64,000 nt of DNA from a virus. Positions 1-64,000 of this stretch are shown here, one piece after another. The DNA is taken from the UHGV virus genome UHGV-0117634. One strand, 5' to 3'. Below the pieces are notes generated by a model. That model made no database searches. It was not told the origin of the DNA and was given only the letters and a program-made list of their open reading frames with translations. Each line of letters begins with the position of its first letter. Position 1 is the first letter of the stretch. A program made the translations under genes and the position numbers.

Positions 1-234
1 TAATAAAGCTCTTTATCTGGGGCTTAAGATACTACCTTTTAAACCCCATGTAAAGCACTTTATGAAATAATTTTTATAAAATCTTTCATGGTTATTTTGT
101 CGCCATTTGTTAGGGCTATGCAGTCATTGCCCATCACTGACTTGTAAAGGTAGAAAACCTTCCCAATTTTTGGATAACCATCTAAACCCTTGTAATGTAT
201 TACATCGCTTTCTTTAACCATTGTCAAGCCCTTT

Positions 235-441
235 TTAAACGTTGTAATAATAAATTGCTGTATGTCTTGTAAACTTTCTTGTGTGAGTTGTCAAGTAACA
301 ATCCGAATTAATTGATGTGTCAACATAATTATCATAATCCTTTTCTGATATTCTTTGCCAAACGTCGCAGATTAGCATATAAAAACGGCGTTTCTTTGTT
401 TTGTTGTTGTCAACAATCATTAATTCACGTTGATATAACAT
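235..441 (-). CDS. hypothetical protein (68 aa)
   Basis: ORF-track ORF downstream of the repeat-containing non-coding gap; no recognisable motif. Confidence 0.3.
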   Translation of the reverse strand: MLYQRELMIVDNNKTKKRRFYMLICDVWQRISEKDYDNYVDTSINSDCYLTTHTRKFTRHTAIYYYNV

Positions 442-696
442 CTTAGATTCTCCAGTTTAGGATTGTTGGGGCTTGCTTACCCCGTTGATGCAAATACTAC
501 AAAACTGGATTCATAGAGTCAACAAAATTTTTAAAAATATTTTTGGCATGTTGTGAATGAAACGCGTGTACGCAACTAACAGAAAACAGAAAACTAGTCA
601 AGAATTATTTTTTAGTTCTCTACAAATTTTTCTCTTGACTTTTGGGAGGAAGGGGAGTAAGAGGGGATGGTGGGGCTGGCTTCCTATAGCTACCTA

Positions 697-890
697 CCTG
701 CACAAATTGAAAATGAATTTTCCCTTTGGAGTCCAACTGCATCTGCACAGATTGAAAATGAAAAAGCTCTTTGGAGTCTAGACCTGCACAAATTGAAAAT
801 GAATTTTCCCTTTGGAGTTCAGCTAAAGAAATCTGTCCAGAGTTCTATGCAATTGCACCTGCACAAATTTGAAATGAAAAAGCCCTCCTT
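697..890. repeat. array of four ~37-bp direct repeats (unit ~CTGCACAAATTGAAAATGAA[TTTTCCC/AAAAGCT]CTTTGGAGT), period ~42-44 bp, in a ~500-bp non-coding gap
   Basis: Copies read at ~697, ~741, ~783 and ~857, alternating between two variants; the last copy abuts a long-loop hairpin (GCCCTCC...GGAGGGC) downstream of the macro-domain gene. Confidence 0.7.
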
Positions 891-948
891 ACCTGAGATT
901 TTAAACTCAAACTTTGGAGGGCTTGTCTATGTCTATTTAGGTAACTTA

Positions 949-1743
949 TTAGTTACGTGCTTCAACATAGTTAACATTCTCATGTGTGATATAATCCTCT
1001 GCAAACTCTTCTGTAGCAGCACCGATATACACACTTGCATCATCACCAAATGTTACGGCTCTGTGGCAATGGCCTTGTAACGGGTGGGTAACTTGAGCGT
1101 TACTTTGATTGTACTTCTCAACCGGAGGGTAACTGGTGTGTACCTTGCCATTACGCTTCACCTTGAGGGTAACTTTATCCTTGCCTACCACGGCAACACC
1201 ATCAAAGTATTGAGGTTCACTAAAGTTTTCCCAACCAGTAACCGGATTAGTCAACTGACTGTACATCTTATCTTCATAGACATACATATAAACGTCAACA
1301 TCTTTCATGGTCTGATTGATGATAGACAGCACAGCCATGCTGTCAAGACCACCAATCCCTGCACCAATCATAGGAAGTCCAACTTTCTTAAGCTGGTTCA
1401 CTTTGCAGTAGTTATTAAGACGCTGCAAAGCTGCTTCTAAAGCATTGTATCGTGCATCTTTACCAGTGATAACCTGAGTGTAAAGGTTAGCAATTCGACC
1501 CTGCTTAAAACGTGCTACAGAGATGTTACCAAGCATAAGATGCTTAGGTTTATGACCTTCACCACCAACTGTAGCATAAACTTCAGCGTCAGTCTCATAA
1601 GCTTTTGGATAACGTTTAGCAATTGTTGCTGCAATACCTGCACCCATTAAGTTCATGCAGTTACAACCGTGACCAATGATATCAAACTTCTTATTATCAA
1701 AGTCTTTAAAGATATCACCTTTAATAATTTTTATGATACCCAT
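949..1743 (-). CDS. macro-domain protein (TARG1/DarG-like ADP-ribose-binding/hydrolase fold) fused to a ~100-aa C-terminal domain of unknown function
   Basis: N-terminal GDIF...DIIGHGCNCMNLMGAGIAATIAKRYP and later GLPMIGAGIGGLD match the two glycine-rich ADP-ribose-binding loops of macro domains; C-terminal part (HPLQGHCHRAV...) unrecognised. Confidence 0.65.
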   Translation of the reverse strand: MGIIKIIKGDIFKDFDNKKFDIIGHGCNCMNLMGAGIAATIAKRYPKAYETDAEVYATVGGEGHKPKHLMLGNISVARFKQGRIANLYTQVITGKDARYNALEAALQRLNNYCKVNQLKKVGLPMIGAGIGGLDSMAVLSIINQTMKDVDVYMYVYEDKMYSQLTNPVTGWENFSEPQYFDGVAVVGKDKVTLKVKRNGKVHTSYPPVEKYNQSNAQVTHPLQGHCHRAVTFGDDASVYIGAATEEFAEDYITHENVNYVEARN

Positions 1744-1744
1744 G

Positions 1745-1945
1745 TTACCATTCCTCCCACGATTCTTTATCTTCAGAAGGTTTTACACGTTGCCCTTCAT
1801 GGTCTACCCAGATTCCACCACAACCTTCACAGAGTGTTGGCATAGCATAACCAGCTTTGAAATCATCTTCAGTGATAAGACCTTTCAAGTCTCCTGTATC
1901 ACGTCCAAACATTTCAATAGAACAACTCTTGCAGAAATCAGCCAT
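1745..1945 (-). CDS. small Cys-rich protein, possible zinc ribbon (66 aa)
   Basis: CKSC ... CEGCGG cysteine pairs; start abuts upstream gene. Confidence 0.4.
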   Translation of the reverse strand: MADFCKSCSIEMFGRDTGDLKGLITEDDFKAGYAMPTLCEGCGGIWVDHEGQRVKPSEDKESWEEW

Positions 1946-2159
1946 TTAAGATTACCTCTTGAGTGACTGTACGATTACTGGTGAAAGTCTGTTTAAAACT
2001 TTCAACGTTTGAACGTAAGAAGCCTTCATCCAAATAATATTTGAAGGTTTCTTTATGTGAGAAAACCTCGGTAAACGGGATTACTTCACTTCTCCCTACA
2101 TAGATACCAGATGCTATAATTTGCCGTGTCTTTTTATTTCTGACGATTAGAACTTTCAT
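1938..2159 (-). CDS. hypothetical protein (73 aa)
   Basis: ORF-track ORF in tightly packed leftward operon. Confidence 0.3.
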   Translation of the reverse strand: MKVLIVRNKKTRQIIASGIYVGRSEVIPFTEVFSHKETFKYYLDEGFLRSNVESFKQTFTSNRTVTQEVILNG

Positions 2160-2460
2160 ACATTACCTTTTCAGTTAGTTGATATAAGTCTACATGTTCA
2201 ATGCCAACAATGTCAATACCAATTTTAGCGTAACGCTCTTTGATATCATTATCGTTCATCCAAACGAGACACCAATGATTTCTAACAGACTCTTCGAGCT
2301 TATGTACACAATCTTGGAATGTTGGGGTATCGCCTCTTGTACCAATCATGGCGATTACACCATATAGAAACTCACCATTGCCATATGTCACTTGGGCTAC
2401 ACCAATATCTTTCTCATTATCTGAGAAGACGGCTACAATGGTTTTACCATTAAGTTCCAT
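2134..2460 (-). CDS. hypothetical protein (108 aa)
   Basis: ORF-track ORF; its start overlaps the stop of the upstream small ORF. Confidence 0.4.
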   Translation of the reverse strand: MELNGKTIVAVFSDNEKDIGVAQVTYGNGEFLYGVIAMIGTRGDTPTFQDCVHKLEESVRNHWCLVWMNDNDIKERYAKIGIDIVGIEHVDLYQLTEKVMYESSNRQK

Positions 2461-2620
2461 TATAGATTACCTCTTTAATTTGTTGTAAGATTGCTTCTGA
2501 AGCTTCTTCCCATAAGGTAGAGTTTTCAATTGAATCTTTAACCTGTGCAATACCAATATTAAAACGGGTATCACCATACTCTTCAATCAAGTTAAGAAGC
2601 TTCTGTTTGTCCACAATCAT
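2453..2620 (-). CDS. small hypothetical protein (~55 aa, not in ORF track)
   Basis: ATG preceded by GAGGA Shine-Dalgarno (minus strand AAAAACGAGGAAATG); stop overlaps start of 2134..2460; fills an otherwise empty gap. Confidence 0.4.
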
Positions 2621-2630
2621 TTCCTCGTTT

Positions 2631-2885
2631 TTAACGTTGCGTAGATTTCTTTGGAGTTTTCACCGAACCAGATGTAAGATTCGTGTTGATTTCAGGATGA
2701 TTGTCAACACGAATCTTACATTCTCTTCCAACATGTTTTAACTGTGCTGTAATACCCTGAATAAACAGGTGACACATTACATCATCCATGATAGTTGGTA
2801 AGAAATCAATTCTCATATAAGTGTTACTTGGTCTTGGAAGAAGTAAGTAACCTTCTACATAAAACGTTTCACTCTTTTCTGTCAT
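2631..2885 (-). CDS. hypothetical protein (84 aa)
   Basis: ORF-track ORF. Confidence 0.4.
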   Translation of the reverse strand: MTEKSETFYVEGYLLLPRPSNTYMRIDFLPTIMDDVMCHLFIQGITAQLKHVGRECKIRVDNHPEINTNLTSGSVKTPKKSTQR

Positions 2886-3151
2886 TGCTGTTTATTCCCT
2901 AACAAAATCATATCAATCAAATTGTTTGCCTTGATAGCACATTCATAGAATCCATCACGATAAAACTCCATAGCACTAGCAAGGTCTTCACCCTTAGTAC
3001 CCTTGACAGTGTACCTAGTCTCTTCCTGAGTGTACTTGTCACTCTCACTTACTTGGGAGTTTTTGAAGGTACTGTTCACTTTGTTGGTTGAACACCCCGA
3101 TATAAGGCTCAGTAGCACAAATATTATAAAACTCTGTCTTAGTTTTTTCAT
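2882..3151 (-). CDS. lipoprotein, candidate o-spanin (overlapped with upstream gene)
   Basis: Signal peptide with lipobox (LSLISG-C); starts inside the 3' end of 3045..3392 in another frame and extends beyond it (Rz/Rz1-like overlapped architecture). Not proline-rich, so uncertain. Confidence 0.4.
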   Translation of the reverse strand: MKKLRQSFIIFVLLSLISGCSTNKVNSTFKNSQVSESDKYTQEETRYTVKGTKGEDLASAMEFYRDGFYECAIKANNLIDMILLGNKQQ

Positions 3152-3392
3152 AGGTCAATACCTCTTTTGTGTGTTTGTTTTTAGCAAGCACATCTTTCAA
3201 ATCATTTTTATAATTAGCACTAAGATTTGCTAAACCTTCTTGGTAAGCATCCTTAGCAACACTAACAAGCTTCTGATTAGTCAACTCTTTCTCGTTAACT
3301 TGGCTAGTCTTGTAAGTGTAACCGCCCCAAGCACCTACACCTAACAGAAAAATGATTACAAAAGCTGCTTGACAAAATTCTTTAAATGTCAT
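3045..3392 (-). CDS. type-II membrane protein, candidate i-spanin
   Basis: N-terminal TMD (FVIIFLLGVGAWGG) followed by charged, coiled-coil-like periplasmic region; embedded lipoprotein ORF in +1 frame. Confidence 0.4.
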   Translation of the reverse strand: MTFKEFCQAAFVIIFLLGVGAWGGYTYKTSQVNEKELTNQKLVSVAKDAYQEGLANLSANYKNDLKDVLAKNKHTKEVLTYEKTKTEFYNICATEPYIGVFNQQSEQYLQKLPSK

Positions 3393-3411
3393 TTAACTTC
3401 TCCTATAAATG

Positions 3412-3433
3412 AAAAAGGCTCCCGAAGGAGCCT
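3412..3433 (-). terminator. rho-independent terminator (minus strand GGCTCC-TTCG-GGAGCC then T-run)
   Basis: Plus strand AAAAAGGCTCCCGAAGGAGCCT; perfect stem, tetraloop, T-run on minus strand; follows 3445..3909. Confidence 0.6.
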
Positions 3434-3444
3434 CTATATTAACC

Positions 3445-3909
3445 TTAACCTAGAACTTTAGCAAGCACATTTGCAGCCATTGTTGAGGCTTTAGCAGCAG
3501 CGTTAACCCCAGATTTAATGGTGCTGTCCTTGATAGCTGATACCGTTGCAGCATCAGTAAACAGATAAGTGGTAGTCTTTTCACCACTTGTGAAGGAAAG
3601 CATAAGAGCAGTTTCCAGATTGAAGGAACGGTATGGTGCTCCCTGTTTTACAATCCCTGCTGCACCAAGTTCTGAAGCCATACCCATATCATAGATGGTC
3701 ATCAGATTTTCTTTGTGAGCAGTTGTAGAACCAACACCTTTAACGTGTTTAGAAACATTCAGCAGAGCACGATACTCACGAATCTCTCCGTCAGCTTTGA
3801 CGTTTACTGCTCGGAAGATTTTACCTTCAAAGTTGTCTTTGATGATACGACGAACAACTTCAGATTTGTTTCCGGTTGCATCGATAGCTACTGTTATAAT
3901 ATTTTGCAT
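3445..3909 (-). CDS. hypothetical protein (154 aa)
   Basis: ORF-track ORF with GAGAGAG-containing leader and its own terminator. Confidence 0.5.
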   Translation of the reverse strand: MQNIITVAIDATGNKSEVVRRIIKDNFEGKIFRAVNVKADGEIREYRALLNVSKHVKGVGSTTAHKENLMTIYDMGMASELGAAGIVKQGAPYRSFNLETALMLSFTSGEKTTTYLFTDAATVSAIKDSTIKSGVNAAAKASTMAANVLAKVLG

Positions 3910-3920
3910 GGTTTTCTCTC

Positions 3921-4616
3921 TCAGTTTTTAACTAACATTGTTTTAATGTGTGGAAGGATTCTTTCGACCTTTGCCACGTTCTTTACTGTATCTTCTATAA
4001 AGCATACTACATCATAGTAAGGTAGAATGCAAGACTGAAGCATACGAACTTTCAAACTTTCTGCACTAATCTCATTGTCACCAAATCCACGCATAAACAG
4101 TAAGAAATCACTGTCTACATTTTCATTCAGGAAGAGATGAGTGACCACTCTCTGTGATTCACCACGAGCAGTTAAGAATCCTATATCAGCATTTTGTGAT
4201 ATCCCACACAGGATGTTAAAAACATAAGTTGGTTTAGCTCTGCGAGAGTCCACCAAGTTAGTGTACTGTGAGTAAGTACCATCATCTAACAGAGTTGCAT
4301 TAAGTTTCTTATCAAAACTTGTAAGAACACCATCAATATCTGCTAAGACCATTTTACGTTTTTCTTCCAAGTTCTTTGCAACCAAGATAAGACTATTACG
4401 ACCCACATATACAGTCTTACCTGTTAGCAAATCTTGACAAGGAATCTGTGTCTTTGTTGAATGAAAGTCTTCAAAGCTACATGCAACACATCTTGCTGTA
4501 TCTGCAAAGTCAGCTTTAGCAACGTCTGACCAGCTTGCATAACTGATATCTAAATCAAGTGGTTTGATATCATAAGCATGACACAGAACCGTATCAAATT
4601 GTTTTGATTCGCTCAT
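3921..4616 (-). CDS. HAD-like phosphatase-domain protein (putative nucleotidase), N-terminal region unknown
   Basis: LADIDGVLT matches HAD motif I (DxDG[TV]); later GFGDNE resembles motif IV. Confidence 0.35.
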   Translation of the reverse strand: MSESKQFDTVLCHAYDIKPLDLDISYASWSDVAKADFADTARCVACSFEDFHSTKTQIPCQDLLTGKTVYVGRNSLILVAKNLEEKRKMVLADIDGVLTSFDKKLNATLLDDGTYSQYTNLVDSRRAKPTYVFNILCGISQNADIGFLTARGESQRVVTHLFLNENVDSDFLLFMRGFGDNEISAESLKVRMLQSCILPYYDVVCFIEDTVKNVAKVERILPHIKTMLVKN

Positions 4617-5142
4617 ATTTTACCTTTTTAATGTTTGTTGCAAACTCACATTGAGCAAGCAATTTCATGTTATTGTACACATCTTGAGAATATTGTCTAG
4701 CCTTTGGAATCTTATATTTGTAACCAGCATTATAAGAAGCTAGGACACGCTTCATAGAGTACTTTCCATCTGGGTTACCGTGAACCTTTGTCCAGAATAG
4801 CAACTCTTTATGAGCCTCTTTTGCTGAGTAATGGAAGTCACTTACCAACTTCTTCTTAGCAACCTTTGGAGATATTTTGTTACGCTTTACAACAGTCTTC
4901 AAGTGATTCTGGAAAACACCATAATCATGAGTCCTTTTATTTTCTAACATGACACCTAATTGTGACTCTTGTAAGGCTATAGCTGCTAAAGGGATTCCCC
5001 AACCTTTTCCCATCTGTCCTTCGCCATAGTTATATGCTTTTAACATATTTACTTTCTGACTGATTGTAAGTTCTGGACAGTCAGATGCTGTAGCTAAATG
5101 TGCTGTAAAGAATAAGCACAAACCTAAAACAAATTTCTTCAT
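4594..5142 (-). CDS. signal-peptide lytic transglycosylase (candidate secreted/SAR endolysin)
   Basis: Start moved to MKKFVLGLCLFF (AGGAG RBS); signal peptide; Slt-like motifs ALQESQLG, GVFQ, SYNAGY. Confidence 0.55.
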   Translation of the reverse strand: MKKFVLGLCLFFTAHLATASDCPELTISQKVNMLKAYNYGEGQMGKGWGIPLAAIALQESQLGVMLENKRTHDYGVFQNHLKTVVKRNKISPKVAKKKLVSDFHYSAKEAHKELLFWTKVHGNPDGKYSMKRVLASYNAGYKYKIPKARQYSQDVYNNMKLLAQCEFATNIKKVKYERIKTI

Positions 5143-5206
5143 TTGCACTCCTATTTTGTTAAACATGCAGACAATTATACATCATCCTGCACATTTTTCA
5201 AATAAA

Positions 5207-5229
5207 AAAGGCTGCCGAAGCAGCCCTTT
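5207..5229 (-). terminator. rho-independent terminator after rIIB
   Basis: Plus AAAAAAGGCTGCCGAAGCAGCCCTTT; stem GGCTGC/GCAGCC with CGAA loop, flanking A/T runs. Confidence 0.55.
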
Positions 5230-5242
5230 AGGAATTTACTTA

Positions 5243-6364
5243 TTATACTTCACGTTTACGCTGAGAAATCAGTTCACCAGCAGTTCCTACAACTACATGA
5301 AGTGCTTCTGAACCATCCCACTCTTTGATGACTTCACGGCGACTATTCACAATCGCTGCAACTTCATAACGTGAAGCTCGCATTTTCATATCGTTGTAGT
5401 CAGTTGGTACTGAAACAACATCACGAGGATGAACACGAACTTTCAGGATAGTGTCGCCAGAGAAGCTAGTTACATAGTCCCAAGCCCCAACATGCAGACC
5501 CTGAGAGCATGTTACATGACGGTTATTATCAACCATCCAACGTGGCATCTCAACAATGTTACCCAAATCGTTTGGAACTTTGCAGGTACGAGAGTCAAAC
5601 AGTTTACCACTACGAGTTGTGACTTTCTTCCAACCGATGATATAACCTTCTTCATCGATTTCAACATCAAGGTGTGACACAAAGCCCCAAAGTTGTTCTA
5701 CAGAGTCTTTTGATGGGTTTTCCATCAGTTTTTCGAAGAATGCAATCAGACGGGTAAAGCCTTCATCACCTTTCTTCATCATGTCCAGAATACGGTCTAC
5801 CAGAGTTGAACGCATTTGAACAGCACCGTAGTACAGGTTATCACCTTTAATGGTCACAGCACCCTGAGTAAAGTTCTCAATGGATTTGCGAATATTCATC
5901 AGTTCAAAGGCTTTCTTGTACTCACCTGATACAACAGCCATAACAATTTCAGTGTAGTTAGGGTGAGTTGATTCAACAATCTCTGACTCTGCACCGAAAG
6001 TCATGATAACCGAGTCACCAGTAATCATGTATTCAATCTGACTATTATTCTGCATTGCTTCGTGCAGAGCATTTACAGGTTCTGCTTTGACTGCTTCTTT
6101 AACAGCTTTTGCAACAGGTTTCTGAGTAGCTACCTTTTTAGTTGCTTTAGCTTTCTTAGCACCCTTTGCAATATCCTTCAGAGTCCTCGCAGGTTTTGCT
6201 TTGGTTTTCCCTGTCAGTAAAGTTGCTTCATGACGCTCTACAGCACGACCTACAGAACGAGTTGAAGTATTGTACTTCAGAGCAATTGCAGTTTTGGTAA
6301 GTTTACCTTCTTTAACCAGTGCGTAGATTTCTGCGTCGATTTGTGCTTTAGTCTTAGTAGTCAT
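5243..6364 (-). CDS. rIIB: rIIB-like protein
   Basis: C-terminal region (RSTLVDRILD..., CSQGLHVGAW, VRVHPRDVVSVPTDYNDMKMR) matches T4 RIIB as I recall it; lies immediately downstream of rIIA as in T4. Confidence 0.85.
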   Translation of the reverse strand: MTTKTKAQIDAEIYALVKEGKLTKTAIALKYNTSTRSVGRAVERHEATLLTGKTKAKPARTLKDIAKGAKKAKATKKVATQKPVAKAVKEAVKAEPVNALHEAMQNNSQIEYMITGDSVIMTFGAESEIVESTHPNYTEIVMAVVSGEYKKAFELMNIRKSIENFTQGAVTIKGDNLYYGAVQMRSTLVDRILDMMKKGDEGFTRLIAFFEKLMENPSKDSVEQLWGFVSHLDVEIDEEGYIIGWKKVTTRSGKLFDSRTCKVPNDLGNIVEMPRWMVDNNRHVTCSQGLHVGAWDYVTSFSGDTILKVRVHPRDVVSVPTDYNDMKMRASRYEVAAIVNSRREVIKEWDGSEALHVVVGTAGELISQRKREV

Positions 6365-6407
6365 TTTAATATCTCTCTTTGTTGTTTAAAGTTACTTAGT
6401 GGTTCGT

Positions 6408-6436
6408 ATTCTAAGGGGCTTTTCAGCCCCTGTCAA
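6408..6436 (-). promoter_or_regulatory. sigma70-like promoter for rIIB (TTGACA-N17-TAGAAT) with a GGGGCTGAAAAGCCCC hairpin in the spacer
   Basis: Minus strand TTGACA, 17-nt spacer made almost entirely of a perfect 6-bp-stem hairpin, then TAGAAT ~40 nt upstream of the rIIB ATG. Confidence 0.45.
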
Positions 6437-6443
6437 ACTATTT

Positions 6444-8816
6444 TTATTCCCAACAGTTGGTATCTTCTGGCAGACCTCTAACATCAAACCCTAAGAATCT
6501 ACCAACTTCAACAGGTGACACTTTATTCCAATCCAGATTAGAAAGCAAGAAGTTTTCTTTACGGCGTTTTTCAAAGTAATCTTTGAACTTGCTTTCAAGA
6601 CGCTTCTTAGCATTGTCCAGAATCTTTCTTGGCTTACAAGAGCTTCTCATATTCCTGCGAATGGTGTCAAGAGTACTGTAGATTTCTTTGTAAGCAATTG
6701 GTGCAGCAGTGTATGCCAAGCGACCAAACATTGCTTCTACAGCGTCTTCGTTCCCTTCTAACAGGATTGTTGAGTCAAAGTCTTTGTTATATACATGACC
6801 CCTTGACTTCTTCTTACCAGCAAAGTTGAAGTTACGAGCAACAACATTACAATCTGTGATATCATGCTTATCAGTCATGTACTGATATGTCAAGTAACGA
6901 TGATACTCAATCCAGTGAGTGTTATCAATAAAATCTTTCATCACCTGTGCATTGACTTCTGTCCAATCTTCAGGAATCTTCTTCCAGTTTGCTTTACGGA
7001 AGACATAAACTGTTTGTCCAGTTAATTCTGTCATCAACGTTGCAGCACGTTCTGGTGAGCATGAGAAGATACCACCAAGAACTTCATCACTCTGTGCTTT
7101 GATATACAGTTGTGGTTCTTCAATCTCATCAAAGTTTTCCTTAACTTCCGTATAACGGATTATGCCGGAGTTTGGGCATATAAATGCTTTGTACAGCTTC
7201 ACCACTCCACGTACAATGGTACGTTTCTCATAGTGGTGCTCTTTAGATGACATTGTATGCACACTTAACAGAGTCTTGTCAAGCATATGCAGAGCTACAA
7301 ATTCATCAAATTGCTGCTGACTGCTGAACAAGAAAGCAATACCATTGTAGCGACGGAAGTTGGAATCTTCCTGTTCACGGTCACGGCAAGCTCCACGGAT
7401 AATCTGATTTTTACCAGTCGTCTTTTCAGACCCGTTCTTGTTTCGACGGTCATTGATAAGGAACAAATAGTTGCTCAACTTATCTTTACTCATTGCACCA
7501 AAGATACTAAACATGGCAGCATCTTGTGAATATGTTGCTGAAGTTGCTCGAATACGATTCTCCAGACTGCTGTACTTGTAATATGCTACAGGTTCATACA
7601 GATTACCAATATTAGGAACTGGATTACCGTCTTTGTCAAGCCTTAAGTTACCTGCATCATCTTTTAAGAATGATGGAGAACCATCTGCTTCAGTTAACTG
7701 ACCACGACGAATACCCAACAGCTTTTGTTCAAGCTTTTTCAAGTTCTGACCTTGCCACTCCAGAGAATCTTGGACGTGATTAAAGATTTCACGAGCCTCT
7801 TTCCTCATGGTATCATAAGCCTGAGCAGCATCAATCAGCGTTGGCTTATTAGCAATCTCTTTAACCACATCTTCAACGATTGTCTTAGTGATTTTCTTCA
7901 CGGCTTCAACAATCTTTGTCTTAGTGGTCTCATTCATCTGTAATGCTTCACGAGATGCAGCAATAGCCACTGAACCAATTGGCATGTAGATATTAACAAG
8001 GTCTACAGCACTACGGAAGAACTGAGGCAGAATACTTGTAAACTCTGAACCAAGCAACTCACCCATTTCAACAGGATAAGCAATATTACCCATGATTACG
8101 TTGAAATGGACACTATTACTATTTGAGCGCCAGTTCTCTTTGTACTTCATTGCATCATAGACACCATCTTCACGAGAAATGGAAGTCATTGCTTCAAGAA
8201 TGTCATAGTACTCAACATTACACTCTGGCTTAACTTTAAAGTACGAGTATACATTGCTCGCTTCTTCATGAAACTTGTTAATACGGTTATCAGATACCGC
8301 TACTCGAACAGCTAAACCATTTGGCTCTGTAGTTGGGTTAGTAGTCAACTTAGTGACTTGAGGGATACCATTCTCAAGATATACAGAGTACTTGTTAACA
8401 ACACCATCAACATAGCTTGATACAGTAAATGATTGAGCAATCGCAAACGGTGACTTTGAACCGATACCCATAGCACCGATGTAGTCATTTGAATCGTTCT
8501 TTGTAGATTCTCCATAGGTCATATAAAGCTTCATGACTTTTTCATGAGTCAGACCTGTACCAAAATCACGAACTTCAAAGAAAGGCTCAAAACGAGTTGG
8601 CAAGTGAACCAAGAAAGGCTTATCAACATTACCAGAATCAATGTGAGCATCTACTGCGTTACAAGATAACTCACGAATAACAGCACGTTCTTTGTATGTG
8701 TAAACACCTGAGCTTAGAAGACTGAACATTTCAGGTGTCATCTTAATCTGAGCCTGAGAGGTTTCCAGTGTACTTGAGCTTTTAATTACCGTTGCGTGGT
8801 CATTTACCATGCGCAT
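6444..8816 (-). CDS. rIIA: rIIA-like protein (GHKL/Bergerat-fold ATPase N-terminus)
   Basis: N-terminal YKERAVIRELSCNAVDAH...RDFGTGL...DYIGAMGIGSKSPF aligns with T4 RIIA ATPase-fold motifs from memory; 790 aa. Confidence 0.9.
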   Translation of the reverse strand: MRMVNDHATVIKSSSTLETSQAQIKMTPEMFSLLSSGVYTYKERAVIRELSCNAVDAHIDSGNVDKPFLVHLPTRFEPFFEVRDFGTGLTHEKVMKLYMTYGESTKNDSNDYIGAMGIGSKSPFAIAQSFTVSSYVDGVVNKYSVYLENGIPQVTKLTTNPTTEPNGLAVRVAVSDNRINKFHEEASNVYSYFKVKPECNVEYYDILEAMTSISREDGVYDAMKYKENWRSNSNSVHFNVIMGNIAYPVEMGELLGSEFTSILPQFFRSAVDLVNIYMPIGSVAIAASREALQMNETTKTKIVEAVKKITKTIVEDVVKEIANKPTLIDAAQAYDTMRKEAREIFNHVQDSLEWQGQNLKKLEQKLLGIRRGQLTEADGSPSFLKDDAGNLRLDKDGNPVPNIGNLYEPVAYYKYSSLENRIRATSATYSQDAAMFSIFGAMSKDKLSNYLFLINDRRNKNGSEKTTGKNQIIRGACRDREQEDSNFRRYNGIAFLFSSQQQFDEFVALHMLDKTLLSVHTMSSKEHHYEKRTIVRGVVKLYKAFICPNSGIIRYTEVKENFDEIEEPQLYIKAQSDEVLGGIFSCSPERAATLMTELTGQTVYVFRKANWKKIPEDWTEVNAQVMKDFIDNTHWIEYHRYLTYQYMTDKHDITDCNVVARNFNFAGKKKSRGHVYNKDFDSTILLEGNEDAVEAMFGRLAYTAAPIAYKEIYSTLDTIRRNMRSSCKPRKILDNAKKRLESKFKDYFEKRRKENFLLSNLDWNKVSPVEVGRFLGFDVRGLPEDTNCWE

Positions 8817-8849
8817 AAGAATATCTCCTTAGTTGTCGATGTGGCAAAC

Positions 8850-8877
8850 TATATAATTTTATAGATGCCACTGTCAA
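8850..8877 (-). promoter_or_regulatory. sigma70-like promoter upstream of rIIA (TTGACA-N16-TATATA)
   Basis: Minus strand TTGACAgtggcatctataaaatTATATA about 30 nt upstream of the rIIA ATG. Confidence 0.4.
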
Positions 8878-8878
8878 G

Positions 8879-9058
8879 TTACTTTTTAAATTTCTTTCCA
8901 GTTCCGTTGCAGTAAGGGCAACAATGTCCCATACCAGCTATACCAGAACCTTCACACTCATCACAAGGTTCTGTCTCTGAGAAGTACTTGCATAGTAGCA
9001 CTGCAATGGCAACAATACAACCTAATGATAGAACAATCTCTAACCAATAACTTTGCAT
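8879..9058 (-). CDS. small membrane-anchored protein with two CxxCxGxG (DnaJ-type zinc-finger) motifs (~59 aa, not in ORF track)
   Basis: Translation MQSYWLEIVLSLGCIVAIAVLLCKYFSETEPCDECEGSGIAGMGHCCPYCNGTGKKFKK: one TMD then CDECEGSG and CPYCNGTG. Confidence 0.4.
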   Translation of the reverse strand: MQSYWLEIVLSLGCIVAIAVLLCKYFSETEPCDECEGSGIAGMGHCCPYCNGTGKKFKK

Positions 9059-9375
9059 ACATTTTCTCCTACAGTTCTAAATAGAACAAAACTTCTGTCA
9101 TGAACAATACTCGAAGATACTGCAAAACTATTCTCAAGTATATTTTTATTTGGATTGTAGAATCCTTCTTGGAACAAATCAAGTGCCTCTTGATGATTTT
9201 GTGGCAGACCTTTGATGTAAACCTTCAAAGTGACCGTTGTATAAATCTCAGAAGCTAACTCTGACTGTGCTGCTTGAAACAGTTCGTTGATAAACTTGTG
9301 ACCATCTTCAGGACGCTGAATGTTTTCCCAACGTTCTTCAATGATTACATTGACATTCATCTGTTTAATTTTCAT
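9040..9375 (-). CDS. hypothetical protein (111 aa)
   Basis: ORF-track ORF downstream of the NAMPT-family gene. Confidence 0.4.
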   Translation of the reverse strand: MKIKQMNVNVIIEERWENIQRPEDGHKFINELFQAAQSELASEIYTTVTLKVYIKGLPQNHQEALDLFQEGFYNPNKNILENSFAVSSSIVHDRSFVLFRTVGENVCKVIG

Positions 9376-9599
9376 AGTCTGTTAATTCCTTTGCAAGTTT
9401 TACGAAACTCTCTGCGAAGCTTTCTAATCTGACGTTTAGTAGGTTTTGTAGGGAATTTGTAATCATCCACAAAAACCTGCATATCATCTCTGTAGTCTTC
9501 TGCAAACCATAACTGCCAAGATGCTACACAATATCCACCAAAGAATCCAGTACTATCTGTATAAAATAAATCAGTGTTAAATCTCATAACATTCTCCAC
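9372..9599 (-). CDS. hypothetical protein (75 aa)
   Basis: ORF-track ORF; GGAG RBS; overlaps next gene start. Confidence 0.4.
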   Translation of the reverse strand: MENVMRFNTDLFYTDSTGFFGGYCVASWQLWFAEDYRDDMQVFVDDYKFPTKPTKRQIRKLRREFRKTCKGINRL

Positions 9600-9604
9600 A
9601 AATT

Positions 9605-9627
9605 AAAAAGGCTCCCGTAGGAGCCTC
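9605..9627 (-). terminator. rho-independent terminator after NAMPT-family gene
   Basis: Plus AAAAAGGCTCCCGTAGGAGCC; stem GGCTCC/GGAGCC, tetraloop, T-run on minus strand. Confidence 0.6.
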
Positions 9628-9640
9628 TTATCATACTATT

Positions 9641-11458
9641 TTACAGTTGCTTGTCAATAACTTTTCGTACATCACGAAGGTTAACGTAACCATATGGTTG
9701 TGAGTCACAGAAGACAAGCTTCAAAGCACACTGAGGGTTGTCAATGACACCTTCAAACTCTGCAAATCCTAAGCCATCTACAGCTTCCAGCTTATCACCA
9801 TCCCACATAGGAATGACACCACCAAAAGCAGATTTCTTAAGACCACTATCTGTTTTAGGGTCTTTAGCCAGCATGATTTCTTTACCATCCATCTGTGCAA
9901 GAGTTGCTTTAACAGCAAATGCAAAGGTATCGCGAGTCAAGTACTGATAAGTGTATGAACCTACACCAAACACTACGTTAGAACTTGCAAAACCCTTATC
10001 AGCAAGACGTGACAGGATATCATTAGCTCTTTCCAGAGTGATAGAATCACCGTAGATTAATCCAATGTGCTCATCCAGTACTTTGTACCCTTTGGAGTTA
10101 ACAGTGCCACCAAAGATGTTATACAGCGTGTGGATAGCCCCATCAATCTCTGCTGTCAGCATACGCTTCACAGTAAACTGTCCAGTTTTCTGAGCGGTAA
10201 TCAGGTTGATTGTATCAGCAGATTCAAAATCTTCCTTATCAACAACCATCTCATAACCTTCAGAGATTAGCCAAGCAGAGAACCCAAAGCCAATATCAGA
10301 CATTTCACAATTCAAGATTGTGTCATGCAGATGTGTATTGTTCGGTGCAAGCTCTTTCATGTGCTTGTAGAACATTGACTTAGCAGTTTCCCACTCAATG
10401 GCTTTGTAACCAGTAACAATGTGAACAGGGTCTCCAGAGTCTGGACGGATTACCAACTTACCATCACGATTCAGAATCACATTACGTAGCTCTGGTAAAA
10501 TCTGTGTAACAGTTCTCCAGAAGTTGTAAGTATCTGATACAACACTTGCAATACCAGTTGGGTAGACTTCTGTCAGAAGACGTTGGAAAGTTTCTACCTC
10601 ACCACGCCAACGCATTGCATCTAACAAGTTGTCAGACTGTAGCAGATGCCAATCACTTACTTCTTTTGCACAACTATTCCATGAGATGTTTGCACACATC
10701 ACAGAGTGTTCAGTTGCTGGTACAGAGTTCCCGATATCACTTACAGTCATAAACTGACCATATGCACGTTTAGCTGTGTATACAGCAGGGAAGCTGTCAG
10801 TACCTTTAAAACTTGTCAGGTGACCTACTGCGTTAAACGCATCATCTGTGAATCCAGACATACCACGCATTGCAAAGTCATGACACTGCCAAGGAAGATG
10901 GAAGTCGTTATCACAGGTCAAATCTGACCACTTCTTACAAATACGTTTGTAATGTAGTGCAATAGTTGCAATTGTACAAGCTTTCCAGATTTCAGCAGAG
11001 AAAGCATCTTCGAGATAACCAGCTACCCAATGGAAGCCCTCTACAGTGTTTTTGAATATAATCATCGGGACACGCATAGGGACAATTGTACCTTCCTCTA
11101 CAGAGTAGACTTCAACAGGCAGATAACCTAAGTCATGAAGTTCTTCCCAATGTTGGCGACCAATAGCATCTGCACCAAGAACACCATTCATGATTTCCAA
11201 GATTTCGTCAATGGCTTCTTTCTTATCGCGTTCAAAGAACGTTGCATTCCAGTGGTCTACCAGATAGTCTTTTACAAAACGCTGAATACCAAATGCTACA
11301 ACACCATCAATTTCTAATGGAGAGTTAAACCATTTGTCTCCACGAGGTGTTAAGTTCAGCATAAGATACTGAGTAGCATCTGGATACTGGTAGATATGAC
11401 CAGCTTTGTAAGCATCTGCGTTAAGTCCTGCTGGTACTGCATAGATTGATTTAGTCAT
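9641..11458 (-). CDS. nadV: nicotinamide phosphoribosyltransferase-family protein (NAMPT/NadV-like; candidate Namat of an NAD+ reconstitution pathway)
   Basis: Clear NAMPT motifs: DAYKAGHIYQYP, FAMRGMSGF...SFKGTDS, SVPATEHS, VVSDTYNFW, IRPDSGDP, IYGDS, FGVGSY...LTRD. Confidence 0.9.
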   Translation of the reverse strand: MTKSIYAVPAGLNADAYKAGHIYQYPDATQYLMLNLTPRGDKWFNSPLEIDGVVAFGIQRFVKDYLVDHWNATFFERDKKEAIDEILEIMNGVLGADAIGRQHWEELHDLGYLPVEVYSVEEGTIVPMRVPMIIFKNTVEGFHWVAGYLEDAFSAEIWKACTIATIALHYKRICKKWSDLTCDNDFHLPWQCHDFAMRGMSGFTDDAFNAVGHLTSFKGTDSFPAVYTAKRAYGQFMTVSDIGNSVPATEHSVMCANISWNSCAKEVSDWHLLQSDNLLDAMRWRGEVETFQRLLTEVYPTGIASVVSDTYNFWRTVTQILPELRNVILNRDGKLVIRPDSGDPVHIVTGYKAIEWETAKSMFYKHMKELAPNNTHLHDTILNCEMSDIGFGFSAWLISEGYEMVVDKEDFESADTINLITAQKTGQFTVKRMLTAEIDGAIHTLYNIFGGTVNSKGYKVLDEHIGLIYGDSITLERANDILSRLADKGFASSNVVFGVGSYTYQYLTRDTFAFAVKATLAQMDGKEIMLAKDPKTDSGLKKSAFGGVIPMWDGDKLEAVDGLGFAEFEGVIDNPQCALKLVFCDSQPYGYVNLRDVRKVIDKQL

Positions 11459-11478
11459 CTTTTTATCTCTCTCAAAGT

Positions 11479-11494
11479 GGGGCTTTTCAGCCCC
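11479..11494 (-). promoter_or_regulatory. second copy of GGGGCTTTTCAGCCCC hairpin (intergenic, between PRPP-synthetase-family and NAMPT-family genes)
   Basis: Identical 16-mer to the one in the rIIB promoter spacer; here no good -35/-10 flank it. Confidence 0.4.
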
Positions 11495-11502
11495 TAAAGT
11501 TT

Positions 11503-12402
11503 TTATTCAATATTTACTACAGTCACTTGTGAGAAGTGTGAAAGTCCACGCCATTTAGCACTTCCTAATGAATCTGTAGTGTAGATATGGTCAATACCGT
11601 TGTCAAGAAGATTTTCAACACCTTTAGAGAAAATCCCATGAGTGACATATAGTTCTACATGTTCTGCACCAGCTTCACGAAGATACTTTGCAGCCTCAAT
11701 GAAGGTACGACCACCGTCACAGATATCATCCAGAATCATGACAGTCTTACCTGTTAAGTCTACATCATCAAGGATTCGCATACCAGTTATTTCACCAGTT
11801 TTTAGGTTGCGTACCTTAGCCATTGTGATATATGGCTTTTCAACATCCTTAGCAGCTTCTTCTGTCTTCTTAGCTGCACCTGCATCTGGAGCCACTAAGT
11901 AATCAATTCGTGGGTCACTTGCAAAGTGTGATGCAACGGCTTTTTGTGGAACATTATAGAAGCACTTGAACAAATTTTCTGCTACGTTGCTGTGAACATC
12001 CAGAGCACATACAGAATCAAATTCCATAGCATTTACCAGATTGGCAAACACTTTCAATGCTGCTGCATCTCCTTTAAACATGTGTCGGTCATATCTTGCA
12101 TTTGGTAAGAAACCAAATAACACTGACTTCATTGTTGTTTGTTGAGGTATAAGGTTGTCAATTGCTTCTTTAGCCAAAGCTAATGCAAATAAGGTGTCTT
12201 TGTCATAACCTTGTACCGTGAAGATTACGTTTTCAATTTTTCCAGCAGCATGTTTAGCAAAATCTACTAAGTCTTCTGAAAAGTTACCACCAATTTCCCC
12301 TGAAGGGAACTGAATAATGTTGAAGGTCTCTTGGTGTGAACCTTTTGAATTTGAATTAAGCAGAACTTGAATAGTAGTTTCCATAGTATTTCTCTCAGTC
12401 AA
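11503..12402 (-). CDS. ribose-phosphate pyrophosphokinase (PRPP synthetase)-family protein (candidate Adps)
   Basis: PRTase-type binding loop VMILDDICDGGRTF and overall Prs-like layout; immediately upstream of the NAMPT-family gene. Confidence 0.8.
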   Translation of the reverse strand: MTERNTMETTIQVLLNSNSKGSHQETFNIIQFPSGEIGGNFSEDLVDFAKHAAGKIENVIFTVQGYDKDTLFALALAKEAIDNLIPQQTTMKSVLFGFLPNARYDRHMFKGDAAALKVFANLVNAMEFDSVCALDVHSNVAENLFKCFYNVPQKAVASHFASDPRIDYLVAPDAGAAKKTEEAAKDVEKPYITMAKVRNLKTGEITGMRILDDVDLTGKTVMILDDICDGGRTFIEAAKYLREAGAEHVELYVTHGIFSKGVENLLDNGIDHIYTTDSLGSAKWRGLSHFSQVTVVNIE

Positions 12403-12421
12403 AAGTTACGTTTGTAAATTA

Positions 12422-12871
12422 TTATTCCCAAATAATTTTCTTTCTTTTTAATTTAATGATGTTCTTTTTACAATACTCAACTGCCTCATCCATTGTATCA
12501 AACATCATCTCACCAATAAAGTACTTAACATTTGGGTTTTGCTCTTGTATTATTTGGATTTCTGTAGTTTTTACTTGGTCTTTTACACCAGTAACCAGTC
12601 TTGCTAGTCGTGGTTCATTTTCCATAAATGGTTTGCTTAACTGGTTGATATAAAGAACTCCACCATTTTTGCTACCATGCTTGACAGTCACGAGAACCCC
12701 AACTTTACGCAACGCTGATAAGTAATACCTTGAATTAGCTATCGGCATTTTCTTAAGATAATCACAATTACTTCTTAGAGCTTTCACCGCTTCATTGGAA
12801 TCAAATTCCTTATCAGTCCCGAACTTTTCGTGTAGTATCTCAACAAGCGTTACATAAAATGAGCTAATCAT
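12422..12871 (-). CDS. hypothetical protein, tandem paralog B (149 aa)
   Basis: Same length as and about 45% identical to 12898..13347 (shared EIL..KFGT..FDSNEA...YL.ALR..GVL.TV and C-terminal YFI...MF.T..EAVE.CKK.IIK.KR.KIIWE). Confidence 0.6.
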   Translation of the reverse strand: MISSFYVTLVEILHEKFGTDKEFDSNEAVKALRSNCDYLKKMPIANSRYYLSALRKVGVLVTVKHGSKNGGVLYINQLSKPFMENEPRLARLVTGVKDQVKTTEIQIIQEQNPNVKYFIGEMMFDTMDEAVEYCKKNIIKLKRKKIIWE

Positions 12872-12897
12872 AACTTTGTCTCTTTAGCTAGTGTAAA

Positions 12898-13347
12898 TTA
12901 TTCCCAAATAATCTTTGCACGTTTAATCTTAATGATGTGTTTTTTGCAATGCTCAACAGCCTCTTCTAAGGTATTAAACATCGCACTTTCAATAAAGTAC
13001 CTTACGTCAGGGTCTGTGTCAACAATTTTGTTCTCATCTTTATTTTTAGGTTCTTCATGTGATTCATCCAATAATGGTGATAGCTGGATGTGCTTTTCCA
13101 TGAAGGATTTATTTAACTGGTTAATGCTCAGTCTACCTTTACTTTTTATCTGGCCTACAGTCATTAGTACACCAGTTTGTCGTAATGCTGTCAAGTAACC
13201 ACGAGCATTATTAATTGATTGACCTCTAATGTATAGGCTTTTCTTTCGAAGTACATCAATAGCCTCATTAGAATCAAATGTCCCCTCTGTTCCAAACTCT
13301 TTATACAAAATTTCTATTACATGTTTTTGTAAATTACAAAAAATCAT
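12898..13347 (-). CDS. hypothetical protein, tandem paralog A (149 aa)
   Basis: Paralog of 12422..12871; conserved GTAACTTTTGACTGAGAGAAA leader upstream. Confidence 0.6.
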   Translation of the reverse strand: MIFCNLQKHVIEILYKEFGTEGTFDSNEAIDVLRKKSLYIRGQSINNARGYLTALRQTGVLMTVGQIKSKGRLSINQLNKSFMEKHIQLSPLLDESHEEPKNKDENKIVDTDPDVRYFIESAMFNTLEEAVEHCKKHIIKIKRAKIIWE

Positions 13348-13358
13348 AATATTTTCTC

Positions 13359-13652
13359 TCAGTCAAAAGTTACAAATGTTACAGCCATAGCTGTTTTACA
13401 TTTCTTTGGGTCTACAGTGTGATAAATAACTAAACAGTTACCTGTTCCATCTGGTACTGGTTTTGTCCAAGTACGTTCAATATTTGGCTCTCCAAATTCT
13501 TTATAGAATCCGTTGGAGTAGTGGTCAATCATCTCAATAGCAAGTGCATCTGGGACGTGACCACGTATCATATACATCTCACTACCGTTTCCAGCTTCAC
13601 TAATAAGTTCTTTGATATCCCATTGTTCTCTAGACATGATAAGTTGCCTCAT
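13359..13652 (-). CDS. hypothetical protein (97 aa)
   Basis: ORF-track ORF. Confidence 0.4.
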   Translation of the reverse strand: MRQLIMSREQWDIKELISEAGNGSEMYMIRGHVPDALAIEMIDHYSNGFYKEFGEPNIERTWTKPVPDGTGNCLVIYHTVDPKKCKTAMAVTFVTFD

Positions 13653-14145
13653 AAACTTCCCTAAACTTCAACAAGAGAGATATTGCCAGAACTGCATAGC
13701 TCCTGTCAAGCATTGGTGGCATATTATTTTTAAGATATGCTTTCTGTTCTTCCCAAGTCATCTTAGGAGTCTCAGGAAGTTTCTCACCTTGCTTCTGATT
13801 ATCTTCTTGTGTCTGGATAAACCAGTTTGAGCAATGGTGCTCTCCACCTTTTGTCACAGGCTTATGGTGGCCTAATGTGAAAGCTTTCTTTCCAGAATAT
13901 CTACAAAGCTTATTAAGGGTTGCAATAGTGTTCTTGACAACGCAGTATTCATAGAGGTTGTCAATAGTGTAATGAGGGTAGTACTGGAACAAGGCACTAT
14001 CACGGAACTTACCACGATTCCAAAGCACCATGTGATTAGAATTTGAAGGGTCATACTTATGTGACTCGATGAACTCTTGACGCTCATCAAAATCAAGACG
14101 AAGAACAGACATTGCAGCAGCACGTTTCATATTTGAATGGTACAT
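13630..14145 (-). CDS. hypothetical protein with possible HNH-like nuclease motif
   Basis: LGHHKPVTKGGEHHCSNW resembles the HH..P..GG....N HNH core; weak. Confidence 0.35.
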   Translation of the reverse strand: MYHSNMKRAAAMSVLRLDFDERQEFIESHKYDPSNSNHMVLWNRGKFRDSALFQYYPHYTIDNLYEYCVVKNTIATLNKLCRYSGKKAFTLGHHKPVTKGGEHHCSNWFIQTQEDNQKQGEKLPETPKMTWEEQKAYLKNNMPPMLDRSYAVLAISLLLKFREVYEATYHV

Positions 14146-14164
14146 GATTTCTCCAAAATAAAAA

Positions 14165-14186
14165 AGGGAACCTTTTACAGTTCCCT
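14165..14186 (-). terminator. rho-independent terminator
   Basis: Plus AAAAAGGGAACCTTTTACAGTTCCCT; stem AGGGAAC/GTTCCCT, T-run on minus strand. Confidence 0.5.
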
Positions 14187-14198
14187 AATCATATACGT

Positions 14199-14510
14199 TT
14201 ACTGAGCTATTTTCAAGACTTTTAAGAAACCTCCCTCACCAATTGCATCATAAACGTTTTCAGTTGGCTTGATAAGGTTGTTCAAGCATACAATTTTCTT
14301 ACGCTTCTTGTCATAAGTAAGCTTCAGTTGTTTCAACTCTTTGTCATCTTCAGGGTGCTCGTTGTACATCTTCACAGCTTCTTTAAAGCTAATGTAGCCA
14401 CCACCTAAAGTAAGGAAACCTGTACCACAATAGTGGGAGTTGTGTTTATCAGCCATAAACTGGCACAGGATAGAAATCTGAATTTTACGAGTGTTATAAA
14501 TCTTTTCCAT
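14199..14510 (-). CDS. hypothetical protein (103 aa)
   Basis: ORF-track ORF; AAGGATTATTAAAATG leader. Confidence 0.45.
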   Translation of the reverse strand: MEKIYNTRKIQISILCQFMADKHNSHYCGTGFLTLGGGYISFKEAVKMYNEHPEDDKELKQLKLTYDKKRKKIVCLNNLIKPTENVYDAIGEGGFLKVLKIAQ

Positions 14511-14521
14511 TTTAATAATCC

Positions 14522-14779
14522 TTACTTGCTACGTTTGCGGTTGCGAGCTTTTTTAGCTGCACGTTTAATTGCTGCTGCACCAGTTTGGCGATGAGCTTGC
14601 TTCTTACCACCTTTACCACGTCCAACATGGATGTAAGGTTGCTGTTCAATCTGACTTGCAAGAACCTGTGCAACTGCTGAAGCATCTACACCAACTTGTT
14701 TACCAGTCATTGAAACGATAGCTGCTGCTTTCGCCAGAGCCGCTAAGAAACCTGCTTTCATGTTTGAAAAAATTCCCAT
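14522..14779 (-). CDS. small protein with Lys/Arg-rich C-terminal tail (85 aa)
   Basis: C-terminus KRAAKKARNRKRSK; leader AAAGAGAGATATTAAAATG identical to the rIIB leader. Confidence 0.45.
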   Translation of the reverse strand: MGIFSNMKAGFLAALAKAAAIVSMTGKQVGVDASAVAQVLASQIEQQPYIHVGRGKGGKKQAHRQTGAAAIKRAAKKARNRKRSK

Positions 14780-14794
14780 TTTAATATCTCTCTT

Positions 14795-15073
14795 TTAAAG
14801 TTTAATACAGAACTGGTCTAGTTCTTCTTTTTCTATGATAACCGTAACATTGTCATATGTTACATCTGTGAAAAGCATTTGTCCATCACCAAGCGTTGAT
14901 TTTTCATCAACTGTGAATGTAACCTGCTTAACAAGCGCAGCTAAAGCTGTTAAGCCACTTTCTCCAAACTTTTCATGAGTTTTCACCATCCACTCATCGA
15001 GTGAGTTAATGTTATAAGTCCACTTACCGGAGTAGCTACTCTGCTCTCCATTGACAGTCGCCTTGCCAGCCAT
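14795..15073 (-). CDS. hypothetical protein
   Basis: ORF-track ORF 14795..15151 trimmed to internal Met (MAGKATVNG) preceded by GGAGAAAAGAG RBS; overlaps nrdG 3' end. Confidence 0.35.
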   Translation of the reverse strand: MAGKATVNGEQSSYSGKWTYNINSLDEWMVKTHEKFGESGLTALAALVKQVTFTVDEKSTLGDGQMLFTDVTYDNVTVIIEKEELDQFCIKL

Positions 15074-15521
15074 ACTCTTTTCTCCACAGTATTTGATTGT
15101 CAGACCCACGATACGGTTTGTGTGTCGGTTTAGAAGCATCATACTTACCATCTACTACCACGTCAACATATTTCATCACTTCTAAGTGAATTTTTTCATG
15201 TAGCTGGTAACCTGTCCACAACCATATAGTTTTATCTGGATAGACAGTCTTAATCCGCTTACAGATATTTGTCACTTCCTGTACGTTTCGGTCATCAAGA
15301 GGTTCTCCACCTAATATAGAGAATCCACTGATAGCATCATCGTTCATTAGTTGCATAATGCCATAAAGGTTTGCATAAGTAAACTCCTTGCCAGCATTAA
15401 ACTTCCAAGACTCCCTGTTAAAGCATCCTTCACAGTGGTGTTTGCAGCCAGCTACAAAAAGACTAACACGAGCACCTTCACCGTTTGCTGTATCGAATTT
15501 TCGTATTTCCATGTAATTCAT
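15036..15521 (-). CDS. nrdG: anaerobic ribonucleotide reductase activating protein (radical SAM)
   Basis: CKHHCEGC radical-SAM cysteine motif; adjacent to nrdD. Confidence 0.8.
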   Translation of the reverse strand: MNYMEIRKFDTANGEGARVSLFVAGCKHHCEGCFNRESWKFNAGKEFTYANLYGIMQLMNDDAISGFSILGGEPLDDRNVQEVTNICKRIKTVYPDKTIWLWTGYQLHEKIHLEVMKYVDVVVDGKYDASKPTHKPYRGSDNQILWRKEYGWQGDCQWRAE

Positions 15522-15913
15522 TAAATCACCTCAACTTCAAACCTTACATGTTTTGTGACGTACTCTTCACAGTGTTCTTTAATAAATTCCTGAAGGAGTT
15601 CATCTTCCTGAGCACGAGTCATCAGAGCAACATACTTTGGATTCATCGTTTGTTCAATGCTGTAGAAGGATAGGTCACCAATCTCTGTGCCATATGAGTC
15701 TGACCATGTACCAGTTGCTACCAAAACTTTACCACATAGTGATGGAGGGATACTAATACCTTCTTCCTCAGATTCACCAATGACAGCTTCATCAATCATC
15801 AGTGTGCAAGTGAGGTAAAACTCTGAGTATTTTCTGTGAGTCTTCTCACAAGAACCGCACTCTAAAGCATAATCTTTAAGCCAATCTCTCTGAGCTTTAT
15901 TTAATTTAGTCAT
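15521..15913 (-). CDS. hypothetical protein (130 aa)
   Basis: ORF-track ORF between nrdD and nrdG. Confidence 0.45.
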   Translation of the reverse strand: MTKLNKAQRDWLKDYALECGSCEKTHRKYSEFYLTCTLMIDEAVIGESEEEGISIPPSLCGKVLVATGTWSDSYGTEIGDLSFYSIEQTMNPKYVALMTRAQEDELLQEFIKEHCEEYVTKHVRFEVEVI

Positions 15914-16007
15914 CTTTCTTTCCTTTCAATGTGTTGTATAAAAGACCTAACAAAAAGCCTAGTAGAACAGAACCTACTAAGGTAACTAATAAGAATGTCT
16001 TAATCAT
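15906..16007 (-). CDS. tiny hydrophobic peptide (~33 aa, not in ORF track)
   Basis: MIKTFLLVTLVGSVLLGFLLGLLYNTLKGKKDD; ATGA start/stop overlap with upstream gene and overlap with downstream ATG. Confidence 0.25.
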   Translation of the reverse strand: MIKTFLLVTLVGSVLLGFLLGLLYNTLKGKKDD

Positions 16008-16267
16008 TCGCCATACCACCATATAGTTTGGTTATTGTCACAAGTATATAGGTACTCTGTACCAATTTGAGGAACAACAATTGTCGTATTCCCTGAGATT
16101 ACTGTCATGTAGTACATGTATTCTCTACTTTGTGATGTTTGCTGACAATTGTTTGCATTCATCCAAATTCTTGTTTGATAAGTGTCATATATGAGTAATC
16201 CAACCATGATTGCTAATGCAATTCCAAGGAACCATAACCAAAATTTAGGCCAAAAATCGTAACTCAT
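16004..16267 (-). CDS. small membrane protein (87 aa)
   Basis: N-terminal hydrophobic helix (FWLWFLGIALAIMVGLLIY). Confidence 0.45.
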   Translation of the reverse strand: MSYDFWPKFWLWFLGIALAIMVGLLIYDTYQTRIWMNANNCQQTSQSREYMYYMTVISGNTTIVVPQIGTEYLYTCDNNQTIWWYGE

Positions 16268-16336
16268 ATTTTAATACTCTGCTCCAATAAAAAGGTGATG
16301 CAAGCCTATCAAGACCTACACCACCTTGTCAACTAC

Positions 16337-18478
16337 TTACATAGATTTTCTATCCTGAATCTCAGCAATTTTTGCATCGTTCATTCTGGAAGTGCCTTTA
16401 ATCTTAGTCCAGCCAAGATAACCACAAACACGGTTAATCACAGAGATATCGTGTGAGTTGCACTTAGTGCATAATTCAACATCTGCACTTGGACGGTGAC
16501 CACAATTTTCACAGATTGCTAAATCAAAGTTAACACCTTGATAGAAACCTTTACCCATACCTCTTGTCACACAAGCCCTGATAGCTTTATGGTTCTCTGG
16601 GTTAGCAATACGAACGTACTGGATATGACCACCATTACAAGAGTGGAAGAAAGGTTCTTCTAAGTCTTGCTTTTCAAACGGTGTAATGTCTGCACCAACA
16701 TTCATGTGGAAACTGTTTGTGAAGTATTCTTTATCAGAAACACCTTTAACAACTCCGAACATATTTCTAAACTGCTTCAATTGCGTACCACAAAGACTCT
16801 CAGCAGGTGTACCATAAAGTGCATACAGGAAGCCGTCTTCCTGCTTAAACTGCTCCAGCTTGCTATTCAGATAGCTTAAAACCTTGCTTGCAATATCACC
16901 ATCAGACTCATGCAATCTTCTACCTTGAGCAAGCACTGTTAATTCATCTAATGCAGTCACGCCAAAAGATGCTGTAAAAGACTTAACAGTATCCCAACCA
17001 ATCTTATCAGTTGGCTTCTTATGTCCTTTATACAATCCACCTTGTGTGAAAGCTAAAGGGTTAGAACTTGCTGGCATATTAGCAATCATCTCATATCGCT
17101 TCTTATGGAAGCTTCGAATCATTTCAAGGTATTTGTCAAGCTCTTTCCAGAAGTCTAAACCATTCTCTTCAGAGTATTTGTAAATCATCGGCAGATTAAG
17201 AGACACTGCACCGATGTTTGCTCTACCTGTGTAGAACTCTTTACCTTCCTCATCATAGTAAGGAGATAAGAAAGCCCTACAACCCATTGGAGAGATAACT
17301 GCACCTGAACGTTCAAAAGCTTCTGCAACAGAACCGTGACCAGACACACTTAAGAAGTCTGGATACATAGCTTTAGAGCAACACTCAATAGCTTTATCAT
17401 AAAGCTGCCCCTGCCAAGGGTCTAACATGTGTCTTGTTTCATCATAGATATAAACCAGTTTAGGGAACACAACAGGCTTCTTAGATTTACCTTGACCATT
17501 CATCCTAACATCTAGAATAGTCTTAGCAATCATAAATTGCAAACGGTTATCTCCACTAGCCATGTCTGGTTCAAGTAAACCAAATGTTAATGTTGTGAAT
17601 GCAAAGTCACCACGACTGCAAGGAACAGTGTTCAGTTTCATTTCCAGAGATTGGAATCCCTGAGTTAGTTCAATCTGAAGTTGCTCTTTAGCGTAGTGGT
17701 ATACTTCCTTGCTTGGAATATTGTATTGCTTTGCTTTTTCCAGATGATACTCAAAAGACTTCTTAGCATATGGCACAAGAACCTTGTCAATCTCTGGGAT
17801 AGTGAATCCACCAAACTGCTGTGCAGTTGCTGAGAGTACAACATCACCGATAACCTGTAAGGCTGATAGTACAGACTTAGGTTCACAGTATTCGATGCCG
17901 GACATTTCAAAACCACCTTCTAAGACACTCCCAATGTCAAATAAGCAGCAGTTAATACCACCGAAGATTAAGTCTCTTAAGTCATGGATATAAATGAATC
18001 CATCTTCAATAGCACTTGCTTCTTCTGGTGTCAAGTGATACTGCTTAAAGATTTCTTTTGTCAAATATCCACGGATGATTGAACCTTTTGTAGAGATTAA
18101 GCTGCTGTCAAAGTTAGCATTCTCACGGTCACCTAAGAAGAGTGTGTCTTTAGTTTTCTGGTAAAGTTCATCCCAATTCTGTGCAACCTCTTTACGATAG
18201 TTTCTGTAGGTTGAATATGACTCATAGATTTCATGGTTTACCTCTGCCAGAGTCCCTTCTACAATACTGTGAACATCATCTACAGAGATGAGCATAGCAT
18301 TCTGATTAGTTGCTCTGACAAGCAGTCTCATAAAGGCTGATTCAAGAGCATGGATAACTTCTAGTGGTAACTCTTTGTAGCCAACTCTATTAGCTGACTT
18401 GGTAACTGCTTCGACGATTTTATTTACGTTTGGCTTTTCCAGTGAACCGTCTTTCTTAATAATTTGTACTTTAACCAT
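16337..18478 (-). CDS. nrdD: anaerobic ribonucleoside-triphosphate reductase (class III)
   Basis: ATP-cone start (MVKVQIIKKDGSLEK), C-terminal glycyl-radical motif RVCGY and Cys-rich zinc site; start moved from 18568 to the Met with AGGAG RBS just downstream of a terminator. Confidence 0.85.
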   Translation of the reverse strand: MVKVQIIKKDGSLEKPNVNKIVEAVTKSANRVGYKELPLEVIHALESAFMRLLVRATNQNAMLISVDDVHSIVEGTLAEVNHEIYESYSTYRNYRKEVAQNWDELYQKTKDTLFLGDRENANFDSSLISTKGSIIRGYLTKEIFKQYHLTPEEASAIEDGFIYIHDLRDLIFGGINCCLFDIGSVLEGGFEMSGIEYCEPKSVLSALQVIGDVVLSATAQQFGGFTIPEIDKVLVPYAKKSFEYHLEKAKQYNIPSKEVYHYAKEQLQIELTQGFQSLEMKLNTVPCSRGDFAFTTLTFGLLEPDMASGDNRLQFMIAKTILDVRMNGQGKSKKPVVFPKLVYIYDETRHMLDPWQGQLYDKAIECCSKAMYPDFLSVSGHGSVAEAFERSGAVISPMGCRAFLSPYYDEEGKEFYTGRANIGAVSLNLPMIYKYSEENGLDFWKELDKYLEMIRSFHKKRYEMIANMPASSNPLAFTQGGLYKGHKKPTDKIGWDTVKSFTASFGVTALDELTVLAQGRRLHESDGDIASKVLSYLNSKLEQFKQEDGFLYALYGTPAESLCGTQLKQFRNMFGVVKGVSDKEYFTNSFHMNVGADITPFEKQDLEEPFFHSCNGGHIQYVRIANPENHKAIRACVTRGMGKGFYQGVNFDLAICENCGHRPSADVELCTKCNSHDISVINRVCGYLGWTKIKGTSRMNDAKIAEIQDRKSM

Positions 18479-18496
18479 TCTGACTCCTAATGCAAA

Positions 18497-18518
18497 AAAG
18501 GTCTCCGAAGAGACCCTT
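18497..18518 (-). terminator. rho-independent terminator upstream of nrdD
   Basis: Plus AAAAAAGGTCTCCGAAGAGACCCTT; stem GGTCTC/GAGACC, CGAA loop. Confidence 0.55.
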
Positions 18519-18527
18519 ATATTAATT

Positions 18528-18728
18528 CTACTTAGAAAACTTTTCAATAAGCTTTTTAAGCTTTCCACTCAAATCATGTTTGATATCTAATATCTCAAAG
18601 ATAACCCATACTAGCATAGCTCCAAAGAGAGCACCTTGTTTTAAATCAGTAAACAGGCTAGTAACCATGAATGCCAGAGCAATCATCGGAGCATCTTCAA
18701 CAAAACCATCCCATAAACGTTTAAGCAT
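18528..18728 (-). CDS. small membrane protein (66 aa, two predicted TM helices)
   Basis: Hydrophobic segments MIALAFMVTSLF and ALFGAMLVWVIF; GAGGTG RBS. Confidence 0.45.
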   Translation of the reverse strand: MLKRLWDGFVEDAPMIALAFMVTSLFTDLKQGALFGAMLVWVIFEILDIKHDLSGKLKKLIEKFSK

Positions 18729-18963
18729 TATTCACCTCTGCCATAAAGTTCTGTAGTGTTCCAACAGGTTTCATTTCATTGTCTTCAACCTTCATAATGA
18801 AAGGCATCTGACGAACAGGTATCTTTGCAATATCCATCAGGTCACTTAGCTCATAATCTTTCCCAAGCATTCTTACAACATGGTCTAAGCCACGAGCCTG
18901 AGCAAAGTTTTTAGCAGTCACACACTGTGGGCATCCATCTTTTGAGTAAATTACATAAGTCAT
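18721..18963 (-). CDS. nrdH: glutaredoxin-like protein NrdH
   Basis: CPQC redox motif near N-terminus, ~80 aa, next to nrdB. Confidence 0.7.
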   Translation of the reverse strand: MTYVIYSKDGCPQCVTAKNFAQARGLDHVVRMLGKDYELSDLMDIAKIPVRQMPFIMKVEDNEMKPVGTLQNFMAEVNNA

Positions 18964-20036
18964 TAAGGAACCTCTAAAAATCCTGAATTTAAATCATCAA
19001 CAACAGTATTCAAAAGATACGCACCATTTTGTTGTTCTTGGTTAGCGTTTTGCTCTTTATCAATTTCCATCTTCTTAATCATATATTTCAAAGGTGGTTC
19101 TTTAGGAGCTACGAAGTCTCTTGGAATACCAAACATATCATACAATGGAGCAGCATTGTAGTAAACCCATTCATGAAGAAGTTTTGTATTCAAGCCTACA
19201 ACAGCACGTCCTTCAGAGAAGATATAATAAGACCATTTCTCTTCACTTTCAACTACTTCATCCAGAATTACTTTAATCTCTGGGAGTACTTGACGGAAAG
19301 CTTCTTGCCACTCTTCATCTTTCAAAGTTTCTTTTAATGCTTCGATATCAATCTTTGTGTGAATGATTTCGTCAAGCATAATTTTCTGTACTGCTTGTGC
19401 AATCCCTTGGAATTTATCTTGTGCATCAAGTGCAAAGGTACATGCAAAGGATGCCATGAAGGAAATACCCTCAAGTGCTGTTACTGCAAAGAGACCTTTC
19501 AAGATTACTTTGTGGAAGTGTAAAGGGTCTTTCTCCATTAACTCTTGACGAACATAGTTTAAACGATAGTTAATACCTTCGTCAAGTAATTCTGCCAGTG
19601 CTCTGTTTACAGTCTTCAATCTGTCCTGAACAGCAGTGTTCTGGTTAATCTCATCAAGGATTGTTTCAGGGTTCTTGATACACTGACGAACAATCTCTGA
19701 ATAAGTTAGTGCATGAAGGTTCTCAATTTCTGATTGCTTCATGATAGCAGTTGCATAGATATCATCAGAGATGAATGGTGCAAATGCAAAAGCTAAACTC
19801 TTAGCAACCTGTGTATCTGCTTCCCATTGCCATTTCAGAATCTCAAGCATTACACCAGACATTGACTGAGGGACACTCTCAAAGTCTAAGCGTGATTGCT
19901 CAAATGGAAATTCCTCTTCAGACCAGTCTTGAGCTTTCTGCTGCTTATACAGTTCAAAGATTTTTGGATAGTGTTTATTAAGTGAATCAAAAGTCTTACG
20001 TTCTTCACCTAAGAAGATTGGATGTGAATTAATCAT
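18963..20036 (-). CDS. nrdB: ribonucleotide reductase class I small subunit
   Basis: Ferritin-like di-iron ligand pattern (e.g. LDEIIH), 357 aa, downstream of nrdA. Confidence 0.8.
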   Translation of the reverse strand: MINSHPIFLGEERKTFDSLNKHYPKIFELYKQQKAQDWSEEEFPFEQSRLDFESVPQSMSGVMLEILKWQWEADTQVAKSLAFAFAPFISDDIYATAIMKQSEIENLHALTYSEIVRQCIKNPETILDEINQNTAVQDRLKTVNRALAELLDEGINYRLNYVRQELMEKDPLHFHKVILKGLFAVTALEGISFMASFACTFALDAQDKFQGIAQAVQKIMLDEIIHTKIDIEALKETLKDEEWQEAFRQVLPEIKVILDEVVESEEKWSYYIFSEGRAVVGLNTKLLHEWVYYNAAPLYDMFGIPRDFVAPKEPPLKYMIKKMEIDKEQNANQEQQNGAYLLNTVVDDLNSGFLEVP

Positions 20037-20308
20037 TCTGGTAATTTTCCTGTTCTGAACATATCTCTCGCAGCTTGTCTTGTAAGGACTAGCCAGTTTT
20101 CCATATTAAATAACTCAGGTGCTCTAACATATTCTTTGCCGCCATTAAAGCAGTCAATATATCTCACACATTTCTTCCAAGAATCATCATCCTGCTTTAC
20201 CATTACCTCTGTACTGGCAACATAGTAAAGTGTATTTCTTGGCTTATACATCAGATAAACAGATTTACCTTCTGCTTTATTTCTTGCGGATTCTATTAAG
20301 TCTATCAT
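20033..20308 (-). CDS. hypothetical protein inserted between nrdA and nrdB (~91 aa)
   Basis: ORF-track ORF trimmed to internal Met with GGAGAG RBS and TAACTTT leader; longer version would overlap nrdA. Confidence 0.4.
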   Translation of the reverse strand: MIDLIESARNKAEGKSVYLMYKPRNTLYYVASTEVMVKQDDDSWKKCVRYIDCFNGGKEYVRAPELFNMENWLVLTRQAARDMFRTGKLPE

Positions 20309-20363
20309 AGACTCTCCAAAGTTAATTTTAGAGGGTCTTTTACGACCCTCATAGTTATTGAAA

Positions 20364-22598
20364 CTAAACACCACAACCTTCGCAGTAAGCATCTTGAAGT
20401 GCTGATTTACCAACACCAATACGACTGTTTAGGTAGTACATGGTTTTCATACCTACAGAGTTTGCATAAATCATGTACTTCAAAGCTTGCTCTAATGATA
20501 CCTTCTTAGACTTCGAGTAGTCAACATAGAAATCTGAAGAGATAGCTTGACCAGTGAATTTTTGAACAATTGCATAGCAATCAATCATATCAAATGTGTC
20601 AATATCCCAAGCAATTTCATAGACATACTTCAACTCTTCGTAGTCTGGTACGATAAACAGTACGTTACCAGTGGCAGACTTTTTAGTTAAAATAAAGTCA
20701 CGGATTGGGTACAAGCCATTTGTCGTATTAGTTGCTAGTGAAGAACTCTCGTTAGGCATGTAAGCTTCTAATACAGAGTTTCGGATTCCACCATTTTCTT
20801 TGATACGTTGTGCTAAGTCATCCCAATCATATCTTAGTTTTGCATCATGTTTTTCATCAATCTTCTTGTTAGCTGTCTTAGTTGGAACCCAACCATCAGG
20901 GTACTTAGTAAACTTCATGTACTCAGGCACACCACGCTCTTTAGACAGTCTCAGTGAAGCCTCATGCAGATAGAATGAGTGCATCTCTGCAAGTTCATGT
21001 AGCTTCGTTTTACCAGCCCTTGAAGAGTAGTTCACGTAGTTCTTTGCAAGGTAATGAGCCACATTTGTAAGGCCAATCCCAACAGAGCGACGTTTCTGTA
21101 CATGGTTACGCATCGACGGATACGGGTAGTCCATGAGGTCAATAACGGAGTCAACCATTGCAAGAGCATAATAAGCAACGTCAGCGTATTCATCTTCTGA
21201 AATTCTCCCTGCAACCAAACTAGCTAGGAAGCAAAGAGCTACTTCACCATCTTCTTTAGCAGCATTGTAGCTGTAAAGGTCTGTCTCTTTCTCAAATCCA
21301 TAAACTGGCAATATAATTTCCATGCACAGGTTAGACATTTTCAAAGGTTCTTTGAACGGCGTATGTGTGTTTGCGTTGTTCGTAAAGAACGGATAAACAC
21401 GACCAGTTGCATAACGTTGCTGGATAAACAACTTAGCAATCTCACGAGCTTTTACTCGCTTATGTTTAACACCAGTGTGAACCGCATGTCCAACAGCCAT
21501 TGCAAACTCATCTGCACTTGCTGTGTAGAACATATCATACAATTTTGGAGCGTCCTTGTAAGAGAATAGTAGCCAATCTGTATCGTACTGCACACATTGC
21601 CAGAAGTAATCGTTTGTTCCAAATGAGTAATCCATCTCATTAATACGCTTTGAAGTAACCGTTGTAGGGTGCTTCAGACGAAGTAAATCTTCAATCTGAG
21701 GGTCAAGAGCAGTGTAGAAGTTGTTCGCTGAACCACCACGACTCTTCTGCTTATTAGCCTCTACAGCAGCACGTACCAGCTTATAATAAGGGAGTTTTCC
21801 CATATGCTCAATAGTGTTTTGTCGGATACCGTCACCAATTGTTCTGGTCTCCATCAGCATACCAATACCTGCTTGCTTAGTGGTCATGTCATAAGCTACT
21901 TTTGTAGCAATGCCAAGAGATTCAGCAGTATCATTTGCTTTAATTAGGCAGCATGAAGCGTAGCCAGATTTTGTAGCTCTCAGACCATTCAGATACGGTG
22001 TAGGAGCATTAATCTTCAGGTCAGATAGATATGTGTAGAGCTTAATAACATCATCTAAACGCCGCTGTTTAGGCTGTCTTTCAAAGGCTTTCATAGCCAT
22101 ACCCATGAACATAAACTGTGGAGACTCAAACAGCTTACCACTTTTAATGTCACGGATTCCATACTTATCACGGAACTGCTTCAGCACTGCATACCCATAA
22201 GAGATATCTTTCGAATGTACGATGTGACCTTGTAAGTAGTCAATCTCTTCAGGTGTGTAATCCATGTGTTCCCAAAGTCCCATCTGCTCCATCTTCATCA
22301 CAAATGGAAGTAACTGAGGAACCTTTGTAAATCCACCAAAAGCTTCTTTGTAGATAATGCCAAGAAGTAGTCTCCCAGCCATATCAGAGTACTCTTGAGT
22401 TTGTTTATCAATACAAACGTCAATCATAGCTTGGTGCATTTCTTTTGTTGTACAACCTTCATAGACACGCTTCATAGCTTCCATTACAACTTCTGACCAG
22501 ATAATTCCTCTCTTGTCAGCCCATGAAGCCCATTTATTTAAACGTTCTGGTTCGAATGGTACGATTGTACCGTCTGATTTGCGAATAGTAGTAATCAT
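20364..22598 (-). CDS. nrdA: ribonucleotide reductase class I large subunit
   Basis: N-terminal ATP-cone (MITTIRKSDGTIVPFEPERL), 744 aa, C-terminal Cys pair (CEGCGV). Confidence 0.85.
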   Translation of the reverse strand: MITTIRKSDGTIVPFEPERLNKWASWADKRGIIWSEVVMEAMKRVYEGCTTKEMHQAMIDVCIDKQTQEYSDMAGRLLLGIIYKEAFGGFTKVPQLLPFVMKMEQMGLWEHMDYTPEEIDYLQGHIVHSKDISYGYAVLKQFRDKYGIRDIKSGKLFESPQFMFMGMAMKAFERQPKQRRLDDVIKLYTYLSDLKINAPTPYLNGLRATKSGYASCCLIKANDTAESLGIATKVAYDMTTKQAGIGMLMETRTIGDGIRQNTIEHMGKLPYYKLVRAAVEANKQKSRGGSANNFYTALDPQIEDLLRLKHPTTVTSKRINEMDYSFGTNDYFWQCVQYDTDWLLFSYKDAPKLYDMFYTASADEFAMAVGHAVHTGVKHKRVKAREIAKLFIQQRYATGRVYPFFTNNANTHTPFKEPLKMSNLCMEIILPVYGFEKETDLYSYNAAKEDGEVALCFLASLVAGRISEDEYADVAYYALAMVDSVIDLMDYPYPSMRNHVQKRRSVGIGLTNVAHYLAKNYVNYSSRAGKTKLHELAEMHSFYLHEASLRLSKERGVPEYMKFTKYPDGWVPTKTANKKIDEKHDAKLRYDWDDLAQRIKENGGIRNSVLEAYMPNESSSLATNTTNGLYPIRDFILTKKSATGNVLFIVPDYEELKYVYEIAWDIDTFDMIDCYAIVQKFTGQAISSDFYVDYSKSKKVSLEQALKYMIYANSVGMKTMYYLNSRIGVGKSALQDAYCEGCGV

Positions 22599-22610
22599 TA
22601 TATTAAATCC

Positions 22611-22634
22611 TACAGGTGAAAAAGGGTCTCCGAA
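22611..22634 (-). terminator. rho-independent terminator upstream of nrdA
   Basis: Plus AAAAGGGTCTCCGAAGAGACCCCTT; stem GGGTCTC/GAGACCC, CGAA loop, T-run on minus. Confidence 0.6.
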
Positions 22635-22649
22635 GAGACCCCTTAGAGA

Positions 22650-22985
22650 TTAAATGCTAAAAATCTTTTTACTTTCCCAGAGTTCAATGAACTTCTGTGA
22701 CACTTTTGTTAGTGAACCTTTAGACATTGTATTCATATACCAGTAACGTTTACCTTCATCGAATGCCATGTCAAGTTTCTCACTAATATCTTCTTCAAGT
22801 CTTGCAATTGAAAAGTTACCACGTACTTTGCAGACAACTCGTCCAAATTTGATATCGCTGCGGCCTTTGCAATCTTCAGTGTACATTACAAAGTCACCAT
22901 GATGTAATGTCTCACCAAACTTATCATTGCCTAGTTCTTCACCAGCTTTGATTTCTTCTTTAGTTAACTTTTTAATTTTAGACAT
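22650..22985 (-). CDS. hypothetical protein (111 aa)
   Basis: ORF-track ORF. Confidence 0.4.
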   Translation of the reverse strand: MSKIKKLTKEEIKAGEELGNDKFGETLHHGDFVMYTEDCKGRSDIKFGRVVCKVRGNFSIARLEEDISEKLDMAFDEGKRYWYMNTMSKGSLTKVSQKFIELWESKKIFSI

Positions 22986-23304
22986 GGTATCTATCCAAGT
23001 TTCGTTTCAAGTAAATCCACTGGTCATCTGTGCGCTCTACACCCATGAACAGGGGGGCTACAACAACTTTACCAAAAGTATTTCTGTGCTGGCAAATCTC
23101 GTAAGAGTACGGTTTATCAATATTTAAGCCATACTTATACAACACTGCTGCTAATACTTGTTCATTATCCAGAATCGTTTCTGGCTTCTCTCCGTACTTG
23201 TCTAACAGTGAATCATTCATAAACACTGTCATAGAGAGGTTGTAGTTGGAGAAGTGGCTTTTTGCCACCACTTCTTCACCTTTATTAATGTTCTGTGAAT
23301 CCAT
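22978..23304 (-). CDS. hypothetical protein (108 aa)
   Basis: ORF-track ORF. Confidence 0.4.
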   Translation of the reverse strand: MDSQNINKGEEVVAKSHFSNYNLSMTVFMNDSLLDKYGEKPETILDNEQVLAAVLYKYGLNIDKPYSYEICQHRNTFGKVVVAPLFMGVERTDDQWIYLKRNLDRYHV

Positions 23305-24040
23305 TATAACCGACTCCTTTCAACCACTGCTTGAGGTTGATTGCATCATAATTCAATTTCGGATATGAGGTTACATGGAACTTCTCACCATCATAGTACA
23401 CAATATCCGCAAGCCATAATCCATTCTCACGGCAGAAATCTTTATCTGCTTTTGAAGAGATTGGTTCAACTTTAGAAAAGTTTTTAATGCCAAGACTACC
23501 AAGACTTCCAATCAGTCCTTGGCAGATAACGCATGTGTCAGATGTTACCACAAATAATTCTTTTGCGTCAACTTCTGCAACAAAACTTTCAAGTTGAACT
23601 TTTGGAAGATTAGACTGTTTCATAACCTTACCATCAGACTTGCGAATAATTGCAAACCACTCTTTGCCTTCGATGATTGATTGGCGCAGGTAGCATTCAT
23701 CACCAGTACGTTTCTCAATATCAAACATTCGCTGTACAGCTTCTTGATAGTCATCTGTGTATTTGAGGTTGTTGTTTTCACAAACAGCCTTGATAGCACC
23801 ATCATGGTCATGCTGTGTTAGGAAAATTAAACCGTCAAGTACATACTGCAAATCAGCTTGAGCATCAAGAGTTTCAATGGGGTCTTTGGCTTCTACTGCT
23901 GCGACTAACTCTCTAGCTTCTTCAAGCATGCACAGAGATTGACTTTTCAGTGATTCCCAATACTCTGTGCTGTATGGCTCTTTTGGGTTATTGCCACAAC
24001 GTAGATTCCAATTTCTTACGGATTCTCTGGAATTAAACAT
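23285..24040 (-). CDS. hypothetical protein; N-terminal region weakly MazG-like (all-alpha NTP pyrophosphohydrolase)
   Basis: EEARELV...ETLDAQADLQYVLDG fits the ExxE...ExxD spacing of MazG/HisE-type pyrophosphatases; tentative. Confidence 0.3.
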   Translation of the reverse strand: MFNSRESVRNWNLRCGNNPKEPYSTEYWESLKSQSLCMLEEARELVAAVEAKDPIETLDAQADLQYVLDGLIFLTQHDHDGAIKAVCENNNLKYTDDYQEAVQRMFDIEKRTGDECYLRQSIIEGKEWFAIIRKSDGKVMKQSNLPKVQLESFVAEVDAKELFVVTSDTCVICQGLIGSLGSLGIKNFSKVEPISSKADKDFCRENGLWLADIVYYDGEKFHVTSYPKLNYDAINLKQWLKGVGYNGFTEH

Positions 24041-24270
24041 TAAGCCTCCTTATCTTCAAACAACTTTTGTTGAGACTCAATATATTCCATTCGTTCTTTG
24101 AGTTCAACACGTTTGCTTAACAGATGTTGAATTTGTGATTCCAGAGCATCCATCTCAGCTTCTGTAGCTGACTTAGCTTTACTGATAGTTTCCTTCAGTG
24201 CTGCTACGCCACTCTGGATTTTAGAAACATGGTCATTTTTGATTTTATTAAACATTTTAAACTCTCTCAT
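24040..24270 (-). CDS. small coiled-coil protein (76 aa)
   Basis: Heptad-like charged sequence. Confidence 0.4.
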   Translation of the reverse strand: MREFKMFNKIKNDHVSKIQSGVAALKETISKAKSATEAEMDALESQIQHLLSKRVELKERMEYIESQQKLFEDKEA

Positions 24271-24757
24271 TAAGTTTCATGATTTTAGTGATTCTCTTCT
24301 CAGCTTCATCATAAGTCTCTTTTGTAAGAAACTTGATTGCTGCAATGTTTGCATTGTAGAAGAGTCGAAGCTTAGAGTCAATCCTTTTTGTCATGACGTC
24401 AAACTTATGCTGTAGGTTAGCTTCGCCATAAACTAAGCCACCTCGCGTATAGTAAGTCTGGATGATGTAGAAGTCAAACTCTTTTTCACCAAAAGATTCA
24501 ATATCCTTCTTAATGTATTCAGAAGATGTTTGATAAGTCATCCAATCACTTTCTTTTGTCACGACTTTACGTCTGGTCTTTCCAGCAACCTTTCTCTTAG
24601 TGACATTATTAAATTGTTTCTTTCCAATATAATATTGCCCAGTTTTCTTACAGTATACTAAATAGACAAAACCAAAATAGTTAGCGGGGTCAATTTCCCC
24701 GCACAGTGAAATCCAATGTCCATAAACAGGGCAATTTCCAAATCCTTTAATCTTCAT
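24257..24757 (-). CDS. GIY-YIG domain protein (candidate homing endonuclease)
   Basis: FGFVYLVYCKKTGQYYIGKK matches the GIY-(x10)-YIG signature; basic linker follows. Confidence 0.45.
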   Translation of the reverse strand: MKIKGFGNCPVYGHWISLCGEIDPANYFGFVYLVYCKKTGQYYIGKKQFNNVTKRKVAGKTRRKVVTKESDWMTYQTSSEYIKKDIESFGEKEFDFYIIQTYYTRGGLVYGEANLQHKFDVMTKRIDSKLRLFYNANIAAIKFLTKETYDEAEKRITKIMKLNERV

Positions 24758-25814
24758 TCATAACTGGCTCCCAATTGTATTTTTTAAACGTAAAATCATC
24801 TTTAGGATTTCGTTCTTGATAAGCAATCCAGAAGTGCTGCTCCATTAGTTCTAGTGGAGTTCTTGTCACAATCTGACCATCCCACGATTCATAAGTATAT
24901 GACTCTTTCTTAGCATAAAGTTCATAGATTGCGTCTAAGCACTCTTTGTAGGTAGTTTTACCTTCCAGTGCATTCATCACTGCAACCTTACCAGCACCTT
25001 TTAAACCGAAGTAGTTATCTGCATTATCACCTGCTACAGCTTGATAGCAGAGGAATTTAAAACCTACTCCAACTGTCTTCTTAGCTTTCGGTTTAGATTT
25101 GATAGGGCAATCCCAAATCTCACCAACGTTATTATCTGCAATGAAAATTAATGGAGCTTTCTCATAAGTCATATCAATACAGTAAGTTCCTTCAGCTTGA
25201 CGAAGGTCTTTATCAATACTCATCAGAGCAGCTTTTTTACCCATCTTCTCAGCTTTTGCAATAACGATAGAGTCTGCTTCGAAGCCCCCCTTTAGGAGCT
25301 TAAACTCTGGTCGTGACAGAAGATACTCACGACAAGCAACTAGGTGTGTAGGTGTTACAGCTTCTTTTCTGTTACCTTGGTATTGGTGTTCAAGACCTTT
25401 GATATCCTTGTGTTTGTGAACACCTTTCTCAGTAAGGTAACCCATCCATTTGCGTTCTTTACCAACGACTTTCAACCACTCCTGAAGAACTTGCTGTGTA
25501 GCCATAATTGCTTCAGCTTCACTCTTAGCCTCCTTCCAAGTCTGTCTTTCCCATTCATCTTCATCAAAGTCAAGTCCTAACTCTTCAGTTAAAACTCTTT
25601 GGTCAGACAGCCATTGTGCTGCCAGTTTTGCACTATCAAAAGCGTCGGATTCTTCAGCAGTGATTTTATTCACATACTTGTACTTTGCTTTTTCAACTAC
25701 ACAAGCACCTTTGTAAGCAATGCTATCAGAGTCAATAAAGACGTGTGTAACGCTCTCTGGGAGCTTTGTTAAGGTGTATTGTTCCATTGTACTCTCCATA
25801 CGAAAAAGCCCCAT
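24747..25814 (-). CDS. 5'-3' exonuclease, T7 gp6-like
   Basis: Segments ALMSIDKDL, GDNADNYFGLKGAG, EIWDC align with T7 gene 6 exonuclease as recalled. Confidence 0.6.
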   Translation of the reverse strand: MGLFRMESTMEQYTLTKLPESVTHVFIDSDSIAYKGACVVEKAKYKYVNKITAEESDAFDSAKLAAQWLSDQRVLTEELGLDFDEDEWERQTWKEAKSEAEAIMATQQVLQEWLKVVGKERKWMGYLTEKGVHKHKDIKGLEHQYQGNRKEAVTPTHLVACREYLLSRPEFKLLKGGFEADSIVIAKAEKMGKKAALMSIDKDLRQAEGTYCIDMTYEKAPLIFIADNNVGEIWDCPIKSKPKAKKTVGVGFKFLCYQAVAGDNADNYFGLKGAGKVAVMNALEGKTTYKECLDAIYELYAKKESYTYESWDGQIVTRTPLELMEQHFWIAYQERNPKDDFTFKKYNWEPVMNED

Positions 25815-25831
25815 ACGTCTGTACAGGGCTT
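25804..25831 (-). terminator. terminator-like hairpin after SSB-like gene
   Basis: Plus AAAAGCCCCATACGTCTGTACAGGGCTTT; stem with longer loop, T-run on minus strand. Confidence 0.4.
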
Positions 25832-25849
25832 TGTAGTAGTTACTGACTA

Positions 25850-26710
25850 TTACTCGTCGTCAGTTTCGAAATCATCTTCGTCATCATCATCTGGGTTTGG
25901 CAGGTCGTCGTCATCGTCATCACCACCTTTACCTTCATCACCAGAATCTTTTGCATCTTCTTCAGTGATTTCGCCGTTGTCTTCAACACCTGCAAGACCA
26001 AGCATTGCCAGTTCATCTTCATCCAGTTCAGTCTCAGTAGCACCACCAGTACCACCAGTGTAAGGAACCAGAGTATCAATGATAAATTGTTCCTGAATTG
26101 GCTTGGTCAGAACGTTACCTTCAAATGTGTAGAAGTGAGTCGCCAGAATCACACTACCAAATGAGCCGTTACCAACTGCAATATCTGGATGAATTACATC
26201 GTAAGTCTTATCATCATCGTGCTTATCAGATTTTGCTGCCTTGATTTTCTTCATAGGCTGCTTAACTGCAACACGCTTACCGTTGATTTCTTCAACCAGC
26301 ATTACAGGGAAACTCTGTTTTGCTGACCACACAGCACCGTCTTTATATGCTGCTGAACGGCTAACCTTCAGGATGTGATAGGTGTCAGCTTCAAACGGAG
26401 GCTCACAACCAAACTTCTCTTCGAAGTCATCTGCATCAACAGCCTCTGTAGTAACTTTATCCCAACCTTCAGGACTCTTTTTAGACTTGGTGAACTCTTT
26501 AAAGAGCTTGTTACCATCTTTTGCCAGAATTGAAACGCTGTAGTTACAATCTTTGCCCGGAAAATGCTTATCCACAGATTTACCCTTTTGAGGACGTGGA
26601 ATAGTGTTCAGGTAATAGAACCAAACATCTTTCAGCAGGTAACGAAGAGTCTCACGTTCTTGACCATTGTACTTCTCTACCGGAGCTTTCATTTTAACAC
26701 CTTTAGACAT
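25850..26710 (-). CDS. putative ssDNA-binding protein with acidic C-terminal tail (T7 gp2.5-like architecture)
   Basis: ~40-residue Asp/Glu-rich tail (...DDDDDDLPNPDDDDEDDFETDDE) and position within the T7-like replication module; body not aligned. Confidence 0.45.
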   Translation of the reverse strand: MSKGVKMKAPVEKYNGQERETLRYLLKDVWFYYLNTIPRPQKGKSVDKHFPGKDCNYSVSILAKDGNKLFKEFTKSKKSPEGWDKVTTEAVDADDFEEKFGCEPPFEADTYHILKVSRSAAYKDGAVWSAKQSFPVMLVEEINGKRVAVKQPMKKIKAAKSDKHDDDKTYDVIHPDIAVGNGSFGSVILATHFYTFEGNVLTKPIQEQFIIDTLVPYTGGTGGATETELDEDELAMLGLAGVEDNGEITEEDAKDSGDEGKGGDDDDDDLPNPDDDDEDDFETDDE

Positions 26711-26761
26711 TTTAATACCTCTTTCTCAAATTAACTTTCAACTCAATTATCAAGGAGTACA

Positions 26762-26790
26762 ATCTTACAGACTTCGTACTCCATTGTCAA
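26762..26790 (-). promoter_or_regulatory. sigma70-like promoter upstream of SSB-like gene (TTGACA-N17-TAAGAT)
   Basis: Minus strand TTGACAatggagtacgaagtctgTAAGAT, ~50 nt upstream of the ATG. Confidence 0.4.
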
Positions 26791-26796
26791 ACATTT

Positions 26797-26934
26797 TTAA
26801 GCAGATTTTTTAGCTGCTTTACGAGCTGTCTTACCTGTGCGAACTCGCTTCTGTACATAGTGTTCAGCAGACTTACCAGCAGTTGCTTTCATGGAATCGC
26901 CAAATACTTTCTCAAATGCTTTAGAATGTTTCAT
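26797..26934 (-). CDS. small basic protein (~45 aa, not in ORF track)
   Basis: MKHSKAFEKVFGDSMKATAGKSAEHYVQKRVRTGKTARKAAKKSA; ATGA overlap with stop of 26931..27212. Confidence 0.35.
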   Translation of the reverse strand: MKHSKAFEKVFGDSMKATAGKSAEHYVQKRVRTGKTARKAAKKSA

Positions 26935-27212
26935 GAATCTCTCCGATATATTTCATATTCAAAATGTTTATTTGTCAAGGTAAACATGTAAACTGTGGAC
27001 AAATTATCAATTGCTAATGCAAACATCTCAACATTGTCTTTTGATATATGTTCAAACTTTACTTCATGTCCCTTGTTGATGAGTACTTTACCGAACTGTT
27101 CTATCTTAGTCAAGCACTCATTTACAAATTTTTCTCTACTTTTTTCTGAATAGAAGGGTGTAAAACACTCCTTCAGATAGCTATCAATCAGTTTCGAACG
27201 GACAGTCATCAT
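26931..27212 (-). CDS. hypothetical protein (93 aa)
   Basis: ORF-track ORF overlapping the 3' end of the primase-helicase gene. Confidence 0.4.
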   Translation of the reverse strand: MMTVRSKLIDSYLKECFTPFYSEKSREKFVNECLTKIEQFGKVLINKGHEVKFEHISKDNVEMFALAIDNLSTVYMFTLTNKHFEYEIYRRDS

Positions 27213-29175
27213 TATCCTCGTTAATCACAGGTGGAATGGTGGAACTTTCACGTTGTTCTTGTGTGTAAATCTCTCCAGATTCACGGTCAAAATCAACATC
27301 TTCATAGTGTGGCATAGAGTCATCGTAATGGTCTTCAGCCTCACCAATACCAAACTGCTGACGAATATTCTCTGCTGCACCATCAATATCAACACCACAT
27401 CCAGCAGCCTTTACAAGACGACCTGTATCTGGATTATACCAAGTGTGACCAGCAATACCAGTTGACTTACCATGACGGCGACATTTTGTTAGCTTGATTT
27501 TTGTCAAGTTCTTTTTAACAGGGTCTGGGTCAACCTTGTTACGCATAAGCAAAATGTTGTTCATGGAAATCTGGAAGTATGCACCAGAACCCTTGATATC
27601 TTCTTCAGAAATATCACCACCTTCAGAGTTGGCCTTTTGACCACCTGCACTCTTACGAACGTGACATACGTTTACCTGAGCATACTGATAACGCTTACAG
27701 CGACGAAGTAACTCAGACAGAACTTCTTCTTCATCTGTATCAGAGCGTGACAGTGCCAATGTAATAGGGTCAAGGATGATAATCTTACAATCGAGACTGT
27801 TAACAAGATAGTCAACAAACTCCAGCAGGTTATCTTGGTCAATTGCCCCTTGGTGGTCTACGATGTGAATACGACGACCTTTTGATAACTCAGCATGTGC
27901 AACCTTAATCTCATCCCAATTACGCTCATCGTAAGGAATCTCTGAAATCTGCTTACTAAGATGGATTGCACAGAGCATTTCCATAAGTTCTTCGTAAGTA
28001 TCCTCTACAGGAATCACACCGATGTTGTACTCAGTATCTTTCCATGCTTTGTAAATCATCTCACGAGTATATGCAGATTTACCTACAGATGAAGGTGCAG
28101 CAAGGGTTGTAATCTCGCCTAAACCATACCCGCCATAAGTCAGCTTATTCAAATCCCCGAAAGAATCTGGGAAAGGAATTAAAGGAATCTGACCACGATT
28201 CTTCATAGCATCGAAACCGTCTGCAAAGTTCTTGATACCAGCAGGACAGTAACGAGGTGCATTGTAGATTCGTTGTTTAAATCCTTCTAAGACTGTATCT
28301 TTGTCTTTGAAGAACTTAGTCCACCACTCACTAAGGTCTTTAATACCTTCAGGATACTGGAACAGTCTTACTTTCTCAATAGGTAAGATACCAGCAGCTT
28401 CCTTAGTTGCTTTAGCCCCTGCTTCATCATTATCAAAGCACAGGTAGATTTCATCAAAGGAAGTAATATACTGATAGTTCTCTTTGATAGACTTAACATT
28501 AGCACCAGATGGTACAGAAACGTGGCAGTAATTCTTACGTCTAGACTTATCTTTAATTGCTAAAGAAGTCATGTAGATTGCTGTAGCACATTCCATCTCA
28601 CCTTCCCAGATGAAAAGACGGTTACCACCTTCTGGAGCAATCCATGAACCGAACATAGCCAGTTCACCTTTAATATCTCCGACACCACCAGAAAAGTCTT
28701 TCAACTTCCCACGTAAGTGCTCTTTGTGATAGTCATCTGGATATTTGTGACGAACACGATAACCTACATGTTGCAACTTACCATCTTCATCTTTTTTGTA
28801 TGTTGGATAGAAATGTGCATCAATGTCGCCATTATCGTCAATATCAACTTTAATACCAAGACGCTCAAGGACTTTTGCAGGAATCTTCCTGTCTTTTAAA
28901 TCCATTGCTTCTAGGTTTTCTTTCACATCATCCAAATCCATACCACGAAATGTACGGTTTTTATTCTCTGAACCTGAAGTATGAGTACTCACAATCTGCC
29001 CTTTATCAAAATCCCACTCTGGAAAACCTTTTCCACAACTGAAACATGTCATTGAATATGAACCGTCATCATGACGATATATAGAACCTGCATCTGAAGA
29101 TAAACATTGAGGGCGTGGACATGCACAGTGACCTACAAATGTTCCAGCATCTTTCAGTTTTCTCTGTTTAGCCAT
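27184..29175 (-). CDS. DNA primase-helicase (T7 gp4-like)
   Basis: N-terminal Cys4 zinc finger (CACPRPQC...CFSCGKG), primase core, DnaB-type helicase with Walker A (AAPSSVGKS). Confidence 0.85.
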   Translation of the reverse strand: MAKQRKLKDAGTFVGHCACPRPQCLSSDAGSIYRHDDGSYSMTCFSCGKGFPEWDFDKGQIVSTHTSGSENKNRTFRGMDLDDVKENLEAMDLKDRKIPAKVLERLGIKVDIDDNGDIDAHFYPTYKKDEDGKLQHVGYRVRHKYPDDYHKEHLRGKLKDFSGGVGDIKGELAMFGSWIAPEGGNRLFIWEGEMECATAIYMTSLAIKDKSRRKNYCHVSVPSGANVKSIKENYQYITSFDEIYLCFDNDEAGAKATKEAAGILPIEKVRLFQYPEGIKDLSEWWTKFFKDKDTVLEGFKQRIYNAPRYCPAGIKNFADGFDAMKNRGQIPLIPFPDSFGDLNKLTYGGYGLGEITTLAAPSSVGKSAYTREMIYKAWKDTEYNIGVIPVEDTYEELMEMLCAIHLSKQISEIPYDERNWDEIKVAHAELSKGRRIHIVDHQGAIDQDNLLEFVDYLVNSLDCKIIILDPITLALSRSDTDEEEVLSELLRRCKRYQYAQVNVCHVRKSAGGQKANSEGGDISEEDIKGSGAYFQISMNNILLMRNKVDPDPVKKNLTKIKLTKCRRHGKSTGIAGHTWYNPDTGRLVKAAGCGVDIDGAAENIRQQFGIGEAEDHYDDSMPHYEDVDFDRESGEIYTQEQRESSTIPPVINEDNDDCPFETD

Positions 29176-29368
29176 TCACACCTCTTCGTTGTAGTTCTGC
29201 CTTAAGACCGTTTTCAATCTTATCAAGCTCATGGATTTCTTCTGCAATCTCTTTCCTTCTTGAAGCGACCCTTTCAAGTCGCTCCATCATAACTTCTTTG
29301 GAAAGAGATGAGAGTTCCACTGTACGGTGGTCAATTACTTTAAAGTTATTCTCTCTCATCTTCAACAC
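29168..29368 (-). CDS. small coiled-coil protein (66 aa)
   Basis: ORF-track ORF. Confidence 0.4.
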   Translation of the reverse strand: MLKMRENNFKVIDHRTVELSSLSKEVMMERLERVASRRKEIAEEIHELDKIENGLKAELQRRGVNG

Positions 29369-29371
29369 CTT

Positions 29372-30112
29372 TTACAGATTGATAATGGTTTTAAGTTTAC
29401 TCTCTAATTCTTCCATCGTTCCATTATTCTGGATAATATCACGAGAGAAGTTAGTGGAAATACCACGTTCAGAGCTATGGGAAGCCACCTGAATAGCATC
29501 TTTTCTTGTAATCTCAATTATCTGGCTATCATAGCTTTGAAGGAACTCAGCTTCAATATCAAACCTTAAATCACATATCAGTGCAATACCTATGTGACTT
29601 TTCTTAACACAATCACCATAGAATTTTTCAATACGTTCTGCTAAGTCTGTAATCCAGAAACGCTCTCCAAGAATTTTACGGATAACCTCACTACCCCAGA
29701 CTTGCTGTATTTGTCTTGAGGAAATCATATATTCATTTTTCAAACCAAGCTTTGTAAGCAATGTTGGCTTACCAACTTTCTTTAACTCTTTGATAAGTCT
29801 GTCTGTGATTTCCCCACAAAGTTTTGCATCATCTTGTATACCCTTGCTTTTCATGTTTATATTGAAAGCCCATGCCACACGAGAGTTAAGGTTGTCAAAA
29901 TCTAAGCTAAACTTTTTAGGCGTTTCTTTCGTATCACCATATAGGTCGTGCCAGTTTAAGTCAAAGATAAACCCAGCAGTTGCTTTTAAGTTATCGGCAA
30001 ACGCAAACACTTTAACAGTGTATCCAGCCTCATTCAATAGATTTTTTACAATGCTGCAAGACGTATCCTTTCCAGAACGAGCTTTTCCAGTAAATGCAAT
30101 AACACTTTTCAT
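29372..30112 (-). CDS. deoxynucleoside monophosphate kinase (T4 gp1-like)
   Basis: MKSVIAFTGKARSGKDT P-loop and C-terminal GTMEELESKLKTIINL match T4 dNMP kinase ends; start trimmed to internal Met. Confidence 0.75.
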   Translation of the reverse strand: MKSVIAFTGKARSGKDTSCSIVKNLLNEAGYTVKVFAFADNLKATAGFIFDLNWHDLYGDTKETPKKFSLDFDNLNSRVAWAFNINMKSKGIQDDAKLCGEITDRLIKELKKVGKPTLLTKLGLKNEYMISSRQIQQVWGSEVIRKILGERFWITDLAERIEKFYGDCVKKSHIGIALICDLRFDIEAEFLQSYDSQIIEITRKDAIQVASHSSERGISTNFSRDIIQNNGTMEELESKLKTIINL

Positions 30113-30169
30113 ATAAGTCACTCCATAATAAAAAGCCCCCAATTAAGGAGGCTGAAGGGTATGCCACAA

Positions 30170-30964
30170 TTATTGTAGTTGAGAACCAGTGAGTTCACGC
30201 TCAGACATTGCTTCTAGCTGCTGAACAAACTCTTCACCGAAGTTGATTGCAATTTTGGTGCTAAGAACTGCTGCACCAGTTTGACTAAATACTTCTCCGA
30301 GTGCTGCTGTATGAGCACCTTGTGACATGCTCTCTACAAAGCTTGGGTCAGACTCTAACATTTTTGACACTTCAAGTAAAGCATGAATACCCATGATACT
30401 AAAGATGGCATTTAACATTGAAGTTACTTTAACCTGAATAGGGTCTAGAGAGAGACCATTAGTAATCTCTGACAGCTTATTCATTGTCTCATCAGCATAC
30501 TGAATTGCCTTGTCAGATACTTCATCAAAGCCCCAATCCAGTTTTACATAACGTGGTGACTTATCATTCATACGCTTCTCTAGTGATGCCATTACAGCAG
30601 CAACTGGCGTACAAATACCTTTCAGAAGGTCTTCATCACTCATGTTATCAAGCTCTTTAATACCCTGCTCAGTAATCTGGATGTATCCACCTGAATACAT
30701 TTCATCAAAGATATATGTTGCAAAAGCATCAACACCAATGAGGATGGTTTTCAGAGCATCAGTCTTATTAGATAGCAGGTATTCAACCTCTTTACGGAAA
30801 TCTTCGTCATTCTCTACAGCGTTTTTTACAACACGCAGAGATTCAGGGATAAATTTTCCTGACAGTGAGTTGCTACGCATAATGATAGCAAGAGTCTCAA
30901 CAGTGTTCAGCATGAATGCTTCGTCAATACCTTTTTCTTCCAGAATCTCATTTACAGTTTTCAT
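30170..30964 (-). CDS. hypothetical protein (264 aa)
   Basis: ORF-track ORF. Confidence 0.45.
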   Translation of the reverse strand: MKTVNEILEEKGIDEAFMLNTVETLAIIMRSNSLSGKFIPESLRVVKNAVENDEDFRKEVEYLLSNKTDALKTILIGVDAFATYIFDEMYSGGYIQITEQGIKELDNMSDEDLLKGICTPVAAVMASLEKRMNDKSPRYVKLDWGFDEVSDKAIQYADETMNKLSEITNGLSLDPIQVKVTSMLNAIFSIMGIHALLEVSKMLESDPSFVESMSQGAHTAALGEVFSQTGAAVLSTKIAINFGEEFVQQLEAMSERELTGSQLQ

Positions 30965-31388
30965 CTTTAATCTCTCTCATTTTGTTAATAGTAAGTCGTG
31001 ATAATCTTAAGCTTTCTTGTGAAGAGAAGTCAAGTCCTTTTTCAGACCGTGGGAAGTAATTTCTGTCCCACGTATTCTCTGCATCCTGAAGCAGTTGGGA
31101 TAGACTATCTAAGTCCGTTCCATTTTGCAACTTATTTTTTAAGGTATCTATCAAAAAGATTGTGTCTTTCGCTTTACGTCTTTCTGAAGATATCTCTTTC
31201 ATGTGCTCAAATACCGAGCACTTTAAACCTTCGTCGTATCCACTTGATAGTTCTATCTCATGCTGAACATCAACCATTCGACGATGTTGATAAGCATACT
31301 CCTTCTGAGCCTCAATGTAAAGTGCTTCAACTCTTTCTAAAGCTTGGACAAGGTTATTGATATCTGGGTGAACGTACATCCTCTGCAT
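30948..31388 (-). CDS. hypothetical protein (146 aa)
   Basis: First gene of the leftward block next to the divergent control region. Confidence 0.45.
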   Translation of the reverse strand: MQRMYVHPDINNLVQALERVEALYIEAQKEYAYQHRRMVDVQHEIELSSGYDEGLKCSVFEHMKEISSERRKAKDTIFLIDTLKNKLQNGTDLDSLSQLLQDAENTWDRNYFPRSEKGLDFSSQESLRLSRLTINKMREIKDENCK

Positions 31389-31648
31389 AATTGCCTCTGT
31401 TAAGTATCTATAAAGATTTTAATCTCTTATCTTTATGTATGTTATACATATAACTTTAAAGCTTTTTTAAAAGCTATTAAAAATCTTTTGAGACTTTTAA
31501 AGAAACTGTATAGTTAATCTATAAAGGGAGTCTATTAAGATAAAACCCACTTCGAAAAGACTAACACCTTGTCAAGCAGTTTGTCAACTTGCTTTTTGCA
31601 GAAAATTGCTGTAGGGTATTATCCAGAATGATTTGAGAGGGAGTAAAA
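31389..31648. promoter_or_regulatory. divergent AT-rich control region with palindromes (AGCTTTTTTAAAAGCT; TATGTATgttATACATA) and TTGTCAA direct repeats
   Basis: 260-bp gene-free gap between oppositely oriented blocks; a 16-bp perfect palindrome at ~31466..31481; candidate operators and promoters, exact -35/-10 not resolved. Confidence 0.45.
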
Positions 31649-34348
31649 ATGGACAATGTAGATTTCGAAAAATTACATTTGGTTGGTGATACAGAAACTG
31701 ATGGGTTGCTCCTTGAGTTTACAAAAGCACACGTAATGGCTTTCGCAGACTATAAAGATGACAGTGATGAACCTGCTGTGTGGGTTTTCACTGATGAGCC
31801 TATTCTTGGTCACAAGTATACAAAATACATCAAAGGTGGTCTGCGTGAAGGTGTTGAGTTTGCACTGAAAGCTAAACGTCTTTGTATCCACAATGGTCTT
31901 GGTTATGACTGGTGGGTGTTTAATCACATTGCACCTGACCTGTGGAACTTTGAGAATCCTAAGTGTAAGCCTTGGAGTGACTTCTTTCAGGATTCACTTA
32001 TCCAATCTCGCGTACAGTGGATGGATAGAACTACACCAAAAGGTTACAAAGGTGCTCATGGTTTGGCTGCATGGGGTGCTCGTGTTGGTGTTCGTAAACC
32101 AGAGATTGAAGAGTGGGGTGTCTGGAATGCAGAGATTCTTACTCGTGTTGTAGAAGATATTAAGATTAACGCCAAAACTAAACGTGCTCTTGACAATGAG
32201 TATCTCAAGCTTAAGAAGTGTGGCGTGGATACTTATGAAACCTACATGCGAGCTAAAGAAACATCTTTCTGGATGAGTCAGCAAGCTATCAACGGTTGGA
32301 AAGCTGATGTAGAGCTTATGCAGTTCCACGTTAAAGAGCTTGACAAGTTAACTAATGAGTTGGCTGCTGAGGTTGAACCACACCTTCCACCAACTATTAA
32401 GACAAAAGGTAAAGTCACAGGTGAAGAATTTGCCAAGTCTTGGAACGAGTATGTAGATACATTTGGTCACGTTGACGGCTTAAAAAGGATTACCAAGTAC
32501 CCTAAGACAAAGTATCGTGAACAGATGCGTGAAGGTGAGTTGAAGCAGTACCCTATTAAGCCATATGGTAAGCCAACTACAAAGATTTTTAATGTTGAGA
32601 AACGCAACTGCTACACTCCAACTAACACGGTCACAAAAGAAGAGTACCCTGAAGGTTTTGTAGCAATGAAAGATGCTCGTGCAGTTTGTAATGAACTGAA
32701 TGAGAAGATTGGCAAGAAGTGTAAAGATTGGAAGCCAGTTAAGACTGTGAAAACTGTGAAGTACTACAATGTTCACGTTGTTAATCACTTTGAGTTAGAG
32801 TCTAGTCGCTACACTGGTTTGATTGATGCACCATTTACACCAATTGAGTTTGAAGTTTCACGAATGACTCAGGTAGCTGTGGTGAAGGATTACTTAAAAT
32901 CTGTTGGTTGGATTCCTGATGATTGGAACTATAAAAAAGATTCTGATGGTCGTCCTATCAAGGTTTGCAGATTCAAAGACAACAAAAAGATGATTCGCAA
33001 ACATCCTAAGTGGGATGAGATGGTTGAGCGTTGTGGGTTGAACTATATTGAGCATGAAGGTGTCTATTACATCGAGCATAACTGGTCTGTTAAGAAGTAC
33101 ACAGATGTGCTTGAACCTTGCTTGATTAGGACTTCACCAAAGCTTACAGAGTCTTCTTATGATACAATCGAAGGTGAGCTTGGACAGAAGATTGCGAAGT
33201 ACTATACTTTGATGCACCGACGCAGGACTATTGAGAACTCAAAGGATGATGAGAAAGGTTGGCTGAACCAGATTCGTCCAGATGGTCGTTTGAGTGCAGG
33301 TGCAATGGTGTTTGGTACTTCTACTGGACGTATGACTCAGTATGGTATTGTAAACGTACCTTCTGGTGCTGCTGTTTACGGTGAGCCAATGAGGGCAGTG
33401 TGGATTTGTGAAGAGGGAACCAACGTAGTATCTGTTGATATGAACTCTGCACAGCTTGTACTACTCTGTAACTTCATGGGTGATAAAGACTTCACCAAAG
33501 CGGTAACAGAGGGTAAAGAAGAGATTGAGTTTGTTCGTCAAGAGGATGGAAGATACTACTGCAAACACTTTGACCAGTATCTGAATCCAGAGATTGACAA
33601 GTATCTGCGTTATGACTCTGAAAACGATTTGTACGTAGTTTACTCAGGGACTGATGCTCACACTCTGAACAGTATCTACTTCAGCCTTAATGATGAGCAA
33701 GATATCTTGACTTGTCGTGCTACTCAGGATGAGAATCTTCTTCATGAGATTAGCAAGGGACGTAAGAAAGCTAAGAATGGTATCTATGCCCTGTTGTTCG
33801 GTGCAGGTGATGAGAAGTTTGCTAAAACAATTAAAGCAGCAACTACTCAGGAAGGTGCATTGACTAAGCAGACTTACTTTGTGCGTTTACCGAAGATTAA
33901 GAAACTGTTAGACAACTTGGAAGCTGATTTCAAAGCAACTAAGAAAGCACTTGAAGAGGTGTTTGGTAAGACTGCTGCAATCTCTAAAGGTGGTTTTGTG
34001 AAGGTTGCTGGGGCTTGGCTGTGGTGTAAGTCTCCACACAAACTCTTGAACTATTTGTTAATGGGTTCAGAAGCACAAGTTCAGAATGAAGCAATCAACC
34101 TTGCATGTCGTCGTATGATTGATGAGGGTTTGATGAAGTTGAATGGTCGTAAACCAGCTATTGGTGCTCGCTTACTCTGTGCTTACCACGATGAAACAAG
34201 CTGGGAATGTCCAGAGAGCATGACAGCAGATGTGAAAGCAGTAACTGACTGGTATTATGGTCAAGCATCTAAGAACCTTGGACTAAGAAAAGAGACACTA
34301 GTCACAGGTGCAGGGAAAGTTGGTAAATCGTGGCTTGAAGTCCACTAA
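31649..34348 (+). CDS. DNA polymerase, family A, with 3'-5' exonuclease domain
   Basis: Exo I motif DTETDGLL; Pol A motif B RKKAKNGIYALLFG and motif C YHDE; 899 aa. Confidence 0.9.
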   Translation: MDNVDFEKLHLVGDTETDGLLLEFTKAHVMAFADYKDDSDEPAVWVFTDEPILGHKYTKYIKGGLREGVEFALKAKRLCIHNGLGYDWWVFNHIAPDLWNFENPKCKPWSDFFQDSLIQSRVQWMDRTTPKGYKGAHGLAAWGARVGVRKPEIEEWGVWNAEILTRVVEDIKINAKTKRALDNEYLKLKKCGVDTYETYMRAKETSFWMSQQAINGWKADVELMQFHVKELDKLTNELAAEVEPHLPPTIKTKGKVTGEEFAKSWNEYVDTFGHVDGLKRITKYPKTKYREQMREGELKQYPIKPYGKPTTKIFNVEKRNCYTPTNTVTKEEYPEGFVAMKDARAVCNELNEKIGKKCKDWKPVKTVKTVKYYNVHVVNHFELESSRYTGLIDAPFTPIEFEVSRMTQVAVVKDYLKSVGWIPDDWNYKKDSDGRPIKVCRFKDNKKMIRKHPKWDEMVERCGLNYIEHEGVYYIEHNWSVKKYTDVLEPCLIRTSPKLTESSYDTIEGELGQKIAKYYTLMHRRRTIENSKDDEKGWLNQIRPDGRLSAGAMVFGTSTGRMTQYGIVNVPSGAAVYGEPMRAVWICEEGTNVVSVDMNSAQLVLLCNFMGDKDFTKAVTEGKEEIEFVRQEDGRYYCKHFDQYLNPEIDKYLRYDSENDLYVVYSGTDAHTLNSIYFSLNDEQDILTCRATQDENLLHEISKGRKKAKNGIYALLFGAGDEKFAKTIKAATTQEGALTKQTYFVRLPKIKKLLDNLEADFKATKKALEEVFGKTAAISKGGFVKVAGAWLWCKSPHKLLNYLLMGSEAQVQNEAINLACRRMIDEGLMKLNGRKPAIGARLLCAYHDETSWECPESMTADVKAVTDWYYGQASKNLGLRKETLVTGAGKVGKSWLEVH

Positions 34349-34409
34349 TAGTGTTGACAAGGTGCTCATGGAAGAGTACCTTATACTATATATTATATAG
34401 GAGACTTGT

Positions 34410-34610
34410 ATGACTATTTCAGAAATTGAAGTTCAACTGCAATGTGCTGGATATTCTCAAAGTGAGATTGAGGCTATGTGCATCATCATTTGCAGTAGCC
34501 ATAAGCACCTCAAGCTTTCTAATGAAAATCTTCGCAAGGTTGATATTTTTATTGCTGGAGGTAAGATTATCAAGGATAAGACAGGATACCTTAAAGGTGA
34601 ACGTCTATGA
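34410..34610 (+). CDS. hypothetical protein (66 aa)
   Basis: ORF-track ORF with RBS. Confidence 0.4.
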   Translation: MTISEIEVQLQCAGYSQSEIEAMCIIICSSHKHLKLSNENLRKVDIFIAGGKIIKDKTGYLKGERL

Positions 34611-34816
34611 GCCATCGTGGAAGAACTCATCTCGCTATGATGCAAGGTGCTTCAAAAGAGACTATCAAGAATCGGAAGAAAACTCTTTTTGACAGAATGA
34701 ATAGACTCATTGATAATGCGAGCCTACCTAACTCTGAAAAGGTTTTCTTGAAAGGAAATCTGAAGAGTATTGCACAGGAACTTATTGACATTGAATTTTG
34801 GAGACACCAAAAATGA
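34607..34816 (+). CDS. hypothetical protein (69 aa)
   Basis: ATGA overlap with upstream gene. Confidence 0.4.
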   Translation: MSHRGRTHLAMMQGASKETIKNRKKTLFDRMNRLIDNASLPNSEKVFLKGNLKSIAQELIDIEFWRHQK

Positions 34817-35070
34817 GCAGCAAAGAAGAAGAAGGTTTAGCAATAATCCGTCACAAAAACCCTCAGATATCATTCGTTTCTGAAGCATGGTGTCGTGGTT
34901 TAGACTATCAATGGTACTTAGATTTGTGTAAAATGAAATCTGTAGAGCCAGTAAAAGAAGGGACTTTCAAGGAACTTTACAAGACCGTCCAAGAAGGTTA
35001 CGAAGAAAACTGTGAAAAAGGAAATCAACTATGTGGAAAACAATCATTGCACTTGGAGTGCTTTTTCTAA
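34813..35070 (+). CDS. hypothetical protein (~85 aa)
   Basis: Start moved to second Met (GGAGA RBS, ATGA overlap with the upstream stop). Confidence 0.4.
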   Translation: MSSKEEEGLAIIRHKNPQISFVSEAWCRGLDYQWYLDLCKMKSVEPVKEGTFKELYKTVQEGYEENCEKGNQLCGKQSLHLECFF

Positions 35071-35276
35071 CTGGCTGTAACCCAAGCTACGATAACAAAG
35101 AAGGGAGCTACACACTACCTCCAGAGATGAGAGATTGCTCAATCTATCGGCTGAATGGTTCCATGATTAATAGGGACTTGGTAGTTGTTCGTTGTCCAAA
35201 TTCACAGACTACAACTACCTCTAAAGTTGGTAGAAGTAGTACCCAAAGTGTAACAGTTATCAACGAAGGATATTAA
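35031..35276 (+). CDS. small lipoprotein (candidate superinfection-exclusion protein)
   Basis: Signal peptide plus lipobox (VLFLTG-C), ~60-aa mature part with two further Cys. Confidence 0.45.
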   Translation: MWKTIIALGVLFLTGCNPSYDNKEGSYTLPPEMRDCSIYRLNGSMINRDLVVVRCPNSQTTTTSKVGRSSTQSVTVINEGY

Positions 35277-35277
35277 G

Positions 35278-35484
35278 ATGCAAGTACTGGTAAACTTTAT
35301 TCACCTATATGACGTTATACACTCAACTACTACAGTTGCCCAACGTAACCCTATCGTACCACGAGAAGGTGAGTGGGTAAGGATTGATGGTTGGACTTAC
35401 ACTGTAGAAAATGTCATTCACAAGTTTGATGTTTGTGGAGACACTCAAGTTATCGACGTAGAAATTGGTGGTAAGAGAAAATGA
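35278..35484 (+). CDS. hypothetical protein (68 aa)
   Basis: ORF-track ORF; overlaps ligase start. Confidence 0.4.
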   Translation: MQVLVNFIHLYDVIHSTTTVAQRNPIVPREGEWVRIDGWTYTVENVIHKFDVCGDTQVIDVEIGGKRK

Positions 35485-36581
35485 CAATTCTGTACAAACA
35501 AAACAAAGATGGTTCTTTCAACGTTTGGTCATGTGTTGCTGTAGGTGATAAAGTTGTTACAACCTACGGTAAAGAAAATGGCAAGATGATGTTCGAAGAG
35601 TACACAGCAGAACCAAAGAACATTGGTAAGAAGAATGAGCGTAATGCTGAACAGCAAGCTCTCTTTGAAGTTGCTGCTAAGTACAAGAAGCAAGTTGACC
35701 GTAAAGGATACGCTTACACAAAATCTGAAGCAGAGAATGTTGAGAAGGTTGGTGTACAGCTTGCTCAAGATGCTTCCAAGATAAGTCATAAGAAATATTT
35801 GAAGTTCCCTGCTGACGCTCAACCAAAACTTGATGGTGTTCGTTGCAGGATTTCAAGGAATACTGATACTGTAAGCTTCACAGCTTATTCTCGTGAGAAT
35901 ACGGTATATAGCATACCTGAAGAGTTAATTCCTGATGTTCTTCTCATGTTGAAGCTTCACAAAGATGTTAAAGACTTCGATGGTGAGATTTATGCTCATG
36001 GTTGGGACTTAGAAGATATTGTTTCGATGATTAAGAATGCTGACAATCCAGACCGTCACCTTCTTAAATTCTACTGGTATGATATCTGTGACAAGACCAA
36101 ATCTTGGCCTGAGCGTCGTGAAGTTATTGACAATTCGCCAATCGTTGAACTCGGTGATGCTTGCAGGGTTGTACCTGTTCAGACAATACGTGTCAACTCT
36201 TGGGAAGAGTTTGATACTGCTCATGACAATTGGGTTAAGCTTAAGTTTGAAGGGGCAATGTATCGCTCAATCTCACCAGATTCGTTCTATGAGTGTAGTC
36301 ACCGTTCATACTTCCTGATTAAGCATAAGAAGATGCACACACAGGAATTTAAAGTAACTGGTGTAAAGACTGATAAGCGTGGTCATGGCAAGTTCGTTGT
36401 AGAAACACTTCCTAATGTCTTTGTAGATGTTTCATGGAAGACTACACACGAGAAGAAACAGTATCTTGCTGAACATCCTGAAGAGTTTATCGGGAAACCT
36501 TTGACTGTTCAGTTCCAGAAGATGACTCGTAAGGGTTCTTTACAGTTCCCTGTTGGGCTAGTAATTCGAGACTATGAATAG
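35481..36581 (+). CDS. ATP-dependent DNA ligase (T7-like)
   Basis: Adenylation motif I KLDGVR; size 366 aa. Confidence 0.85.
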   Translation: MTILYKQNKDGSFNVWSCVAVGDKVVTTYGKENGKMMFEEYTAEPKNIGKKNERNAEQQALFEVAAKYKKQVDRKGYAYTKSEAENVEKVGVQLAQDASKISHKKYLKFPADAQPKLDGVRCRISRNTDTVSFTAYSRENTVYSIPEELIPDVLLMLKLHKDVKDFDGEIYAHGWDLEDIVSMIKNADNPDRHLLKFYWYDICDKTKSWPERREVIDNSPIVELGDACRVVPVQTIRVNSWEEFDTAHDNWVKLKFEGAMYRSISPDSFYECSHRSYFLIKHKKMHTQEFKVTGVKTDKRGHGKFVVETLPNVFVDVSWKTTHEKKQYLAEHPEEFIGKPLTVQFQKMTRKGSLQFPVGLVIRDYE

Positions 36582-36589
36582 AGGCCAGT

Positions 36590-36739
36590 ATGTTTAGTGC
36601 AATTGTTCTGTTTATATTTGTTGTTTTATCATTGGCTTACTTCACAAGTAAACTCTTAAGTATAACATACAAAGCAGCCTTAGCCTTTACTCTGTTGTCA
36701 TTTGTAGTAAATGCAGTAGTCAGAGAATTTTTAGTATAA
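36590..36739 (+). CDS. small hydrophobic protein (~49 aa, not in ORF track)
   Basis: MFSAIVLFIFVVLSLAYFTSKLLSITYKAALAFTLLSFVVNAVVREFLV; GAGG RBS. Confidence 0.35.
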   Translation: MFSAIVLFIFVVLSLAYFTSKLLSITYKAALAFTLLSFVVNAVVREFLV

Positions 36740-36744
36740 AGTTG

Positions 36745-36772
36745 TTGACATGAAGAATCTGACGGGTATACT
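36745..36772 (+). promoter_or_regulatory. sigma70-like promoter (TTGACA-N16-TATACT)
   Basis: Near-consensus hexamers ~50 nt upstream of 36823 ORF; inverted repeat TCTGACGGG...CCCGTCAGA brackets the -10 and leader. Confidence 0.55.
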
Positions 36773-36822
36773 GCCTATATAGAAAATTATATATTAACCC
36801 GTCAGAAATCTCGGAGGTAGTT

Positions 36823-37203
36823 ATGAAAAAGTTACTTGTTGGTGTCATTGCTCTTGGTATGAGTTTTAGTGCAGTGGCTATGAAGATGCCTGAAGCAAAC
36901 TTTAATGGTGTTGCTTTAGAGTCTTGTAAGATTGTACAGAAAATTGCATCAAATGCTGGAGAGTTAACTAAACCGTTATCTGCTCCAACTGTTCAAGAAA
37001 TGACTGATAAGATGGTTGACTACAATTACCATTTTATGGGTGATTACTATGACAGATTAGCAGATGAGATGGTCACCCAGAATGTCGATGTTCTTGACAG
37101 CAAAGGTATCGAAACTGTAGAAGATGTGAAAGATAATTTTATGCGTGAGTCTTTCAAAGGTGTCCAATATTTTATTGAAAATCGTAACTGCATAGGTTTA
37201 TAA
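36823..37203 (+). CDS. secreted/periplasmic protein (signal peptide), function unknown
   Basis: MKKLLVGVIALGMSFSAVA signal peptide; GGAGG RBS. Confidence 0.5.
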   Translation: MKKLLVGVIALGMSFSAVAMKMPEANFNGVALESCKIVQKIASNAGELTKPLSAPTVQEMTDKMVDYNYHFMGDYYDRLADEMVTQNVDVLDSKGIETVEDVKDNFMRESFKGVQYFIENRNCIGL

Positions 37204-37205
37204 TC

Positions 37206-37409
37206 ATGAAGAAGAACATCTGTAGAACAGACTATGGTGAAGTGGTCGATGATGACGGAGTAGTTATTTACAGAGTTTGGGCTAATGATTTTTCAACCCT
37301 TGTAGAGTCTTTAGATAACTACATCAACGGGACTCGTGAAAACGTCAGAGCAACTAATCTTGATTCGTTAATAGACACTTCTCGAAAGCGGAGAAAGAAA
37401 GATGAATGA
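37206..37409 (+). CDS. hypothetical protein (67 aa)
   Basis: ORF-track ORF. Confidence 0.4.
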   Translation: MKKNICRTDYGEVVDDDGVVIYRVWANDFSTLVESLDNYINGTRENVRATNLDSLIDTSRKRRKKDE

Positions 37410-37701
37410 AGTCTTCGACCCTTATGCACCTCAAGATTCTTGGGAGGCTGATAGAGAGGCTGAAATGGAGAGTTATGTCTGTCCAATGGATATAGAAGAG
37501 ATGAAAGACTTTGTATCTTTCAGATTCTCTAAAGAGATTGAGAAGCTAAAACTTTCTCAGGCTCAAGTAGCAACTGTTTGTGAAATCTCACAGAGTCGTG
37601 TATCAAATATCATTAACGACCCTCAAAAGATTTCTTTAGAGTACATGCTTAATGCTTGTACAAAACTTGGTGTAAATTTTAACTTAAGGCTGGCAGATTA
37701 A
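37402..37701 (+). CDS. helix-turn-helix (XRE/Cro-like) DNA-binding protein with acidic N-terminus
   Basis: LSQAQVATVCEISQSRVSNI resembles XRE-family HTH. Confidence 0.45.
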   Translation: MNEVFDPYAPQDSWEADREAEMESYVCPMDIEEMKDFVSFRFSKEIEKLKLSQAQVATVCEISQSRVSNIINDPQKISLEYMLNACTKLGVNFNLRLAD

Positions 37702-37702
37702 T

Positions 37703-38062
37703 ATGAAACGTGAAAATGCAATCTTTAACGATAACTTTGCAATTGGCTTCTATGGTAAACCAACTCCAGCAGAGAAGCTTTATGGTAATGCAATTCTGGA
37801 GACCTTGAAAGAGGTTTACACAACTGGTGGTATGAAGCATACTGAAGCAAACCGTGTAAGAGGTTATATGGCAATTGGCTCTGCAATCTCTAACATCAAA
37901 CTTGAAACCACCAGTGCCAAAAAGGTACGAGACCACTTCATCAAAGAGTTGTCAGAGAATCTAGATGGTGTTGATGTTAAGGCTGTCTGGTTAGATGTTG
38001 ATGGTCACAACTACACAACTTTTGTGTTTAAAAATGAGGATATCAAATGTCTCTTCCCTTAA
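37703..38062 (+). CDS. hypothetical protein (119 aa)
   Basis: ORF-track ORF. Confidence 0.4.
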   Translation: MKRENAIFNDNFAIGFYGKPTPAEKLYGNAILETLKEVYTTGGMKHTEANRVRGYMAIGSAISNIKLETTSAKKVRDHFIKELSENLDGVDVKAVWLDVDGHNYTTFVFKNEDIKCLFP

Positions 38063-38550
38063 AACTCGATTTATACTTTGGGTACAGTGTATTGCAAGGC
38101 AGCATACTATCACTACCAAAGTCAGATTATCGTTGTGATTTAGGTTCTGTGAAACGTGCATCACACTTTAACAACAACATCTTAGGCTTGCAGACACTTC
38201 ACAGGTGGCTTGAGGAAGATGGACGGTTGAATGAGTATCTTCACCAACTCGAACTAGCCAAAGAAGAAGGTCATATGGGCTATGAAATGCTTCCACGTCT
38301 TTACAAACCTGTAAGCCCAAATGAGATTCGTTGGAATGAGCAAGCTGTTGAGAGCTATAATAAATTTAATATAACTATTTGCTCCAGAGCTTGGAAGGAG
38401 TATATGAAACTCCGTGAAATCATCATACAGACTATTGGAAAGCGTGTAGCAAAAGGTCTTGCTTATGATGAAAAGGTTGACTGGAATACACAAAAGTGTA
38501 TAAAATTCTTCAAGTACGATAATGACAAGGATACTTTTGTAGAGGTTTAA
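38047..38550 (+). CDS. hypothetical protein (167 aa)
   Basis: ORF-track ORF. Confidence 0.4.
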   Translation: MSLPLKLDLYFGYSVLQGSILSLPKSDYRCDLGSVKRASHFNNNILGLQTLHRWLEEDGRLNEYLHQLELAKEEGHMGYEMLPRLYKPVSPNEIRWNEQAVESYNKFNITICSRAWKEYMKLREIIIQTIGKRVAKGLAYDEKVDWNTQKCIKFFKYDNDKDTFVEV

Positions 38551-38551
38551 C

Positions 38552-39067
38552 ATGAAAATTGGAATTACCCTTTGCCAGCCTGAAGCAGAGTTCTTGAAAT
38601 CAATGTTGTCTGAGCATATGAAAGCTACAAATCATACTGAGAAGACATTCTTGATTGATACAAACTATGATGCAGGAACTATTGAGTTCATCGATGAAGA
38701 CACTGCTGACTCTCTGTGTGTTCTTCCTGCTCACTTATTTACTCCAGAGCTACGGGATAGTCGTTCTATTGAAGTTAATCTGGAGCCAAGTATTGAACTG
38801 TACTCAGATACACAGTATCCAAGAAGTTTTAAAGCATTGCTAAACATCTTCATAGCTGATATTGTAGAGATTGTTAAGCAGACTGAAGGTGGTCATGTAG
38901 TAACTGCTGAGTATGAACAAGGAACTATCAAACTGACAGGTGACTTTGGTTCTATGAGTTTCTTAGACTTTGTGCCAAAACACTTTGAAGATTTTCTGTC
39001 AAGTGAAGTTGATGACCTTGATTTCATACTAAAATTTGAACGCACTTTTAAGGTAAACAAAAAATGA
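38552..39067 (+). CDS. acidic hypothetical protein (171 aa)
   Basis: Strong Asp/Glu excess; no motif recognised. Confidence 0.4.
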   Translation: MKIGITLCQPEAEFLKSMLSEHMKATNHTEKTFLIDTNYDAGTIEFIDEDTADSLCVLPAHLFTPELRDSRSIEVNLEPSIELYSDTQYPRSFKALLNIFIADIVEIVKQTEGGHVVTAEYEQGTIKLTGDFGSMSFLDFVPKHFEDFLSSEVDDLDFILKFERTFKVNKK

Positions 39068-39336
39068 AAATCTTAAGCGGAGTATCACAGTGTTACATGA
39101 ATAATGGTGAGCCAGTTAAATGCTGCCATTGTGGAGGTGAGAACTTCCAAGGTGAAGTTTCAGAGATTGTCTCTGGCAATATCGCTGAAGAGTACACCCG
39201 TTGCTGTGGATGTGGAAAGATTTTATCTTTTTGGGCTTATGGAAGTTATGAACCACAGCCTCACCTTATTTACCATCCGAACAGGATTGTGAAGCGTGTT
39301 CTAAACTGGTTCATTATCAAAGGATTTACAAAATGA
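39064..39336 (+). CDS. small Cys-rich protein (zinc-binding?)
   Basis: CCHCGG and CCGCGK cysteine clusters. Confidence 0.4.
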   Translation: MKILSGVSQCYMNNGEPVKCCHCGGENFQGEVSEIVSGNIAEEYTRCCGCGKILSFWAYGSYEPQPHLIYHPNRIVKRVLNWFIIKGFTK

Positions 39337-39878
39337 TTAAGTTAATTTTTGCAAGTGGTATTAACGGGGAGTTTGGCACAGCTACTGGAATGCCTTGGCC
39401 TCGTAATAAACAAGATATGGCAGAGTTTAAGAAGCAGACTGTTAACCAGTTAGTCTTGATGGGTAGCGAAACTTGGAAGACTCTTGGGAGCAAACCTTTG
39501 CCAAACCGTGAGAACCTTGTCTTAACAAACTCTCTTGACTTTTATGGTCTGGACTTTAAAGATGACTCTCATTGCAAAGCAAGAGTTAAGTCTGAAGCTT
39601 TTGGGGCTTTCCTAAAGTATATTGATAGTTCTATTGAGGAAGATGTTTTAGTAATCGGTGGAGCCAATATCTTAATCTCAGCTTTGCCGTATGCTGACGT
39701 AGTTTTCCACAGTGTTATTAAGGAAGTTACTGAAGAGGCTACTGTCAAGCTACCTTATGAGGGTTTCTTCCAGTGCTTGTATGACACAGAGTTATTTGCT
39801 AAAGTACAGTCCAAACCCTCAGAAGATAAGTCTGTGGTGTTTGATACCTATGTTCCACAAGTAAGAGGACGTTTCTAA
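39333..39878 (+). CDS. folA: dihydrofolate reductase
   Basis: MIKLIFASG...TGMPWPR...LVLMG DHFR N-terminal motifs; directly upstream of thyA. Confidence 0.8.
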   Translation: MIKLIFASGINGEFGTATGMPWPRNKQDMAEFKKQTVNQLVLMGSETWKTLGSKPLPNRENLVLTNSLDFYGLDFKDDSHCKARVKSEAFGAFLKYIDSSIEEDVLVIGGANILISALPYADVVFHSVIKEVTEEATVKLPYEGFFQCLYDTELFAKVQSKPSEDKSVVFDTYVPQVRGRF

Positions 39879-39879
39879 T

Positions 39880-40779
39880 ATGTCACAAGCAGATGTAAGC
39901 TACAAAGCTATTTTAAACCATGTTTTATCAGTTGGTGAGTTGCGTAAAACCCGAACTGGCTCAGTGATTTCGACCTTTGCTCCACCTGAGTTCCGTTTTG
40001 ATATGCGTAGTGGATTCCCATTAATCACCTCAAAACAAACATTTATGCGTCAAGTCCTCGGTGAAGCATTATGGTTTATGAACGGTGAAAACCAACTAGG
40101 CCATTTGCGTTACAGAACTTGGGGGGAGAACGACGGAGAGCGTTGGACTATCTGGACAGATGATTTTAAACGTTGGTTGAAAACAACCTATGCTACAGAG
40201 AATGATTGGCTGGAGGACGCTGGAGGAAGAATCTATGGGGTCCAATGGAGAGCCTACGAAGGTCATGGTGGCGTTGTTGTAGACCAGTTGAGTAATCTTG
40301 TAGAGAAGATGAGAAAGTCCCCTACAGACCGTTACATGCTCGTTAACGCATGGAATGCAGCAGATATCTCAAGTAACTCTATGGCATTAGCACCTTGTCA
40401 TGTACTTTTTCAGATTTATATCTCGAATACTAATGAGGTGGATTTAAAATGGTATCAGCGTTCTTGTGATACGTTCTTAGGGTTACCGTTTAACATCGCT
40501 TCCTATGCCTTTATCTTGGAAGTGTTGTGTAAACTGACGGGATATACACCGAGATATCTGATAGGTACTTATGGTGATACTCAAATCTACCAGAACCATA
40601 TGTCGCAGGTTTTTCAACTTCTTGGTAATGAAGAGTTTCCAGCACCTAAGTTTGAAATTCATCAAGATTTGAAGTCTCTTGAAGACTTGAGACATATGAC
40701 AGCAGATGACTTTCTAGGTGGGTTGAAAGGGTATAAACATGCTGGTAAGATTGAAGCGCCTTTATCAGTAGGTAAGTAG
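39880..40779 (+). CDS. thyA: thymidylate synthase
   Basis: Catalytic-Cys context LAPCHVLFQ, 299 aa. Confidence 0.9.
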   Translation: MSQADVSYKAILNHVLSVGELRKTRTGSVISTFAPPEFRFDMRSGFPLITSKQTFMRQVLGEALWFMNGENQLGHLRYRTWGENDGERWTIWTDDFKRWLKTTYATENDWLEDAGGRIYGVQWRAYEGHGGVVVDQLSNLVEKMRKSPTDRYMLVNAWNAADISSNSMALAPCHVLFQIYISNTNEVDLKWYQRSCDTFLGLPFNIASYAFILEVLCKLTGYTPRYLIGTYGDTQIYQNHMSQVFQLLGNEEFPAPKFEIHQDLKSLEDLRHMTADDFLGGLKGYKHAGKIEAPLSVGK

Positions 40780-40785
40780 AAACAA

Positions 40786-40812
40786 AAAAGGCTCCCGTAA
40801 AAAGGAGCCTTA
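40786..40812. terminator. bidirectional rho-independent terminator between converging operons
   Basis: AAAAAAGGCTCCCGTAAAAAGGAGCCTT flanked by A-run and T-run; lies between thyA (+) and 40816..41190 (-). Confidence 0.65.
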
Positions 40813-40815
40813 TAG

Positions 40816-41190
40816 TTATTTCTTTTTAGTGCTTTGGGTATTTTGTTCTGTAATTGCCTGCAAAGCTGATACAGATTGTGCTAAGTTGTTAACACTGTCA
40901 GAGAACTTATCAAGGGTCTTAGTCAACTTAGCGTTTTCTCCCTTAACATTCTCTAGCTGAACTTTCTGGTTCTCCATCCCTAATTGTAGGAGCTTCATAT
41001 CAGATTGTAAGTCACGAATAGCTGAATAGTTACCTTTTGAGTAACCATCCAACTGCTGTAACTTATTTGTGATAGACACTTCCTGTTTACCATCAGAGAC
41101 CTGCATTGTAGTGTACATACCAATTACACTGAAAATACCTACAACGATTGCACCAATATTATTCTTAAAAGCATCTTCAAGCCACTTCAT
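40816..41190 (-). CDS. membrane-anchored coiled-coil protein (124 aa)
   Basis: N-terminal TMD (IGAIVVGIFSVIGMY) then heptad-rich region; no embedded lipoprotein ORF seen. Confidence 0.45.
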   Translation of the reverse strand: MKWLEDAFKNNIGAIVVGIFSVIGMYTTMQVSDGKQEVSITNKLQQLDGYSKGNYSAIRDLQSDMKLLQLGMENQKVQLENVKGENAKLTKTLDKFSDSVNNLAQSVSALQAITEQNTQSTKKK

Positions 41191-41384
41191 TATTTCTCAC
41201 CTTTAAAAGCCTTTTCCAAGGTATCTACAAATTCATCATCAATAGGTGTATCTGTTTTACTCGCAAGGTATCTTGCAAGCTTAAAGAACACTTTTTCAAT
41301 CATGTATTCGCTAAGAAGAGAAAGTAGAAGCTTCCAGAAGAATGCCCCAAGATTTTTCAAGAGGATTGCTAGAATGGTTGGCAT
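41190..41384 (-). CDS. small single-TMD protein (64 aa), holin-like
   Basis: Hydrophobic N-terminus, charged C-terminus; located after tail fiber genes with its own promoter. Confidence 0.4.
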   Translation of the reverse strand: MPTILAILLKNLGAFFWKLLLSLLSEYMIEKVFFKLARYLASKTDTPIDDEFVDTLEKAFKGEK

Positions 41385-41433
41385 TTAATCACCTTACTTC
41401 TTGAGCCAAGATGGTGAGAATACCTACTAAGAA

Positions 41434-41462
41434 ATATTAACACCATCTTGACAGTTAGTCAA
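41434..41462 (-). promoter_or_regulatory. sigma70-like promoter (TTGACT-N17-TAATAT) for 41384..40816 genes
   Basis: Minus strand hexamers with 17-nt spacer; overlaps palindrome TTGACagttaGTCAA. Confidence 0.4.
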
Positions 41463-41470
41463 CAAGGTAA

Positions 41471-43846
41471 TTATGCAGTTCTTACCCAAGCCATTAGTTT
41501 AATGTAAGTGTTAAGAACACTGAATGCTGCACCAGAACCAGTTGCCCTAGTGTTACCACTGAATGTGTGGTTGTGTCTACCAATACCTACACCGTGACCA
41601 TGAGCACCTACCCAACTAGTTCTACCTGTCCAAGTTCTGGAAGCATAGAAGTTAACTGGCGCACCATAAGTGAAGTTAGAACCAGTGAAACTATGACCAC
41701 CTTGGCTACCACTCATTGCAAAAGCACCGTCTGCAAGGTAAAATGACTCATTATCACTTCTAAACCATCCAAAGTTACCAGAGATTTCCATATTACCTCT
41801 GTCGTGGTCGTGAGCACCATTAACATCTGTGTACTTAGTACCATAGTCAAACCAAGAAGTTGTTCCAGAGAAGCTGTGAGTGTGTGCAGGGATGTGACCA
41901 ACACTTAATGCAACCGTATCAGCACCACCAAGACCCTTCACATCAGAACCATTTTCAGAACCAATCCTAATAGTTCTGTTTGCACCCTCAGTTAAGTAAG
42001 TCCAAGTAGTGCCTGGGAAAGCTGTATTTGGGTTGACATTAGAAGCAAAGAACGCCACAATACCAACCGGATACACTTTCTTAAGGTCTGTAGCATCAGT
42101 TACAGCGGAAGCAATACGTTGGTCCACTTCAGCCTTGGTGTAAGCACCAAGTTCAGAGGGTGTAGGTTTGTCTTTGTCGGTGTAGATTTTAGCCCAAGCC
42201 TCTTCAAAACCAAACCCATCCCTTGCTGTTCTATAATAGATTCCAGTATTCTTGTAGTTAAATTTAAACTGTGCAGTTGGTGTAGATGCACCAACTCCAA
42301 GGTACATTTGGTAAACTAAGTGAGTAGACCCACCAGTTGAATTTGTAACACTGTACAAACCTGTTTTTGCATCCCAAGCAACACCTGTGCCATCACCTAC
42401 TTCTGTTCCAGTTCCAGATACACCAGACAACATATATCTTGAGTTTGCAGCAGATTGTGTGTAGTATCTTGAGTCAAAGTTTGACCAATCGCTTGGTCTT
42501 ACTTGTCCAACAATATTCATATGTGTATTCACATCTAAATCAGTACCAATATTGATTGCCTTTCCTGTTACATCATTGTTAAGTACCACATTGTTTTGAC
42601 CAGCATCACCAATACCCAACCACCATCTCCTGCTCCCATTAGCATTATGTGCAGACATGTAGATTCCAGAGTCTTGTACTGTTGCCTGTAGTCTAAAAGG
42701 ATTGTCGCTGTCAGTATTGATAGTCTGTGGACTAGTAAAAACGTTTGCAGCATTAGTTCTTGCAAGAACGTTCGTCAAAGAGCTTGGAACATATCTTGTA
42801 TCAAAGTTAGAAAAGTCACTTGGTTTTACCTGACCAGCTACATTGATAGCTTTGTTAAATGAAAACTCTGTAGCAATTTTCAAGTTAACATTTGTCATCT
42901 GGTTTGCTAAAACAATCTCAGACTGCGTACCATCTGGTTGACCTACATACCAAGCACCTGTCCCAGCACTGTTGTAACCACGCATAAATAATGCAGCATT
43001 CTCTGAAGCCGCTCTTAAGTTAAGTGCATTCCTATCTGCAATAACATAAGTCTTCCCGTTGAAGTTGTTAACCCCAACAAAGTTATTACTTGCATTAAGT
43101 CTTGCAAATCTCTGGTCAGCAGCAGTCTGTGTAAAGAATCTTGCATCAAGGTTGTTCCAGTTATTAGGCTGAACCTGACCATTGATTTTAAAGTTCTTGT
43201 CAACACTAACAGAGTTTGTACCAAGAGTCAACGTAGCACCTTTGCTGTTAACTAATGTAACATCAGTCCCAGAAGTCAAGTTACCAACTGTGAATCTCAA
43301 AGCATTATTTGAGTCTCTTGCTTCAATATATGCTCCACCATCTGGTAAGATGCTTTTAAGTGTCAAACCAACACCGTTGATATTAATGATTTGTCTTGCC
43401 AAGAAGGTATTTTCAGTTTCCTTCATAGCGTATCTTGCATCATTTTCAGTATTAGTTCTCATACCTAATTCATTAGGAGATGGTTTATTAAGTGTGTGAT
43501 AAACTGTTGCAGACCTTGTGGCATCATTTACAGTTAATCTTAAAGCACTTGCATTAATTCTAAAGGTCTTGGCAGTGTCACCGAGAATAACCTCAGAAGA
43601 ACCTGTTGGGTCTAATAAGTCTTTTCCACCGTATCTTAATTTGACGATGCCAAGATTCCCTGTCATATCCCCACCAGTTAGTTGTAAGAATCTTTCTAGT
43701 TTGAAAGAGGCAAGGAAATTTGCATAGGTCATTTTACGGTCTTCATCACCTAGCATATCAGACCTTTTGATAATTCTTAGGTGAAGTAAATCTTCTGAGC
43801 GAACTGTATCAATACTGTTTAGCTCACTTAGCTTATATTCAGCCAT
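41471..43846 (-). CDS. tail fiber protein (long) with C-terminal HxH-motif domain
   Basis: 791 aa; C-terminal HTHSF..FDYGTK..GAHDHD..GAHGHGVGIGRHNHTF; N-terminus similar to the adjacent fiber. Confidence 0.65.
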   Translation of the reverse strand: MAEYKLSELNSIDTVRSEDLLHLRIIKRSDMLGDEDRKMTYANFLASFKLERFLQLTGGDMTGNLGIVKLRYGGKDLLDPTGSSEVILGDTAKTFRINASALRLTVNDATRSATVYHTLNKPSPNELGMRTNTENDARYAMKETENTFLARQIININGVGLTLKSILPDGGAYIEARDSNNALRFTVGNLTSGTDVTLVNSKGATLTLGTNSVSVDKNFKINGQVQPNNWNNLDARFFTQTAADQRFARLNASNNFVGVNNFNGKTYVIADRNALNLRAASENAALFMRGYNSAGTGAWYVGQPDGTQSEIVLANQMTNVNLKIATEFSFNKAINVAGQVKPSDFSNFDTRYVPSSLTNVLARTNAANVFTSPQTINTDSDNPFRLQATVQDSGIYMSAHNANGSRRWWLGIGDAGQNNVVLNNDVTGKAINIGTDLDVNTHMNIVGQVRPSDWSNFDSRYYTQSAANSRYMLSGVSGTGTEVGDGTGVAWDAKTGLYSVTNSTGGSTHLVYQMYLGVGASTPTAQFKFNYKNTGIYYRTARDGFGFEEAWAKIYTDKDKPTPSELGAYTKAEVDQRIASAVTDATDLKKVYPVGIVAFFASNVNPNTAFPGTTWTYLTEGANRTIRIGSENGSDVKGLGGADTVALSVGHIPAHTHSFSGTTSWFDYGTKYTDVNGAHDHDRGNMEISGNFGWFRSDNESFYLADGAFAMSGSQGGHSFTGSNFTYGAPVNFYASRTWTGRTSWVGAHGHGVGIGRHNHTFSGNTRATGSGAAFSVLNTYIKLMAWVRTA

Positions 43847-43890
43847 TTATAAATCCTCTTTCTAGGGGCTGTGTAGCCCCTTATAAATAA

Positions 43891-45066
43891 TTACGCAGTT
43901 CTCTTCCAAACATATACAACATAAGAAGGTTGCTCAATATTAAATGCTTGTCCAGCACCAAATGCACCAGTTGTACCTGAGTGAGTGTGCTCAGAAGATT
44001 GAACTGTCACAGTACCTGAGTGTCCATGTGAACCAATTGCAACGCTGTGTCCATGTGCTCCGATATACACACTGTGAGAGTGGTTACCACCAACTGAAGA
44101 GTTAACGTTGAAGGTATGTGTGTGAACCCCATCAAAGTCTGTATATGACGCATTACCAACACCTGCATCAGCCGTTGCCGTAATAGCGTTTACACCACCC
44201 CTGTCAGAACCCCTCAATGGAATCCTGTGGCTGTGACTACCAGCACTGCTTACAGAACCATTAACATTATGAGCGTGGCTTCCAGAGTCGTTTGTGGCCT
44301 TAGAACCATAATCAAAACTTGATGTGCTCTTAGTCCCATAGTCAAAGCTAGAAATTACTACTGTTGCATTATGGGAGTGTCCACCACCAGTTAACAACAC
44401 AGAGTGTGTGTGACTTGGAATGTTATTTTGTGTAAGTGTTACAGTAGCAGAACCAAATACTGATTCTACAGGTCTTGTATCTGTGTCATAACCGACAAGA
44501 GACCTTCCTTTAGAAACTAACTCCCAAGTACCACCACAAAGTAAATATGTAGATGGGTTTGCAGGGTTAACTGACAAATGAATAGTACCAATTGGATAGC
44601 TATTCTGGATAGCTCTATATAAAGCATTCACAGCTTTTGCAGTAGCATACTTATCAGCATCTTCAGAGTAAGAGTTTGAATATGTCCAGTTTTGAATATT
44701 AGACAAACCTACTTGAATCTTGTTAGTGTTGTGAGGGTTATTCTTGTCATTAATGTGATTTTGAATAAGGGCATTAACTTCATCACTTGATAGAATATTA
44801 AGGTTCTGTCTAGCCTCTTCAACACTAACCACGTCTGACAAGTTATTAGCAGCCACTAATTGGAGTGCGTTAACAACATTACCAAGTTCTACGTGAACCT
44901 TTGTAACACCGTGTGGGTTATTTCTTAAAGATGCGTGTGGAGCAAGTAATTGCTCAAGTGTGCATCGTTTATCCTCAATACCTTGCTTCAGGTGAAAGAT
45001 ATCACTTAAATCAATCGGTAATGAGGCTTGAGGCAATGCACTAATTTGAATTTCACCGACTGCCAT
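43891..45066 (-). CDS. tail fiber protein with HxH-repeat receptor-binding domain
   Basis: Repeated HTHS, GHSHN, SHAHN, SHSHR, HTHTF, NHSHS, AHGHS, SHGHS, HTHS motifs; FDYGTK repeats. Confidence 0.65.
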   Translation of the reverse strand: MAVGEIQISALPQASLPIDLSDIFHLKQGIEDKRCTLEQLLAPHASLRNNPHGVTKVHVELGNVVNALQLVAANNLSDVVSVEEARQNLNILSSDEVNALIQNHINDKNNPHNTNKIQVGLSNIQNWTYSNSYSEDADKYATAKAVNALYRAIQNSYPIGTIHLSVNPANPSTYLLCGGTWELVSKGRSLVGYDTDTRPVESVFGSATVTLTQNNIPSHTHSVLLTGGGHSHNATVVISSFDYGTKSTSSFDYGSKATNDSGSHAHNVNGSVSSAGSHSHRIPLRGSDRGGVNAITATADAGVGNASYTDFDGVHTHTFNVNSSVGGNHSHSVYIGAHGHSVAIGSHGHSGTVTVQSSEHTHSGTTGAFGAGQAFNIEQPSYVVYVWKRTA

Positions 45067-45068
45067 TA

Positions 45069-45368
45069 TTAGCTCCCTTTATATTCATATGTGTAAAGGT
45101 TAGTCGTGCTGGTGTGTGCAGTTCCTGTTACTGTTTCAATTAATTCCCAACCATTGGAAACTAAATCAGGTTGCTCCGTAGCAAATGAACGAACCTCTCC
45201 AACCGTACCATTTACTTTGTTAAGCAAATAGTTGATAATATAGTTAAACCACTGACGACCCATAGGTTCACCCCTTAATAGGCCAGTGGCTTGAATTTCT
45301 GGAGGTGGTAAAACTTTAAGCTGGTTACCGTCAGCATCAACTGTATCTGTAGACCATGAAAGAGACAT
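45069..45368 (-). CDS. small tail/baseplate-associated protein (99 aa)
   Basis: Position between baseplate genes and fibers. Confidence 0.35.
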
Positions 45369-46264
45369 TATGAACTTCCTTCTTGTTGAGATTTATCTTT
45401 TCTGCCTTTGACGATTTGGGCGACTTCTGCCATAATCCCATAATCACCACCTGCTACTGTTTCTTTACCAGCAATGAAATAGTCGTTGCTATTGTTTGTT
45501 TTGCTGACTTTTAAATAATCTTTACTGGTACTTCCACCAGTTTTATCCACTCTTACATAACCATCCCTTACACCTGCATCTGCAAAACTACCTAATTTGT
45601 TTGCTTCTAGAGAGCCACCTGTGTTGTTCGTAATAAGACCCTTGTTAGTGTTTGTTACAAACCAGTTATTGTTCTCATCAGTAATTGCCAGAGATGAATC
45701 AGCAACCTCTACAGGAGTCCAAGCAGTACCATTTAAGGTAACATCTCTAAGGATAACTGCTGAACCAATAGTTGTTGCAGCAATCTTAGAAAGTGTGTAT
45801 GCTGTATCTAACACGTTATTACGAGTGTTTACACGGATAACAATTCCACCAGTCATTGGCGTAATGTGCTCAAAAATCTGACTGAATGATGCGTTGTAAA
45901 GGGTCATAACAGCCCTTTGTAAGAAGCTTGGTGTGGTGTCAGAACGTCTTAAGAAAATTTGAATGTAGAGGATAGCTCTGTAAGTGTCATCATCAGCACC
46001 AATAGGTCTAGGGACTTTAATCAAAGCCCCGATGTTATCAAGTTGTGTGCCAACACCTACACGAATATTCCTTTCAGTATATAACTGATTACTGATATCC
46101 TCTAATAATTGTAACTCATCTGTGATAGATTTCAATAGACTTGTGTAAATAAACTTATCTTTGAATTGAGTTACAGTTCTTTCGTCCAATGTTTTCTCAT
46201 AAAAGTTTTCAATCTTTTTAAACATTGTTACTCCTTGGTAATTGTATACTGTGAGCTTTCCCAA
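45368..46264 (-). CDS. baseplate protein (P2 gpI-like position)
   Basis: Synteny only. Confidence 0.35.
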
Positions 46265-47697
46265 ACAGTGTACTGGTCACCATCAATAGTGATTCTTGAA
46301 GTTGTGTACTGCCCCTCAGCAGGTGGAATTGCTTGGTTATTTGAAAGTGCAACCTTAATCTCATTAATCTCGATACCTTGAATCACATCATAGATATGTC
46401 CATAGATTCTGTTAGGGATTACATCATTACCAACTTTCAAAGTTCTACCGTAGGCATTAATACCTTGAACAATTCTGTCATGAATATCCTGTTCAGGGAT
46501 GTTAAGAGTTTCTTCATCGTAAAGAGAGTAAGTAACCTTGACAAAAACGTATTTAGGCATTGGTCTACTAAAGTAAACGTCGTGAGGAAGAGAACCTAAG
46601 TCATATGCAGTACCAAAGATTGTACCAAATGGGCGAATACCAGCAGGTTTCGTGTCCCAGATTGCCTGTGCAATATTATCATTCTGACCACCAACTACAA
46701 CAATCTTAAAAGACTTCGGAGGAAGACCGTCAGCGTTTGTTGTCTCAGTATCATTTTCTACACCAGAAGCATCAGACACACCTTGCACTCTCTTGACAGC
46801 AGCTACAATAGCATCTAGAGTACCTACACCAGTAACAGCCAGAGATTCTAAGTAACGCTGTCTCAGTTCTGTGTCAGTTTCCTCATCACGACCTGTTGTC
46901 AAGTCATATCTGTTGAAAACACTATCAAGACCATCTACAGTTGTTTCAATCTCAATCAAGGTTCCTGCAAGAGTCTGGATAGCTCCAGTTTCATCTGCTA
47001 CAACGTCACTGATTGAAGTAATCTTTGTAAATGTTAAGAATGTCGTTGCAGTAACAACCATAGGGTTAGTTCTGGCAATGATATCTCCAGTGTCTTTATA
47101 GATTCTTAGGACTGAACCATCATTAATAACTTCAGCCTTTGCAATAATACCACCATTGATAGCATCTGCAAGTTTCTGTAGCAATGTTGTAATGGTGTCA
47201 GAGCTAGTCGGCTGATATGAATACTCAATGTTGTCAATGATAATAACATAGTTTGCATCTGTTCGTAAAGAGTTAACTTCTAAGTTTGCCTCTACACAGT
47301 AAGATGGAGTCAGCGTGAAAGTTGACACAGGGTAAAAGATGTTACCTGCTGTGCTTCTTAGTCTTGTAGTGGCTGGTACAGGAGCACCAGAATTACCAGT
47401 GAACTCAGCTTGACCTCTTGTAGCCTGCGCCACATATCTGTATACAGCATTCAAAGCTGTTACATCATCTAAACTGAATCCTTCAGCTTTGTCAATAGTA
47501 CCACCGTCATAAATTTCTGACAAGATTTCATGAACGTCTGCAAGACCTCGGCAAACAGAAGCTAAGAATAACCCAAGTTCGCTATCTTCAGAAACATCAA
47601 GGTTTGGTGAGATATCTCTATACAGACTTGCTTTAACATCATCCAAGATTTCTTGATATCTTTTTGTTTGTAAACCTGTAGTTGTTAATCCAGCCAT
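46228..47697 (-). CDS. baseplate J-like protein
   Basis: Synteny (V-W-J-I order), 489 aa. Confidence 0.4.
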
Positions 47698-48112
47698 TAA
47701 ATGTTTACCTCTGTATTAATTTCAACATCGTCAGCAGTTGTCGTTGCATTAAATCTTACTGACACTTTCCTCATTGCATTATCCATTGTTGAAGAGTAGT
47801 TGTAGATGTTTGTTACATCTCTCGTTTCAACAAGGTAACCTTTCATATAATTATCAAAAATAGAGGTCTTCTGCTTGAACTTAGCAAGCTGTAAATAAGG
47901 GAATCCAGCAGATGTATTAAAGAATACCTCTCCAGCCCTTAGAAGACACCTAATATGTAATCTTTGAGCTACCTGAGTAGCTTTATCGTCTTCTGGGATA
48001 ATTCTAATCTGATTACCCGTAATTTTTAAATCTCCGTGAGCAACGTATACAGAATCATTTCCTAATTTAGCTACGTAGTCACCACCAAGATTAATTGCAA
48101 AATCTGTTTTCA

Positions 48113-48113
<1 letters not shown>
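47697..48113 (-). CDS. baseplate wedge protein (gpW/gp25-like)
   Basis: 138 aa, position between spike-like and J-like genes. Confidence 0.4.
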
Positions 48114-50874
<2,761 letters not shown>

Positions 50875-50875
<1 letters not shown>

Positions 50876-53112
50876 TATTCATCCTCTGGGTAGCTAGAGT
50901 TTAACAGAATATCTTCCTGACTCTTATCAGTGATATCCACCATCTTAGTAGCAATCTGCTTACCATCCAGATTAAAGGAAACGTTAAGCGTCTGCTTAGT
51001 TTGCAATGGTAGTCCAGAAGGAGTCATCATCATAGGTGTCTGGTTAAACTTGTTTGCAAAGTTATTTAGAGACTCAGACAGGTTGTTCATGATAATATCC
51101 CAATTTGACAAACCATTATCAACTCTCTGAATATTTCCAGAAGTGTCTGTGGTATATTGTGCAAACTGAAGTTGCCCATTCTGGTCAAAGAACATTGGAC
51201 GTTTTGGATTAGTGATTCCTGAGATAGCTTCATTGAAAGGATTAGGTGTGTTAACCTCGTTAAATCTCTTTCCAGCATTCTTGTCAACTGAACCAGATAA
51301 CATTAATGCAGAACCACCTACACCAAGAGCCATTCTGGTTGCTGATACACCAGCCGTTGTAGCTGCTGTTTCTGCTGCTGTAGTTAACCCAAACTTCTGT
51401 GCAATCTTAGCTAAGATACCTTCTTCAAAAATACTCTTGACAAATGCTACAGTACCACCAAAGATTTTAGCAACTTTTGTAATAGCTGCAATTGAGACAC
51501 CAATAGCAGTGAACGTAGCAACTAACTCAGCAGAATCCTTGATTAGTTTCTGTTGACTAGCATCTAATTCCTTGAAATAGCCCATTGAGGTATAGTACAA
51601 TGAAGAAATGCGGTACATGATATCTGTCACGAAGTCTAGAAGGTTACTAGCACCTTTTAAAAGGTAACCAATACCTGTACCAAGTGCTTCAGATGTACCA
51701 AGGGAACCTTGCAAGAACATTGCAACTGAGTTAGAGAGTTGTGAGATACCTTCACTAGAGTTGTTAAACAAAGCTACAAGGGTGTTATCCCACATTGCCT
51801 TTGCTTGACCCATAGAGGTAGCTGTCTGCTTAGAAACTGCATTCATACCACCTGCTGCTTCAACAAGCTCTCTCATTTTTTCTGAGACTTTTGGTAGAAC
51901 GTCTTTTGCAAGAAGCTGACCATCTTTCATCATCTTGTCAAGTTCTTGTGGAGTTTTACCAATAGCATCAGCAAATAACTGAACAGCACCTGCCAAACGG
52001 TCACCTAACTGTCCACGAAGTTCTTCAGCCTGAATCTTACCTTTAGATGCCATTTGCTGGAAAGCAACCATGATACCTTTCAAGTCTTCATCAGAAGCAC
52101 CACGAATACGTGAGAACATAGCAGCATTCTTATAGAACTCTTGAGTTCCTTTAAAACCTAACTCTGGTTGAGCACCAGCAGCGAAGTTTGAGTACTGCTT
52201 CATAGTGTCTGTGTAGTTCTGACCAATCTGGTGAGAGAACGTAGCAGCGAACATTCTAGCTTGCTGTGTATCCCCTCCAAAGATAGCTGTTGAGGCTAAC
52301 TGTGCAGACTGTCTCTTTACACCTGCATCAATAGTCTTCTGAGCTAATTCCAGCATAGCATACGCTGAAACAAAACCACCTACAAGCTGTCTTAGTGAAG
52401 AGTTTGCTCTGTCTTGTAACCAAGCTGACTCTCTGACTGCCTTAAGTCTAGCATTTTCTGCAATAACCCAACGTTTGGTAGTGTCAATGAGTTTCTTGAC
52501 TTCCATCTCATACTCACCAACTTTACCACTACCTTTGTACTTATTATAGATTCCTTGTAAGCTTCCTCTGAAGGAAGTAGCCATTTGGTTACCTTGTCCA
52601 CCAATTGTTTCAAGACGACGAGTCAAACCAGAATAGAAGTTGTTATTAAACATTCTTTCCATTTGTCTTTGAGCAATATCAGGTCTAACTCTAGGTGAAC
52701 CACCACCTCCAACCGGAGGGATAGTATTACCACGGCCTCTACCAACTCCACCACGAACATTGACTTTACCTTCAACATTCATAGCTTGTCTTAGAGCCTT
52801 ATTAATTTCTTTGGCTGTTTTCTTACCCTGTGTTTCTAATCTACGAAGTGATTTTACACCTTGTGAATCTAAATTCATAGCATTGTTTAGGGATTTATTG
52901 ATTCTGCCTGAAGCAGTCTGAGCGTTTTTTACAAGTCTGTTTAGAGCGTCTTGTGAACTTCTATTAGGCTTCACATCAAAGGCTTTATTGATATTGCGTT
53001 CGATACGTTGAGCAGACTGCATAGCCATTTTCTCAACTCTTTGCAAACCCTTAATAACCTTTTCACTGAATCCAAGTTCAACAACAAAACTATCAACTGT
53101 ATATTGTGCCAT
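50875..53112 (-). CDS. tail tape measure protein
   Basis: 745 aa, N-terminal coiled-coil-like charged repeats, central Gly/Ala-rich hydrophobic segments, located after the chaperone pair. Confidence 0.7.
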
Positions 53113-53339
53113 TAAATTTTACCTGCTTTTCTGAGTTCGTTGTAAGCCATTTCTTCTTTATATGACTTCTGGATTTCTAAATATTGACGTAGAGATAATA
53201 AATCAACGAAGGTCATATCAAAAAGTTGGTTGAGTGTTTCTTTACACCCATCCATACCATAAATAGCAAGCACAAATTTCATCTCATCTGCTTCATCATA
53301 AGTTGCCTTTACAGCCCCGTCAGTCAGCGGGGTCTGCAT
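53112..53339 (-). CDS. tail assembly chaperone, frameshift-extension ORF (GT-like)
   Basis: Frame is open ~30 codons upstream of its ATG, overlapping the 3' end of 53348..53749 in the -1 frame. Confidence 0.5.
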   Translation of the reverse strand: MQTPLTDGAVKATYDEADEMKFVLAIYGMDGCKETLNQLFDMTFVDLLSLRQYLEIQKSYKEEMAYNELRKAGKI

Positions 53340-53347
53340 AGAATAAC

Positions 53348-53749
53348 TTAAGCTTCCTGCTGAGAAGTTAGGCTTTTGAAAATGCTTGCCTCGAAAAAAC
53401 TTCCGAAGTTTGCCTCCAAAGCAAAAGCTAAGAAGTCAATAAATTCACCGTAGTTCGCTTGGAAGTAACTATCAATTTTCAGTGGGAAGTCATTAACTGT
53501 TGCCCCCTGAAATAGTGTCTCTGCCATTGCATCAATATCTAGTTCGTCAACCTTTTCAAAGCAAGCTTCAACGAGTTCTTTAAATGGAATTTTAGCTTCC
53601 CCATCTTTAGAGGTTAAACCAGAGAGCATCTGTGCAAATGCTGGTACAACTGCTTTACCAAGTTTCATAGAGATACGGATACCATCTCTTGCTCCAAGAA
53701 GAATAATAGTTACCTTCTTGCCATTAATCATTTTAGTTTCAGTCTTCAT
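53348..53749 (-). CDS. tail assembly chaperone (G-like)
   Basis: 133 aa acidic protein between tube and tape measure genes; contains slippery heptamer near its 3' end. Confidence 0.55.
   Translation of the reverse strand: MKTETKMINGKKVTIILLGARDGIRISMKLGKAVVPAFAQMLSGLTSKDGEAKIPFKELVEACFEKVDELDIDAMAETLFQGATVNDFPLKIDSYFQANYGEFIDFLAFALEANFGSFFEASIFKSLTSQQEA
53393..53400 (-). other. candidate -1 programmed ribosomal frameshift site (T_TTT_TTC slippery heptamer)
   Basis: In the chaperone frame ...GGA AGT TTT TTC GAG...; a -1 slip reads TTT TTT CGA GGC AAG... which is the frame of 53112..53339. Confidence 0.45.
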
Positions 53750-53782
53750 TGTGATTCCTTAAAAGTTATGCTATAAAAACAC

Positions 53783-53815
53783 AAAAGGGGAAGACCTTTT
53801 ACAGTCTCCCCCTTA
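53783..53815 (-). terminator. terminator-like hairpin after tail tube gene
   Basis: Plus AAAAGGGGAAGACCTTTTACAGTCTCCCCCTTATT; stem with one bulge, T-rich tail on minus strand. Confidence 0.4.
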
Positions 53816-53825
53816 TTAGGATTTG

Positions 53826-54272
53826 TTAAACGCTTGACGCAGGGATTGTTGAAGTGTAGTCTAACTTCTCACAACCGAAAATCCAAGTTTTCGAGTTCTG
53901 GTCACGACCTAGCTCAATCTGTGGAAGCTCTTGCAACCAAGCATTAATACCTGTTGCCAGAACTGAACCAGATGGGTCGTAAATTACAAAGTTAGATGAG
54001 ATATCTTCTTCAAGTTCCATGTCATCTTGTTTAGCTTGAATTGCAGAAAGCATCTGGTTTGATAGAGAAGTCTGCATTAGCTCAATCTCAATCGTACCTG
54101 TCTTGTCTGCATTTCTTGTCAGAGCTACTTGACCACCTGCACCTACAACTGGCGTAACAAGTGGAGAAGTTCTCTGAAGACGCAAGAATGAGTCTGGTGC
54201 AAAACCTTCAATGGCAATGCCATTCCAGCTACAAACTACATCTTTAGGGGAATATTGCTGATACATAGCCAT
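53826..54272 (-). CDS. tail tube protein
   Basis: 148 aa, immediately after the sheath-like gene. Confidence 0.5.
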   Translation of the reverse strand: MAMYQQYSPKDVVCSWNGIAIEGFAPDSFLRLQRTSPLVTPVVGAGGQVALTRNADKTGTIEIELMQTSLSNQMLSAIQAKQDDMELEEDISSNFVIYDPSGSVLATGINAWLQELPQIELGRDQNSKTWIFGCEKLDYTSTIPASSV

Positions 54273-54286
54273 TCCTAATTACTCCT

Positions 54287-55639
54287 TTATTCGTAAGCCA
54301 CTGTGCCTTTCAAGTCAACATCCAAGATAGCCCCTGCAAGAATACCGTGGAAGGTAACGTCTTTCAGGATACGTGCTTTCTTATCTGCCAATGCAACTTG
54401 TGAGGCTTTAGGAACAGTAACAGTGTAAGTTGACAAAAAGTTTCTGTTAACTGCTCGCTGAAGAGATGTTTCAATGACCTGACGAATACGGGTAATACCA
54501 GTATCATCATAAGTAATCTTACCACCCTTCTGATTAATTAGCAAGTCTCTCAGAGATGTTTTCAAATCAGATTCAAGCCAATCAACACCACGTACAATAT
54601 CAATCCATTCACCACCAGAAGTGATACCTCTACGCACTACAGGAACCCCACCATCGAGGTCAATGAAATTACAGCTACGGGTATCCAAAGCTGACTTCTG
54701 AATGCTTGTCAGTGGTCTCTGGTTAGCAGGTTGTAGAGATGCTGCAACACCAGTTAATTGAGCGTTACCCCAAGCAATTGAACCTGCATCATATGGAGCA
54801 CCATATGCGATGTAAGCCATTTCTGGGTAGTCATACTCGGCTGTGTGATGCCACAAGCAAACTGTACGAGTGTACTTTCTCTTAGCTAACTGTGCCGGAA
54901 CATCTGTTGCAGAGGTCAAATCAGTGCCTTGCAGAGCCTTAACGTCAGCATTAGCTGTGAAGAAAATCTTCTTACGAGCCTGAATCTCTGAAGCCATTGC
55001 CAAGACAAACTGTTGAGTTCTGTCTTCTGCTGAGATGAAGTACCAATCTGTTGAATATGCTTCAATGGATGCCAGAGCAGCGGAAGCCGTGTCAGCAGTT
55101 GTTGCTGCAATAGATGTTGTAGGTGTAATAGACGTTACTTTTACGAAGTCATTATCACCAGCTTTAGTAATAATCATCGTCGCAGAAGCACCAGTACCTG
55201 TTACACTAACATTAACACCATCTTTAATTGTTGGGCTTGCTTCAATCTGTGATTTAAACTCATTCAAGACAATAAGTGCTGTGTCGTTTTCTTTTGCAGT
55301 GTACTGGAATGGCTGAGAAACACCACCACCGATAGCAACTGTCAATGAATATTCATTTCCTTCAGCCACTGTGTCAGGAATAGAAACAGTATATTGCATA
55401 GTTCTTCTACCAATATACAGTTGAGTTACTTTTGGAGTTTGGCTCCATAGCTGTTTTGCAGCTTTATACGCAGCAGTACTTTCATCAAAGTCTTCAGCTA
55501 CTTCTGTTAATGAAGTATAACCACGGATTCTTTCTTCAAAGTTATCTGTTGAAGCAAGGAATAATGGTAAACCAAAACCTTCTCTTGTAGTTCCTGCTGT
55601 GTTCAATGTAATATCTACATTAACAATTGGATTCCACAT
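54287..55639 (-). CDS. tail sheath protein
   Basis: 450 aa, position between head-completion genes and tube gene. Confidence 0.55.
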   Translation of the reverse strand: MWNPIVNVDITLNTAGTTREGFGLPLFLASTDNFEERIRGYTSLTEVAEDFDESTAAYKAAKQLWSQTPKVTQLYIGRRTMQYTVSIPDTVAEGNEYSLTVAIGGGVSQPFQYTAKENDTALIVLNEFKSQIEASPTIKDGVNVSVTGTGASATMIITKAGDNDFVKVTSITPTTSIAATTADTASAALASIEAYSTDWYFISAEDRTQQFVLAMASEIQARKKIFFTANADVKALQGTDLTSATDVPAQLAKRKYTRTVCLWHHTAEYDYPEMAYIAYGAPYDAGSIAWGNAQLTGVAASLQPANQRPLTSIQKSALDTRSCNFIDLDGGVPVVRRGITSGGEWIDIVRGVDWLESDLKTSLRDLLINQKGGKITYDDTGITRIRQVIETSLQRAVNRNFLSTYTVTVPKASQVALADKKARILKDVTFHGILAGAILDVDLKGTVAYE

Positions 55640-56239
55640 TTATTTTACCCCTTTGGAGTCTACATCTAGATGGATAGTATATTCTGGTGGCTCCTGTCCT
55701 TCCTCGTAAACCAATTCACCATCCACAATGACACGTTCAATAATACTTCCACGTTCATCTTTTAATACTGAATTTTTTACAAGGGTTACAACAAGAGGTG
55801 CAGAATTTTCAAAATCTGTGTTGAGATAAGTATAATCATTTGGGATAGCCCCTGTATCAAGTACTGAAGCACCTGTCATGTCAGCTAGATAATCTCTTGT
55901 AGTACTCATCTCTAATCTTTGTTTTAGCTCAAGCATAATACTGTGAGCACCTTTACCATTTACAGTAATCAGTACAGGAATCTGAAAAGCAATTCTATAA
56001 CAAACTACATCATCTTCCACGAACTTATCAAGAACCCAACCATAAGGTGTGGTAGCATCTTGACAGTATACTGTAATAAAAGGCTGGTCTGGTTTTAGAC
56101 CTTTATCATTGGAATTATCTGAAGGGTAAGCCCTAATAACATTTGGTCTGTTATTCTTGTCTCTCGCTAAACGGTGACCAATAACATCAACCAAAACTCG
56201 GACAATACCTTTCTCAAGTTCTGCTGTTTCTAACTGCAT
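55640..56239 (-). CDS. head-tail joining / tail terminator-like protein
   Basis: Synteny between head and sheath genes. Confidence 0.35.
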   Translation of the reverse strand: MQLETAELEKGIVRVLVDVIGHRLARDKNNRPNVIRAYPSDNSNDKGLKPDQPFITVYCQDATTPYGWVLDKFVEDDVVCYRIAFQIPVLITVNGKGAHSIMLELKQRLEMSTTRDYLADMTGASVLDTGAIPNDYTYLNTDFENSAPLVVTLVKNSVLKDERGSIIERVIVDGELVYEEGQEPPEYTIHLDVDSKGVK

Positions 56240-56615
56240 TCATCTTATCCCTTCTAATAATGATATACTCATAATGGGATGTGTGAGCTAATTGTTCAGA
56301 CCAATCCATTGTCATAAAGACTTCGTATTCGTGTCCCTTAATCATGACAATATCCGCTTCAGTCCAATCAACATCATCAGACGTTCTTAACTCAGCTACA
56401 GTGAAAAGGATTCTTGTATCTGTCAATCTGATACCTTCAGGTAAAACAATCTGTGTACCATTCTTTACAGAACCCTTAATATAAGGTTGAATATTACCTT
56501 TACAGTTAATTGATACAATATCCTGTGAAGCTACCCAATCACCATCTTCATTGTAATAACCATCTTCAGATACCTTTCTTTTAACTACAAAGCTGTGTCT
56601 ATTTAAGAGTCTCAT
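56214..56615 (-). CDS. head-tail connector protein (133 aa)
   Basis: Synteny. Confidence 0.35.
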   Translation of the reverse strand: MRLLNRHSFVVKRKVSEDGYYNEDGDWVASQDIVSINCKGNIQPYIKGSVKNGTQIVLPEGIRLTDTRILFTVAELRTSDDVDWTEADIVMIKGHEYEVFMTMDWSEQLAHTSHYEYIIIRRDKMNAVRNSRT

Positions 56616-57094
56616 TTTTTAATACCTTTCTTAGTAGAGATTTTATAAGCAAGGTTATCTCGTAAATCTCCAGTTTCCACAAGAGGGGCATTGAAGCCTT
56701 TCTTTTTAACTGTAGATGGAGCGTTAGGAGGCAATATAGCCGTATTACCAAAACCTCTTTTAATTGCTTTCTGAGCACTCTTTGCAAATGCTTCTAAAGT
56801 ATCTGAGGGGTCAGTATTAAGACTGTTTAATTGCTTATAGAGATTCTTCTTAGTCTGCTCTAACAAGGTCTGTCTGTGTAACATCATAGTAATTTCAAAC
56901 AACCTACGATATACTTTACCTGAAGCTGCTGGTACACCAATAACTTCATGCAAGTACATTAAAGCAGAGTAAGAAAAACCAGAGCTATGTTGACCTTGTT
57001 CCTGAAAATACCCAACTTGAGCATTAGCCGTATGCAAGTTCTTCATAGCCCCGACTAATTTAGCTCTAGCGGGGTGAATAACCCTTTTAACCAT
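56612..57094 (-). CDS. head completion / minor head protein (160 aa)
   Basis: Synteny. Confidence 0.35.
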   Translation of the reverse strand: MVKRVIHPARAKLVGAMKNLHTANAQVGYFQEQGQHSSGFSYSALMYLHEVIGVPAASGKVYRRLFEITMMLHRQTLLEQTKKNLYKQLNSLNTDPSDTLEAFAKSAQKAIKRGFGNTAILPPNAPSTVKKKGFNAPLVETGDLRDNLAYKISTKKGIKK

Positions 57095-57543
57095 TATTCA
57101 TCTCGCTCGATAATAAATACACCATTGACACGTTCACAGTAATCTCTACCATTGTATCTAACAGCATCGCCATATTCAGTATATTTCTTGACAGAGCAAG
57201 GATTTTGACGACGCATATTAATATCACACTGGTTAATACCACCCGCATAAGGGAGGCCACTAACAGAGCTTTTAACTAGGTCGTCATAGACAGCTTTCAG
57301 AGATTTGAATCTGGAAGAGTTTCGTAAATAAACACCACCAACTTTCTCATCTCCCATCTTGGCTACTTGAAAGAGTAAATATTTAAGAGCTTTGATGGCT
57401 GCTTTCTTTTCATCCTTTCCAGATTCTTGGTAGAACCACTCTAGCACCGATTGGTCAATGAGGATTTCATTGTTGTCAGTATCGGTGCAGAGGATTCGAA
57501 CTCTATCAAGAGGGTTATTAGCGGGGTCGCCTGTATAACACAT
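57094..57543 (-). CDS. head completion protein (149 aa)
   Basis: Synteny; ATGA overlap with next gene. Confidence 0.35.
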   Translation of the reverse strand: MCYTGDPANNPLDRVRILCTDTDNNEILIDQSVLEWFYQESGKDEKKAAIKALKYLLFQVAKMGDEKVGGVYLRNSSRFKSLKAVYDDLVKSSVSGLPYAGGINQCDINMRRQNPCSVKKYTEYGDAVRYNGRDYCERVNGVFIIERDE

Positions 57544-57565
57544 TTATAACCCTCCTTTCAAGTTA

Positions 57566-58669
57566 TTACTCAGCGTCTGAACGAACGTCAACAAGCAGTT
57601 GAGGACGTGTGCAGTATGGCAGCATGTAAGAGTGGGCTTCGAAGTCAATACCTTCGTCACGGTCTTTCTCATATTCGAACACATACAGTTCCTGACCCAG
57701 AGTGTTTGCATAACCCATCTTAGGACATGGAGCGTAAGCAACTTCGAAGATGTTGTTAGCTTCACCCAACATTGCTACGTTAGGGAATGCGTGACCTACA
57801 CCAATATTAGTGTCAGATACACCGTCAATGCTAACCAGAGTATGAGTCTTACCACGCTTGTCTTTGAACTTACCGTTGTACTGTACGAATACAACACCAC
57901 CGTAGTAGAAGCGGTTCATGTGAGCCTGAACACCATCAGTACCACCAGTTCTCAGAGAACCAGTAATCTGTTGCCAAGCCAGCGGAGTCTGCTGTGCAAG
58001 GTATGCGTCACGAATCTTAGGATGCTTGATAAGCTTGCTGAAAAAAGTTCTGTCAACAACGATGTGAATTTCTTCACCGTTAATTACAGTACCTGTCTTA
58101 GCTTCATCTTCCATGTGCATACGCAGGTCTTCAATGTGCGCATCGATATCAGAGTTCGGGTTGTCCAAGTCGAAGTAGATAGTCTTCTTAGTTACATCGA
58201 ACTGCTTGTACAGGTCTGCGTACAGAACACCGTTAGCGTCGATAACTTTACCCTTCAGGGCTTGCATAAACAAGAACTCACGAGTAATATCAAACTTGGT
58301 ACGAATCTTCATCAGCTTCTTAGCACGTACAACTGCTTCAGTAGTCAGTTCATTTGCAGTGCCTGGCTGACGAACACCCTGAATCTCATCAGGAGTGATG
58401 CTTTCAACTTCCTTGAAGTACATCATCGGGAAGCTAATCTGACGAACACGCTCAGGAGCGCTAGTCTCAGCTTTACGGCTGGTACGGTCTACCGCATCCA
58501 GTAAGCTGATATCCCAATCAGTCAAGTCCATCAGGAAAGTAGTCTGTGTTTGTGGGGCAGAACGGAACAGTCCCAGACCAGAGATATATCCGTAAGTATT
58601 TGGAATAGACTGGACTTCACCAGTTAAGTCAGCAAGGAAAAATCTGCTTTTTTCAGAATTAGTCAACAT
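57566..58669 (-). CDS. major capsid protein (lambda gpE-like)
   Basis: 367 aa; local similarity to lambda E as recalled (e.g. ...MQALKGK...); position after protease and decoration-like genes. Confidence 0.7.
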   Translation of the reverse strand: MLTNSEKSRFFLADLTGEVQSIPNTYGYISGLGLFRSAPQTQTTFLMDLTDWDISLLDAVDRTSRKAETSAPERVRQISFPMMYFKEVESITPDEIQGVRQPGTANELTTEAVVRAKKLMKIRTKFDITREFLFMQALKGKVIDANGVLYADLYKQFDVTKKTIYFDLDNPNSDIDAHIEDLRMHMEDEAKTGTVINGEEIHIVVDRTFFSKLIKHPKIRDAYLAQQTPLAWQQITGSLRTGGTDGVQAHMNRFYYGGVVFVQYNGKFKDKRGKTHTLVSIDGVSDTNIGVGHAFPNVAMLGEANNIFEVAYAPCPKMGYANTLGQELYVFEYEKDRDEGIDFEAHSYMLPYCTRPQLLVDVRSDAE

Positions 58670-58700
58670 TGTAAAATTCTCCAGAATGTCTTATTATTAA

Positions 58701-59078
58701 TTACAGGCCAGTTGGGACGAAATCAATACCTTTCGCCTTAAGAGCAGACTTGACAGCAGCAGCATCAACGCCACTCTCTAGCTTCAGCAAGTCTTTCAGT
58801 TCAGCGTCACGGTAGATACCAACGACTTTCAACTGACCATGATAAGACAGTTGTAGGTCTGCATAGAAGTTAACGATACATACAGAATCTGCCTGAGCTT
58901 CTTGACCAGCAGCTACTTTAGAGCCGTCAGCCTTCAGAACTTCACCAACACGGTATTCTGTGCTTGCTACTGGAGCATACTCTTTACGAGAGTGACCAGT
59001 TGGGGTAATTTCTTCCCAAAGGATGATATCGTTAAGAGGTTCTCTTTCACCTAATTTAGTAAAACCTTGATATGCCAT
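58701..59078 (-). CDS. head decoration-like protein
   Basis: 125 aa, between protease-scaffold and major capsid genes as for lambda D. Confidence 0.45.
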   Translation of the reverse strand: MAYQGFTKLGEREPLNDIILWEEITPTGHSRKEYAPVASTEYRVGEVLKADGSKVAAGQEAQADSVCIVNFYADLQLSYHGQLKVVGIYRDAELKDLLKLESGVDAAAVKSALKAKGIDFVPTGL

Positions 59079-59090
59079 TATTTGTGTTCC

Positions 59091-60440
59091 TTATTTCTTG
59101 ATAAGAGTATTCAAAGCATTCTGGAGAGCCAGTTTGCGTTGGTCAGCGTTAGCATTAACATTTGCTTCTGGAGTGGTATCTTTACCATCATCCACTTCTG
59201 CTTCGCCGTCATTGCCAAGTTCTTCCATAGCGTTTGAGTGTTCCAGAACAGCACCAGCAGCTTCTTTCAGCTTAGTGATTTCAGAATCCTTCTCAGACAT
59301 GGCAGAAGCATGGGACGCGATAGTTTCATTAAGTTTCTGGTTAGCACCTTCCATAGCATTCATAAACAGAACACTCAGAGGGTTGTCAAGACCAGCACCT
59401 AAAATAGCTGTTGCAGCTTCTTTTGCATCAAACCCAAAAGCTTCAGCAGATGCAGAAATCTTACCAGTTAAATCTGTAAGAACTGTTTCCTGTTCCTTAG
59501 CTTTCATTTGAGCAACCTGAAGACGCAGAGCTTCTAGTTCTTGCTTTTCTTGTTCAGTCATTTCTTCACCTGAATTGTTTGTGTTTAAACTTACAGGAGC
59601 TTCTTCAGAACCTTGTAAGTAATTTAAGAAATCATCTTGAGACATGATAGAGTTAATTAAACCAAGTTCAAGAGCTTCCTGAGCAGAATAAACATTCGCC
59701 TCAGTATTCTTTACAGCTTCTTCAGAGATATTACGTGAGTCTGCAACAAAACTAGTAAAAGTCTTGTAAGTGTCATCAATTCTCTTTTGAAGTCTATTCT
59801 TGCTTTCTTCTGATAATGCTTGGAATGGGGAACCCATACCTTTAAATTCACCAGCTTTAATAACGTTAATAGTTACGCCATTCTTTTCAAATGCTTTAGT
59901 TAATTCTTGGTGAACCATAATCACACCAATTGAACCAACATCTGCATCTGGTGATGCAATAATTTCTTCAGCGGAAGATGCAAGAGCGTATGCAGCAGAG
60001 CAAGCAAACTCATCTACATAAGCAATAATTTTCTTTTGGCCTCTTGAAGCCATGATGTGACGTGCCAACTCAAAACAACCTGACGCTTCACCACCACCTG
60101 AATCAACGTGCAGCACGATAGTCTTAATAGACTCATCTGCTAGGGCTTCGTCAAAGCCTCTGCGTAAACCTTCATAAGAACTTAGTCCACCAGTACACAT
60201 TGCATCCATGAAGGTCATACGATGTGTTAGGCCACCCATAATAGGGATGATAGCAATGTCTTCTTTAACTTTTAAAAGACTCCTTGCTTCACCTTTTGGC
60301 TTATCGAAGTTTACTGCTGCTTGTACCTCACCTAACAAGCGGTTATTAACATAAGTCGCTGCTGAGTGGGCTAATGATTCTGTAGCTAGTAAAGGTTGGT
60401 TGAATAATCTGTCAGCAAGTCTGAAGATATTCGAACTCAT
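59091..60440 (-). CDS. head maturation protease (S49/ClpP-like) fused to scaffold-like C-terminal domain
   Basis: IVLHVDSGGGEASG and CSAAYALAS resemble S49 peptidase oxyanion and Ser-nucleophile regions; C-terminal charged coiled coil. Confidence 0.75.
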   Translation of the reverse strand: MSSNIFRLADRLFNQPLLATESLAHSAATYVNNRLLGEVQAAVNFDKPKGEARSLLKVKEDIAIIPIMGGLTHRMTFMDAMCTGGLSSYEGLRRGFDEALADESIKTIVLHVDSGGGEASGCFELARHIMASRGQKKIIAYVDEFACSAAYALASSAEEIIASPDADVGSIGVIMVHQELTKAFEKNGVTINVIKAGEFKGMGSPFQALSEESKNRLQKRIDDTYKTFTSFVADSRNISEEAVKNTEANVYSAQEALELGLINSIMSQDDFLNYLQGSEEAPVSLNTNNSGEEMTEQEKQELEALRLQVAQMKAKEQETVLTDLTGKISASAEAFGFDAKEAATAILGAGLDNPLSVLFMNAMEGANQKLNETIASHASAMSEKDSEITKLKEAAGAVLEHSNAMEELGNDGEAEVDDGKDTTPEANVNANADQRKLALQNALNTLIKK

Positions 60441-60451
60441 TTTTACTCACC

Positions 60452-60784
60452 CTATTTATTTAAGTCAATGGATACTGAAGAGATAACATAAATTCCTTCT
60501 TCAGCAAAGAACTGAGGGCTACTTAGAGCACCTGTTGCCACGCACTTAGAGTTGTCATCCCATAAGCTAAAATGAGAAACTGTAGCAGAAGCCGGAACAG
60601 TAATATTAACTGTGTCTTCTGAGGCAATTAATCCATTATTAGGTTCTGAGAAGAAGATAGCCACTGGCTGAGTAACCTTGTTTGCTGTAGGGTCTGCCGT
60701 TGGGTCTACATTGTGTAATACAATAGTTGTCGGGGTTAGTGTGGCTAGGATTTTATTCTTACCATCAATCGTTAATGTTCCCAT
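60452..60784 (-). CDS. hypothetical protein (110 aa) between portal and protease
   Basis: ORF-track ORF; Thr/Pro-rich N-terminal half. Confidence 0.4.
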   Translation of the reverse strand: MGTLTIDGKNKILATLTPTTIVLHNVDPTADPTANKVTQPVAIFFSEPNNGLIASEDTVNITVPASATVSHFSLWDDNSKCVATGALSSPQFFAEEGIYVISSVSIDLNK

Positions 60785-61284
60785 TAATTAAACCTTACTT
60801 TTTGTTTAAGGATTGTTGAATGGTTACCAGATTCATCTACCACATTTACAATCATATCATAAACTTTACCTTTGACAAGTACTTTGTAATCATTTTGTGA
60901 AAAAATGTACTCAAGTCTGTTAGACTCTTTATTTACTGTCATTGGAGATTGAAATGCTGTATCAATGGTAATGAATGCAGCTTCAACACTATTAACGTTA
61001 ACACGTTTATTCTCACAGTTATATAACTTTACACCCAAAAGGCATGAACTGTCAAATGGAATTTTAACAATTTCGTTACAATTGTTTGAAATAAACTGTT
61101 TTCCGCTCATTGGAGCATCAAGTAACCTGCAAATAGTGAAAACGTCAGAGGTTCCACCATCACTAACATACCCTGAAAGGCTGACCCTTGAGCCAGCCTC
61201 TACAGTTAATTCATCAGTGATAATTAAGACACCTCTATAAGAATGCACTCGCGTAGCATTGGAAATAGAGATAACTTCTGCCAT
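60784..61284 (-). CDS. hypothetical protein (166 aa) between portal and protease
   Basis: ORF-track ORF. Confidence 0.4.
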   Translation of the reverse strand: MAEVISISNATRVHSYRGVLIITDELTVEAGSRVSLSGYVSDGGTSDVFTICRLLDAPMSGKQFISNNCNEIVKIPFDSSCLLGVKLYNCENKRVNVNSVEAAFITIDTAFQSPMTVNKESNRLEYIFSQNDYKVLVKGKVYDMIVNVVDESGNHSTILKQKVRFN

Positions 61285-62750
61285 TATTTGTTTGCCTTAT
61301 TAGCTGTACTTGGGTCTTTAGCTGAAGGAGTATTAGCAGTCCCTTCTCCAGCAGTTTTATAACCATCACCAGAACGACTTTGAGTGTTTGGAGATAGTTT
61401 CTCAGATACTGGTTTAGACTCATCAGCAGGTTCAAGGTCAAGATATTCTCTAAGCTTGTCAGACAATGGCTTGTCAACTTCCAGAGCACCAACTGCAACT
61501 GTTTTCTGAATGAATGATGCAATAGCTTCAAGGTCTGGTGTCTCAATATCATCATACACAATTTCTACGTGTTCTTCATCATCCCACATATTTAGTGCAT
61601 AAGTCTGAGCAACCAAATCACGGTTAATTACATTCTTCACTTGCTTCAGAAGAATATCAACTGACATTGCCAGTAAGCTTGTCTTAGAATCTGCCAGAGA
61701 GAATGAGCCATACTTTGACTGTCCCATAGCAAGAACATCAGACATAAACGCCATCATAATTTGCTTAGAGTATCTATCAATGATAGAACCTGTATCATAA
61801 GCTTTAGCACCCTGTCGAGAAACTAATGAGAACTCAAAGATATCTTCTTTAGTTTCTGGGTCGATAAATCTAGGCCAAATTAAACCTGCTCTGTCATTAG
61901 CAATTAAATCATTTACTACTTCTTGGCAGTATTTAACAAAAGCTTTCTTTTCAGGTTCTGCATCTTCACCTAAGTAATCAGGTGGAAGACCAATCTTTGG
62001 CATACCTACTAAGTCTCTGGAAACACCAACTGCTTCAAACTCTTCAATTTGAACTTTGTATTTCCAAGGAACATAAGCATTAAGTAATGGTGAACGTCCC
62101 TCTGGGTTACCATATTCATCGTCATACTTGAACAATAAGAATTTACTTCTAGGAAGCTTTCTTGTCAATGGTTGTTCACCAAGATTAATTGCTCCTGCAA
62201 TATGGGAAACATTACGCAGGTTCTGTCTAACACCAATGACTTTTCTATAGTCAGAGTCAAAGTACCATTTGTCTAATGTAGTCTGATTACGGATTGGTAA
62301 TTTAGCCCAACCAATTAAACCATCATTATATTTTGAAGGGTACTTACCTTTCTTGCCTTGACGTTTCTTATAAACTTTTTCGTTTACACAGAAACCGTAA
62401 GTACAGAATGACATTACAGAGTTAATAAAGTCAGCCCAATCGTGCTCCATGTCATTCATTAGTGAGTTAAAGAAATTAGCCCTTTCAATCATCTTGGCAT
62501 CTTTCTCTTTTCCCTTCGGTGGTACGAATCTCCAGTTAACCTTTCTGACAAACATCTTAATAATATTTACAGAGGCTGCTACTGAAGGGTCTCTCATCAT
62601 AAGTTGGAAAGTCTTAATACTTTCTGGGAATCTTAAAGCCTGTCTAGGTTCTTCATAGATTCTTCCTGAGCGAACTTTAAGGCCAAGACTCCCAACCTCA
62701 CCCATTCTGAATGGAGGAAGGCTTTCTTGTGTTTCTGTGATATCTGCCAT
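61284..62750 (-). CDS. portal protein
   Basis: 488 aa, immediately downstream of the terminase large subunit gene; disordered basic C-terminus. Confidence 0.6.
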   Translation of the reverse strand: MADITETQESLPPFRMGEVGSLGLKVRSGRIYEEPRQALRFPESIKTFQLMMRDPSVAASVNIIKMFVRKVNWRFVPPKGKEKDAKMIERANFFNSLMNDMEHDWADFINSVMSFCTYGFCVNEKVYKKRQGKKGKYPSKYNDGLIGWAKLPIRNQTTLDKWYFDSDYRKVIGVRQNLRNVSHIAGAINLGEQPLTRKLPRSKFLLFKYDDEYGNPEGRSPLLNAYVPWKYKVQIEEFEAVGVSRDLVGMPKIGLPPDYLGEDAEPEKKAFVKYCQEVVNDLIANDRAGLIWPRFIDPETKEDIFEFSLVSRQGAKAYDTGSIIDRYSKQIMMAFMSDVLAMGQSKYGSFSLADSKTSLLAMSVDILLKQVKNVINRDLVAQTYALNMWDDEEHVEIVYDDIETPDLEAIASFIQKTVAVGALEVDKPLSDKLREYLDLEPADESKPVSEKLSPNTQSRSGDGYKTAGEGTANTPSAKDPSTANKANK

Positions 62751-62762
62751 TCTTTCTACCTA

Positions 62763-64000
62763 TTAGCGTCTTAGCCCCTGATATGGATTACTCTTCATAA
62801 TATCTGTATGAGCACCCATTGAAGGTGGCTTGAATAGTTTAACTTCGTTTAGACTGTTGAAAGCATCACTGGTAGCATCCACTTGGTCATCCTTAGTACG
62901 ACCATCGCCACAAAAACCTTCTAGTTCTTGGAAATATGCTTCATTCCAAGAGCCTCTAACAATTTTGACAAGTCCTGCCTCAGAAGCAGCAGAGAAACCC
63001 GCAAAACGGGTGACTTTATCTTTATTTGTTGGTTTAGCTCTTGCTCGGAAACCTTTCTCAGCAAGTTTTCTAATAAGGGAGGTTGCGTAGGATTTACCAG
63101 CAGCGCCGGGGTCTTGAGGGATAAAAATACCTGTGCGCTTACCATCACCTTCAGCAGTTTGGTTAATTTGTGTTTCAACTCCAGAAGGTCTATCTCTAAA
63201 TCTTACTACGTTAATCACATAATAGCAACCATCTTTTTTAGATTTACCCATTTTAACACCTGCTGTCCAGTCAGGGTTAGGGTTAACCTCAGAAGGTAAT
63301 GTTGCTGCTAAGTCCCATGCTCTTACGTCAAATACGTCTGCTGGAACACTATCAACAATTTCACACCATTGTCTTTGCCAGTAGTTTGAACCTTCAGCAC
63401 GAGCTTTCCAGTTACCAAAACGTAAACGTGCAACGTTAACTGGTGTGTTGTTTTCTAATTTACCACGATACTTAGGTTCAAGGAAATCTAGAATAGGGTT
63501 GTCATCAATTGTACCGGAAATAAAGGTATATGTTTGAGGAATCTCAAGAGGGAACATTTCAAGAATTTTATCCCTATCCCAATCAGAAACCATGACACCA
63601 TCATTCATAACATACCAACGAATCCTACCGCACTTCTCTGGGTCTGGATATCCAGCATCATCTAGGAAAGGTTCTACCCAATCATAAATAAAGTGGTCTC
63701 TATCTGGGTTCATTGAGATTTTCATATATGAGTCACCTTCAGCACCAGAACGTAAACGTGTCTGAAGATATGAAATCTGTGAAGCCGAGAAGTGTGTACC
63801 TTCGTCGAAATAAATAGCTGAGTATTCGATACCTTGGTGACCTTCTGAGTGTTTCTCAAGTTCCAAATAAGTAAACTTGATAGTTGCTCCAGAAGGGAAA
63901 GTGATAGTCATTTTCTGTTCATGTGGAACTCCACCAAACTTACCAAATAACTTCTTAGCCGCAGGCCACAGACCACCTTGTAACTGTGTTGTATTTCGAC
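62763..64000 (-). CDS. terL: terminase large subunit (partial; 5' end beyond window edge)
   Basis: Open frame runs to the window edge; C-terminal nuclease-like region (...KDDQVDATSDAFNSLN); first gene of the head operon. Confidence 0.75.
   Translation of the reverse strand, partial: RNTTQLQGGLWPAAKKLFGKFGGVPHEQKMTITFPSGATIKFTYLELEKHSEGHQGIEYSAIYFDEGTHFSASQISYLQTRLRSGAEGDSYMKISMNPDRDHFIYDWVEPFLDDAGYPDPEKCGRIRWYVMNDGVMVSDWDRDKILEMFPLEIPQTYTFISGTIDDNPILDFLEPKYRGKLENNTPVNVARLRFGNWKARAEGSNYWQRQWCEIVDSVPADVFDVRAWDLAATLPSEVNPNPDWTAGVKMGKSKKDGCYYVINVVRFRDRPSGVETQINQTAEGDGKRTGIFIPQDPGAAGKSYATSLIRKLAEKGFRARAKPTNKDKVTRFAGFSAASEAGLVKIVRGSWNEAYFQELEGFCGDGRTKDDQVDATSDAFNSLNEVKLFKPPSMGAHTDIMKSNPYQGLRR

What the first reader, a model, noticed from the sequence alone, without database searches (positions are those of the whole stretch)
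53112..53749. Predicted -1 programmed ribosomal frameshift joining the two tail assembly chaperone ORFs
Near the 3' end of the 53348..53749 gene the frame reads AGT TTT TTC, giving the classic slippery heptamer T_TTT_TTC. The -1 frame from that point is open and runs straight into the 53112..53339 ORF. This is the conserved G/GT chaperone arrangement found upstream of tape measure genes in long-tailed phages.
Basis: partly seen in the sequence, partly recalled or inferred. Interest (0 to 1): 0.5.

Follow-up and report, generated by a model that had tools for sequence, protein, structure and literature searches.

The report
Tail chaperone -1 frameshift, already annotated
This is the ordinary programmed -1 ribosomal frameshift that lets a Felix O1-like phage make a short and a long form of its tail assembly chaperone; the sequence evidence is very strong, but the same site is already annotated and published for close relatives.

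Summary
On the minus strand the 133-codon chaperone gene (53749..53348) reads AGT TTT TTC. That puts the heptamer T_TTT_TTC at 53399..53393, 14 codons before the stop. From there the -1 frame is open for 93 codons, runs through ORF 53339..53112, and stops at a TAA overlapping the tape measure ATG. The predicted fusion is 212 aa.

The window is a Mooglevirus-like myophage, 99% identical to Shigella phages Henu11 and Sf14. The gene order is sheath, tube, chaperone, tape measure.

A heptamer alone means little: there are 44 in-frame ones in this window. Comparison with relatives is what decides it.
- 52 of 53 related loci, forming 16 lineages down to 28% protein identity, keep exactly TTTTTTC in frame.
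- All of those have a 79-106 codon -1 extension.
- In several lineages no start codon precedes the conserved T core.
- No downstream RNA structure is conserved.
- An SD-like GGAGG lies 13 nt upstream of the heptamer in 11 of 16 lineages.

The finding is not new. Moogle, Mijalis, Michonne, Mordin and Meda already carry joined CDSs with this same junction, and two genome announcements mention the frameshift. It has not been shown experimentally in this group. Interest is low.

The parts
53348..53749 (-). 0-frame tail assembly chaperone gene ('G', 133 aa, 14.7 kDa)
   Evidence: ORF; translation; Pfam PF21822 Phage_TAC_15 at 72.9 bits against a 22-bit cutoff; phrog_1613 and phrog_3840 'tail assembly chaperone'.
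53393..53399 (-). Slippery heptamer T_TTT_TTC (Phe-Phe; P-site TTT, A-site TTC)
   Evidence: Identical and in phase in 10/10 GenBank relatives and in 42/43 IMG/VR loci; the exception is cut off by its contig end. The Ser-Phe-Phe codons are AGT/TCT TTT TTC in 16/16 lineage representatives.
53112..53393 (-). -1 frame segment of the fusion ('T' part: 93 codons plus TAA). The annotated stand-alone ORF 53339..53112 is its last 75 codons. Full GT CDS = join(53749..53393, 53393..53112) on the minus strand, 212 aa, 23.8 kDa
   Evidence: phrog_4963. The T parts of 12 lineages align with a shared core (A2). The equivalent fusions of Moogle/Mijalis and Meda match deposited proteins exactly.
53351..53435 (-). 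Window in which a -1 shift can give the long product, from the last -1-frame stop (TGA 53438..53436) to the last sense codon of G
   Evidence: It holds one heptamer. The lesser tetramers are T_TTT (53425), T_TTG (53419), A_AAC (53410) and T_TTC (53380).
53413..53417 (-). GGAGG, a Shine-Dalgarno-like motif 13 nt 5' of the heptamer (14 nt before its second base); a possible stimulator, inferred only
   Evidence: It falls in the 6-17 nt interval that Sharma et al. 2014 treat as experimentally stimulatory. It is present in 11/16 lineages against 9.8% of background positions, but overlaps conserved residues L-E-A and is absent in Kolesnikvirus and 4 other lineages.
50875..53112 (-). Tape measure protein gene (745 aa); its ATG overlaps the GT stop (TAATG)
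   Evidence: Pfam TMP_3 at 4.3e-17; phrog_4036 over the full length.
53826..54272 (-). Tail tube gene (148 aa)
   Evidence: Pfam KPP10_Orf10; phrog_280; named tail tube in the Sf14 structure paper.
54287..55639 (-). Tail sheath gene (450 aa)
   Evidence: Pfam DUF3383; phrog_205 'tail sheath', 1.6e-118.
53785..53814 (-). Intrinsic terminator-like hairpin between the tube gene and the chaperone gene (12-bp stem followed by a T run)
   Evidence: Annotated as a terminator at the same place in Mijalis, wV8 and Meda.

Best explanation
This is a G/GT-type programmed -1 ribosomal frameshift in the tail assembly chaperone gene of a Felix O1-like (Mooglevirus) myophage. Most ribosomes translate 53749..53348 and stop, giving the 133-aa chaperone. 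A minority pause with tRNA-Phe on UUU (P site) and UUC (A site). Both tRNAs slip back one base onto U_UU and U_UU, and decoding resumes at CGA. This gives a 212-aa protein with the first 119 residues of G fused to a 93-residue T part (...GSFF|RGKHFQ...). By analogy with lambda G/GT and P2 E/E+E', the shared N-terminal part would bind the tape measure protein and the T part would recruit tube subunits; both would leave the finished tail. Shown here: the site, its phase, the open frame, the protein families, the deep nucleotide-level conservation, and the lack of an independent start in many lineages. Inferred: that slippage really occurs, its efficiency (probably a few percent), any help from the upstream GGAGG, and the division of labour between the two parts.
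For: (1) Anatomy. (2) Identity and position: TAC family, and placement between the tube and tape measure genes. (3) Conservation: TTTTTTC is in phase with a 92-94 codon -1 extension ending at the tape measure start in 10/10 relatives from Mooglevirus, Felixounavirus, Suspvirus, Kolesnikvirus and Arno18. The same holds in 42/43 IMG/VR loci down to 28% identity, with 79-106 codon extensions. (4) Selection on nucleotides rather than only on protein: all 16 lineage representatives use [AGT or TCT] TTT TTC. The Ser codon changed family yet kept its final T, whereas the Phe codon three codons upstream varies (11 TTC, 5 TTT). This phage's codon usage gives P = 0.14 per lineage for that choice. In distant blastn the only DNA still alignable with Kolesnikvirus is window 53410..53370, centred on the site. 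(5) T cannot be made on its own in many lineages. The first ATG/GTG/TTG in the -1 frame is at extension codon 56 of 94 (Kolesnikvirus), 62 of 98 (L042) and 81 of 106 (L053), beyond part or all of the conserved T core. P(open by chance) across 8 deep lineages is about 1e-19. (6) U_UU.U_UU.C belongs to the H_HH.U_UU.Y class, which is among the most efficient heptamers measured in E. coli, and it is used by IS elements. (7) Independent annotators reached the same junction (papers). (8) Peptides of the T ORF were seen by MS in Sf14 particle preparations, so this frame is translated.
Against: There is no direct evidence of the fusion protein in any Ounavirinae phage. In this window and its nearest relatives the T ORF does have an ATG (53339), so the sequence alone does not exclude separate translation. 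In the Sf14 virion MS the T-ORF product was scored as detected and G as not detected. If the only source of T peptides were GT, G-part peptides might have been expected as well. Peptide-level data are not in the paper or its supplement, and the search database lacked the fusion. No stimulatory RNA structure was found, so efficiency may be low. The lineage counts are not phylogenetically independent. One of the two IMG/VR search patterns (NF[GS]SFFE) required the Ser-Phe-Phe residues, though not their codons.
Confidence: 0.9

Rival explanations
1. These are two separate genes with no recoding. The 75-aa ORF is translated from its own ATG at 53339, perhaps by termination-reinitiation after the G stop 8 nt upstream, and the heptamer is incidental.
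For: An ATG exists at 53339 here, and at a nearby but different position in Felixounavirus and Suspvirus. RefSeq annotates two separate genes in Sf14, wV8 and SUSP1. Sf14 particle MS scored the T ORF product but not G. The negative control at 18993 shows that a heptamer plus an open -1 frame can arise from an ordinary overlapping gene pair.
Against: No SD-like motif lies within 4-16 nt of ATG 53339 (GGAAG sits 13 nt away). The start position is not conserved, and Kolesnikvirus, L042, L043 and L053 have no start at all before the T core. The -1 frame stays open upstream of every candidate start in 16/16 lineages. The heptamer's synonymous positions are invariant, which an incidental site would not show. 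As an additional minor route in the Moogle/Felix clade it cannot be excluded.
Confidence: 0.06
2. The cause is transcriptional slippage rather than ribosomal slippage. RNA polymerase stutters on the T6 run and adds one U to a fraction of transcripts, which standard translation then reads into the T frame.
For: The site is a homopolymer run. Slippage-prone runs are known to give frame changes in bacterial and phage genes (review PMC5009743). An extra U would give the same protein sequence...SFF(F)RGK or very nearly.
Against: The run is only 6 T and is the only run of 6 or more A/T in the gene pair. From established knowledge, efficient bacterial transcriptional slippage generally needs about 8-9 or more identical bases. 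The last base is C in 16/16 lineages, so the run never grows to T7 although TTT is the commoner Phe codon here (55%). That fits selection for U_UU.Y tRNA re-pairing and against a longer run. This was not tested directly.
Confidence: 0.03
3. The -1 shift happens at another motif in the 85-nt overlap window, for example the tetramer T_TTC at 53381..53378, rather than at the heptamer.
For: U_UU.C is the second-best tetramer in E. coli. This copy lies in the conserved stretch GCAAGCATTTTCAAAA.
Against: Tetramers reach roughly ten-fold lower levels than the best heptamers. This tetramer is absent in Arno18 and in L042-L053, which all keep the heptamer.
Confidence: 0.01

Closest known systems
Annotated tape measure chaperone frameshift of Citrobacter phages Moogle, Mijalis, Michonne and Mordin and Salmonella phage Meda (AIW03804.1 / ARB06563.1 / YP_009145710.1, YP_009177317.1, AXY86324.1)
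   Same: Same gene, same heptamer, same junction. The fusions I derived for Moogle/Mijalis and Meda at this slip site are identical to the deposited proteins. The CDSs are two-piece joins. The frameshift is mentioned in the genome announcements PMC4319497 and PMC5543628. Moogle and Mijalis are 91.6% identical to the window over this region.
   Different: The window's own 212-aa sequence is not in the protein collection. Its nearest relatives (Sf14, Henu11 and others, 99%) annotate two separate ORFs or hypothetical proteins. All of these are predictions, not experiments.
Bacteriophage P2 E / E+E' (contractile tail)
   Same: A -1 shift near the end of a small gene lying between the tube gene (FII) and the tape measure gene (T). 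The slip run is almost the same, TTTTTTG against TTTTTTC here. There is no downstream stimulatory structure. Products are a short and a long protein from one start (91 and 142 aa) (PMC3091744).
   Different: I found no sequence similarity: the window protein falls in Pfam Phage_TAC_15 and has no hit to a P2 E family. The last base is C rather than G. The products are larger (133 and 212 aa). For P2 the paper cites primary work; here nothing has been tested experimentally.
Bacteriophage lambda G / GT, the founding case of the conserved frameshift of Xu, Hendrix and Duda 2004
   Same: Same logic and same position upstream of the tape measure gene. In lambda, G binds the tape measure protein, the T part binds the major tail protein, and both leave the tail (review PMC5009743).
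   Different: Lambda has a non-contractile tail and, from established knowledge, uses G_GGA_AAG. There is no detectable sequence homology here.
E. coli dnaX and IS-element -1 frameshift signals with an upstream Shine-Dalgarno-like stimulator
   Same: [quoted passage not shown] It is present in 11/16 lineages.
   Different: There is no downstream hairpin or pseudoknot. The SD-like motif is missing in 5 lineages that still keep the heptamer, so it cannot be essential.

Membership tests
G/GT-type tail assembly chaperone pair with programmed -1 frameshift (Xu, Hendrix and Duda 2004) | Lies between the major tail/tube gene and the tape measure gene, in the same orientation | tested here: met
   Order is sheath 55639..54287, tube 54272..53826, G 53749..53348, T ..53112, tape measure 53112..50875, all on the minus strand. 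The tape measure gene is also downstream in the distant loci L042, L043 and L046.
G/GT-type tail assembly chaperone pair with programmed -1 frameshift (Xu, Hendrix and Duda 2004) | The second reading frame is -1 relative to the first and is open from the slip site to its stop | tested here: met
   93 open codons from 53393 to TAA 53114..53112; the +1 frame is closed. P(open by chance) is about 4e-6.
G/GT-type tail assembly chaperone pair with programmed -1 frameshift (Xu, Hendrix and Duda 2004) | [quoted passage not shown] | tested here: met
   T_TTT_TTC at 53399..53393, 14 codons before the stop, and the only heptamer in the 85-nt shift window. This motif class is efficient in E. coli.
G/GT-type tail assembly chaperone pair with programmed -1 frameshift (Xu, Hendrix and Duda 2004) | Slip site and two-frame arrangement conserved among diverged relatives | tested here: met
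   52 of 53 related loci and 16/16 lineage representatives. Synonymous positions are invariant.
G/GT-type tail assembly chaperone pair with programmed -1 frameshift (Xu, Hendrix and Duda 2004) | The downstream part has no translation start of its own | tested here: inconclusive
   In this window an ATG exists at 53339, without a well-placed SD. Across lineages the start is not conserved, and it is absent before the T core in Kolesnikvirus, L042, L043 and L053.
G/GT-type tail assembly chaperone pair with programmed -1 frameshift (Xu, Hendrix and Duda 2004) | A fusion protein is made at a low fixed ratio, and both products are needed for tail assembly | not testable with these tools
   This needs proteomics, a reporter assay or genetics. 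The only relevant data are that Sf14 particle MS saw the T ORF product but not G, and that Felix O1 virion MS listed neither.
Pfam PF21822 Phage_TAC_15 | Scores above the family's gathering threshold | tested here: met
   72.9 bits against a 22-bit cutoff, residues 9-122 on profile positions 1-124 of 127.
dnaX/IS-type stimulated -1 frameshift signal | Upstream SD-like sequence at stimulatory spacing | tested here: inconclusive
   It is present in the window (GGAGG, 14 nt before the second base) and in 11/16 lineages against a 9.8% background. It is confounded with conserved residues and absent in 5 lineages.
dnaX/IS-type stimulated -1 frameshift signal | Downstream hairpin or pseudoknot 5-9 nt after the motif | tested here: not met
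   The 53 nt after the site give z = +0.28. The consensus fold of 8 lineages is -0.06 kcal/mol with no covariation. Eight distant lineages give z from -1.2 to +1.1. There is no Rfam match.
Programmed transcriptional slippage site | A long homopolymer run, about 8-9 or more identical bases in bacterial cases (established knowledge) | tested here: not met
   The run is T6, capped by G and C, and never extends to T7 in 16 lineages.

The most novel reading that the evidence does not exclude
In Moogleviruses the T-containing product may not be a transient chaperone as in lambda. It may stay with the particle, or be made separately from ATG 53339 as a small virion-associated protein alongside the frameshift product. 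The basis is the Sf14 particle proteome, which scored the T ORF product as present and G as absent. A weaker second reading is that the upstream GGAGG is a genuine stimulator in a phage chaperone frameshift, a class usually described as lacking stimulators.
Probability: 0.1. Interest if true: 0.35.

Novelty: already known. Interest (0 to 1): 0.15.

Why it matters
The practical value is in annotation. In the phages closest to this window (Sf14, Henu11 and other Shigella phages, all 99% identical) and in RefSeq entries for wV8 and SUSP1, the pair is recorded as two separate genes. In Kolesnikvirus records the T part is truncated to 37 aa or missing. All of these should carry one extra joined CDS. 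The comparison also shows that the seven nucleotides TTTTTTC are among the most deeply conserved bases of this chaperone family, surviving where protein identity has fallen to 28%. That makes them a reliable landmark for finding the chaperone pair and the tape measure gene in uncultured phage contigs. Nothing here changes what is known about frameshifting or tail assembly.

Tried and rejected
(1) A downstream stimulatory structure. I folded the 53 and 93 nt after the site, made a consensus fold of 8 lineages, folded 60-nt segments of 8 distant lineages, and ran an Rfam scan. Nothing was found at the right distance.

(2) The hairpin at 53336..53312. It is real in the fold and shows one compensatory change in SUSP1, but it starts 56 nt after the heptamer. 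That is too far to sit at the ribosome entrance during slippage, and it is not kept in Kolesnikvirus or Arno18.

(3) Treating heptamer plus open -1 frame as sufficient evidence. I rejected this after the window-wide count and the 18993 control.

(4) Sequence search of the fusion against solved structures gave no meaningful hit.

(5) Peptide-level MS evidence in the Sf14 paper's supplement: none is held.

(6) Mentions of the frameshift in the Felix O1 genome paper and the VpaE1 paper: there are none.

(7) The pheL frameshifting paper concerns +1 shifting at CCC_UGA and is not relevant.

(8) I did not run structure prediction or the large protein-database searches. Family membership and prior annotation were already settled by Pfam/PHROGs and the exact-sequence look-up.
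Full report
WHAT THE SEQUENCE SHOWS. All genes in this part of the window are on the minus strand. The ORF 53749..53348 (133 codons) reads ...GGA AGT TTT TTC GAG GCA... The run TTTTTTC at 53399..53393 is therefore phased as T_TTT_TTC, an X_XXY_YYZ heptamer, with 14 sense codons left before TAA 53350..53348. Stepping back one base after TTC gives CGA GGC AAG CAT TTT CAA... That frame is open for 93 codons. The last A of that stop is the first base of the tape measure ATG. The fusion would be 212 aa (23.8 kDa), against 133 aa (14.7 kDa) for the 0-frame product. The +1 frame closes after 7 codons. The last stop in the -1 frame upstream is TGA 53438..53436. A productive shift must therefore occur within 85 nt (53435..53351), and TTTTTTC is the only heptamer there.

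IS IT MORE THAN CHANCE? On its own, barely. A crude gene set for the window has 44 in-frame X_XXY_YYZ heptamers in 88 ORFs. Two of them are followed by a -1 frame that runs past the 0-frame stop. The second, T_TTA_AAT at 18993, is a false positive. Its 'extension' is the next gene, with its own ATG overlapping the stop (TAATG), a GAGG ribosome-binding site, and a CPQC glutaredoxin-like product. Frame openness is more informative. Stops occur at 12.5% per codon in the -1 frame of this phage's long ORFs, and the longest open run elsewhere is 46 codons. Within this single sequence, however, only the 18 codons between the heptamer and ATG 53339 need explaining, and P for those is about 0.09. The case has to be made by comparison.

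WHAT THE LOCUS IS. The region is 99% identical to Shigella phages Henu11, Sf14 and related phages, and 92% identical to Citrobacter phages Moogle and Mijalis. These are Ounavirinae of the genus Mooglevirus, Felix O1-like myoviruses of about 88 kb. The gene identifications are:
- 55639..54287: tail sheath (DUF3383; phrog_205).
- 54272..53826: tail tube (KPP10_Orf10; phrog_280).
- 53749..53348: tail assembly chaperone (Pfam Phage_TAC_15, 72.9 bits against a 22-bit cutoff).
- The 75-aa ORF: phrog_4963, 'tail assembly chaperone'.
- 53112..50875: tape measure protein (TMP_3; phrog_4036).
A terminator-like hairpin (53814..53785) separates the tube gene from the chaperone gene. Relatives annotate a terminator at the same place.

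COMPARATIVE TEST. I took ten GenBank relatives from Mooglevirus, Felixounavirus, Suspvirus, Kolesnikvirus and the unclassified Pectobacterium phage Arno18. Their chaperone identity to the window goes down to 45%. All have TTTTTTC in the same phase, with a 92-94 codon -1 extension that ends at or just before the tape measure start. An IMG/VR scan with an alignment of the 0-frame proteins returned 43 loci. Of these, 42 have the same heptamer in phase with a 79-106 codon extension; the remaining one is cut off by its contig end. Collapsing everything at 93% local identity leaves 16 lineages, some with only 28-35% protein identity to the window.

In all 16 lineages the Ser-Phe-Phe codons are [AGT or TCT] TTT TTC. 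In two lineages the serine codon has moved to the other codon family but still ends in T. The Phe codon three positions upstream varies freely (TTC 11, TTT 5). This phage's own codon usage gives 0.14 for that codon choice per lineage. In a sensitive blastn against Kolesnikvirus genomes, the only DNA that still aligns is window 53410..53370, the slip site and the 23 nt after it.

Two caveats apply. The lineages share ancestry, so multiplied probabilities overstate the significance. One of the two search patterns (NF[GS]SFFE) required the Ser-Phe-Phe residues, though not their codons.

CAN THE T PART BE MADE ON ITS OWN? In the window there is an ATG at extension codon 19 (53339), with no SD-like motif in the usual place. 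In Felixounavirus and Suspvirus the first ATG is at codon 14, and in Arno18 there is a GTG at codon 24. The first ATG/GTG/TTG comes much later in other lineages: codon 56 of 94 in Kolesnikvirus, 62 of 98 in L042, 36 of 103 in L043, and 81 of 106 in L053. The extensions are homologous proteins sharing a core of the form [FW]x[FIL]xx[IV]Y...[CN]K[ED][ST]L...M[TS][FL]x[DE][LF] (A2). In these lineages that core lies partly or wholly upstream of any possible start. The chance that the frame is open up to the first start is 0.001 or less in three lineages, and about 1e-19 over eight deep lineages. A frameshift is the only route to the T part that all lineages share.

MECHANISM. Both slip codons are Phe. 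After a one-base backward move, the P-site and A-site tRNA-Phe re-pair with UUU and UUU. In the systematic E. coli measurements of Sharma et al. 2014, H_HH.U_UU.Y heptamers, which include U_UU.U_UU.C, are among the most efficient. U_UU.U_UU.C exceeds 0.1% even without a stimulator and is used by IS elements.

I found no stimulatory structure:
- The 53 nt after the site fold no better than shuffles (z = +0.28).
- A consensus fold of eight lineages has essentially no energy and no covarying pair.
- Eight distant lineages give z-scores between -1.2 and +1.1.
- Rfam has no match.
This matches P2 E+E', which also lacks a downstream structure.

One possible helper exists. [quoted passage not shown] An SD-like motif is there in 11 of 16 lineages, against 9.8% of background positions. 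It coincides with conserved residues (L-E-A or K-E-N) and is missing in five lineages that keep the heptamer. I therefore rate it as plausible and non-essential. The roles of the two products, with the shared part binding the tape measure protein and the T part recruiting tube subunits, are carried over from lambda (review PMC5009743) and were not tested here.

RIVALS. Separate translation of the 75-aa ORF cannot be excluded as an extra route in the Moogle/Felix clade. The Sf14 particle proteome gives it some support, since gp42 (the T ORF) was scored as detected and gp41 (G) as not detected. That search database did not contain the fusion, so GT-derived T peptides would have been credited to gp42. 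No peptide list is held. Felix O1 virion proteomics listed gp63, gp64 and gp67, whose masses fit sheath, tube and tape measure, but neither of the two genes between tube and tape measure. Transcriptional slippage is unlikely on a run of six T that never lengthens to seven in 16 lineages. A shift at the tetramer T_TTC (53381..53378) is unlikely because tetramers are about ten-fold weaker and this one is not conserved in the distant lineages.

COMPARISON WITH WHAT IS KNOWN, AND NOVELTY. This is a member of the conserved tail-chaperone frameshift class of Xu, Hendrix and Duda 2004. The nearest mechanistic precedent is P2 E/E+E', which has a contractile tail, the slip run TTTTTTG, and no stimulator. 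The specific site is already on record:
- Mijalis and Meda carry two-piece joined CDSs; Meda's is labelled 'Tape measure chaperone frameshift product'.
- The fusion sequences I derived at this junction for Moogle/Mijalis and Meda are exact matches to AIW03804.1 / ARB06563.1 / YP_009145710.1 and AXY86324.1.
- Michonne and Mordin have 212-aa versions as well.
- The Moogle and Mijalis genome announcements both mention the frameshift.
The window's own fusion sequence is not in the protein collection. Its closest relatives annotate two separate ORFs. For this phage the finding therefore amounts to an annotation correction.

VERDICT. It is already known at the level of annotation and has not been shown experimentally in this phage group. 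Interest is low. The cheapest decisive test is a re-search of the public Sf14 MS data for the two fusion-specific tryptic peptides.

Noticed in passing
window 18721..20036, minus strand (heptamer at 18993..18987): A second in-frame heptamer, T_TTA_AAT, lies 8 codons before the stop of ORF 20036..18963 and has an 88-codon open -1 frame. It is not a frameshift candidate. The extension is the next gene (ATG 18963 overlapping the stop as TAATG, with GAGG 7 nt upstream), encoding a small CPQC glutaredoxin/NrdH-like protein. It is a useful negative control.
   Followed up: yes
window 53112..53339 (homologue of Sf14 FDI99_gp115, gp42): In the published Sf14 particle proteome the T ORF product was detected and the upstream chaperone gp41 was not (PMC11821841, Table 1). 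This is unexpected for a chaperone, and odd if T exists only as a fusion. Felix O1 virion proteomics detected neither. No peptide-level data are held.
   Followed up: partly
window 53312..53336, minus strand: There is a hairpin CAGACCCCG-CTGACTGA-CGGGGCTG inside the T coding part, starting 56 nt after the heptamer. SUSP1 and L015 have CCCCA...TGGGG, a change on both sides that keeps the pair. wV8 has a different 8-bp stem (CUCUACAG...CUGUAGAG, z = -2.7) at the same place. Kolesnikvirus and Arno18 do not keep it. It is too far away to stimulate slippage, and its role, if any, is unknown.
   Followed up: partly
window 53370..53410, minus strand: This is an island of nucleotide conservation. It is the only stretch of the chaperone pair that blastn still aligns with Kolesnikvirus (Erwinia and Hafnia phages), at 90% over 41 nt. 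It covers the heptamer and the dual-coding stretch GARGCAAGCATTTTCAAAA.
   Followed up: yes
L008 (phiEa104) 1089..1202; L009 (SPARTY) and L010 (Tian) 970..1205; L001 (Sf14), L003 (wV8), L004 (SUSP1): Public annotation is inconsistent. phiEa104 annotates only a 37-aa fragment of the T part. SPARTY and Tian leave the 236-nt T region unannotated. RefSeq Sf14, wV8 and SUSP1 list two separate chaperone genes without a join. Moogle, Mijalis, Michonne, Mordin and Meda have the joined CDS.
   Followed up: yes
window 53785..53814, minus strand: A strong terminator-like hairpin (12-bp stem followed by a T run) lies between the tube gene and the chaperone gene. It would lower transcription into the chaperone, tape measure and baseplate genes relative to sheath and tube. 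It is annotated as a terminator in Mijalis, wV8 and Meda.
   Followed up: partly
protein cluster 2 (P0022): A 132-aa Felix O1-type chaperone is deposited under Staphylococcus hyicus (WP_252560994.1), and several more under E. coli and Shigella genome assemblies. These are probably phage contamination or carry-over in those assemblies rather than prophages.
   Followed up: no
whole window: ARAGORN finds no tRNA gene in the 64 kb, although relatives encode 22-26 tRNAs. The window therefore excludes the tRNA cluster of the roughly 88-kb genome. No phage tRNA-Phe gene lies in the window.
   Followed up: partly
L042, L043, L046 (IMG/VR): In some distant lineages the gene upstream of the chaperone is not a tube gene. 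L042 has a Baseplate_J-like protein there, and L043 and L046 have a DUF5681 protein. The tape measure gene still follows the chaperone pair. The link to the tape measure gene is therefore the more stable one.
   Followed up: partly

What the first reader, a model, noticed from the sequence alone, without database searches (positions are those of the whole stretch)
60452..61284. Two unknown genes inserted between portal and head protease
In lambda-like head modules the portal gene is normally followed directly by the protease/scaffold gene. Here two ORFs of 166 and 110 aa sit between them, the second Thr/Pro-rich. They could be head accessory or ejected internal proteins, or a moron insertion.
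Basis: inference. Interest (0 to 1): 0.5.

Follow-up and report, generated by a model that had tools for sequence, protein, structure and literature searches.

The report
Phage neck collar and whisker genes
The two "unknown" genes between portal and protease encode the collar and whisker proteins that ring the neck of Felix O1-like phages; both were already solved by cryo-EM in 2025, so the finding is real but ordinary.

Summary
Two minus-strand ORFs, 166 aa (60784..61284) and 110 aa (60452..60784), lie between a portal gene and an S49 head protease gene. They are not unknown, not an insertion and not a moron. The window is an Ounavirinae (Mooglevirus) myophage, about 99% identical to Shigella phages Sf16 and Sf14. 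Both proteins are 99-100% identical to chains of PDB 9C39 (Sf14 neck) and about 92-94% identical to chains of 9MT4 (Bas63 connector). ORF166 is the collar protein. It has a disordered N-terminal "rope" and an Ig-like domain, and 12 copies form a ring at the adaptor/head-closure interface. ORF110 is the whisker protein. Its dimers thread onto the rope, giving 12 whiskers that alternate up towards the capsid and down towards the sheath. Both were detected in Sf14 virions by mass spectrometry. About 300 phage records carry the pair, including Erwinia phages at 37-45% identity; the gene order was checked directly in Sf14 and phiEa21-4. Both junctions are overlapping TAATG stop/start codons. The whisker is a divergent relative of podophage GP4 fiber I (Pfam Gp80). 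What the complex does is untested: it may brace the head-tail joint or bind LPS. Novelty: already known.

The parts
60784..61284 (-). Collar protein, 166 aa (Sf14 gp30 = FDI99_gp127; Bas63 'Collar protein'; phrog_3977). The N-terminal ~49 residues form the 'rope' that threads through whisker dimers. Residues ~50-166 form an Ig-like beta-sandwich that builds a 12-mer ring around the adaptor/head-closure interface. Cys52, Cys69 and Cys90 are present.
60452..60784 (-). Whisker protein, 110 aa (Sf14 gp31 = FDI99_gp126; Bas63 gp5; phrog_240 'head protein'). It has an incomplete beta-sandwich that is completed by the collar rope. Dimers are strung on the rope to form up- and down-pointing whiskers.
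61284..62750 (-). Portal protein (488 aa). Its stop codon overlaps the collar start codon (TAATG).
   Evidence: Pfam Portal_Mu E=1.5e-28 and phrog_113 E=2.9e-110. Junction read.
59091..60440 (-). S49 head maturation protease with a C-terminal scaffold-like extension (449 aa). It starts 11 nt after the whisker stop codon.
   Evidence: Pfam Peptidase_S49 E=3.9e-39 and phrog_53 E=4e-117. Sequence.
57094..57543 (-). Adaptor (head-to-tail connector, 149 aa), the binding partner of the collar. Cys2 is present; in Bas63 it is the putative disulfide partner of collar Cys69. Cys106 and Cys116 are also present.
   Evidence: PDB 9c39_C E=1.4e-98 and 9mt4_C E=1e-94. Cys positions. Contacts from PMC12609058.
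56214..56615 (-). Head-closure (head completion) protein, 133 aa. In Bas63 every second collar subunit contacts it.
   Evidence: PDB 9c39_E E=1.4e-87 and 9mt4_E E=3e-81, 'Head-closure protein'. Contact from PMC12609058.
55640..56239 (-). Tail terminator, 199 aa (called 'collar' gp38 in the Sf14 paper). It is contacted by down-facing whiskers.
   Evidence: PDB 9c39_F E=1.5e-131 and 9mt4_F 'Tail terminator protein' E=3e-125. NCBIfam 'phage neck terminator protein'. Contact from PMC12609058.

Best explanation
The two genes encode the collar-whisker complex of the Ounavirinae neck. [quoted passage not shown] In Bas63 the ring appears stitched by Cys52-Cys90 disulfides between neighbours and by a Cys69 bond to adaptor Cys2. 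Each collar subunit sends out its N-terminal ~50 residues as an extended 'rope'. Dimers of the 110-aa whisker protein clamp onto the rope like beads, and the rope strand completes the whisker's incomplete beta-sandwich. Ropes alternate up and down, giving six whiskers that touch the capsid and six that touch the tail terminator and the first sheath rings. INFERRED: the complex mainly works as an external brace tying the separately assembled head and tail together. It is added to the head after the adaptor and head-closure proteins have bound. The TAATG overlaps portal/collar and collar/whisker couple its translation to the portal's, which fits the 12:12 portal:collar stoichiometry. A role in host adhesion, as proposed for the GP4 homologue, is possible in addition.
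Against: Nothing contradicts the structural identity. The function is untested: neither paper reports a knockout, and the bracing role is the authors' speculation. The disulfides are described as 'putative'. The two papers interpret the same density differently. Sf14 describes each whisker as two gp30 plus two gp31 chains, while Bas63 describes two whisker dimers per collar rope. Both deposited models contain 2 collar and 6 whisker chains per C6 unit, not the 8 whisker chains the Bas63 text implies. Cys69 is not conserved in the Erwinia homologue, so the collar-adaptor disulfide is not universal.
Confidence: 0.93

Rival explanations
1. The whiskers are primarily host-adhesion fibres. They bind LPS reversibly to hold the virion at the cell surface before the baseplate fibres engage, as has been speculated for the homologous fiber I of podophage GP4. 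This is a rival only for the function, not for the identity.
Against: The whiskers are short and packed against the capsid and sheath at the end of the virion far from the baseplate. The protein is highly conserved (about 92% between genera with different hosts), whereas the receptor-binding fibres of these phages are the variable parts. No binding data exist.
Confidence: 0.2
2. The complex is a T4 wac-like device that docks retracted long tail fibres or helps attach them, acting as an environmental sensor.
For: It has a comparable position and an up/down alternation to the T4 collar and whiskers. The Bas63 tail fibres lie folded along the sheath.
Against: There is no relationship to fibritin in sequence or fold. 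The whisker is a beta-sandwich, not a trimeric coiled coil. [quoted passage not shown]
Confidence: 0.05
3. The pair is a moron or recent insertion of non-structural cargo genes into the head module.
For: The position is unusual for a lambda-type head module, and G+C dips locally to 0.30-0.36 inside the collar gene.
Against: About 300 Ounavirinae records carry both proteins, and the same gene order holds in Sf14 and in the Kolesnikvirus phiEa21-4 at 37-45% identity. The overlapping TAATG junctions leave no room for an own promoter or terminator. There are no defence-family hits. The proteins are in the virion.
Confidence: 0.01
4. They are internal head proteins ejected with the DNA, or assembly factors absent from the mature virion.
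For: Their gene position next to the portal and protease is where some phages encode internal or ejection proteins.
Against: Both were modelled on the outside of the neck in two independent cryo-EM studies and detected by MS in mature particles.
Confidence: 0.01

Closest known systems
Shigella phage Sf14 gp30/gp31 (FDI99_gp127/gp126), PDB 9C39; Subramanian et al., Commun Biol 2025 (PMC11821841)
   Same: Essentially the same proteins: 165/166 and 110/110 residues identical. The gene order, neighbours and genus (Mooglevirus) are the same. Both are MS-detected virion proteins forming up and down whiskers at the neck.
   Different: One substitution in the collar (S60 here, N in Sf14). The Sf14 paper calls both proteins 'whisker' and uses 'collar' for the tail terminator gp38.
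Escherichia phage Bas63 (JohannRWettstein) collar and whisker (gp5) proteins, PDB 9MT4; Hodgkinson-Bean et al., Sci Adv 2025 (PMC12609058)
   Same: Orthologues at about 92-94% identity with the same lengths (166 and 110 aa). The Cys residues assigned to the disulfide ring (52, 90) and to the adaptor link (69) are present here, as is adaptor Cys2.
   Different: Different genus (Felixounavirus). No structural difference is expected.
Ralstonia podophage GP4 fiber I (gp80, Pfam PF23140) with its rope protein and fiber-tail-adaptor, PDB 8JOU
   Different: GP4 is a podophage. Its rope is a separate, longer protein carrying five dimers (10 chains in 8JOU), and its fibres all point up. Here the rope is fused to the collar, carries two dimers, and alternates up and down. 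The window protein alone scores below Pfam's cut-off (23.1 versus 27 bits).
T4 fibritin (wac) collar/whiskers and XM1 gp40
   Same: Peripheral neck decoration with up and down elements. XM1 gp40 also has an Ig-like ring domain (per PMC12609058).
   Different: Wac and the XM1 whiskers are trimeric alpha-helical coiled coils made by one gene product. Here two gene products build beta-sandwich whiskers. There is no sequence or fold relationship to wac.
N-terminal domain of siphophage baseplate upper proteins (TP901-1 ORF48/BppU; 80alpha gp62/gp68)
   Different: They sit at the baseplate, not the neck, and share only 6-13% identity. The collar model has moderate confidence (pLDDT 70-87 in the domain). 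The similarity may reflect a common Ig-like scaffold rather than shared descent.

Membership tests
Ounavirinae collar protein (Sf14 FDI99_gp127 / Bas63 collar; phrog_3977) | Full-length sequence match to the solved collar chains | tested here: met
   9c39_I E=5e-106 and 9mt4_G E=4.7e-101, residues 1-166 to 1-166. phrog_3977 E=7e-100, 166/166.
Ounavirinae collar protein (Sf14 FDI99_gp127 / Bas63 collar; phrog_3977) | Extended N-terminal rope followed by an Ig-like beta-sandwich domain | tested here: met
Ounavirinae collar protein (Sf14 FDI99_gp127 / Bas63 collar; phrog_3977) | Cysteines of the putative disulfide ring (Cys52-Cys90) and the adaptor link (collar Cys69 to adaptor Cys2) | tested here: met
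   The residues are present at exactly these positions. Cys52 and Cys90 are invariant in phiEa21-4, but Cys69 is not. Whether the bonds actually form cannot be tested here.
Ounavirinae collar protein (Sf14 FDI99_gp127 / Bas63 collar; phrog_3977) | Gene immediately downstream of the portal and upstream of the whisker gene | tested here: met
Ounavirinae whisker protein (Sf14 FDI99_gp126 / Bas63 gp5; phrog_240) | Full-length sequence and fold match to the solved whisker chains | tested here: met
Ounavirinae whisker protein (Sf14 FDI99_gp126 / Bas63 gp5; phrog_240) | Presence in the mature virion | not testable with these tools
   Taken from the literature for Sf14, which is identical in sequence: detected by MS and modelled in density.
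Pfam PF23140 Gp80 (podophage GP4 fiber I) | Score at or above Pfam's gathering threshold (27 bits) | tested here: not met
   23.1 bits, E=1e-4, covering 17-108 of the protein and 24-127/128 of the model.
Pfam PF23140 Gp80 (podophage GP4 fiber I) | Homology to GP4 gp80 demonstrable through intermediates and by fold | tested here: met
T4 fibritin (wac) collar/whisker | Trimeric alpha-helical coiled-coil fibre made by a single gene product | tested here: not met
   There is no fibritin or coiled-coil hit in Pfam. Both models are beta-sandwich. Two gene products are involved.
Moron (autonomously expressed accessory insertion) | Own promoter and terminator, patchy distribution among relatives, non-structural product | tested here: not met
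   The junctions are 1-nt overlaps and no flanking terminator-like site was found. About 300 related records carry the pair. The products are virion proteins.
Lambda-type head module (portal directly followed by protease/scaffold) | S49 (gpC-like) protease, gpD-like decoration protein and gpE-like capsid protein, with a lambda-type portal adjacent to the protease | tested here: inconclusive
   The protease is S49 and the capsid protein is Phage_cap_E. However, the portal scores as Portal_Mu, and the collar and whisker genes separate it from the protease in the subfamily members checked.

The most novel reading that the evidence does not exclude
The collar-whisker complex may be more than a passive brace. 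It could be a second, conserved host-adhesion organelle at the neck that binds LPS or another glycan, inherited as a mobile 'rope plus bead' module shared with podophage GP4 and with many uncultured phages. That would make it a widespread, uncharacterised class of accessory adhesin.
Probability: 0.15. Interest if true: 0.4.

Novelty: already known. Interest (0 to 1): 0.1.

Why it matters
It matters little as a discovery, because the genes, their products' atomic structures and their place in the virion were published in 2025. The practical value is in annotation. Most of the ~300 GenBank records still call these genes 'hypothetical protein' or, for the whisker, 'head protein'. They can now be labelled neck collar protein and neck whisker protein (Gp80/fiber I family). 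The biological role of the complex (stability versus adhesion) is still untested and could be settled by simple knockouts.

Tried and rejected
1. The word-indexed homologue searches returned only close relatives (60% identity or more). They said nothing about the wider family, so the exhaustive profile search was needed.

2. In that profile search, two high-ranking hits are not relatives. P0009 (2865 aa, 29 matched stretches) is a eukaryote-type repeat protein with 'WWQVDLG' discoidin/fucolectin-like units. P0045 (1266 aa) is a PKD-like repeat protein. Their scores are sums of many weak repeat matches, so I excluded both from the family alignment.

4. NCBIfam and PADLOC gave no hits for either protein.

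5. The weak Pfam TRAP_alpha hit for the collar (14.9 bits against a 24.7-bit cut-off) and the LolD PDB hit (E=0.047) were dismissed as chance.

6. All promoter-like matches lie inside coding sequence of an AT-rich region. I did not treat them as evidence of anything.

7. The G+C dip inside the collar gene was considered as a sign of foreign origin. I rejected this because the gene is conserved across the subfamily.

Full report
**Observation.** The mechanical ORF list shows two minus-strand ORFs exactly filling 60452..61284. One is 166 aa (60784..61284) and the other is 110 aa (60452..60784).
- Upstream on the coding strand is a 488-aa portal (61284..62750; Pfam Portal_Mu E=1.5e-28; phrog_113 E=2.9e-110).
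- Downstream is a 449-aa S49 head maturation protease (59091..60440; Peptidase_S49 E=3.9e-39).
- After that come a 125-aa decoration protein and a gpE-type major capsid protein.

'Thr/Pro-rich' is only mildly true for ORF110. Thr is 11.8% and Thr+Pro 18.2% overall, reaching 39% only in residues 13-40.

**What the window is.** The 6.45-kb head region is 99.3% identical to Shigella phages Sf16 and KPS64, and 99.0% identical to Sf14. It matches 294 phage records in all, from Escherichia, Salmonella, Shigella, Citrobacter, Erwinia and others. This is a Felix O1-like myophage of the subfamily Ounavirinae, genus Mooglevirus (taxonomy line).

**Conservation and gene organisation.**
- tblastn finds the 166-aa protein in 300 records and the 110-aa protein in 301 records. 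In 255 records a single match covers at least 80% of the 6.45-kb region.
- In Sf14 the two ORFs are FDI99_gp127 and FDI99_gp126, between portal gp128 and protease gp125.
- In the distant Erwinia phage phiEa21-4 (Kolesnikvirus) the same order holds: portal gp47, gp48, gp49 ('head protein'), protease gp50. Identities to the window proteins are 37% and 45%.
- The portal stop overlaps the collar start, and the collar stop overlaps the whisker start. Both junctions read TAATG. The protease starts 11 nt after the whisker stop, behind a GGTGAG motif.
- There is no intergenic room for a promoter or terminator, and no terminator-like site flanks the pair.
- Neither protein matches a defence family.

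These points rule out a moron or recent insertion, despite a local G+C dip to 0.30-0.36 inside the collar gene.

**Identity.** Both proteins have solved structures.
- ORF166 matches PDB 9c39 chain I ('gp127') at E=5e-106 with a single substitution. It matches 9mt4 chain G ('Collar protein') at E=4.7e-101.
- ORF110 is 100% identical to 9c39 chain K and matches 9mt4 chain I at E=5.4e-65.
- 9C39 is the neck of Shigella phage Sf14 (PMC11821841). 9MT4 is the connector of Escherichia phage Bas63 (PMC12609058).
- The Sf14 paper's Table 1 lists gp30 (FDI99_gp127) and gp31 (FDI99_gp126) as whisker proteins, both detected by mass spectrometry of particles. It describes two sets of whiskers, one pointing up to the capsid and one pointing down to the tail.

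**The Bas63 account is more detailed.**
- Each collar sends out a long N-terminal 'rope'.
- Whisker dimers wrap around the rope 'like beads on a string', two dimers per collar. The rope completes the whiskers' incomplete beta-sandwich.
- Ropes alternate up and down.
- Putative disulfides link neighbouring collars (Cys52-Cys90) and link collar Cys69 to adaptor Cys2.
- Down whiskers touch the tail terminator and sheath rings 1-2. Up whiskers touch the capsid.

**Checks made here.**
- The window's collar has Cys at 52, 69, 81 and 90. Its adaptor (57094..57543) has Cys at 2, 19, 106, 116 and 136.
- Cys52 and Cys90 are invariant in the Erwinia homologue, but Cys69 is not.
- The neck partners encoded in the window are also in both PDB entries: the adaptor, the head-closure protein 56214..56615 and the tail terminator 55640..56239.
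- An AF2 model of the collar leaves residues 1-49 disordered (pLDDT<50) and folds residues 50-166 as a beta-sandwich. This is what a rope that becomes ordered only inside whisker dimers should look like.

**Wider family of the whisker.**
- On its own, the window protein scores 23.1 bits against Pfam PF23140 (Gp80, GP4 fiber I), below the 27-bit cut-off.
- An exhaustive profile search of 1.84 billion cluster representatives found 49 hits at E<=1e-3. Most are 105-122-aa proteins, and a few are tandem duplications of about 250 aa.
- Two long repeat proteins among the hits are spurious sums of weak repeat matches.
- A profile built from 38 of the single-domain proteins hits GP4 fiber I (8jou_a) at E=3.3e-9. 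Twenty-seven of the 38 hit PF23140 individually, the best at 6.5e-32.
- The whisker is therefore a divergent member of the Gp80/fiber I family.
- In one soil-metagenome relative, the Gp80-family gene lies downstream of an HK97-type capsid gene rather than next to the portal. The module's position is therefore not fixed outside Ounavirinae.
- The collar family (phrog_3977) was found only among Ounavirinae-like sequences.

**Mechanism.** The architecture is shown by two independent cryo-EM studies on near-identical proteins. The function is inferred.
- The most likely role is an external brace tying the separately assembled head and tail together. The ring is fixed to the adaptor and head-closure proteins, and the whiskers reach both the capsid and the terminator and sheath.
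- The Bas63 authors also raise LPS adhesion, by analogy with GP4. I rate this lower. The whiskers are short and far from the baseplate. They are also highly conserved between genera, while the tail fibres are the variable parts.
- A T4 wac-like role in tail-fibre handling is unlikely, because there is no fold relationship and no reported fibre contact.
- The translational coupling to the portal, and assembly after adaptor and head-closure binding, are my inferences from the junctions and from the binding site.

**Caveats.**
- The two papers use different names. Sf14 calls both proteins 'whisker' and calls the terminator gp38 'collar'.
- The papers describe the chain composition of a whisker differently.
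- Both deposited models hold 2 collar and 6 whisker chains per C6 unit, fewer than the 8 implied by 'two dimers per collar'.
- No genetic or biochemical test of function has been reported in either paper.

**Verdict.** The 'unknown', 'inserted' and 'moron or ejected protein' readings are not supported. 'Accessory virion protein' is loosely right, but the proteins are at the neck rather than the head. The finding is already known, and interest is low.

Noticed in passing
window 56612..57094 (-): A 160-aa ORF lies between the adaptor and head-closure genes. It matches phrog_222 'tail completion or Neck1 protein' (E=4.6e-40, covering only the C-terminal part of that profile). Unlike all its neck neighbours, it has no match in the PDB, including the Sf14 and Bas63 neck models. 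It is also missing from the Sf14 structural-protein table excerpt, which skips gp36. It is a conserved neck-module gene whose place in the virion is not accounted for.
   Followed up: partly
window 58701..59078 (-): The 125-aa protein after the protease is labelled 'tail protease' by PHROGs (phrog_4146) and in RefSeq records (Sf14 FDI99_gp124, phiEa21-4 gp51). The Sf14 cryo-EM paper identifies it as the trimeric beta-tulip capsid decoration protein (gp33). This looks like a propagated mis-annotation.
   Followed up: partly
proteins P0016, P0038, P0042, P0054; locus L003 6001..6345: The whisker (Gp80) domain also occurs as ~250-aa tandem duplications in uncultured sequences. In a soil-metagenome phage it sits downstream of an HK97-type capsid gene, next to a glycosyltransferase-like gene, not next to the portal. 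The 'bead' module appears to move between genome positions and phage types.
   Followed up: partly
window 62763..64000 (-): The large terminase gene runs off the end of the window. The reading frame is open up to base 63998, and the Sf14 orthologue is 1602 nt. The 382-aa ORF in the ORF list is therefore a truncation artefact. No tRNA genes lie in the window; the tRNA cluster of these phages is just beyond the terminase.
   Followed up: yes
window 60750..61050: G+C dips to about 0.30 inside the collar gene, against about 0.40 in neighbouring genes. No explanation was sought. The gene is nevertheless conserved across the subfamily.
   Followed up: no
Shigella phage Sf19 record MF327005.1 (hit H6): The head region matches in two pieces spanning about 330 bp more than the query, and the record holds a second match to the collar protein. 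This suggests an insertion or duplication in that phage's head module.
   Followed up: no
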